Positions 1-64,000 of a DNA stretch of 64,000 nucleotides are shown piece by piece. The stretch is from contig CM039000.1 in the NCBI GenBank assembly GCA_017499595.2, positions 496,001-560,000 of the forward strand, read 5' to 3'. Under the pieces are notes generated by a model. It was not told the DNA's origin, did no database searches, and was given only the letters and a program-made list of their open reading frames with translations. The translations under genes were made by a program, and so were the position numbers. This DNA comes from Psilocybe cubensis. Its lineage: Eukaryota. The first letter of the stretch is position 1. Each line of letters begins with the position of its first letter.

Positions 1-1524
1 GACATGCTGGGCAGAAATTGGCTAGTTCTCCCCGCCCAACCGACAGTGCACTTTTGCCGTTATGGCCTCCGAATCCTGCCCATTTTAACTTTTTCATCCA
101 TCTCCATAAGCGGGACATCCGTCGAAATTCATTATAAAGATTGACAACGGTATGCGGGGCAGTCGGATTGGTGACACGTCGCAATAGGGAGTAGAACTGG
201 TAAGCAGAAGACTTGAGTTCTAAATTTGAGAGTCGAAAATAATCTAATAATTGTGCGGAAAATAGTGTGCGGATTTGCTGGAAACTTGTCGGTAGCAATC
301 GGCATGCCATGAGATCTAAAGGAAGCTGCCCCGACCCATGGCAAACGCAAGATACCATAGCCAAATGATGAAGGCCATTAGTATGCACAACTCGCACATA
401 GGAATTGTTTAACCCATCAGCAAAGGGGGCATTTCCAGTGAAGGTAGAGTTGGGATCCCGATTCCCGACCGTTGGTGGCGAAAGATATGCTGGCATGAAT
501 CGGACATCGGAGTCGGCATCACCTACCTCTGCTTCATCATCACCATCTTCAAATCCCTCCAAATTTGATGGATCCTCCCGAAGCTGGTTGAGATACTCCT
601 CAAACTGATCATCTGTAATGCCATCTGGATTTTGGGTATGTTCTGAGTCCTCCTTAGTATCATCCATAAAAATATCATTGTCATATCTTGAAGGATATGA
701 AGGTGATTCAGATGTCGGGTGTGCGACGCGCAGTAGAGCCTGTTCTTCAAAGTCTTTCCGCTCTTCCAACTCCTCAAGAAGTTGCTTTTGAAATGTTAGA
801 GATTCGCATAGAGGAGGAAATTCTGCAGAATGGTGAGATATTAATAGATAACATCCCACCTCCCATAGCTCTGCTGATCGGAAATAGGCACCATTCCAAC
901 GCTCTATCCTATGCATTGGATTAACCTGATGCTCATGTCGTATGCACCGTCTGCATAATAGAGATGGAATAGAGCAATCTCGACACCTCCATACCGAGAT
1001 GCAATCGTTATGGCATTGTGTGCAGATGGATGGTGCATTAAGCGCCCTCGGCGCTTCTCGACTCAGCAATGCACCAAGTATATCATCCACTCGTTCCACA
1101 AATTGCAGAATGTAGTCTCTTTGAGTCTTTAACGTATAAGATAAGCCAGCAACTCCATTTAAAACTTTGAAATTACCTTTCGAGGTCTGGAGTCTACAGG
1201 TCTTCCATCGTCGCGGTGGTCATCAGTGTTGTGTATGTCATAATCACCTTCATAGCCTTCTGATGTATCCTGATTGTCTATATGCCATGGATCACCTGTA
1301 TTACGCCTCTGTGGAACTGCCAATGAGACTGGAACAAGGAAAGTCAGTGATTGTAATAATAGCTTGCATTTTTTGATACCTTTTACCAAGTCCGGAACCG
1401 TCCTTCCAGTTCTTGTTGTACGAGTACGATTTTCATATGTTACTGCGTCTGCTGCATCAGCATCATCCTCATATAATGTCCCCTTTTTGGATCTTCTTGA
1501 ACTTTTGGTTCTCTGTGACGGCAT
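1..1524 (-). CDS. CxC2-domain KDZ (Kyakuja-Dileera-Zisupton) transposase, 5' part; continues beyond the left edge
   Basis: ATG at 1524, GT-AG introns ~1379-1329 and ~1177-1127. Hand translation gives CTQC..WRCRDC..LCRRCIRHEHQVNPMHRIERWNGAYF, then VVHTNGLHHLAMVSCVC..LLPTSF..LLDYFRL..SAYQFY..YNEFRRMSRLWRW..GELANFCPAC, the CxC2/KDZ N-terminal pattern. Absent from the ORF track because it has no stop inside the window. Confidence 0.88.
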
Positions 1525-1720
1525 AGAAAAGGAATAGAAAGAGCAGAACAAAGTACAAACGTGAAGACTCTTAGGTTCCTTATCATGAAATCGATTAGAT
1601 CTTATTCCTGAATGGAGGTTGTGAAATTTGTCATACAGGCCTGAAAAATATAAATAGGGAAACCTTCTAGCTAAGCTGAATTCTTTACACCCCCATAAAA
1701 AGGTATAAGCAGCCCAGAAC

Positions 1721-4124
1721 ATGTCGGAGATAGATGAGCAAGATGTTCTAGATGTTTTTCAGACCCACGATAGGCGCAAGAGGGTGTACAATAGTCTGGA
1801 GAGAAAGGAAATAGACCCTTTCAAAGAAGAATATTTTGCGGCAACATCTAATCTTGAACGCAAACAGGTTGTATGCAAGATTCTCCCTTAACTATTTAAT
1901 ATTTGGGTTACGACAGGAAGTAGACGTCTGTCTGCAACTCAGGAATTTGCACAAAAAGAGGCAAAGGTATGTTACTATTGGTTACTTACCTGACAATATT
2001 TACCAATTCCGATTACTGCCAGCGGCTACTTGGTTGGATTCGGAATAATTGGAGAGCACCTCAACCAACCGGTGCTGAACTCAAGGGGAAAAAGCACAAG
2101 CGTACTACTGTGCTATGGCGAACCCGACCCGACGATGTCTATAAGGAAATTGCTTCAATCCTTGGACTTGAACATGCCGACAGTACTACACCTTTGGCAT
2201 TTGAAACCCGCTCCCGTGCGATGGGCAATATTATTAGCCGCATGACTCCGCAAGAAAAACGAGCTCTGGATAGGGAAGCGGAAACATTGAATACAGTTGA
2301 GTATACGGACGAGCAGAAACTAAAGTAAGTCATTAATATTTAACAGTACACTAGCTCTAAAATATTTATAGGAGGGGGAACAAATATGCTTTTAAGAGGC
2401 TTGATGAGGCTGCTACTGTTCATTGGGCAGAAATGGGTTTGATGAATATAACATTTGTTGCAAGGCTCAATGAATCGGGCCAGCTCTCTGTCCGAGTGTG
2501 AGTCATGTTTTTCCACATTCAAACACATGCACTCACCAATTTGATAGTCATGATCAAGTTGCTAGTACACTTGGTGTTGTCTCCACTCTGTTTGAGGACC
2601 AGAAGCCCGATGAAGTCACCCAAATGAAGAGGATGGTTGCTACATATGTTCGTGGGTTGTTAAATGCTAGAGACAGAACACGGAATGGGACCCGCAATGA
2701 AAACACTACTGAAATATCTATCCTTGACCAAGATCCCGACGGATTTCCGCTTTTGCCATCCAACTTTGATGCAAGTAAATACAACAAGGAACAGTTGGAA
2801 GAGTTGTATCGTATGTATATGGGGCAGAACTACTGTGAGTTGCCAGTCATTATTTTCTTCAAAAGGGATACCTTTGCCTAACAATTGAGTAGTTTTAGCC
2901 ACCAATGGCCGTTCTAAACATGCACCATTTAATGCTCTTCATGAATATCAGTCAACATTTATTTCACCAGAATATTTACCCCCAAAGGTCCGCCTTAATG
3001 CACCCCGCTCAGTCAGTTTAGATGACCTCCGACGTATCATGGACCACATTTACGCCCGACAAGAAATATTTCCACCCAGCCAGGTCTTCCGCTTCCGCAA
3101 GGTAAAAAAATTTAGGAAGGGGGATGAAACTACCCCAACAAATTACCCCGACGAAGACTTTCAATCTGATGCAGAGAAGCGCCGGGTTCCACCTAAAAAA
3201 CCAAAAAAAGCAGCTAAAAAGAAGAATACTGCCGCACCTACGAAACCCGCACCTCTTGAATCTGCACCACTCCGCATTGAAGACATGCAAGGTGCTTCTC
3301 AATTGGTGTCCTTTGATAGTTTTCAGCCAGTAGAAGCGCCCTCAAAAGCACCACCTCCACCACCTCACACAAAGATCAATATGCAGGATATTGACCCAGT
3401 TTTGTTGAATGAAAGTCAAGCAAATCAAGTTATAATTCACACACCCGCACCCGCACCCGCACCCGCACCTGCACCACCCGCACCCGCACCACCCGCACCC
3501 ACACCCACACCACCTGCACCCGCACCACCTGCACCTGCACCCACACCACCTGCACCTGCATCGGCACCTGCGCCCACGCCCGCACCTGCACCACCCGCAC
3601 CTGTACTACCCGCACCACCTGCATCCGCACCCGCACACGCACCCACACACGCACCCGCACACGCACCCGCACCCGCACCCGCACCCGCACCCGCACCCGC
3701 ACCCGCACCCGCAGATGCACACGCACACGCACACGCACACGCACATGCACTTACACCCACACCCACACCCACACCCACACCCGCACCCGCACCCACATCC
3801 ACAGCACCAACTCTAGTGATTGGTACTAATGGATTGCTTGATGTTAGTATTCTGGAGCCTGGGCGGCATACCAACAAAAACAAATCTTCCCAACCCAAAC
3901 CACGTCCGAGAAAAAAGCCAACCACTCCCGATGAGATTGCACAGGCTGAAGAGTCAAGACGTTTATTGGAAGAGGCGCGGCAGATCGAGGCATCATTGCA
4001 TATACCAGCACATGCAGATAAGCAAGCAGAAAGTTCAGGTGTGCGAAGAAAGCATAGAGAGGTAGATGAGGACCTTATTCTCTCTGGAAAGCGGGTACGC
4101 CGTCAAAGACAAAGAAGCCATTAG
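1721..4124 (+). pseudogene. KDZ-adjacent 5-exon hypothetical protein with Pro/Ala-rich tail; in-frame TAA at 1889-1891
   Basis: Exons ~1721-1966, 2023-2325, 2372-2497, 2549-2835 and 2893-4124 join in frame via GT-AG introns (..LLGWIRNNWR..FISPEYLP..DHIYARQ..FRF); one stop in exon 1 (KILP*LFNIW). Confidence 0.6.
3441..3800 (+). repeat. (GCACCC/GCACAC/ACACCC)n coding hexamer microsatellite (PA, HA, PT dipeptides)
   Basis: Visible tandem hexamers. Confidence 0.95.
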
Positions 4125-4240
4125 ATATTCTATGTATCTTAGTATCATGTTTTCACAATAAGAAAGTTTGGGCAAGCAGGAAAAATATATTGATAGAGAT
4201 ACAAAAAAAACCAGCCTGCACAATCAACCACTACACAATT

Positions 4241-7759
<3,519 letters not shown>

Positions 7760-8028
7760 TTGTAACAGCTAAGAGGGGGGAGTGTGGAGTATGTGTTAAA
7801 TGTGTTGATTGGGGGGTCAGGGATGTATGTGGAGAGAAGCAAGTTGCACAAGTTGCACGGTACCTCTGAATTGACCCGATACGCTGTAAGTCGAAAGGTC
7901 ATGTGATTGTTCCCAGACGTGCACCTATGATTGCCTCCGCAAATGCTTGGCGTGCAAGGGTATATCATGGCATCTCTTGTGATTTTTCGAGGCATCCTAT
8001 CTTTTCCTCCCAAAGCCACTGTCGCGTC

Positions 8029-8673
8029 ATGTCCGATTTCAATCCCAAGCCTCAGACTGTTGAATCCAATGTTCCCAGTGGTTATACTGTTATTGAGGGG
8101 CCCGGGGGGAAGAAGTACCTTGTCCCCCTTTTTGTGGTGCCCTCTCTGGAATATTCAATGTCCGCTTATCACAAAAAAGCGGAAATGAAGACTGAAATCG
8201 CCAATGCTGACGGTCTGGTAAGTAATCAGTTTTAATTGATTTTTATATTGAAAGTATTTACCATCCTAAGGATCCCTATCTTGAACGCTTACAGACCTAC
8301 AACACTATTGCGGGAACGCTGCACGCACCACCCGACCCGGTATGTCATTAAAATCCAAACCGCGCCACTCACACACACTAATGATCACTTCTGGCAGCCG
8401 CTTACCGACAAGGAGCTTCTCCGACAACATGCTGAGGTCCAAGCACTTGTAGAAAAACTTGGCATCTCATATCGCGACGCTGCTCACCGCCTTTATATGG
8501 CCGAAATGGAGAAGTTGAAGGTCGCCGACATGCAAAGAAAATCATTCCAAATCTTTGAGAAGCGGGCAACTAACACCCTCAAGGGGATTGCAGGGCGCCA
8601 TAATTACAAGAGCAATTATTTTATGATGTACAAGAAAATGAAATCCGAAATATCAAAGCAGAAGGAGCAGTAG
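8029..8673 (+). CDS. 3-exon small helical hypothetical protein (probable KDZ cargo)
   Basis: ATG 8029; phase-0 introns 8218-8270 and 8340-8397; ..YLERLQTYNTIAGTLHAPPDP|PLTDKELL..LGISYRDAAHRLYMAEMEKLK. Confidence 0.7.
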
Positions 8674-9900
8674 ATACATAGCTAGTGATACATAGTTAGT
8701 TTCTTTAAAACAAATTATCACTGTTCCTTGCCTCAGACATGAGTGTAATGTGAAGTACAATACTCCCTAGTAGGTCAAGTTTGAAATTGTACTTGACTCG
8801 TTGACATGAACCCTTGACTTCCAGCACCAAGCGGTATGCACATATTCAACTGTGCCAAACCCGATCATCAATTGTCGGTATTACTACTTAGAAATTTCCG
8901 CAGAGTACACTAAGACCCGACCTCACTGTATATTCCGACAATCCTACTAGATGTCAGCTAGAAGTCCTATTAATTACTGCTGTTCAATGAATCCACGCTA
9001 TATGCTACATTGTAAATTCCCTGTTTTGGATAGTGTATATTCGCTGCTTTAATGAATTCTTTGAATCCGTATAATGCATCACAATGTATAGGTTCATTGT
9101 ATCGTATGTTACTGTACAATGTTACAGTGCTATGTGTACGTATTTAGTCCGTTTCGCGATTCGGATAGTATATAGTCTGTATTTTACGAGGTTGATTCCT
9201 CACGGAATCAACCCAGTGCCAGATTCCTAATTCCGCACTCCATTTCGGGCACCTTCTCCTTTTGTATATTTGAGTTTCTGACAACGAGCACGAAAACCGT
9301 CTCCTTCAGCAAGATACTTTGGTCGTATTTAAAGTCGTATTTATGCCTCAGTGCACAATCAATATGATCATACACCGCTGGCGCTCATACATATTTGCCA
9401 GAAAAATATCTATCGGTAATTATGTTTCCTGTTCATTTTTGACATATTTGCTTGGAATATAGACTCCGGGGTTGCCTGTTAATTTCTTACGCCGTTGTAT
9501 GCATAAGTGCAAAACAAAAGCGCTCGTAGGTAGTGACAATGGCCTGAACATACCATTAAAATCCAGTTTGCGTATTGGAGCTTTGGGCCATTATCGTGTT
9601 TCCTTTAATCGAAAAACGGCAACGTATGAGTGGGTGAGCAGCAGCAAGCTTTGGTCCAACACCCACTGAAATACGATAAATATGCTCCTGTTGGAAAGTA
9701 GGTTACCCTGTACAAAGTAGCAGCTAGGGTGACTAAAGGAAAGGCCTTTATTGGCTGAAAATGAGGATGATCCAAGTTGTCTACCAGCTTCCCATAAAAC
9801 ATCCAGTGTCAATTAGAGACGGGTCCTCCTATCATTTCCGCGTTTCTTGTTAAAGTCCTTGCGTTGAGGTCCGAAAACTCTTACCCTCAAAAATATTCCA

Positions 9901-10966
9901 TTGTTCAATTCAAACAGAAGTCTGCTCCTAATATCAGTGAGATTAGAGGAATCCAACTTTCCTAAGGAAGTAATTATTCTGTTAGTAATGGTGTACTTGG
10001 ATGTCAAATTATATAACATACATGTTCAAAATAGGGTGTTGGGACCTACGGGTGTGGGGGAAAGCACGGTGAGCAAGCTTAAAAATCAGACGACTTCTGT
10101 ATTCTGAAAGAGTGTTAGTTTATCAATTTACTTCTGGGCGAGCCTAGAATGCTCACAAGTCACAAGTTGACTTCCTGTACCAAGCAAATAGAAACCGCAA
10201 AAGCACTCCACGGCGGTCATTGCTTGGTGTTGGTTGATACCCCTGGCTTTGACGACACTCACGAATCTGACGTCGTCATTCTGAAGAGAATCGCCGACTG
10301 GCTGAAAAATGCGTGAGTTATGGAATATACTTTTTCATCAAAAAGGACTTACGATGTAAAATTCAAAGCTACAATTCTAAAGCGTGCATAGGGGGTATCA
10401 TTTACCTTCATGACATATCCAATAACCGGTTTTCGGGATCCGCACGTCAAAACCTCCAAGTTTTCAATAGCATGTGCGGAGAAGCAGCTTTCAGAAAGGT
10501 AGTCTTCGGCACGACTCATTGGGACGACATCGATAAATCTATTGCAAAGATCCACTTGAAGGGGAGGTCCATGCTATCCAGTGGAGCGAGCGTTTGCAAT
10601 CTGGAACTCACTCCTGCTTCTGCGTTTGGGGTGATAGAGACCATAATACAGAAGCAGGCAGCATTCAGTGCTGAACATGGATTTGGGCAGAGTTTTACAT
10701 GCCCGGATGCCGGTATGACCATTCAGAAGGAGATGGCTGTCCAGAAGAAATCGGTGCAGGAGACAAAGGCTGCAAAATCATTACGAACGACATTGAAGGA
10801 GATAGTTTTGCTGCAAAAGCAGATGCTGGCCATTGAGGAAATGGAAGCTTTGGGTGAGGTGGACGGATACGACGCAAAAAGGCGGCATTTGGAACGACTA
10901 GCAGATCAGGTTCAGGCCTTGAGGGTATCCCTGCCCAAACGATTGCGCAGTTTATTGCCGTTTTAA
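9901..10966 (+). pseudogene. MMR_HSR1/AIG1-like P-loop GTPase, apparently degenerate
   Basis: Spliced motifs VIIL|VLGPTGVGEST|FIN, LVDTPGFDDT, GIIYLHDIS, GTTHWD; Walker A Lys replaced by Glu; no in-frame ATG found in the first exon. Confidence 0.65.
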
Positions 10967-13900
10967 AGTTCCCGTAGGTATTGTAGTGCGATGCTTGCCC
11001 TTCGACAGTTCGGTACTGTGTTTTATGTTCGTATATTCCCTTGCTGTCCTCTAATAAGTGCAGGCAACCAACTTGAAATTATATATGCCTATATATGCGC
11101 TTGATAAAACCGGGAAAAAAGCGAGACAAGGAAAGTACGGTGGTTCCGAGATTCTGAACGATGGGTGGACACTGGAGTCAACATCATCTCCTGGACTTGG
11201 ATTAGATACATATTTTCGTCTTGGAGCTGAATATATGCGCCAAAAATCGAACCAATGTACCAAATACCGGAGATGCTGACAATGAGGTCCGATTCATGAC
11301 GATTGATGGGCACCAAGTGTTCAAATTCCAAAATAGAGATTTTGGGTCCAATGTGCAAAAAAGAGGGACTTGAAGGTTGTATTTAAGAATCTCCTGTATC
11401 GTGGACGAGAGGCCCCTAGAGACTTTACGTCTAGGTTGGGAGAAAAGTGCTTGAGGATGGCGAATGTCATGTGGAAGGCAGCATGACCAAATTGAATCAC
11501 CGACAATGGAGGTTCTCCTCCAACATTGAACTTGCTCCAAAATCTTATCTCCAATAACTGCGACGCCATCTTGTAGCTCTAATTTAACCACGACTCATCC
11601 GACGGTTCAAAACGCCCACCATGCAATTGGGGAACTCTAAGCAGGAATGCACAAAAAGAAAGCAAGTCAACTTCGGCAATGCTCACAGACGTCGAACGAA
11701 AACCATACCAATGGTTCTCCTCTCTTTATGACAATCGTTTTCATTCCATTCAAATTCGTATCTCGATGGTGGCAAATCACTGAGGAGAAGGGAGATGGAC
11801 GAAATGAGTAGGGAAGCAGGGAAAGATGGAAAACAAGCGTACAAGGTGCAAGCAAGTTCAGTTTCGTATTCTTTGTTGGTCGTACCGTGCGTGCCCCTTT
11901 GGTTCCAACGTTGACTCAAAAAGCTGGCGGTTCTTGACGTTATGTCGCAGATACAAGCAATTACTACACTCTACAGGGTGTCATCGTTGCTTTGCCGTTG
12001 TTTTTCTTCACTCCAAGACCCACAGCGTATATGCACTCATCACCGACCGATGGCCTTGCAAAAAAGGTTGCTGATACATCCAAGGTCTTGTGGCCTTCTC
12101 GTTGACAGAACATCTTGAAGGACTTGAAGATAGGATGGATCACACAAGACACCAAGGATATATAAAAGTATGTTGGGCATCGGCATTACATTTTATCCGT
12201 CTGAACACTGTATAGGACATGAACATTCGACATCTGGTCGTAGGTCGTCGGAAAGACGCATCCAATTTCAGGTTTCGGGTGCCCCTTTTCAGAATCATCT
12301 TGCCATCCAATATCGCGGTTTACGCCATGCCATCCTCGACTGACGGATCTCTGGTTTTAATCGAATGGGCTGTTAATTGTCTGATTCTTGGTTATGGCAG
12401 AGCATCCTCTGATTTCTTGCTTTTCTTGCTTGACTGGGGGACCGAGAAGTTTCGGAGACCAGGATACCAGGGGTCCATTGTTGTCAGCTCAGCCAGAAAA
12501 TATGGTTGATATCCTCTGATGTCTTCCTGACCATAAAAAAGCTCTCTTCTACGTGTTTCCCCCCCTTATTTCTGCAGACAACGCGTTTCTGGTTTCGAGG
12601 GTCTTCCATCCGCCGTGACTGTTACCGTGACAAAGTCACAAATAAAGCAAAAGTTTTGGCTGAAAATCCATGGGCTCTTGGCTGACATGCTTCGTATCCT
12701 CGGAGGACGCGTAATTTTATGTTCTTGCCGATACTGATAGGTGCTTTGGGCTGTTGACCATGTATAGAGGCCTCGAGTCGCGAAAATGTACTCCAACATA
12801 CGTGACTGTGACATATGTCACATAGCGTGAAGGTACTCCCGACTCCGGATGCCAGACAGTCGTGGGTGCAGACAAAGGGCAGAGGGCAGGCAATAAACAG
12901 ATATAACATTCTGCAGCGTGGGTGAGCCTTCTCCGCTATGGGAATATTTATGTGGCGAGAAATTATGATGGAAGTACGTTGCCGTTTTGTTCCATGGTCA
13001 AAGGGGTTGCACAGCGTCGATGCCAGCAACCACTTTGAACTGTGGAGGGAACGGCCTTTCCTCTGCATACAATATACCCAGTATGACCCCATCTTGGTCT
13101 GGTGGTAGGGGTGTATCAGCCTCTGTAGTCGGATTCGAGTGTTCTATGGGCGCCGGATGTCCTTGGAGCGCCAAAGGAAGGAGATGGTTCGTTGGCCTTC
13201 ATTCGTCTGCGCAGCAGAATATAACATGGAGTGGAAATCGGAAGAGAGTTGGTGGTGCACAGTCCTTTTATGACGGAGGTCGAGAGGAATCGACGATGAA
13301 GTTACTGTTGTGCCATGAAATGGTGAAAGGCGGTAACGAGTGTCCTTGTCATTCGTCTACGCAGGAGAATGAAATATGAGGTGGAAACCGAAAGAGAGTA
13401 TGTGATGCACCAGCTACTTTTGATGAAGGGGACTGAGTTCTAACAGTGGTTTTAGGAATTGACGACCAGGTCGACTGTGGTACAATGGCGTGGGCAACGG
13501 TAGCAACAAGTGTCCTGCCAAATGGTTGTATCATCTGCCAATAATAAAACTGGTGCTACACGCACCACTAATACATTCTGCGCTTTCCTGCCACTCCCCA
13601 ATTCTCCGCCAACCATGAGGCCATGCTGCACAACTGTGGGCGTCTTCTCCATCTCCCAACCTGGGATCCAAATTCCAGCATGTCGATATTTGGAAATTCT
13701 CCGTCCGTGGTTGCCCAATTCTGGATATTATTCCCGAGAATCGAGCGCAGTTCGAATTTGCCGACCTGAAAAGGGACTTCATCCAGTCGTCCCTTTTTTC
13801 GCGTTTTGCTCTTTTCTTTTTTCGTTTCCGCCCCCCAACGTTCCAAGGCCTTCTTACGCCTCCCATTCACCCCAATTCATACGCTAGCCCTCGGCCATCA

Positions 13901-14046
13901 CCCCCCACAATTCATTTCATCATTTTCTCCCTTATATCAACCTCGCTCTTTTTATACACCCTCCTCGCGTTTGCCGTTGTCTTTTTCCTTCTCTTTGTAC
14001 GGATCTTGCTCCCTGACAGAATACAGCGACGGCTTCAAGCTCGAAC

Positions 14047-14722
14047 ATGTCCCCCACCGGGCCTGTTTTTCCTTCGATAGAGCAAGTTAGTCGTGAACAT
14101 GCTGAACATGGAGGCCAAGTATTGGTAATCTCGTCGAACCTTTCGTTTCCGTCGCGCTACTACACCCAAGTTCCGTGGTCGGGTCCGTCTACGCCGTTGG
14201 TGGTTGCAGTGAGTAATATTTTATTTTCGCCTGATTTCTTCTTGTCGCGTGTTTCTTCTCTCGTTCTTTTCGTTCTTCGTTGCTGACTGTTTCTTTCGTT
14301 TCAGAAAAGGGAGAACGTGCGTCGTTTCAGGAAGATTAATTTTGCACGCACCACGCACAGTTCTGTGAGTTAGCCGCAGCCAGTCCAGCCCTTGTCTTTC
14401 TAATCCCAATTCCATCCACTTTTTTCTGCAGAGACGTGTCGCTTTCAGCTCTTCACACGATGGCTTCCACGTTGCTTTTGAGGCGGATTTTTGGAGGCGG
14501 GTGAAGGATCTTTTCACGGTACGTTTGATTGACGCGGTTTTTTTTTGTTGGCTTGTCTTGATTTATTCACTTGTCGCCGTCTAGCATACCAAATTAAAGC
14601 TTCGCGAAAGCGTTGTTAGAATGAGGGAACGAATTGCCCGAAACGCCCACCTCCCTCGTTCTGCCGGTACCAACGCCACGGCATCACCCTTGTCATCAGC
14701 TTCGTATCTCCCAACATTCTAA
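14047..14722 (+). CDS. 4-exon orphan protein, 148 aa
   Basis: Exons 14047-14208, 14305-14364, 14432-14518 and 14585-14722; donors GTGAGT/GTGAGT/GTACGT, branch sites CTGAC/CTAAT in the first two introns, YAG acceptors, all phase 0, open to TAA. Confidence 0.6.
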
Positions 14723-17134
14723 ATGCGTGTCGGTCTCAACATCACCCCTAACGCCCACTTCTCTATCCTATTCCTTCCCCGCATAAAAAACATAAACACG
14801 GTCACGCACATTCTTAATTATTCTACGCCCCATTTTGTTCTTGGTTTCTTGACATTTGCTTTCTTGCTTTTTTCTTGTTTTCGAACTGTCCTTGTTGCTT
14901 GTACCATACCATTTTTCTCCCTTCACATCTCGCCTATACAATCATCTCGTCGACAAATCCCCACAGTACAAAGTATAATAGCCCCTATAAAATCGTGAAG
15001 GCGTCCCCAAAAATGTACCATACTTACTTCACACATTGAAAATATTGTTGAATTTTTGTATAGTTGAAGGAGCTTTTGAAGATGTTGTTGCCTTAAAAAC
15101 ATTGTTGTGATGTACATCTTGAAATTTTGCATGGCTTGAAGATTTGAAGTAAAACTGTGGGGACTCGGCGGTTAATGATTGTTTCCCAGTCACACTTGCT
15201 CTGACAATTCAATGTATACGATCCGCTCACTCAAACGCCCGTCTTGTTGACAAAAAAATGATTGAATAACTGGTTGTTGAGAGATTGATTTATCGACTTG
15301 GTGCACACAAAATTGTTTGAGGTCTTCTATGAAATGTTGATAATTTGAGAGAACTTGAGAGCACCGTCGTCGTGTTGATCACTCGCTGACTCGAAACTGA
15401 ATTGGTGCACACGAAACTGAAAACATTTTTTTGAGATAATTTGATGTCTTGAGGGAGATGATTGGGTTGTTCTTCTCTATGACAGGTGGCATCGGAATTT
15501 GAGCTTGATTGAAGTTGGAATTATCGTTGAGGCCGTCAATGTCAGTGCACAAAAGAAACAACAAAAAAAAAATCATATTGGTAAACTAATGAAGGTTATA
15601 CTCGTGAATGCACGGAGAAAAAAAGGTAGACAGGGAAAATGAGGTTGTTGGAGAGGTGTATGGACTGCCAGCTCTGTCCTCCTAAGGCGAAAAGCAGAGA
15701 GAGGAGCGTGACCGAATGGCCGAGCGTTGAGACATCCACGACGTTCGTTTCAGCACTACTTTGGCACAAATCCAGCCGTGTATTGTTGAGGGCGTTGGTT
15801 TGCAATTTGACTCGAGTGCGGTGAAAGCGGAACGGCGTGGGAGATCACTACGTTTTATACCCTTTACTTGGCCCGTGCGTTAAGCTTTAAGCTTCCAGTT
15901 TTAGGTTTGTAGTGGCAGACCCACCGTTGAGGCTCAGTGAAAATTTGCAAAGACACAACCCTCTAGAAATCTACAATAAAATTTTAATGCTGTTAATGCT
16001 GTTTATCATACTTTTACTGATTTTACAAACCATTCCAATTTACAGAATCCAACGTCTTACACCTGCCCTGCACGTTCTTTGAAATTTAATCGGAGCTTGA
16101 ACTTAAAAGCGTGCTACTTATAGACAAGCTGTAGCGTCGCTCTGAAACTTTTGGAACTACGTTCTACACGACACAGGTTTCTTCAGTGGCTTAGAGCACA
16201 TTTCTAAACATCCCTTTCTGTTATCTAAGGTTGTTGAACCTCTAGACGCTGGAAATTGTGAGTAAAAAGTCCGCTTCTTCTTTAACATGATGTTTCTATT
16301 TTAATTAGACTCTCACGGCTGGTTAAAACCTCGTTGGAATTAACCTTTCGAACGATGACAATTTATATGTTTTCACTGATTCTTGTTCATTTTCTAAATC
16401 CACGTAAAAACATTATACTGACTTCTCTGTCTCATTTTCAGGGAATTTGGAAGTCTTGGCTGTTATTTGAAGAAGTATCTACTCCGCGTCGCAGGCGTAC
16501 TCTATTCTTGTTAATGTATTCCCCACAAATTCCCCATTTGTGCATTTACACAGCTGTCAATGGAACATTTTATCCGAGTCATCCAACCTTTGAACTTTGA
16601 AGTGAACACTGTACCTATCACTACAATGCGATTCCCTGGAGTCTTTGCATTTTTGGGCTGAAATGCCCGGAAAATCAGCGGGCAGCAAATATCTTTCGCA
16701 CTCGAATCCAACTCCACAACAACGTTCCGTTGGTCTATTATATTGGAGTCTCCTGAAGTTCTTTAAAGGCATCGGGATCGACTAGTCTGGAACCTTTGTT
16801 CTACATTTTGGCCCAGAGAGATCGCGGTACACCAGGTGGAAACTATTGAGCATCCGCGCACTCTCTGAGTTCCGGGACACTGTAATTTTTTGCCACGTTT
16901 TCGATGCTGGTTGTAGCACTGAGCAAGCTAGGCTTTCCACCCGATATTCAGCCCTGACCGGGACACTATCGATCGTTCCGAGCGAATTTACGAGCCAGAC
17001 TCAAACATGATTTCCTACTCGCCCTGCGGATGTATATAAACATGCAAACAAGCAGCTGTATTCTTCATCAGGTTCATCTGCTCTTCTTTAGATATCCAGA
17101 TACCCCTTCGAGTCCTATCACAACCGCCTTCAGT

Positions 17135-18223
17135 ATGAAATTCTCAAAACTATTCGGAGGCCTTCTCTCTCTCGCTAGCGTTGTCCATGCGGTTCCTACT
17201 CCCTCTGGTGGGCTTGGGACTAATGGAAGCGAACCTTATTATCACCCTTTGAGCGACTTCGACTTCCAGTCTATCAACTTGGCGCTTAATCAGGAGTGGA
17301 TTGAGCTCGACCTCTTCCACCACGGCCTCGCGAAATTCTCAGTGGAAGAATTTGAAGCTGCCGGACTGAACGCAGAAGACCGATACCTCATTCAATTTAT
17401 GGCCGAGCAAGAAGTCGGGCACGCGGAACTGCTCACCAATATTCTCGGACCCAGGGCAGCGAAGCAGTGTACGTACCAATATCCGTTCGAAACTGTGCGC
17501 GAGTTCGTCGACTTCTGCCAGAAGCTCACGCGCTTTGGTGAATCTGGTGTGTATGGATTCCTGGAGCACCTGAACTCGCGCGATGCGGCGCAGTTGTTGC
17601 TGCAGTCTATCACGACAGAGGCGAGGCAGCAAATGATCTTTAGGCAGTTTGAGGGATTGTTCCCGATGCCTGTGTGGTTCGAGACAGGTATTTCCCAGTC
17701 GATGGCGTGGACGCTCCTCGCACCCTACCTTGTCACCTGCCCCGCTGAAAACCCGCGCATTGAGTGGACAAACTTCCCCGCTCTCAACATTATCAACAAC
17801 CCCGATGCTACTCCTCTGTACAATACATCTATCATTGGCAACAACACCACCCCCGCGATCACCCACAACCGCAGCGAACCCCTCTCCTACCCTGGACGCG
17901 AAGTCTTCTTGACGTGGGATGCTCCCGGCCAGATTGTCAGCTACAACAACAGCTACGTGACGAACACAACAGCCGGTGCTCCCGCCTATGTCGCCTGGAT
18001 TTCCCAGCTCAACGTCACCTACACGGAGCTCTTCAATATCAAGGGACGTAGCGGACAGACCATCCAGCCCAGCGGTAACGTGTATGGCGATAACACGGCG
18101 CCTATCGTCAATGGTACCATGTTTATCGCTGTCACCGATACAAATGTCCCCATCTCACCCGCCAATGTGTCGATGCTGAACGACCACATCGTCGCGGGCC
18201 CTGCTCTGTACCAGTCTGGTTAA
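17135..18223 (+). CDS. rds1: Secreted ferritin-like-domain stress-response protein (Rds1-like)
   Basis: Signal peptide MKFSKLFGGLLSLASVVHA; LALNQEWIELDLF, EQEVGHA, GESGVYGFL, SITTEARQQ ferritin-like motifs; intronless. Confidence 0.85.
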   Translation: MKFSKLFGGLLSLASVVHAVPTPSGGLGTNGSEPYYHPLSDFDFQSINLALNQEWIELDLFHHGLAKFSVEEFEAAGLNAEDRYLIQFMAEQEVGHAELLTNILGPRAAKQCTYQYPFETVREFVDFCQKLTRFGESGVYGFLEHLNSRDAAQLLLQSITTEARQQMIFRQFEGLFPMPVWFETGISQSMAWTLLAPYLVTCPAENPRIEWTNFPALNIINNPDATPLYNTSIIGNNTTPAITHNRSEPLSYPGREVFLTWDAPGQIVSYNNSYVTNTTAGAPAYVAWISQLNVTYTELFNIKGRSGQTIQPSGNVYGDNTAPIVNGTMFIAVTDTNVPISPANVSMLNDHIVAGPALYQSG

Positions 18224-18584
18224 ATTTAGTGTATTTTCGATTTCTTTTGTTTGGACTCCGGCTTGATTTCGTTTAAATTTCTTTGGATCGTTTTTTGTAT
18301 TACTTGTTTATTTGTTTCTACTTTTTCTCAAAATTTGACTCCTGTTTCGTCTGGATATAACCCAAACATATCATTGCGACTCGCCGGTCTTCTGTCAACT
18401 TGGTTTGCGAGATCAGGACAGCCTTATTAGTGACTATCGATACATAGATTGTTAGTGGGTGGTGTAGCGGCCCAATTAAATTTAGACCTCAGCAATCGGG
18501 ATCTGGGTACCAAATTATATGTATGCCGTCGTAACACGAATTTTCTAAGCTTTCTACAGTTATCATAGGTCTTCAAAACAAGAA

Positions 18585-20090
18585 TCAAAGATAAATAGGA
18601 CCGAAGAATGAATCTCCATCTTGAAGTTCAAACGGACGTTTGATCCCTGGAGGCAACCGCGACGGCCAAGGCAACCAGCGTCCGATCGACACGTAAATGT
18701 CAGTGACAGGAATTATTTCAAGTTTTCCTGTAGCCGAAAGTGACGCCCACAGTACAAGGTCTTCTGATTCCCAACTCTCCGCGTTATACCTGGGGATGTG
18801 GAGCATAAATTCTTTTTTCCGATTCTGGACAATGTCGATGCATGATGCAACTTGTTCGGATGAGATCTTATCGTGTGTTGGTCTAGAGAACGTTACAATA
18901 TCGAGATCAGGCCATATAGTTGTACTGGAAAGGATCTTCTCGTCGACTATCAAGCTGAACGCAGATCGTTCTGAGTCAGGGTCAACTAGATGAACTCCTA
19001 CTAATAACTCCGGATCTTGAAGGATGTATAGGTGCTTCACATTCTGCGTGTATTGGGCGAGAGAAGTCATGTATGAATCCTGATCGCTGTAGCAGTTGAG
19101 CAGAATAAGAGTTCGTAGACTAGGAAAGATCTTCAAAGTCGGGTCGATTGATTGAACATCCTCAAATATTTCCCTAAAGACAATCTCCCGCAACCATAGA
19201 AGTTCCAGCCGAGGGAACTGAAAATGACGAAATATAGCGCTTGAGAATATAGCGCTACTGCACCGAAGGTTTTTGATAAAAGTGGAAAGCCGTTTCCTCT
19301 TTGTCAGGAACTCCTTAGTGTATTCTTTATCGAACATCTCTCCAATTATGCATACGGTCGTCAACGTCGGAGAGGCCATGATATCACATAATGCTTCGAG
19401 AAATTTGGGCATTGATGGCAATGGGTCTCTGTACTCCCAATGTAACTCGAGTGTAGTGATACTGCGCGGTGGATTGAAGTGAACAAAAGGAATGGGGTCT
19501 ACGCGAACAAACCACAGCTTAGGAGTCGCCAGTTCACCACCAAACAACTCTTCTAAGTAAGCATTGTGCAATAAGCGTGGCATGTACACCTCGAAGGTCT
19601 CCAGTTCTGGGAAAGATAGATTTTGTGGAGGCGAGAAGAAACACCACGATCTTTGATAGGATTCATGCCTCCCTCGAATGTCGATTGAGATACAACGCCA
19701 TCTGCGAGTGTGTTCTGTGGCTTTCTGCAATAGAGAAATTGCTCTATATTCTGTGGTATCGGTGAATACCTTTTGGCGGAGGATATGTGGGCGAGGGCTA
19801 TATGACTTGATCACGAACCACAAATACAGAGGATGGTTGGAAGATCGTTCGAGATAAACAGCAAGTCGTTCGAGTTCCTGTTTATGCTTTTTCTCGTGGC
19901 GATTTGCGTACCACGACCACAATTTGGGATTTCCTATCGCTATCGATCGCCAGGCAGAGCAGACGTGTGATACGATAACTTCCGCAAGTTCGTCGTTGGG
20001 TTCTTCCAGGTTTTCACTTTGGTAATATTCAAAAATCAAGGAAAATATTTCTATCGGGAGATTCTGAATCGTTGCACTCGTCGAGTGCAT
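18585..20090 (-). CDS. F-box-like domain protein (agaric F-box/LRR-like family)
   Basis: IQNLPIEIFSLIF..VSHVCSAWRSIAIGNPKLWS..YLERSSNHPL; single exon. Confidence 0.85.
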   Translation of the reverse strand: MHSTSATIQNLPIEIFSLIFEYYQSENLEEPNDELAEVIVSHVCSAWRSIAIGNPKLWSWYANRHEKKHKQELERLAVYLERSSNHPLYLWFVIKSYSPRPHILRQKVFTDTTEYRAISLLQKATEHTRRWRCISIDIRGRHESYQRSWCFFSPPQNLSFPELETFEVYMPRLLHNAYLEELFGGELATPKLWFVRVDPIPFVHFNPPRSITTLELHWEYRDPLPSMPKFLEALCDIMASPTLTTVCIIGEMFDKEYTKEFLTKRKRLSTFIKNLRCSSAIFSSAIFRHFQFPRLELLWLREIVFREIFEDVQSIDPTLKIFPSLRTLILLNCYSDQDSYMTSLAQYTQNVKHLYILQDPELLVGVHLVDPDSERSAFSLIVDEKILSSTTIWPDLDIVTFSRPTHDKISSEQVASCIDIVQNRKKEFMLHIPRYNAESWESEDLVLWASLSATGKLEIIPVTDIYVSIGRWLPWPSRLPPGIKRPFELQDGDSFFGPIYL

Positions 20091-20277
20091 TGAGATCGGT
20101 GCTTGTTGAAGTAGGTTAAGTTCAAAGGAAGAGGCGCGGGCCTACGCGATCAATATTCAATGTTTGGCATTGCCGGGTTCTGGCTCTTTTCCTGAACTTT
20201 CACTGGCACGGCTCATTTTATTGCATCTGGTACAGGAATAGGGAGTAATCGACTTATTCTAGCGCTTATCCCTCAAA

Positions 20278-21996
20278 ATGTCTGCAATCATTCCCCAAAG
20301 GCAAAAATCAACGAGGGACGCAGCCATGTTGAAACTCTCTTCCCAAATTGATGCGTTGACGAAAGAACGGAACGACCTCCACCTTCAAATTGACAAGATT
20401 GACGAAAAGCTGTCTAATATTCGCGCAGAGTTTGGCGCCATATACAACGAGCCGTCGCCATTGCTCAACCTGCCAGCCGAGATTACCTGCCTAATCTTCG
20501 ACTACGCAACTATTACGCCTCCCGGGTACGGCTCCAACTATCTGTTTTCGTCTCGGGTCCAGGAAGATCAAAGGGAGCCGGAAACGACAACAGAACTCGT
20601 TCTCTCTCATGTGTGTAGGAGATGGCGCGAGGTTGCGCTCAGTTATCCGCGTTTATGGGCAAGATTCATGTATAGGGAGGACGAGAATATTTTGGGGGAC
20701 GAACTTGATCTGCAGCGTTTTGAAACATACCTGAGCAGGTCGGGAACCCAGAGTCTAGAGCTACTCCTCGATTTCAACGACAACGACTTTAACCCTGGTC
20801 GACCGAATACCACAACCAGCGACAATCGCGCTCGTGTCCTCGACATGGCTTTGTCTCACGTCGCGCGATGGAGGGTTGTCACGATTAGGGTGGACTTTGA
20901 TTTTCGCGTCCTCAATCGACTACGACATCTTACCGAGCAGGAAGTACCGAAACTGGAGTACTTTGCGTTCTGCCCTTACCCTTCAATGAGCCGGGCACAT
21001 GGCACAGGCGACATCGAGGAAAGGTTTAACCTGGCAGACAGAGCGACCGCGTTACAATCTACAATTTTTACAGGCGGTGCCCCAAAACTCAACTACGTTC
21101 ATTTAGGTGGTTATGGCAAAATCCTCCCCCCGCTTTCCAACATCACCACTCTGAGGCTCGAAGCAGAAGATTTTGCTGAATACGTGCTTTCCTGGCCCGC
21201 GATGCGCCAGATCATGGATATACCTACCCTTACCAATCTGTCAATTGTAGGAAATGTATTCGATCCACCTGCAATGGAACATGATTTGCCTCTCATCACG
21301 ATGAATGTTCTTGAGCACTTGCGGTATGAAAACGACGCCATGACTCTCCTGTTACCATATCTCCGCCTACCAGCCCTCCAAAGCCTTGTCCTACGCAACG
21401 TTTGGCTACCCGAGGAGCTAGGACAGACGGTCCCCGTCCCCGTCCCAAAACCAGGCACAGGATACTTCTTTCCATCGCTAACGACATTGACCCTCATTGA
21501 TTCGACTACCTCGACCGTCCTCGCCGGTCGATTCTTCGCACACCTAACAAAGAGAGCCAAGACGGTGCTTCTGTCCATTGAAGAGCCTGAAGAAAACATC
21601 CTTATCCCACTCTACTCATACCTGCCAAAGGAATGCTGGCCGGAACTGTCCACGCTCATCCTGAACCTCAGCACCGATGATGATGTCCAGCTCATCATTG
21701 AGTTGGCTACTAAAGGGCCCAACCGCCGTGGTAAGAAAGTGCAGGTGTGGTTGTGTGACGTTTTGGAGAAGACATGGCGCGAGGATTACCGGGCCCGGTT
21801 TGCCAGGCTCGAGGAGGCGTGTACGATCAAAACGCTTTCAGAAACGCCATCGTCAACGTTGGAGGCGGATGAGCAGTGTGTGTGGGATATGCTTTCACCC
21901 GTGTGGCCGCCTGCTTCTGGGGAAAGAGTATATCCAGGCTATACGAATAATGACGACCCCTTTGAAATCGACCTACATTCATTTACTCAGTTTTGA
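20278..21996 (+). CDS. F-box-like domain protein with N-terminal coiled coil
   Basis: LLNLPAEITCLIF..LSHVCRRWREVALSYPRLWA..YLSRSG; single exon. Confidence 0.85.
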   Translation: MSAIIPQRQKSTRDAAMLKLSSQIDALTKERNDLHLQIDKIDEKLSNIRAEFGAIYNEPSPLLNLPAEITCLIFDYATITPPGYGSNYLFSSRVQEDQREPETTTELVLSHVCRRWREVALSYPRLWARFMYREDENILGDELDLQRFETYLSRSGTQSLELLLDFNDNDFNPGRPNTTTSDNRARVLDMALSHVARWRVVTIRVDFDFRVLNRLRHLTEQEVPKLEYFAFCPYPSMSRAHGTGDIEERFNLADRATALQSTIFTGGAPKLNYVHLGGYGKILPPLSNITTLRLEAEDFAEYVLSWPAMRQIMDIPTLTNLSIVGNVFDPPAMEHDLPLITMNVLEHLRYENDAMTLLLPYLRLPALQSLVLRNVWLPEELGQTVPVPVPKPGTGYFFPSLTTLTLIDSTTSTVLAGRFFAHLTKRAKTVLLSIEEPEENILIPLYSYLPKECWPELSTLILNLSTDDDVQLIIELATKGPNRRGKKVQVWLCDVLEKTWREDYRARFARLEEACTIKTLSETPSSTLEADEQCVWDMLSPVWPPASGERVYPGYTNNDDPFEIDLHSFTQF

Positions 21997-22084
21997 GTTT
22001 TTTGTTTTTGTTTTTGTAAAATTAGATCTTGTCAAATGTTGTAGACTACAGATACAAATCATAGCATAAGTGGAAAACAAAAAT

Positions 22085-23308
22085 CTAGGCCTCTGTCCTT
22101 CTCTTTTTCCGGGGGTTGGGTTCTCCTCCAAAGTCTTCGTCCACATCCATTTCGTCCTTGCCCGCTTTCAACCCCTTCATTTTTCTTGTCTGCAACTTGC
22201 TCAGATCTTGATTTCCTACATGCACACGTCCTCTGAGATCGCCCATCTCGTCCACTTCCTGGTTCTTCTTCTTTTTGCCAAGACCCGACTCGATATCGCT
22301 CTTCTTCAGCTTAGGTCTCTTCATAGCCTGCTTGAGCAGCTCGGCGTCCGCTGGCTGGTGTCTCCGCAGAACGAGGTCAAGCGACGGCCCCATCGGCGTA
22401 AGCTCGACGCGCGGGATGCGTGTACCAGACGCGAGTAGCTTGAGGGTGTATGTCCGGATGTGGACTTTTGGAAAGTTGGAAGTGTCCTCGACTACCGCAC
22501 CACTAGAGGGTTTGGGCCGTGAGGCGTACGCCATGGCGGTGGCGTTGTTCAGCGAATCGGGGGTTGGTCCACAGGAGATGCTGATGATGTGCTCGATGCC
22601 AGGAAGACATATTGATTCGATCTCTTCGCCGTTGAAAAAGTCGATCAGCATTGATTTAAGCTGAATAAACCGCGGGTGGGTGTCGAACAGCTCAGAGGCA
22701 AAGTGCATCAGTGGCTTATGTCCTGGTGTCGATTTGGGAGTCTAATGTGGAAATTAAAAGAAAGAATGCCGGGTTGAAAGAAGAAACGCACTTTAAAATC
22801 AGCCATCCCGACCCAATTCTCCACTCCAACTTCTGCCATGTCCAGAACTTTTCCGTCATACATACGAACAAAAGTCAATCCATGAGGCCGTTTCTTCGTC
22901 GTCTGACCGAAAACAAACATCGATGCATCATTTTTGTTTGCCCAGAATTCAAGAGATGCTATTGAAGTCGAGGCTTCATCGAATGGATGTATAGCATTTT
23001 TCTTGTTAAAAGCAATAGCATTTGGACGTTTCAAGGCCATCTTTGAGTTTTGTGAGATTAGTATCTACACGAATATGCATGAACGAGATTATTGACTTAC
23101 CAGTTCACGCATAACATTATTGAGGACCTCGCCTGTATGAGTTCCCTTTACAAAAATGGCGGTTCTTGGATCTTCAACCTCCTTGGGCTGGCGTGCCTCC
23201 AGGGCTCGTTTAGATCGAGCATTTTTTGGTTTACTAATAGAAGGAAGACCATTGCATGAGTATATGTTCAAAAATTCGCTATAAGTTACTTTACATTGTT
23301 CGCAACAT
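22085..23308 (-). CDS. RPF2: Ribosome biogenesis protein Rpf2 (Brix domain)
   Basis: MLRT..KPKNARSKRAL, KKNAIHPFD, TKKRPHGLTFVR, PRVELTPMGPSLD, GRVHVGNQDLSKLQTRKMKGLK; 3 introns. Confidence 0.93.
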
Positions 23309-23681
23309 CAGAGATAGAAAAAAGGTAATTTACTACAGGAAAAAGTGATAGAGCGATATTATTGGCTGCCTCCCAATGGCTTCTAATATAAGCACAAGCA
23401 AATATGATTTAGTGTATTTGGCACTCTCGGCTTAACGCGGCGACGGGCGTGTTGTCTTTTCAACTGAGTTTGAATTTTGTGGACTTGAAAAAAAATCAGC
23501 TTTGACGACTTGTCCAAGGTTTTAAAGAAAACCCTTGAAAATGAATAAAAAAATATGCCATTTTAGAAGGTATCGACTTATTAGAAACATTCTCCGTCAT
23601 TTCAAGCAGTATTCACCAATATAAATAAGTTATGGTATGACTCATCACTGGCATACAATCGGTTTTAAACATGCTAAATAG

Positions 23682-25005
23682 TTAAGAAAGCTTTCGGTTT
23701 ATTGAAAGCTCTCTCTCTTCCGTAACGCAGGAAAAACTTGTTTGTGACTTTATAGGACCGATCTCCCCCTCGGATCTCTCTTTCAATCCATCGAGTTCAA
23801 TATGACCGGGGATGCCAAGGCTCTCAACTACGTTACCAGTAGATGCGGAGGACTGCGAGTTGTCCAACCAGATATGTCTGGCAAGACGAGACGGTCCAGA
23901 ATATACTTTAGTTGACTCGATATCGGCTGTCGGATTCTGGTCTGACCAATGAGCTGTTGATGCCCAAACAGTCGCCAGAAGAACGCCAACAATTTCTACG
24001 TAGTCGTTGGTAAAAAATGTGTATGCCCCTTTTAGAAAGTTGGAGTCACGGAAAAGCATAATCAGTTGGATAATGCTCAAAATGACGGGGAACACGAAGT
24101 TGGATACAGCTATCCAGAATAGTGCCTTAATTTTTGATGTATAGGTTACTATATTTCACGAAATGGTGTGTCGGTTAGAAAGAAGATCAGTTGCGCGAAA
24201 CGGCATTACTCACCGCGATAAGTACCTGATGCTACTGTTCGTCCTGGAGTGTGCATGACGGATTTAAGTCGGAAGATAAATAGAGTCGATGTTGCACTGA
24301 AATTCTTCTAAGCGACGGCTCGTTATCAATTGAATATTAAACTAAACTTACGTATTGTCAATGACCTGAAGGATCCACTCAATTTTGATGCCTGGAAAAC
24401 GGTGCCATGGACTTTGGGCAACACTAATGGGATCTCCAGAAACGGTCTGAACTAGCTGAACATATTGAACAGAGAAAAATATTATGTTGACCATGCGTCC
24501 AATCTTGATTAGAACCAGAGGCACAAATATTGCACACCATATCGGCTTTGGGGTACGGGTAAAGGGATACACAGCGAGAAGCCGAATAACAAGGATGAAC
24601 TCGACGAGTAATGGAGTGCCGCTGCTGACAATGCCGAATACTACTGATGTTAATGGATTAAGGGGTTGTAACGGTGCCAGGATTGCTCGAATCTAATTGA
24701 ATAAAGTTGAGTCAACTTAATGGATTTCGAATTATGGGAGAAAATACCTCGAGAACCGCGTTAAAGAATACCATGAAAAGTCCCAATAAAATAGATAGGA
24801 CGTTTAAAATAAAAATTGGCCGACGGCGAGTGTCTTTGGTAGAGAAATAAAATAGAGCGACAAGCAAAGGAAGCAGAACCCCTCCCCATGCTGTACCAAT
24901 CATGAGAAAAGTGAGCGACGGCTGAATGGCAGCAATATAGTTGAGGCCTGGAGGGGGAGGAGGGAAGACATTTGGCATAATATTCTCGGTAGAGTTTGCT
25001 TCCAT
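23682..25005 (-). CDS. Seven-TM GPCR-like membrane protein with Ste2-like motifs
   Basis: Multi-exon hydrophobic protein: RRPIFILNVLSILLG, LVIRLLAVYP, LFWIAVSNFVFPVILSIIQL, VLLATVWAS, polar C-tail. Confidence 0.7.
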
Positions 25006-25946
25006 TGTATGCTGGGGTACCGACTGTAGTAGAGCAAGTTCGTACTTTATAAATTGATTCTGTTTAAAGCACATAACTGATGTGAAAGGCTGCCGATATT
25101 ACTGTTAATTATTGGTGTCATTGAGAAGGATGTTCGAGGACGGGGTTCAACACTGATTTCATCTTGATGTTGATTCCGGGGACCAGCACTGCTCCCGGTC
25201 TTTTGCTCGGGTGCAAAGCCATCAACAGTTGGAGGGGATTCTTTGAAGGCGGAAGAGCTATATAAAACTTCAAAACGTTTCCACTTCGCCGATATAAATC
25301 TTTCATAGCAAAGTATCCCAAAAGCCTTCATTTGGTATATTTTTATTTAAATCTATTAATCTACGTCGATCACGACAGTTGATGGATTTTGGCATATAAA
25401 TATATTCAAGCAATTGCAAGGCGGTGCCGTGCAACTTTATGAGGAGTTCAAAGCACATTTATTCCAAACAATATATGATCTGACGCTCCACCGTAACATT
25501 CACTGGAATATTGTTCTCTGATGTAAATGATCTCGCGATATTTGGGGCGGATTCCGGGAGTCTTCAGTGTAAAGTTCACCTTGAAATGTTGGAGTTCAGG
25601 TTCAACTATAAATAGCCGGAGGATTTGCACACGGGCGCATGTGCCACCGGGACAATCCCGACAATCATGATTAGTCATCCCATTGAGGGGTCTTAGCCAG
25701 AGGACGCTGAGTCACACTGCCCCTTGCAGTGAACTCTTAGCATATTTATTATCGCGCTACAAGCAATTGAGGTGTTACAACCTAGGTGTGTATCTACCCT
25801 TTACTAAAACACTAAATATACTAATTACAGTGGGACGTGTATATTCAAAGGCTCTGGCCTTCAAGCAGTTGGAGCTCCTCAGGATTGAATGATATGCAGG
25901 TCCCCGATCGCCTACACGAAATCCCAATAATTTACCAATCGTACCG

Positions 25947-26795
25947 ATGATGAACTTAAACCATGAAAATGGGAATCGTACTGTTGAGAAACGCCCAATC
26001 AAACCATTGACGACACGGCAGGAGAGAAAGCTAGTTGATTATCTCGACGAGGCTTTCTTGCAGCTTACTCGGAATTTCAAGAAGCGGTGAACACAATCAT
26101 CCACATCTTCATGCATCTATTGAATGTGTACATGCAGGACAGAGGCTTCTTCCACTCTTAAAACGCTGCCGACATACCTAGAAGCTGTGCGACAAATTCT
26201 TGCCATCGTCCTGCAGATACCCCCAGTGGACCCATCCACGAGCCTGCGAATCGCGTACATGCTTCGCCTTACAGGAGATGCGTTATCTTCTATCCCAGGT
26301 TATACTCTAGGCTCGGACGAAACTACGACTCGCGATACTTTGCAAGATCTTGTCGACTTTCTCGACGATTTGGATCAAGCGTGGATTGCTGTGTTGCAGA
26401 ACCAAATCTGGGATCCAGAGTCCGCAGAAGGCGTCGATCTCGTTCTTCCTGCAGAAATCGAAGGTCTATCGTCTTCTCCAGAGACCAACGGCCATCCTGT
26501 CGCGCGTACCCTGAAATCAACTCCTCCCAGTCAGACTGACGTCACTCGTCTGCGTAGCCTCCTTTTTGCCGGGCAGTCGTCATTGGAGGAATGGTTGGCC
26601 CATGAACGTGGATCAGGCGGTGAAGAAGAGCCTCAAGATGTTTCCAGTATGCTCTCCCGGATGGGCCTGCTTGATGATTTCGATTCGCTATTCGTTCGGA
26701 CCCTCAATTTCTTGGGTGGTTTTGCGGGGAATGTAGCAAGAAACACCGTTGATCCCCTAGATGAGGCCGTAATGGAGGATACAAGTTGTGCTTGA
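25947..26795 (+). CDS. TFB6: TFIIH accessory subunit Tfb6-like protein
   Basis: QERKLVDYLDEAFLQLTRNFKKR|..LRLTGD..LDDLDQAW..SQTDVTRLRSLL; one intron ~26087-26138; start could lie further upstream. Confidence 0.65.
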
Positions 26796-29700
26796 TCGAT
26801 TGGAGTGAATGGAGCCTTCAGAGGCCTTCAGGATATTGTTTGCTTGATGCTGTACTTTAGCCACTGTGAATGGAGAATATGCTTTCAATGCGGCCCAGGC
26901 AAAGCACCCGCAATTAGACGCGTTTAGATATAGTTCGCTTGTATCACTGACAAATCTTTCCAAAATCGAGGGAAACACGAATTCTCCCGGGGAGAGTAAT
27001 TATATACGATTTTCTAGCAGTGTTGTTGTATCTAACAAGAAATATACGCGTGGACGAAATGAGCACAATGCCAAAGGCCAGCCACGCTATCTCATTCGCA
27101 TATTTCAAGTGGTTTCTGCTTGATAAACTAGATGGCAAGCAGTCGGTTGATGCGAAGTAAAAGTGTTGAACTTCTGGCTGCACAACTTGCCTCCATGACA
27201 TTAAACAATGTCATTCAAATTTCTCTTTCTTCGGTTCTGAATAGATATTGAATGGAAATCGGAGACGAACATGATATTCGAATCAAAACAGCATCGTTAT
27301 TTTTGAGAATGATATACAGTTTAAGCAGGAAGATTTTGTTAGATCGGTGGTGCTTGAAATCACCGCTCGCGATTTGCATCTCTCGCTCCAACTTTCACTG
27401 CCATCGAGCAACAAGATTCTAATGGACTTCAGGCTAAAAGGCTCACGGTGTAGTCATGAATTGTTGCTCACCCTGACCCTGGCAATAACTCTTTGACACC
27501 TTTGAGATAATACGCCCAAAATTGCCCTCGGAAAAGCAACCTAACCATTCCTTATCAGTCAAAGAGGTAGATAAGCGCGCTAACAGAAAACGCTGACAGG
27601 GGCAGCGGGGATTGGAGGAGGAGTATAGTTGTAATGCGTGTTGGGAACCTTTGTGTTTTTTGGAATATTAGCGCCGATCGTCTAACGAGAGATGGAAAGC
27701 GATGCCAACAATGCGACGTTGAACTCACACTATACAAGGGGTAGACTGTCGTACCATCGTAGAGATTACCATTGAAGGGGGCAGTCCCGTTGATTACCGC
27801 CGTGAAACTGGGTAAGGTGTAATTTTGTGTTTGAATGGATGGCATCGTGCAATTTAGCTGAAAAAGCCGTTGAGATCAAGAACAGACCAGAGTGAAATCG
27901 GTTAGAAAATGTGGCTTTGTCGAATGCAAGGGTAAACGTAGAACGGCTCACCGTAAAGGATATCTGGGAATAACCAAGTAGGCGGTGCAAAATGAGGACA
28001 GATGAGTGCCGCTTAAAATCTTCCAAAAAAGGAATTCCCGTCATTTGTTGTTGCGTCAGTCCAAACCGTTGACCCACAACTCTTCTACTCCTTCCTACAG
28101 CCATCATCCGACCACTCAATAGCCTGTAGAATATTCACGAACGGCAAATAGGGAGATACTCGGACGGGTTTTCTGGGGGAGAAATCCAACGTGTATGAAC
28201 GTTTCGTACACATTGGTCTCTGCCAACTTTGTGGAGGATTTCCAAGAGCGTTGTCGATACCAATGGCTGGAAGCCGGCTGCGTTTCAATCCCCCGAAGCA
28301 AATAATTATGATACTTTCTAGACTCCTGGAGTATCTCGCTGGTTTTCTGGGTTCTTGATCGACTTGGGAGTAGGAAGGATATCAAAGAGCGAATTGCGAT
28401 TGAAACCGGACCTTTCCTGCGGGTGAAGTTGGGTGTTTGAGAGACAACTACGAAAAATGCGAGTAGACTTCATATGGGATTGTACCCGATGACGAAAGCC
28501 ATGTGAGCTCGCTGTATGGAACAGTGTACGCCGTCGAAAAGACGCACCTGAGATCAAGCAACTCCAAAGCTGTATCTCCTCAGAATCTCAAGCGCTCTTT
28601 GTTGCGCTCTTTGTTGCTGGTATTTTTGACGTCCGGCAATTCCGAATTCCTGTGGCATTTGATGACGGTCAACAGAAGATTTTCGGGAGGATCGGTCAGG
28701 AGGAGATATTGCAACTATTTTGGAGGTTTGATAGCGTTTGTATTTTAGGGAGTGGTCAAATTAGCACCCTACTCATTCTATCGCCGCCTTGTCGTAACGA
28801 CGGGTCTTTGCCTTCATTCCTATCTTCAATCCACACCTACTGGCAAAAGAAACCGACAAACTTACAGCAGATATAAGACACGGGTACAGTTACCCGAACG
28901 TATAATTGCAGTATGTAACCAATTTTAGGTACAGGAAACTGGAGTTGAGGCGCATCCTTCGTAGCCCACACATAACGTTGTGGGCCTTGGTGGTGGTTCG
29001 GAATTGACAGGAGCTCGCTGTGTGGTACAGCGCGCGCATCATTGTCAAGACCGAGTCGAGAGCACGAACACGTCTGCTAAACCCAGCGCTGCTAGTCGTT
29101 GGACCTCCCAGCATCGTCCACGACTTGTTGCTCATTCAATTGCTTGGTATTCCCTTTCTGAACTTTTTGCGAATTCGAAACGATCCTGACTAGAGGGGTA
29201 GTTTTAGATGACGATGAAATAAACTGATATTCGGGATGCGCAGAATAGGAGCTCCAAGCGAAAACCAGTACCGCTGTTAAAAGCTGACTCCTTTCTTCGC
29301 TTCACCTAGTTGCCCCAAATTTACGAAACCGGGGCGAACGACTCCGCGAGCTGCAGTGAAGATGAAGGCATTGTCGGAAGCTATCCTGCCGAGAATTCTG
29401 GAGTCTCGGACACCGAACCATAAGAGCGCTTAATCGACAAAGTTGCTGTGAAGTCATGGGCGTCGTCGCTGCAATGCTGTCGATGTCGTCGCAACGATCT
29501 TGTCGATATTGCCGCGATGTTGAACATTGATGTCTTGGTCATAAAACTTGCAAAGGGGACAATTGAACCAAGATTGAACGAGTGCCACTGACTCTTGAAT
29601 ATTGAGAGAGCTGTGGTCGCGGTCAACGTCACTCTTGTGAACGGCGAGATGGGCTCGTGCGACAACAGTCACATTCTTGGAAATTACTCTCCGGGGAATT

Positions 29701-41800: not shown

Positions 41801-44800
41801 GGAAAAGACCCGACTTTCCAGTGCTCACAACGGAGCCATACCACCAATCTCCACCACTCTTCGAGGGGTTGGCATTAATGATAAGATTTTCTCCGAAGGC
41901 TGTTCGTTATATTTAGTAAAAGGGAGAAGTGAAAAGAAAATTGGCCGATACTCACAGAGATCTTCAGGACCATCGCCCTCAAACGCATACAATGACCGCA
42001 CTTTGAGTTCTAGGAAAGATAATGAGTTTCCAAAATAAATTTCAGTCAGCGGCTTAAAAAGAACTAACGAGTAGACTTGTCAATATCAGCCATAAGATCA
42101 GACATTGGTTCGGGTGTCGGCTCATCGACCATGATCTTAGGGATGGAAGTTTCAGCTGGAGCAGGGGCTGGCGGAACATAAACTTCCTCTTCCTCCTCAG
42201 CAGTCGACGGCAGCCTATGGATATCTTCCGGTATACTGCCAACATCAGCCGCACGGTCCGCAAGCCACGCCACAGACTGTCGGTTGGACGAGCGGTTTCC
42301 GTCATCATGGCTCATCGGCGTCGTCTCTGGTGGGATATATTCCTGCGCGGGCGGCGGTGAAGGTGCGGGAGGAGACGCAGGTCGGGGAGCGTTGTTGATG
42401 TGTGCAGGAGGCGCGGTGTCGCCTAACACTCTCCCCGACACCGGAGGTGCGCTTCTGTCAACTGTCTTCGTTGCTCGCAATTTCTTTCCTCCTTGAATAG
42501 AAAGCAATAACGCGTTAACGTCAGCTGGGCCAGACGCCACAACAACAGGCGCAGCCTTTACTGCAGGAGGAGGGGGAGGACCTGGTGGTGGTGGAGGAGG
42601 AGGAGGTCCACCGAAACCTGAATCCGCGCCACCAGGAGCAGGAGTAGAAGGGGAGGAAGTAGGTGCAGAAGCTGCAGCCGATGTTGGCCTGGGAAGCATC
42701 CCCCCAAAGAGCTGTTGAGCTATGTTGGTGCGTACACTTCTGGAACGCGTAATTTCGTCGTCACTACTATCATCGTCGTCGTCCTTTTCTTTGATATCGT
42801 CCCAGTCGTCGTCCGTTGTAGAAGGCGCAGTCTGGTAGCTCGTCTTGGCAGAAGACGGCGCAGGGCTCTTTGAAGGAGGAGGAATTGAAGAAGCACGAAC
42901 AGGGGTAAAGGATGGAGGAGTAGACACCGGCGCAATATTCGCCCAGGGGTTGGGGCTGGTGTTTCCATTACCGTTAGCCGTTGGAGGAGAAACAGGCGAA
43001 GACGTGCTTTCTTTGTCGAGCATCTTACTGAACGGGTTCGTAGAAGATTTGTTTCCGGGAGAAACGGCGGGTGTGGAGAAGTTAGGTGGAGGTGCAGGCT
43101 TTCGGTCTGCTTCCACACGCGTTGGGGCGGGGGGTGCAGGAGGAGCAGGAGGTGCTACCGGGGCAGCGGGTGGTGGAGTAGGCGGCTTAGCTGCACGAGC
43201 TTTCATAGCTTCCACCCTTGCAGCCCGTTCTTGCTCAAGTCGCGCGGCCTCCTCCTCTTCCTGCTCAAGCTGCCTCATTCTGGCCAACCTCTCCTCTTTC
43301 TGCTTGCGAAGTTTAGCTTCCCGAGCGCGCCATTCTTCTTCTTCAGGGTCAACCTCTGGTTCTTTAGGAGGAGCAGGTGCTGGAGGTGCCACTGGCGCCG
43401 CCGCTGCAACGGGTGGACGAGGAGCGGCACCCTTACGCACAGGAGGAGCAGGCGCCACACGAGGTTTGGGAGGAGGCGGTGCAACTTTGGGGGTTGGGGC
43501 AGCCTTTGGCGCAGGTGCGGGAGGCGGCGCCGTGTATGTAGATGTAGGTGTGGGCGCTGGAGGCTGAGGTGGAGGTGCTGCTTTCTCTTCTTGCAATGCC
43601 TTTTCATTGGCCAGTCGCTCCTTCCTTGCCCGTTCTCTTTCCTCTGCTTGCAATTCGGCAGCTCGAGCCTTTTCTTCCGCTTCCTTTTTCTCTTGCTGCA
43701 GTCTGTCCTCTACCGAGGTATCTACATCCGTAGAGCTAGAAGGCACAGTCACGCCTAGCGCTGCCATTCTGGCTTGAATACGACGCTGAGCTTCGGCCTT
43801 AGCAAATGCTTGACGCTCAGCCGCCGTCATATTCTTGACAGATGGAGAGGGAGTGGACTTCGGGGGCGCAGGGGCAGCAGGAGGATCTCGGATAGCTGAT
43901 GCTGGAGCAGCAGCTGGAACAGGAGGCGGTGAACGAGCAGCGGGAGCACGGTCGTAAGCTCCATCTCTCCTGTCCCTGTCGTCTCGAGAACGATCTCCGT
44001 CGCGGTAAGACCCTCCTCTGTCGTCGTACGCGCCGCGTGAATAAGGCCTGTCGCGGTCGTCGGCACCACGCGAATATGGTCTATCGCGGTCGTCGCCGCC
44101 GCGAGAATATGGTCTGTCGCGGTCATCAGCACCTCGAGAGTACGGTCTATCACGATCATCGCCACCCCTGGAGTATGGCCTGTCACCCCCTCTTGAGTAC
44201 GGTCTGTCAAGGGTATCGCCTCTTGAATATGGCCTATCACGATCCCGGTCGTCATCCCTCCTCGAAGAATAATCATCATCCCTATACCTATCGTATCTTC
44301 CGAACCTATCATTCGCCCTATCTCGGTCACGTGCCCATTGTCGCTTTTCCCTTTCTTTTCTTTCATCGCGCGCCTTGATCTTGCGCTCGACCTCGGGAAT
44401 GCGCTCGTGTAGAAGAGAGAGTAGATCTCGTTCCAGACGACGTCGTTCTTCCTCCTTCGCGGCAGTCTTTGGACCCCGAGCGACATAGTCCAAATCGTCT
44501 TTGACCCTCTTCACGCGATACTTCAGATCTTCCATCTCCTGGTCAAGTTCCTCGTCCTCCCTGGTCCTGTTCGCGCTTTCCTCCGCGGCACGGTCCAGCA
44601 TGTGCGCGGTGCTCTCCAGCTGGCGTTTCATATCCGACAAATCTGCAGATGGGCTATCCTCGTCTTCACGAGAACGAACAGCTGATCGATTAACATGGCG
44701 ATTGGCCGGTTTGTAGTATCCGCCGATGGGTTCTGTATCCGAATGTTTGTAGTTTGCAGCGTCGCGACGGCCCTCGGTCGTAGGTGGCTTGCTGGTGAAA

Positions 44801-45988
44801 GAATGTTTGTTGCCTGATCCAGACCGTGTGTCGTTAGCAAGCAGCTCCTTGACGCGGTCAACTGTGCTATCAAGGTCTGCGACAGATGGCGGAACAAGCT
44901 CCTGAGGTAACTGATCAGGAACTGGCATTCCATTGAGTCCTGTGGTCAAAAACAAAATCCCATGTCAGACAGGGCCATTTACAATCCGCAACTCGGTGAT
45001 ATCCTTACTTCGATAGATCAAACCCATAGCTACATGGAACTCTGCAATGTTGAGCTTTCCACGATCGTTGATATCGGCGAGTGTCCTGGAATATGATTAA
45101 AGCATGTAGAAGTCTATAGATTCCATTTACATACCAAATACGAGCAAGATCATCCTTAGGCAAACCACTTGCTCCAAAGACGTCCAAAGCAGTCGCTCCA
45201 CTGATAAACCCAGTACCCTGAGCATCCCACGACCTGAAGATCTTGTCGTAATTCTTCTTCTCGGCCTTGGTCAAAGCCCATGGTAATTGTTGACCTGATG
45301 AACCACGTTGGGCTTCATTATGCTGCTGGATGGACTGGACAAGGTTTTGCTGCTGCGGAGGAAGCTGAGGGACACCTCCTGCTCCGAATGGAGCCGACGT
45401 GTTCATAGGCATGAACGTCTGCGACATCATCTGCAGCCTCGGGTCGACAAATCCTGTCATTTGAGGAACCAGCGGTGCTGGAGAATTGCCTGGAAAGCCT
45501 GTCTGCTGCGGCAACAACCCTCCGCCCCCGAAGCCGGGTGACGCATTCATGAGGCGGCTTGGTTGCGGTGGAGGCATATTCAAAAAGCTAGGTTGTTGAC
45601 CAGGTTGTTGAAACCGAGATGGAATTGGAGGAACAGGAGGAGGTGCTGGCCGATTCTGCTGCTGGAAATTGCCTCCAGGGAACCCCGTAGGCTGTGACTG
45701 CAGAAACCCAGATCCTCCTTGAAAGCCAGTCTGCTGTGGTTGTTGGAAGCCAGGCTGCCTCTGTGCTTGGAACCCCGTAGGCTGAGAAAGTAGAGGTCCG
45801 CCATTGGGGATCCCCAGACCGCCTTGCTGGAACTGTGGGCCCTGCTGTTGGAAAGTGGGATTTTGGGGTTGAAATTGTGGGTTTTGAGGCTGAAATTGTT
45901 GGTTTTGTTGGAATTGTTGATTAGGCTGCTGGAAACCAGTCTGCATGGGGTATTGAAACCCCTGCTGACCCTGTCCCCACTGCGCCAT
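38890..45988 (-). CDS. CIN1: Intersectin/Cin1-like endocytic scaffold: EH, coiled coil, WH2, 2x SH3, DH-PH RhoGEF
   Basis: QPTGF repeats; EH (WALTKAEKKNYDKIFRSWD..LARIW); WH2 (ALLLSIQGGKKLRATKTVDRS); SH3s (ALYAFEG.., AIYSYTG..WWK..VPAAYLE); DH (ERKRQE..IFELI..PMQRITRYPLL); PH; TGA at 38890. Confidence 0.88.
44020..44260 (-). repeat. Coding repeat (DRDRPYSRG[GA]D)n within the Cin1-like gene
   Basis: About 7 RPYSRG units in ORF 42064..44955. Confidence 0.9.
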
Positions 45989-47344
45989 CGTCGTCGTCTA
46001 TGGTGGTCACTGATTGAGATGGCCTGATTGAACCGGCGACCCCTCGGATTTGTTTACGTAAACACAATTGTCTCCTCTTTGAGCACGGGAGTCCCAGTTA
46101 TTGCTTTCATTTGTTTCCGTAGACATGTTTCCTCCCATTACTCTGAAATACGAGTTCATAAAATTGTAATCACTGGTGTAGTATTCAGAATCCAAGTATG
46201 CCCATTGACAACTATTCATAATCAACTTACTCCTATACCTGACAGGGGCGTGCAATCTAATCTCATCCATGTCATTTTTCAAGGATAAGGGGACACACCG
46301 TATCGGAAGTTTTTGGAGCATACTTGGGTGCCTTTTAACTGGAATCAAAATGTATGACTATAGGGCTGTTGATCGCATGACCACCGACAACTGACATTGC
46401 CTGCTCAATTCTGGCCAAGGTTCCGTCTGCTGAAGAGGACAACTAGCATGGGCCATTGTTCTGTCACGATGCGTGTAATGAGTTCAAACAAGCTTTCAAC
46501 GTTCAACGTTTCGCTCCCGGGCATTCTACGAGACTCTTCCTGATTCAATATACAGAATTACAGACAAGTCACCCAGGAACCTCTGACGCACTGCGCAGAA
46601 CCGCAACTGTTCCTTGAATTTCGCCACCTCCAGTTGCAGCCCTCATCTCTGTCCAAAAATACAGCCTTCGAGAATGACGCCTTCCGAAAGTTGCGGCTCT
46701 TCAAGAGAAAATTCCCATCCCATCTATGGCAAGCCATCAGGTCGGAAACAACGCATAAAAAGCCGCGCATCTCTAGCATCCTTCTCAAAGCGACAACCAT
46801 TTCGCGCCAGGTTTTAATTTAAGGACTTCGCCCCTTTGCATTGACAGTCCGCTTCAAGCGTGCTACCTGCCGCTCTTATATCTAGAGGGGTGGAGGAAGG
46901 GACTCGCACCACGTTTTCGCGCGTTTCATTCGGACATTTATCGCAAATTTCGCAAGGAATATATCTGGGAACCGATATGTACTTTCTACTCTGAGGAAGG
47001 ACGTGGACGTGGATATGCCAATGCCAAGTAACCGAGGCCATACCGTTATTGCGCGAGGAGTAATACCGCTGTCGACAGTTTCATTTCTTAGAGTGTTCCT
47101 CAAGGTTCCTTAGGTATCCGAGTCGATTCAATGCAAGATGAAGACTCAGAATAGACTCTTTTCGGTCCGATCAAGGAAGCCTGAAGAAGCCCGTATCGCT
47201 CGGACTCGATTTACAATTGTGAACTTTGCAAGTTTATAGAACATCCAGGTGCAAGTGACGGAACAGCATTTGTCTCGAGCGATGAAAATCATTGAGCACT
47301 AGCTTTAACCAAATAAAACAATGTATAGTCCTGTAAACAGGCGC

Positions 47345-49062
47345 TCAAAAGAGAGAGCCAGTACCAATGTCCTCTGTAATGACAACCTGTGAAACAAAGT
47401 CTGCCAACTCCTTTGTCGAGGTTGTAGAAATACCTTGACACCGAAGAAATTCGATAGTGTGCACGGGGTATGACCGTGATTGTCTATATTTTAAGCATGC
47501 CGCGATAGTTGTCAACCACCTGTCTTTGAAGTTCCACCACCGATCGGCTGATTTGCTGAAGGATAAGTTGCGGAGGCGAGGGACGTAGAGAGGCTGCACA
47601 GAATTAGAATTAGAATTTGAGCCATAATTGATCTTGAAGGAACACGAGGATGAGATTGGGGATAGCGATAATGACGATGCCGATGCCGTGGTGGGAAGCG
47701 ACATCTGCAGCACCGTGCAAAGTTCCTCCAGATCGTTCAACGCCGTACAAAGAGTCTCCAGGTTCCCGAGATTCGCGAAAAGGTTAATGAGGTCTTTGAA
47801 GGGTATCGAGTAAAGTACGCCCGAGTTTAGCTCAAGCTTCGTGACGCAAGACGCGTCGACGAGCGCGCAGAGGGAGTTGTAGATATTTGGCATCTGCGCA
47901 GCGCTGATGGAAAGTAACATACGACTCGGCTCCTCTGACCATGCTTTTGTGCCATCGTACAGAAGGCGTAGCCCATGAGGCGAGAGACGGACAGTGGGAA
48001 TACGAATAACGTCACCGTTCGTGCTAGATGCTTGCGGGAGCCCGTGAGGAAATATGTCGTTGGAACACGATGTGTACAGACGTAAACGCGACTGCGGTCC
48101 CAGCTTCAAAGTAGTAAGAAGAGCGGCGATCGACGCTTGAGGTCCTGAGATGACCATATCTTCGACGTTCAAAAGGTAGATAGGCAGTTTTGACTCGCAG
48201 GTTGCTTCCAAGCAGGGCGTCACGAGAGCCTCTAACCGGACATGCTTGAGGTTGGGAGACCTTCTGAATATTCCCTGGACCTGTGGAATAGAAGGACAGA
48301 ATGCAGGTGGGAGGTTTCGGATATTGAGTTCGACGAGATTTTGGCATTGGTCCCAGTTTATCGCCACACCGTCTACGGAGAGGTGTCGAACTTGCGGGAA
48401 AGATACGTCTAAGTGGATTACATGTGACACTGGTGGAATTTTGAGCGATATGGCATTTAGGGACGATAGGTGACCGCCCACACCAGAGAAAACCTCGACC
48501 ATATCGTTTGGACATAGACAGAGGTCGATGGACTGCAAGCGGTGTGCGTACGGTGCAAGATTATTTGCACTTAATCTAACTGGAGTTCCAGAGAAGACAG
48601 AAAGTGGCGCTTGTTTTGACCGGACAAGAAACACCTCCGCAAGGCGGGGATCGCAGAGGTCGATGCGCTGCCAAAGTCTACTTGAGCTCAGCGAAATGAG
48701 CCGCCATGAGCAGCATACTTGCGTCCAGGCTAGGCGATGTTTGGGTTTTTTAGTCCCGTAGAACCAGGATACGCAGATCTTGAATACCTCTTCCAAGATT
48801 TCCGCAGGTAGTTTGGCGATGGGTATGCAGGCGTTCAGGCCATTATGCGTAGACTGGAGTGCCGCAGGGAGGGGTGCGTCTTCCATGTGTAGAAGCTGAG
48901 TGGCGCGATGGAGATGTACTTCTTGGACCGTCGTATAGCTGGATCGTAGTGGACATAAGAACAAAGGCGGTCTCGAGCATGTACAACATACCTACAAGAA
49001 AAAATTAGAGACGAAAGGCTATTTCGTGAGATTCCGGTGAAGTATATATACCTGTTACCCAT
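47345..49062 (-). CDS. F-box-like domain protein; probable spliced N-terminus MGNSYTT
   Basis: IAKLPAEILEEVF..WTQVCCSWRLISLSSSRLWQRIDL..FLVRSKQAPL; ATG 49062 joins the main ORF in frame after removing 49051-48939 (fallback ATG 48886). Confidence 0.8.
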
Positions 49063-49953
49063 GTTTATACTTCCTAACCAGGCGAAGATGACAACACATA
49101 TAACGGACCAGATTCCTAAATAGTAAAAAAAGATCACATCAATCCTCACATAAAGGGATTTCCCAGCGAGGAGCGTACCTTGCCAAATAAATTCAGCTAT
49201 TAGTGTCAATGGAGTGGTTTCGTGAGTGCTTGAAACTCGCTGGGAGGCGCGAGCTTCTGAGGATTTCCTACCTGAGTGTCGGCTTTTATACACGAGATGC
49301 GGTCACATTAGGTCAGTATGACCGTGATGGCGGTACTAGCTGATAGACTCTGCATTTTAACCCCACCCACGTCCTTCCTAGGAAGCGCACAATGGCACCG
49401 AGGTAAAATAAGAGACGTAGCTCAAGATGCTGAATGATTGCATATTGAAGCAGATCTCTGCAAACATCTTGACCTATTTTTGTCGAACAAAACGGGGAAT
49501 GGGGCACTGGAAACGTGCGGATCCCTTGAATATCTCTATAGAAATGACATTGGTGTGTAAAATGAAGGGGACCATCCATCCCGGTTTGTGACCAATACTA
49601 TTCGTGATAATAGCCCTTACAGCTTCTTAAAATTGCATAGCTCAAATGTTCAGGTGTGTACTTCCAGAAATTACATGACAGAGATAGTGCGAATCGATGA
49701 CTTACTTGTTCGTTAGATTAGCCGTTTTGTACAGGCTAGTGATGGATGTACAGGAAATAATATAACGCGCCTTGTTAGCCATTTGAGAGACATGCGAAAT
49801 TCGGAAAACAAACAAACGAAACGAAAAGACAAAAAGTTAGAAGTCGCAGATGGTGCCAGTGATTGGTAATCTTGAAGCGGAGATCGAAATACTTTGGTAG
49901 CCGTTGAGATGTGAGTGCATCATTGACGCGACTCTCAACACTGTTCCTGAACG

Positions 49954-51521
49954 ATGAGCTCAATCTCTGATCCATTACTGGCCCTACAACAGGCCGTGAA
50001 GTCGCAAAGAAAAGTAACATACGCCAACTCAAGTGGACCTTGCTCATCCCTGCACGATGCAACACAACTAGTCATTGACGGAAGGTCATTCCCAAAATCA
50101 AGTCGTACTCGATATCGCAAGGCAGGCACATCCTCAGATTTTTATTCATTGGACGCTGTATACGTGGCGTGGCTCTTGCGACAGCTCAATGGCGCGGAAT
50201 ACATGAAACAAGCGCGAGAACATGGGTTGGCTGTAGGGTTTGTTTCAGTGACAGAGCGAAAGCATGTTGTGGACTGGCTGGAAGGCAAAGCTTCGGACAA
50301 TGACCGGATAGCACCTCTCGCTTGTGAGTGTCCGGTGTCGGTCGTGTCTTTAAATGTACTAATAGGACCTACAGCGGACTCTACAACGCCACCTGGGACA
50401 CCTCCCAGAACTACCACTGGACAGGCACTCCCTGTAACGCCGCGCGCCCGTAACGCAGAAGCTGCTACTTCGTCACCTGCTAAAAGACGCTATGTAGCCG
50501 ACTCTCACGATCTTGAGGTCGTCAAGAAGATCAAGCAGAACGAATCTGAACTTCGAGATCGAACTACGGTGCTAAGAGGGACCAAAGCCAATGTGAGTAA
50601 AAAAGTATATGCAATGTCCCACATGCTGATCCTGTGTAGAATTTTTCGGCGGTCCGACTTTCGTATGTGGAGAAATTGAAGAAGCTCAAGGAGGCCAGCA
50701 GGTCAGGAACGTCGTCGATACCGGCAACACCTGCATCAGATCCAAAACTCGTCCGCAAAGCTCGTAAGTGTTATCCTTTTTCAGTTTCTATCCATAACAA
50801 GCAATCTGCTAGGCCATACCCAACCTATCATCATTATTTCTTCTTCACCCTCCGCCCTTATCACAATGCACAACGTCAAAAGATTTTTGGAAGATTCAGT
50901 GTATGTTTTCTTCTCCCTTGTCTTAACTATCTCCGCTTAACTGTATACAGATTCGAAACTTCCCAAGACGCTCGTGCCAGAGCGACAGCAGAAGGCAATG
51001 TAAAACCCGAAGATGTGCTCGCTATCTATCGGAAGCGAACCTCGATCGACACGAGTGGGAAGGAGACCGTGATCAAGTCGACATACTGGGTGATCGATGG
51101 AGTTGACGCGCTCGCAAAATTTGGGACGGACGCATGGGATCGAGTGGTATGCGTGATGACCACTGGACAGGCATGGCAATTCCGGCCGTATAAATGGAAC
51201 GAACCTCGTCAATTATTCCATAATGGTATTTCATCCGCCCTTTTCTCCTAAGCCCATATTCTAACCATTGACTTGCGATAGTCAAAGGAATTTACGTGTC
51301 ATGGTCAAACGACCCCCCCAATGCGAAAATTAAGGATTGGAATGTCACTGAATTAAAAGTGAACAAGACCCTCCTCTTAAATCTCGAAATTTGTGTGCTG
51401 ACTTTTCCACTTCAAGATTGACCCTCATAGACGGCATGTCGACAAGTCGACTGTCGCTCATTTCTGGAAAATGTTGGATACATGGATCCAAACCAATAAA
51501 CCTTGGTTAATCAAACATTGA
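49954..51521 (+). CDS. CDC73: Paf1 complex subunit Cdc73
   Basis: VSVTERKHVVDWLEG; PIIIISSSPSALITMHNVKRFLED; WDRVVCVMTTGQAWQFRPYKW; IDPHRRHVDKSTVAHFW; multiple introns. Confidence 0.93.
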
Positions 51522-52170
51522 TTGAACACCTCCCTGCTTTTGGTCATTGCTTGTCAAGGACAGCTTCGGCCCTTCTTCGCCTTCGGCAGATTTTTTTTGT
51601 TAGGTTAGGTCGGGTTCAGTTCCGACTTTGCATTACCTGCCCTGTGCCCAGCGCTTTAGGCGCTATTGTCTGTATCAGTATATCATCTTCGAGCTCCGGA
51701 TCGTGTACGTGTACGTACCTTAGCTTTTCCTTTTTATTTACCCTGTGGACTTTGCACATCCTTCTGCAATTTGTCATTGATCGTTAGAAACCACGCGCTG
51801 GTCTTGCTGCTTATGAAAGAATACAACAAAGAGAAAGACTCGGGAACACGGTCATACTGAAGGTCTCGAAACATCATCGGGAGCCCTTGAGGTTGAAGTC
51901 CGCCGATTACGTTAGGGCATGGTGTGCATGGCATGTACTTATGTATAAATTGTTGTCATGTTCGTTCATACTCATCACATCGGCCATCTAGGGATCTAAT
52001 CTATCTATTTACTCCCTCTCTAGATTGCTTTGTAACCTCATATGCATATCATATGCAACTACCTCTCTCATGATGCCGCGGTTCCTCCACCTCGCCCGAC
52101 AGAATCCATCCAGCGGCGCTGCGTGGTTTTCATGTTCATATACAATGAATGAATGAATGAATGAAATTGT

Positions 52171-52794
52171 TCATTGATGCTTTTCGAGTCTATTAGACGA
52201 TATTTGTGACTTTCCACAGAAACACGTCAGCCTGCGAAGAATCGTGAAGATCTTGGGCTGAAAACAGAACAGAACAAAAGGAAGAGAAGGTATGTGTATC
52301 AATATTACGTTCTGAAGATTCAGACTAAGGATACTCGCCAGGTAAACCGGCCTTTTGCATTGCTTGGTCCTCCGGGGCCGTTCTTCGAAGATGGTTTCAG
52401 TATCAGAGTCGTCCTCGTTTAAGGCAAACGTCTGTATCGAATCAAGGTATCGTAAGTTAGGTTATAGAAGCTTGAATGTGTGGTTCGCAACTTACCATAT
52501 CCCACGAATGCGACGTCCTCGTATCAAGAGTTTTCTGGCGAATGAAACAGGGGTCATCAACTGTTCAACCAGAAAACGGTTGATATGGGCCGAATGCGCC
52601 CAAGGAAAGAAAGGAAGGAAGAAGTAGAACCAGATGCTTACCATGAGATCGACTACAGCACCGCTTGCCGGATGGTGTGTGCGTTCGTCGAGACTCTCGT
52701 CGTCGTCAACGTTGAAACGAGCGGAGTGGCCTCCTGAGAGTAGCGCTTGTGTGAATGAGGGGAAGGGCGCCTTCGGAATCACCAACACCGACAT
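52171..52794 (-). CDS. Small spliced hypothetical protein (exon structure uncertain)
   Basis: ATG 52794, GTAAG donors at ~52641 and ~52495, acidic exon TFALNEDDSDTETIFEE, upstream TATA-like site (~52973-52980). Confidence 0.35.
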
Positions 52795-53898
52795 GGTTTC
52801 AAATCAGTATGCATGCAATGTTCAAGTCAAAAGATGACGATTCTGTCGAAAGAATTGGAAGAGAAACGGGTACTTGAAAGGAAGAGAAAGGAATGGCTAA
52901 AGGAACCAGAGAGAAACTGAGGAGAGAGAAGACAGAGGCACAATGTGCTTAGGTGTTCGAAGTGTCCTCGCTTTTTATAGCCCCTGTGTGCTATATAATA
53001 ACGACATCCGGATCCAAGTGAAATGCCTTGTCCTGGTCAAGGTTAAGTTTAAGTAACTCAAAAACAAAACAGATCAGAAGAGCAAAGAAGACAATCACAC
53101 TATGCTCGCCAATCTTCCGCGAACCTGACGATGGGGACATCTATCATGGGAAGAGAGGAGTTGCTCAGGCTGTCAGAAGGGAGATTACACGTACACAGAT
53201 GTATGGGAATGTGGAAACGGTCGGAGAAACATCATTGAACGAATGAATGAAAAGTGGCTCCTTCGGAACCCACATTTGGCCTTGAACCAACGCTTTCATG
53301 GACAAAATTGCACCCCATCGGATCGGAGGTGGAGAAAGTCGTCTTGTCGGCGATGCGTTCATTTGATTCTTCACCTAGATATGGACCCCATTTGCGAACT
53401 TTGTGCCCTATATCTGCATCTGTAGTTCATAGTTCGATTGATATGTTCAAGTTTTAGGGTGATGCTGCGTAGCACTGTCGGTAAGCCTGACAGGTTTGGA
53501 CAAGCCGAGTCCTAGAGCAAGGGTATTCTGAATGTCAGTTAGATCAAGCAAATGACAGTGGTTTGAACAGCTTGTCTGTCGTAAGATCATTCTGGCACTG
53601 TCGTCATTTGAATTTCACTATGCAGACTGCATTTGGGAGGTTGTGCTCAAGTCATCATGATGCATCGAGTTTCTCAAGCGAAAGGTCGGCAAATGTTCCA
53701 TTTCATTCTATACTCGGGACTGTGGGATCCAAACACGAAGTACACATGGAAGGGTATCGAAGCTGAAAGAAATGGTGATCATAAGAAACAGAAGACGACA
53801 TTGACTAAGACTGATGCTATGCTCACCATGGCCACAGCGCATGCGACATAAAATTGCAAGGTGAAGGTCAGAATTAGAATATGAAGGTTTTAAAACCG

Positions 53899-55044
53899 TC
53901 AAGATGCTTCGATGTCCTTTAATCTGGCATCCAAAAGCTTCAGAACTGTGTCCATGCCCAATAATACACCTTCGTCCGGCCCCTGGCCCGGTACGAAACG
54001 CGTATGCGCGAAATCGATGAGCTTGACAACGAATGGCGGCCCAGGTCGCTTGGACGCATTCTCTTCGTCATCTGCCTCTTCTTCCTCCTCCTCCTCTTCG
54101 TCATCGTCGGCAAGGTATCGTTTAATGCCTTCCTCTGCCCGTGCCCAGTCCGCCTCGTAGATCACAAGCAAACTTCCGCCGACCATACGCATTTCGATCT
54201 CGGAAAAGACCTCTCTGACTAGTGCGACTTCATCACGGATCGCACGCAAGATCGGGACCAGGGTCTCGCGAGGCAGGCCGGAAGAGGGCGCCGGAACAGC
54301 AGCAGCATCAGTAGGCACAGGCGTTCCAACAGGGAAGAACTTTGCGATGCCCTCGCCGAGCTGGTCCGCTCTGATGGATTTGCCGTACGATTTGGGTGTG
54401 TTCACAGGCAGAGAAGTGACGTTATCGTAGACCTAAACAGCGGGTGAAATAGAGTGAGGCAATTTTAGAAAGATGTGAATAGCCAAAACAAACGTACCTG
54501 GAAGCCAGTTAGTCGCACACCGGTTTCGAGAGATGTGGTTTCTCTGGCTGTCTTGATCATCCGAGCGACCTTTTCCTCGTCGGCGGTCTCATCGTACAGA
54601 ATAGTTCCAAGTTTGATATCGAGGATGTTGGGCTTGAGGAACGGATACGACAAGTTCTCAAGAACTATGGACTGTAAAAATACCAAAGCAACAAACACAC
54701 GGTAAGGATCGTTCAACGCAACAGACGTTGACAAACGACATCGACAAAAACAGAAATAGAGACATATCTTTCTGGTCCGTCGCCGCCGTTTGCTGCAAAA
54801 CGATGCCCTCCGCCAGATCAGGGTGAGCAGGATCAACCTGCCCCTCCAACCTAAGCGTGCCAATGAAGTTGGGTATGAACGCCCTTAGTTCGTCGAGGGC
54901 GCTGTCGCCTTGCAGTTTCTGGTAGAACTCGAGCTCGCGCGGCAGGGCGGGCTTGATGAGGAGCGAACCGTCCTCTGTGGTCGTAACGCCTGCGTGGCCG
55001 CCGACCTGTGTTGCCAACGCCTGGGTATTGGTTAAGTCTGACAT
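53899..55044 (-). CDS. ARG82: Inositol polyphosphate multikinase (Ipk2/Arg82 family)
   Basis: QVGGHAG, VLENLS..KPNILDIKLG, TTSLETGVRLTGFQV, GGSLLVIYE, VKLIDFAH; 2 introns. Confidence 0.9.
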
Positions 55045-55370
55045 TGATCTTCTTTCGAGTTCGTCGCTGTATGTGGTGAAAAGGAACAATTTAATTTCAC
55101 AAATCAGTTGCCTAAGGAGACATTCATGTGCAACGCCGCCACCTTGGAGAACAAAAGCCGAGCATTCCTGGTTTGCTAGCAACCAAGCGATCAAGTGCAG
55201 AGTACGATTTGGGCTAATACTACACAACTCCTACTCACAAACCACCCTCATCATTCAGTATGAGCACTTAAAAATTCAAACACCTCATCACACAAAGAAT
55301 ATTCACGAGAAAACTTCAATTGTTTTCTAAACTACATCAAAGATCATACAGAGGGCTACAAATCTACAAC

Positions 55371-56614
55371 TTAGACACGAGAAGACTTCTCAGTGCGAGT
55401 CGAGGATTTGGATTCTCGGAGAGCCTCTGACTTGTGCCTGTGGGTGGAGGGCTCATCAACGGAGTGGCGTTCAGAGGAGTGGCGGCGCGAGCCACCCTCA
55501 GTCTCAGAAAGACGGGACCCTTTGCGGTGAGTGGACGACGAGAGACGGTCCTCGGAGTGACGGTGAGAACCAGAAAGTCTCTCCTCGGAGTGACGGTGAG
55601 CACCGGTGAGCCTGTCCTCGCCGTGGCGGCGAGCACCGGTCAAGCGATCCTCAGAGTGGCGGTGAGATCCAGAGCGCTCTTTCTCTGAGAGACGCGAGCT
55701 CTTGCGAAGGCCAGAGAGCTTGCTGTGCTTGTGTTCGGCGGTGTCCAACTCGTGGCGCGAAAGCTTGGAGTGCTTCCTCAGGGAAGACTTGCCATCAAGT
55801 CCTGATGCCTTGGACTTGCGGAGAGCCTCCTTTCGGAGAGCAGCTTGGTGGTGAGGGTGGGTCTTGTCCTTGAGCGCCTCCCTGTGTGCGGCGTGCTTCG
55901 CCAACAGCTTCTTGGCTTTAGCGTGGTTGGGGTGGTTGGGGTCAGCGAGCGCCTTCTTCAGGGCGTGCTTCCTGGCAGCGGCGGCGTGGCCAGGGTGCGT
56001 CTTGTCCTTGAGAGCGGCCTTCTCCTCGGCGTGCTTCGCAGCAATCTTCTTAGCCTTAGCGTGGTTGGGGTGGTTAGGGTCAGCGAGCGCCTTTTTAAGG
56101 GCGTGCTTCCTCACGGCGGCTTTGTGGTTGGGATTGCTGGGGTCGGCCAATGCGGCTTTGTACGCGGCGTGCTTCGCGGCATGTTTCTCAGACTTGCCAG
56201 TGACGGACTTGGCAGAGTTGGGAGTAGCCGGGGTGTTGGGGGTGTTGGGCGTAGTAGGCGTGGTCGCAGTGGCGGGCGTAGCAGGTGCCGAGCCACCTGT
56301 CACCGGGGTGGTGGCAGACGTGGGGGTGGTCTAAACCATACAAGTAAGCATTGCACATTAACATTGAAAACTTTAATAGAACATACCACTTCGCGAGCTT
56401 CAAGGTCATCTTCATAGTCGAAGAAGCTGCGGGCATCCAAGCTCAATGAGGGGAGCTCACGAGCCTCGAGAGCGAATTCATCAACTTCACGGGCATCGAT
56501 ATCCTGAACTTCACGGGTGGCGAAGGAAGAGGAACCGACGGGGAGTGCGAGGACGCTGGTGGATCCGAGAGCGAGGGCAGAGGCGAGAACAACAAAGTTG
56601 GCGGTGAGCTGCAT
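55371..56614 (-). CDS. Secreted precursor: signal peptide, acidic xxAR-repeat pro-region, His/Lys-rich repeats
   Basis: MQLTANFVVLASALALGSTSVLALP; FATR/IDAR/LEAR/LDAR/LEAR spacers; phase-0 intron 56386-56331; repeats KHALKKALADPNHPNHAKAKK and HRHSEDRLSG. Confidence 0.85.
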
Positions 56615-58874
56615 GATTGAGATTTAAAAGTGGGTGGATGAAGAAGTTTTAAAAAACTGAAAAGAATATCGCAACGTTAGCTGACGAGCTCAAAGACGAC
56701 GCAGGAGAAAAGACACACCAAGTGGATGAAGATTTCTTGAAGTCGTGAATGAATCAAAGGACCAGCCTAAGACTGCACAAGAGAGATGCATGGTCAGCAG
56801 CAAGCACGGCGATGACTAGGCTTGTTGGCTACTCACTAAGTTTGTTAGAGCACCGGGCTTGGGGAAATTTGACAGTGGTACCCATGGTTTAAATACTTTG
56901 GTGGGTATCCCCGAATAGGGCTTGATTTGTATATCGTCGGGGTTCTCACTGTTTCAGCTCTTAGCGCGGAAGCATGGCAGCAGGGCTGTGATATCCATCA
57001 TGACACCATACTTACCCCTCCGCCACACAGGCTTACTGCCATAACATCCATTCTTCAACGAGCTTTTTGGAATTATAACAAGCTACTCGTCTAATTGACT
57101 ATAATATAATGACTGACTTAGTGTTCAAAAACAGGACCCCTATCGATGCATACGCAAGTCAAAGCAGACGTTCACGGAGGCTCACAAAATGAAGGAACAT
57201 GTGGCAAAACAGATGCGGATAATAGACCATTTTCTGATCATCAAAACACTCCTGACTTGCCAAGGTAAACATAGCTTTCATAGCTCCCGGTGCTCCAACG
57301 GCGGCGCCTGGCGCATTTTCTAACTTCGCGCTTCGAGCGGAGCGAACCACGGCGCTGGAATCATGATCATGATTTTATCTCAACGATGGAGTATGTAACT
57401 GCGAAGGCTGACTAGACATCAATGGACGCGCAAACCTGCTTTTTGCTAATTGGCTTTCCTTGGAACCGTTTGACAGGTGAAGGAGGACTGAAATTACAGT
57501 CCCTGGCCGACAAATTCACGTCTCGGTTATTTCGGTACTTTGCGTCTGTCGAAATGCACGCAGCTTTACAATGCGCATCATTGATAATAGCACAACCGGC
57601 TCTAATAATGCGCAGGGTGTAAAGATGTATTTTTCTGTCAGCAATCAGCGATCAGCAATCAGGCTCCAGGCTCCAGTGTTGAAGATTGAATAAAGACGGT
57701 CTCACTGAGCACAGCATCCAAAATGAAGCAGTAAACTGCTTCACTCCGACATAAATCCCCTGCACAAAAATCATGAGTTGTGATGGCAACTACTATGGCG
57801 CAACTGTTCCACTTCCAGCCGTCTCTATTTTTGCCCGCGAAATTTTGACTTTTCTGGGTACACGCTTACCGGTCAAGTCCGTATCGAATGGAGAGTTTCA
57901 AACCGCAATCATACAGAAATTAAAATAATTACTGCATTGCGCAATGCGTGGCTTGTATCGAGGCGTCTGATGATTTTCCGACAGAAGAAGAAGCAGAGAC
58001 ATTCTGACTTGGAACAATAGGTGTTGTTCCTGCAAGTCGGCATTGATTACGTCTGATGCTGGGAACACCGTGAACTTTGGGTCAGGGCTTCAGTTGAGTG
58101 GCATTGACCTTCGGGTCAGGCGGAAAGATGTAGTCTATTGATTGAGGGGTCGTCGGTGTTAAGCGCTCGTACTCATCCATGCTGTTTGCCTCGAAGTGCG
58201 GGTACCGAATTCGTATTGCTAAGCACTTCTTAGTGCACAAAAAAATTCTCAAAAGAAATGCTCAGATAGAAGAACACATAATCATACAATATGAAAGTAT
58301 CCGTAGATAATCAAGCTAAATAAAATGAGCACAAGGACGCTGTTAAAGTCACTTAAGTGCGATTCTTAAAATTTAAAACTTTGAACTCTGCCTCGCAAAT
58401 TAGTACTTTCCGAGTTAAAATTGCTCTCCTCGTCCCGTTATGCTTTGCTTTCTCCGACTCGGATGCCGAATCTTCCATAAATATTTTCGCAATATCACCT
58501 TCAAGCTTGAACTTGAGCTTGACCGGTTGACCATTGAACCTGGACACTCAGTTTACTAACATAGAAAATGAGCTTTCCTTGAACTTTCCTTGAACTTTCC
58601 TCTTGGTTTTTTATGATTCGTGGCCATCTTCTTTTGTAGCCTGCCCAGTGGCAAATCATGTTAAGCTCTAGTGCTAAGTACGAGTGCCCGACAGGATAAT
58701 TTCCATTTTTGTTATCGTGTCTTTATGAGGTCATGATCACGAGCTCTGAAGATGAAGTTCAGCATCCTCTCTGCCTCTTACCACCACCATCCGCAGCGAT
58801 CAAGCAGGCGCCTCCACACATTCAATAGCTCCTCAGACTTCAAACTTCCAGTCGCTCACATATTCAAAATAAAA

Positions 58875-59162
58875 ATGCCGCACCAGCTAAACCACGACAC
58901 TCACGGCTACTTGGCTGTAACATTCTCCCCCAACTCATCGTTCCTCAACGCCCCATCGAGCCTGATCAATGCTTATCCGGGATTGCAATACCAAGGCCAA
59001 GTCGGCGAGCTAAGCGATGTGCATCTTTACAGCATGCCCAAAGACATCTGGCTGAGCGCTCGGGACGATGTTCTGGGTGGACTCAAGAAGGATGGCGACG
59101 TTGTCTACGTGGAGGAGCAGGTTCCAAGACAGCGCGTGAAGCGGGGCGGAGATGAACTGTAG
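58875..59162 (+). CDS. Stand-alone kexin/furin (S8B) prodomain-like protein, 95 aa
   Basis: AAAATG context; YQGQVGELSDVHLYSMPK..VVYVEEQVPRQRVKRGGDEL then TAG; no catalytic domain follows. Confidence 0.75.
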   Translation: MPHQLNHDTHGYLAVTFSPNSSFLNAPSSLINAYPGLQYQGQVGELSDVHLYSMPKDIWLSARDDVLGGLKKDGDVVYVEEQVPRQRVKRGGDEL

Positions 59163-59521
59163 TATTTCTTGAAGGATCTTATTCATGAATTATCGGTGTA
59201 CTTGTAAGTTGATTCCGTATACCCTTGTCGTATCTGGGATATGCATAACTTATTCCTTGTCTCTAATAGTATTTTTGAACATGTATACTATAATATACCA
59301 TCTAATAACGGCTGTTGCTTTTTACGAGCCTCTTTGCGTCGTATGTCGGGTATACAACTGCATTCATCAACTGGCAAAAAAATTGTTGAAGTACCGTGAA
59401 CTGCATGGTCTGCTTAAAGCAGGGTTTACTGTTGGAACTCATTAACAGAATGTGGAAATAAACTCCGCGACGTTCACGAGTCCAGTTCGCCCAACCATAA
59501 AGAAACGAATGGAAAAAGGAA

Positions 59522-59625
59522 TGCCCCCTGCAAGGCTCGAACTTGCGACCTCAGGATTGCGTGAGTTGAACTCACTCATAGGATTACTATGAGACCTGCG
59601 CTCTAGCCAACTGAGCCAAGGAGGC
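59522..59625 (-). tRNA. tRNA-Met(CAT), elongator type, 30-nt intron
   Basis: GCCTCCTTGGCTCAGTTGGCTAGAGCGCAGGTCTCATA[intron]ATCCTGAGGTCGCAAGTTCGAGCCTTGCAGGGGGCA; A and B boxes; T-run terminator. Confidence 0.95.
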
Positions 59626-59807
59626 TGTGCTACTCATCTTCTAACGAAACATCCCGGCTGGCGTTGGACGTCAGGATAGAGTCAAACAAATTCTTCACCG
59701 TCAGTACAACATCTGAACGAGTTTAACATAAAGTATTTAGTTGAAGGTCCTGTTGGGATTCTCTCGTGGTCCAAAAAATCATCTTTCACTCAGAAACAAA
59801 AAGCAAC

Positions 59808-59912
59808 TGCCCCCTGCAAGGCTCGAACTTGCGACCTCAGGATTGCGTGAGTTCTTACTCACTCATAGAGTAACTATGAGACCTGCGCTCTAGCCAACTG
59901 AGCCAAGGAGGC
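59808..59912 (-). tRNA. tRNA-Met(CAT), second copy, 31-nt intron
   Basis: Mature sequence identical to the first copy; different intron; T-run terminator. Confidence 0.95.
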
Positions 59913-60253
59913 TGATGATAGCTACCTCATGACGGTGTCCATCGGACGGCCAGGTAGATATAAGCGCCCAACACTTTATTTATAGCGAAGTCTGATATTC
60001 GTTGGACGAGTCCACATTCCAACACAAAAAGGCTTATAACATTCCCCTGGTGATCGACCAGTTATTCATGGTCAATTTTACTCAACATGCTGTAAAATGC
60101 AGATTGGAATTCATATAATTCAATAAAATTACTTGAGAGCTCATACAGTAGTATATGTACTTGCAGAACAAACGCCCAGAAGAATACTGACATACTGACC
60201 TTGACATAAAATCATGTAAAACTATTAATTAATGTTCTGTTCGTAGACAGAAT

Positions 60254-61531
60254 TTATATCTTGTTAAAGGACCACCCGGCCCATCCATCTCTTCCGCCAA
60301 TAGCTTCTCCCGAATCTAGGTTATACTTATCCGCGCGAAGGCTTTCGATAATAGCTCCTGAAATAACGGCAGCAGCCAGCGGTGCCCAAGATGCTGCGAT
60401 ACACCGGAGCGGCCCATGTCCAAACACAAAACCCATAGACTCTTCCCGCTCCTGAGGTAAACCTTCCAGTTGGGTGTCGTGTCGTGAATGCCTGAATTTT
60501 TCTGCATCCAATCCCCACACATCTTGGCATCGCAAAAGTCTCTCGACGTCCGCGTGGTGTTTCCGTCTGGTCAATGTGTTGTCTGGTTTAGTCCATATAT
60601 CGATGAAAGATGGGCACCATGCGCGTCGTCGTACTCTGGCAATCCGTTTTGAAGGTGGGTGCAGTCTCATTGCCTCGTTGACGACCGATTTGATAGATAC
60701 ATGACGAGAGAGGTGTGGTGCATCCTCCCCTAATTGTTTCTCTCCTCGGAATGCATCTTCAGATGGCGACGAATTAAACGTGCAGAATTCTTCGCAAACG
60801 GTCTCATCGTTGTACGAATACGCAACCGTAGTTGCCACAACTCTCCAAAGGGTCTCCCACGCGGGCACCACAAAATTGAGAGGATAAGGAAACTTCTCCT
60901 CTTCGGCGCCAACGAGTTCGGATAGATGGTTTGAAAGTTGTTCCAAAAGTGTTGCAGGTATAGGCTCTGGCCGCTTGGACAGTGCCCAAAGTGTCGTAAT
61001 ATTTTTTGCAACAGTGCAGACGTCAAGATATGAAAATGAGTCGATGGGTTTGTCCACTCGAAGTAAGCCGACGAGCACGACGATGAGTGTGACGTTCTGG
61101 ATGAAAGAGTCAAATGGGATGCCCGGACTTTCTTGAGATGACTGATCCAATTGTGTTATTTGCCATCTCGCTGCCTCTAATGCAATCCCTTGGAAATGGG
61201 TCCAGCCTCTTCGCTTAGCACTAGTGAGGAGAGACTGCGCCTGTGTGACAAATTCCTTGTGTGTAGCAGGATCGGGACTGACGAAAGTATTTGAAAGATT
61301 AAGAGCGCGAACCAGCCTTTGGTTTGAATCCGCTCGCTCCTTGAGAAGGGTCGCAATGTCGGCGTTAGGAGGATTGAGGACAGCTTTCATCTTGAGCAAG
61401 ATATACTGGTATGCTGGTGTACCCTCAGGCTGACCATTTGAATTGCTGATGAAGATACGTGGTGCAGAGAAGTAAAGCGCCGTCAGGGTAAACACCGACG
61501 CAGAAATGATACAAAGTGTGAAGAAATCCAT
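60254..61531 (-). CDS. Atypical compact cytochrome P450
   Basis: N-terminal TM anchor, ExxR (NEAMRLHPP), heme motif FGHGPLRCIA; 425 aa, intronless. Confidence 0.8.
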   Translation of the reverse strand: MDFFTLCIISASVFTLTALYFSAPRIFISNSNGQPEGTPAYQYILLKMKAVLNPPNADIATLLKERADSNQRLVRALNLSNTFVSPDPATHKEFVTQAQSLLTSAKRRGWTHFQGIALEAARWQITQLDQSSQESPGIPFDSFIQNVTLIVVLVGLLRVDKPIDSFSYLDVCTVAKNITTLWALSKRPEPIPATLLEQLSNHLSELVGAEEEKFPYPLNFVVPAWETLWRVVATTVAYSYNDETVCEEFCTFNSSPSEDAFRGEKQLGEDAPHLSRHVSIKSVVNEAMRLHPPSKRIARVRRRAWCPSFIDIWTKPDNTLTRRKHHADVERLLRCQDVWGLDAEKFRHSRHDTQLEGLPQEREESMGFVFGHGPLRCIAASWAPLAAAVISGAIIESLRADKYNLDSGEAIGGRDGWAGWSFNKI

Positions 61532-62833
61532 GGAGAATGGGTTATGCTATATCTCCACTCGCTTCACTGTCCTTTTGAACAACGAATAAGCGCCTCAATG
61601 TACCTTCTAACTAGGTTGAAGAAGGTCGTGGAAGGTCTTTTCTTATCCTCATAGCATCGAACGTTCTGGAGTGATATCCGCAGCCTGGAGAAATAAGAAT
61701 CGCAAATGGCTTGTCCCGTGTCAACATTCTCGCAGTCCATCAAACTTAGTTACACAGCTTTACCAAATAGGCGCCCGTCCAGCAAGGCTTCATATTCAAC
61801 GATTTCCATGTTCGCATTGGCTATAGTGTAACTTTCTACACCTCAGGAGTTGTATTTAACATATATACTACCCATATTATTGGCTTAATTGACTTCATAC
61901 CTCGATAACATGTCGGTACGGTGTGTTAATGTCCGATGTTGTGGCATGCAGTGGCGGCGGGTCTCCACGACCAGATTAGATACATCTAGGACACGCCGGC
62001 TGCGGCATACGTACGCCCAACCAATAATGTCATGAGGCTCTATGTGCGTGAGTTCTTCATGTACGATCGGAACGGACGGTGTGAGCTAAAGGGAGTGTGC
62101 TATGCAGAACTGTTGTTGATCATGAAGGCGGCAGAGATATTGAAGGTTAGCAGGTTGACTCCATTCAACAAAAATACAAATCAACTTAATAGATTGGGTT
62201 TGTCCTTGGCTGTACTATTTGGTTGATAGCCAAAGAGTAATCTAAACAATGTAATCTGACAATTGGATGCTAACTGAGGCCCACCCAATATAAAAGATTT
62301 GAACATACGACGGAATATGTTCGACGGTAAATATCGTTTTATTAGTTAAAGTAGGCCAAACAATCCAGCGTTTTGTAGATGTTTTCTGTTTTCTCAGGAC
62401 AGGTCCACTCTTGTCACCATTTTGCGAAGCAGTGTAATATGATGGTAGGTATTATTGTGCACTTCTCAGCAAGTAACTCTGCATCTCTCTCGTTTAAATT
62501 CATATAGTCCTCGTTGCGTAGAGTGTAGTATGCAATATAGCCGTTCAAAGAAGGTCCGTTTGAGTGCGGGCATTCGATTGATATACAAACCTCAATTAAT
62601 TCCGGTGCAATATGCGATTTGCACATTCGAAACGAATCTCATCGCCGTTAACATGAACATCGACTGTCATTTAAAAGACGGGGGATATCTAATAAATATC
62701 TAAAAGCGAGAACATCCGAGGTCGTGATGATGAGTGCAGTAAATATACATATGGTGGACATAAAAGAAATGAAGCTCATGACAGAAAACGTAACCACAGC
62801 AACTACTAAGGGAACAGAAGGAAACCCTGTTGT

Positions 62834-64000
62834 TCAAAATTCCTTCGTTGGCATCGAGCTGTAAGGTTTCTTTTTCAAGACACTCGGAATCAAAATAAGA
62901 ACGCTGCACAGAGCGACCACAATCATTTGTAGAACGAGGCCGAGGTTGTCTACGTGATTTCATATAGGTCAGTCATTTGATGGTAGAAAGAAGCGGTACT
63001 GAATTCTTACCAAGCAAGATTCCTAAATTTCCAGAAAGATACTTAAGTTAGCTTGATAATTTATCTGAAAGAGCAAGTGCTTACCAAAGGGAGGGTTCTC
63101 CACAAACAACCCTCGAATAGTCGGCATCGTCAGTATAATCGTCAACGGCAACACCACAATGCCTTCTCCCAAGCTTTCACCGGCCATAACAAGCATTGTG
63201 ATATACGCCACCAGAACCGTCAAGCCCCAGTTCACAATGAACAACAGGAACGTATACATCTTTGCATTCACCGTCCTCCTCAGACCCAGGAACGTATTGC
63301 GGGACTGGATCAGCGTCCCGTTCACGATGGACTCTGTTGGCGTCTCTATTGACTGCGGTGCAAAGTTGTTGACAGGGTCAGCGAACACGGCCTTGATAAT
63401 CGGCAGCGAGGTGTTGTCGTTGGTGTTGATGACGAAGAAGTCGGAGCCGCTGTGGTAAAAGTCGAATGGATACCAAAAGAGTTGGTCATAGACGCGTTTG
63501 GAGCCTAATTGGGCGGTTGCGATGTCAATGGAATGCGTCTTCATGAAATGTACGAATCTTCATCAAGTAACGTCAGCGCCGCACTACAATTGAACAGGAC
63601 TTCAAGACATACCCAGTAGTTTTGTTGGAACGTTTGTCCAATTGGTAAAGGTCTTGCGGATCGTACGTGTTTTCCAGGTTACTTTATAGGCGTTAGTCAA
63701 TCTTCAAGTTTACATCATGGATACGGCCACATACTTGTCAATGTATATATTCAGAGGCACATTCGGCAGTCCGCAGGGAGATTGGCTTGCATCATACGTC
63801 TCCGCTGGTGTTAAGAGGAAGCGTCCGCATGCTCCGACAACCCACTGTACTTCGAATGTTCGCCCAGGAATATCAATTTCAAAAATGTGCCCCAGGAAGA
63901 AGATCTGCAGTACGTTAGCAAAAGGTAGTCATATTAAAACACCTAACCACGTACTCCATCTTGTTTCCCGTTCAGAATATCGCTTTGATACGTCCCTGCT
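62834..64000 (-). CDS. DUF4436-like membrane protein (5' end outside window)
   Basis: Spliced: ..WYPFDFY..LRRTVNAKMYTFLLFIVNWGLT..LPLTIILTMPTIRGLFVENPPFG|ILL|DNLGLVLQMIVVALCS..; TGA at 62834. Confidence 0.7.

Follow-up and report, generated by a model that had tools for sequence, protein, structure and literature searches.

A leaderless protein family of Basidiomycota with probable kinship to kexin prodomains, and its member in Psilocybe cubensis as a candidate stand-alone convertase regulator

Kex2-type convertases mature fungal pheromones, secreted enzymes, toxins and repeat-peptide precursors, and their animal relatives furin and PC1/3 are drug targets. Two endogenous inhibitors of S8B convertases, proSAAS and the C-terminal peptide of 7B2, operate in metazoa via a basic, substrate-like segment; both are secretory and metazoa-restricted, and their fold is unrelated to that of prodomains. 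As to the prodomains themselves, crystals of furin with the PC1/3 prodomain show the substrate cleft occupied by residues P1, P2, P4 and P6 of the tail (PMC12405487). Wild-type prodomains are characterised there as inhibitors (sub-nM Ki) and at the same time as substrates, owing to an internal multibasic secondary cleavage site, which is present in most furin-like convertases and makes the inhibition transient (PMC12405487).

Stand-alone propeptide-like inhibitors of subtilases are represented, in the accessible parts of two sources, by Pbi2, PoIA1/2, Arabidopsis SPI-1, TgMIC5 and SUB1-ProM (PMC6993865; bioRxiv 10.64898/2026.05.05.722857). These texts give the vacuolar proteinase B of yeast as the target of Pbi2/I(B)2 and describe I9 inhibitors as putting their C-terminal residues into the catalytic cleft (PMC6993865; bioRxiv 10.64898/2026.05.05.722857), while a title in the reference list of the preprint calls I(B)2 “a small cytosolic protein” (bioRxiv 10.64898/2026.05.05.722857). 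As far as these texts go, Pbi2 is cytosolic despite its lumenal target, and PoIA1 comes from an agaric. The apicomplexan SUB1-ProM and TgMIC5 are described as conserved, independently encoded and potent inhibitors of a specific subtilase (PMC6993865). Such stand-alone inhibitors are known for S8A, and none was found for the kexin-type (S8B) proteases in the literature outside the subscription journals.

The locus described here lies in a 64,000-nucleotide stretch of the Psilocybe cubensis genome, which we call the window. It is an intronless open reading frame of 95 codons on the plus strand (58875–59162) with ATG at 58875 and TAG at 59160–59162. The encoded 95-aa protein contains GQVGELSDVHLYS and YVEEQVPRQRVKRGGDEL and has the C-terminus RQRVKRGGDEL followed directly by the stop, so that 5 codons lie between KR and the stop codon. 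The stop-free frame is open from 58737 and offers a second in-frame ATG at 58752 (MKFSILSASYHHH...). The features of the locus are as follows (A1 and A2 are the alignments of homologues defined below).

58752..58874, plus strand: in-frame upstream extension from the alternative ATG (MKFSILSAS...); there is no stop in 58737–58875.
58875..59162, plus strand: intronless CDS of 95 aa and stop, supported by sequence, frame, 15 colinear homologues and the family profile.
58902..59120, plus strand: prodomain-like folded region, predicted by AlphaFold2 with A1 and with A2; the PC1/3 prodomain gives the top PDB matches.
58995..59012, plus strand: GQVGEL motif (aa 41–46), the most conserved core motif, from A1, A2 and the PC1/3 alignment.
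59127..59144, plus strand: multibasic R-Q-R-V-K-R (aa 85–90), which may be read as P6–P1 of a kexin/furin-type site, from conservation and the PC1/3 alignment.
59145..59159, plus strand: G-G-D-E-L tail (aa 91–95), short, acidic-hydrophobic and of low model confidence, from family tails and pLDDT.

We are nearly certain that this frame is a genuine conserved single-exon gene. The sequence-only reading of the window had proposed a free-standing prodomain, i.e., an intronless 95-aa frame ending RVKR-GGDEL and followed by tRNA genes instead of a protease domain, and each of these points is borne out. Sequence and frame agree with the proposed ending. On the 3′ side, two minus-strand tRNA genes are found at 59522–59625 and 59808–59912 (Rfam RF00005, 50.9 bits each). 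The searches for an S8 protease came back empty: neither Peptidase_S8 nor the P-domain gave a match in the 99 window ORFs with a length of 110 aa or more (E<=1e-5), and no protease domain was detected in the 26 plus-strand frames of 45 aa or more in 59173–63998 (E<=0.01). The freedom of the gene follows from the stop 5 codons past KR, from the absence of S8 matches in these window searches and from relatives that are likewise short. Both tRNA genes were missed by ARAGORN in its default mode. The recognisable neighbours in the window look like housekeeping genes, namely CDC73, inositol polyphosphate kinase, Brix and an EH-domain protein.

This arrangement differs from that of the kexin/furin prodomains, since the window protein is encoded alone, without signal peptide, catalytic domain or P domain. 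In being small, independently encoded and propeptide-like, it resembles the MEROPS I9 proteins (Pbi2/I(B)2, Pleurotus ostreatus PoIA1/PoIA2 and SPI-1), although the latter are S8A-like (subtilisin/proteinase K-type) and lack a multibasic end, whereas the present family is S8B-like. SUB1-ProM and TgMIC5 share its topology and, according to the accessible descriptions, differ from it in carrying signal peptides and sharing the compartment of their targets; moreover, SUB1-ProM adjoins subtilase genes, while the window gene has no protease neighbour.

A word-based search returned 15 homologues of 63–154 aa, which are colinear with the window protein and 42–81% identical to it (E 5e-58 to 2e-9). 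The closest named one, from Psilocybe cyanescens, is 81% identical and also 95 aa long; the others come from Galerina marginata, Marasmius oreades, M. fiardii, Ephemerocybe angulata, Mycena chlorophos and Abortiporus biennis, so that the named relatives belong to Agaricales, plus Polyporales (Abortiporus). Their alignment, A1, was made with no selection on motifs; positions G41, V43, G44, L46, D48, V49, R87, R90, E94 and L95 are invariant in it, and all 15 proteins terminate in ..[DE]EL immediately before the stop. One homologue bears the name “P-loop NTPase”, which is evidently a misassignment.

When the A1 profile was run with HMMER against 1.84 billion representatives, it matched 179 clusters at E<=1e-3, including 107 at E<=1e-10 and 5 at E<=1e-30. 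Among the best 150 of the 179 matches, 149 are 50–252 aa long, and the family is mostly about 90–110 aa. The 6905-aa match P0108 is a false positive with 16 repeats at 1.8–2.7 bits each and a bacterial-adhesin-like composition; it was excluded from the family counts, which were taken on 162 proteins. In the Atlas, the clusters holding this protein (141, 59, 56 and 98 members) are labelled Basidiomycota and “hypothetical protein”. No catalytic domain was found on any relative, either in word-based searches for longer proteins or among the best 150 of the 179 profile matches. The former searches are weak negatives: the single-protein query gave no longer or fused relative among 78 candidates at E<=1, and the query with the larger alignment A2 gave none among 7999 candidates at E<=10. 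Literature searches outside the subscription journals listed no paper describing this family or another protein in which a kexin-type prodomain stands alone.

The C-terminus of these proteins is distinctive. Most members end in [KR]-x-R-x-K-R, followed by 0–2 mostly Gly residues and then by D-E-[L/F]. Inside the last 12 residues, R-x-[KR]-R is present in 121 of the 162 proteins and [KR]R in 132, and [DE][DE][LF] forms the very end in 92. The 41 proteins lacking the motif mostly have the appearance of truncated or read-through gene models, or else carry near-variants, e.g., KLAKR and HLTKR. In the 121 motif-bearing members, the tails after the basic motif are represented by GGDEL (23), DEF (19), DEL (9), GDEL (6), GEL (4) and many singletons; their length is 3–5 residues in 111 members, the chain closes with L in 76 and with F in 35, the penultimate residue is E in 104 and the antepenultimate one is D in 77. 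The second alignment, A2, was composed of the 94 motif-bearing members of 80–125 aa, the remaining 27 being omitted for length. Since the members of A2 were chosen for the basic motif, R87 and R90 are bound to be invariant there; in the unselected A1, these arginines, corresponding to P4 and P1, are invariant as well. Within A2, P6 is K or R in 81/94 members and P2 is K in 92/94, G44 is kept in 92/94, and cysteine is absent in 81/94. The A2 profile matches this frame alone in the window (E 2.3e-35), i.e., the gene is single-copy there. The motifs of the family persist down to about 30% identity. An N-terminal L-D-[HY]-x-x-N-x-Y is also conserved in the family, beyond what the kexin-site reading covers.

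The extended C-terminus, with [KR]-x-R-x-K-R exactly at the prodomain end, is common to the window protein and the kexin/furin prodomains, and two differences from the latter are apparent. Firstly, the family has 3–5 extra residues, (G)0-2-D-E-[L/F], past KR. Secondly, no internal R-x-[KR]-R, which would be a secondary cleavage site, occurs in any of the 94 A2 members, unlike most furin-like convertase prodomains. The extra residues may be accounted for by the specificity of the protease: in fungal Kex2 sites, D/E and small residues are over-represented at P1′, P2′ and P4′ (PMC2515848), and the tails KR-DEL, KR-DEF and KR-GGDEL appear to fit these preferences as judged from their residues. The whole C-terminus could thereby be read as an optimal kexin site that a prodomain-like body presents, which is a simpler account of “DEL” than ER retrieval. 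Nevertheless, KR and DE[LF] are separated by a spacer whose length ranges from 0 to about 3 residues, and this argues against fixed primed-subsite contacts and in favour of a separate C-terminal motif with another reader.

An ER role for the DEL terminus, for which the sequence-only reading had found no explanation, gained no support from comparison with the family. The DEL end is present in 52/162 members and [KHR]DEL in 11/162; the window protein itself ends in GDEL and has no signal peptide, so it shows neither of the two features of an ER resident, a signal peptide and a [KHR]DEL-type tetrapeptide. Retrieval via -DEL is not supported, since many members end in -DEF, -GEL or -EEL and the signal peptide is missing, and it is unlikely because DEF/GEL tails are no less frequent than DEL ones; with 35/121 members ending in F, this is not an ER-retrieval motif of the family. 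A role of an ER chaperone is hard to reconcile with the absent signal peptide. We also considered a ubiquitin-like RGG with a DEL extension, which was rejected since the fold is ferredoxin-like, not beta-grasp, and the di-glycine is not conserved (DEF in 19 and DEL in 9 of the 121 tails).

The lack of a signal peptide from either ATG had been noticed before and is upheld by the hydropathy data. Neither start (58752 or 58875) gives a signal-like hydrophobic stretch; in the upstream extension, the best 9-residue Kyte–Doolittle (KD) mean is 1.43 and the hydrophobic run is just 6 residues. A 9-residue mean of at least 2.5 in the first 40 residues is reached by 1/94 A2 members, and that stretch is the strand itself. 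In most A2 members, 8–14 residues precede the first strand. On this sequence evidence, the family is predicted to be without a classical signal peptide. The start at 58875 is favoured because conservation does not reach into the additional N-terminal residues of longer gene models, those of the three longer homologues in A1 being unlike one another, and 58752..58874 is most likely 5′ UTR rather than coding.

AlphaFold2 gave closely similar predictions with A1 (pLDDT 82.2, pTM 0.70) and with A2 (pLDDT 80.3, pTM 0.65). Both models include a strand at 10–17, a helix at 27–32/33, strands at 38–42 and 49–55, a helix at 56–72 and a strand at 76–82, while the tail from residue 83 is low-confidence (pLDDT 52–53 over the last block in both). 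In Foldseek comparisons with PDB, the first three ranks for both models are 9fid_D/F/E, i.e., the PC1/3 prodomain bound to furin, with E 1.1e-3 to 4.4e-3, TM by target 0.70–0.75, rmsd 2.4–3.4 and 22–23% identity; lower ranks include 9fie and the subtilisin prosegments 3cnq, 1spb and 3whi. Neither model has a Foldseek match at E<=0.001, and ferredoxin-like domains of AHAS/ACT, HMA, ribosomal S6 and Lrp/AsnC lie within tenfold E of the top matches. Among the Atlas structural look-alikes are S8 proteases with N-terminal prodomains and a kexin cluster of Ascomycota (TM by query 0.65); a bacterial S8 cluster that bears I9 is a look-alike in structure only (TM by query 0.57). The feature-based Atlas neighbours that have names are “Fervidolysin N-terminal prodomain” clusters (0.79–0.81), which serve as leads only. 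A prodomain-type fold is thus well supported by the models.

The same relative is chosen by the sequence profile. With A2 as the query against PDB sequences, the top three matches are PC1/3 prodomain chains (E 0.014–0.017, 19 bits), which are one protein in three constructs; phmmer with the single protein gave no match at E<=10. The A2–PC1/3 alignment is in register, GQVGeL falling on GQIGSL and RaKR on RSKR, the last four residues of the prodomain, so that the GQ[VI]G.L motif occurs at the same place in the window protein and in the kexin/furin prodomains (PF16470; PC1/3, PDB 9fid/9fie/1kn6). In Pfam, PF16470 (S8_pro-domain) matches aa 36–90 over profile positions 22–79 of 79 with E 9e-4 and 20.2 bits, and the curated gathering cutoff of 25.5 bits is not reached by the window protein. 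This family matches 8/94 A2 members at E<=0.01 (best 1.8e-4), 86/94 being without a match, and is the sole Pfam family matched by more than one A2 member; PF05922 (Inhibitor_I9) matches 0/94 at E<=0.01, the one-member matches include FeS_assembly_P and HMA, and NCBIfam gave noise only, with CopZ appearing weakly. The resemblance to S8B prodomains, which had been claimed from the letters, thus stands with respect to fold and C-terminal segment, for which PC1/3 is the top match by structure and by profile, and fails at the Pfam threshold. Being short of certain due to this subthreshold score and to the Foldseek E of only about 1e-3, a specific kinship with S8B prodomains is nevertheless probable.

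Taken as a whole, these data are best explained by a hitherto undescribed family of small, leaderless proteins, spread across Basidiomycota, that probably share the fold and the C-terminal layout of kexin/furin (S8B) prodomains and are unattached to a protease. By analogy with the described inhibitors, we tentatively suggest, at somewhat less than even odds, that the window protein is a kexin-directed inhibitor or regulator, i.e., the S8B equivalent of I9 inhibitors such as Pbi2 and PoIA1, which would be stand-alone, stable and substrate-like. Its extended [KR]-x-R-x-K-R C-terminus would enter the S6–S1 pockets of the protease, as in the prodomain–protease complexes, and the short (G)0-2-D-E-[L/F] tail would lie on the primed side. 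The protein could then imitate a substrate and, binding tightly, inhibit or regulate a kexin-type protease or, alternatively, it could be a bait that is turned into a product inhibitor once clipped. The lack of an internal secondary cleavage site would predict a stable rather than a transient inhibitor. Because there is no ER-entry signal, the most economical setting would be that of a cytosolic guard or regulator, as Pbi2 is toward the lumenal proteinase B in yeast. Several circumstances count against the kexin-regulator reading: the sequence evidence for homology with prodomains is marginal, other ferredoxin-like domains follow closely in Foldseek, a kexin was recovered neither by the family profile among the best 150 of its 179 matches nor by the two word-based searches for longer proteins, the spacer before DE[LF] is variable, the active site of kexin is lumenal, which makes its direct contact with a leaderless protein hard to explain, and there is no S8 gene nearby in the window.

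The weightiest of the rival explanations is that the window protein is a small cytosolic or nuclear ferredoxin-like protein with a non-protease role. Its prodomain likeness would then be a convergence of folds, the basic stretch would serve in nuclear localisation or in binding, and DE[LF]-COOH would be a short linear motif recognised by another domain. This would agree with the missing signal peptide and with the variable spacer before DE[LF], as well as with the Foldseek E of about 1e-3 with ACT, HMA, S6 and Lrp/AsnC close behind, with the single-member FeS_assembly_P and HMA matches in Pfam and the weak CopZ in NCBIfam, and with the fact that no kexin was retrieved by the family profile among the best 150 of its 179 matches. 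We nevertheless regard it as rather unlikely, since sequence profile and structure independently choose the PC1/3 prodomain, the alignment with which remains in register from GQ[VI]G.L to the final KR, and PF16470 is the sole recurring Pfam match. Moreover, the motif is specifically [KR]-x-R-x-K-R and not a loose basic patch, given the P4 and P1 arginines invariant in A1 and the P6 residue basic in 81/94. A decayed KEX2 fragment or an artefact of gene prediction, which might be suspected from the shortness of the ORF and from homologues that are merely “hypothetical protein” or, in one case, the misnamed “P-loop NTPase”, is effectively refuted: the short form recurs in 179 clusters with its start region, core and stop position conserved, the motifs are kept to about 30% identity, and no remnants of a catalytic domain occur downstream. 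A one-off truncation of KEX2, named beforehand as the finding that would overturn the prodomain claim, is removed by the same 179 clusters and the 15 homologues.

Two further rivals keep the protease and change either the compartment or the partner. An unrecognised route, or an unannotated upstream exon, might bring the protein into the secretory pathway, where it would chaperone or inhibit Kex2 in trans within the ER or Golgi lumen, with retrieval by -DEL, in accordance with the fold and RxKR of a lumenal prodomain, the in-frame upstream ATG giving MKFSILSAS... and the members ending in DEL (52/162) or [KHR]DEL (11/162). This is very unlikely, however, because in most members strand 1 is preceded by 8–14 residues that form no hydrophobic leader (KD 2.5 in 1/94), the N-terminal extensions of the longer models are not conserved, that of the window protein has a KD maximum of 1.43, and 35/121 tails end in F (DEF/GEF/TEF), with many others being GEL, EEL or DDL. 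Fungal NLR-type or cell-death proteases with an S8 domain exist, and the protein could instead be the inhibitor or escort of such a different, cytosolic subtilase; the absent signal peptide and a generic S8-prodomain-like fold would fit this, and fervidolysin-type and I9-bearing S8 clusters are found among the Atlas look-alikes. We consider this partner unlikely to be the right one, by a good measure, because the multibasic P6-P4-P2-P1 pattern is a hallmark of S8B specificity in the accessible text of PMC12405487, PF05922 is found in 0/94, and the window holds no candidate partner.

Returning to the kexin-directed reading, its boldest version would be that basidiomycetes carry a dedicated, universally short and leaderless kexin-prodomain paralogue, the first stand-alone prodomain-type S8B regulator, which baits with a complete optimal site (P6 to P3′/P5′) from the cytosolic side. 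We hold this version to be unlikely; if true, it would imply either an unrecognised cytosolic dibasic-specific subtilase of fungi or a new leaderless route to the Golgi convertase.

What would be new here, at the level of a probable S8B kinship, is a candidate stand-alone propeptide-like regulator in S8B form, leaderless and with a distinctive C-terminal motif. According to the accessible text on the PC1/3 prodomain, stable inhibition had to be engineered into it (PMC12405487); if the kexin-directed reading is true, the prodomain-like scaffold lacking a self-destruct site would offer a natural starting point for the design of stable convertase inhibitors. Should the target not be Kex2, the family would still represent a widespread, unnamed protein of Basidiomycota with a sharply defined C-terminal motif, and should it be Kex2, the window protein and its relatives would add a new layer of convertase control in mushrooms.

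In the focal gene, the frame is free of stop codons from an in-frame ATG 41 codons upstream to the focal start. The possible extension beginning there shows no signal-like character, and a comparison with the extensions present in longer homologue models gave no match between them. This extension and the other features of the window considered here are the following.

Features of the window (coordinates, strand, description)
2-1219, minus: open frame matching the CxC2 cysteine cluster (E 1.4e-15)
31445-34204, plus: open frame of 920 codons, N-terminal MLKL_N match (E 4.3e-8)
58752-58874, plus: possible 5' in-frame extension of the focal ORF, beginning MKFSILSAS
59522-59625, minus: intron-bearing tRNA gene (Rfam)
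59808-59912, minus: intron-bearing tRNA gene (Rfam)
60254-61546, minus: open frame of 430 codons, directed toward the tRNA genes (convergent) and containing FGHGPLRCIA

According to Rfam, the two tRNA genes, arranged in tandem, do not differ in their exons, but their introns (30 and 31 nt) have diverged. ARAGORN detected neither in its default mode; with introns permitted, it called Ala(CGC), placing the intron within the anticodon. Inspection by eye revealed C3-G70 rather than G3:U70 in the acceptor stem. An intronic TATGAG is the complement of the loop CTCATA; the anticodon would therefore be CAT (Met) if the intron occupies the canonical position 37/38.

In the frame converging on these genes, FGHGPLRCIA resembles by eye the cytochrome P450 heme-cysteine motif, although the frame has no Pfam match at E<=0.1. 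The MLKL_N domain is HeLo-like, of the cell-death type. The CxC2 cluster is associated with KDZ transposases, and the window edge is predicted to hold a transposon-related gene.

The family domain also occurs in a few longer proteins from Basidiomycota. In P0123 (252 aa), found by searching with the profile of 15 short homologues (A1), it is C-terminal (match at 189-248), and the structural look-alikes from the Atlas protein-cluster resource include a cluster of 243-aa Basidiomycota proteins with the domain at the C-terminal end. Both could represent either fused gene models or a true longer form.
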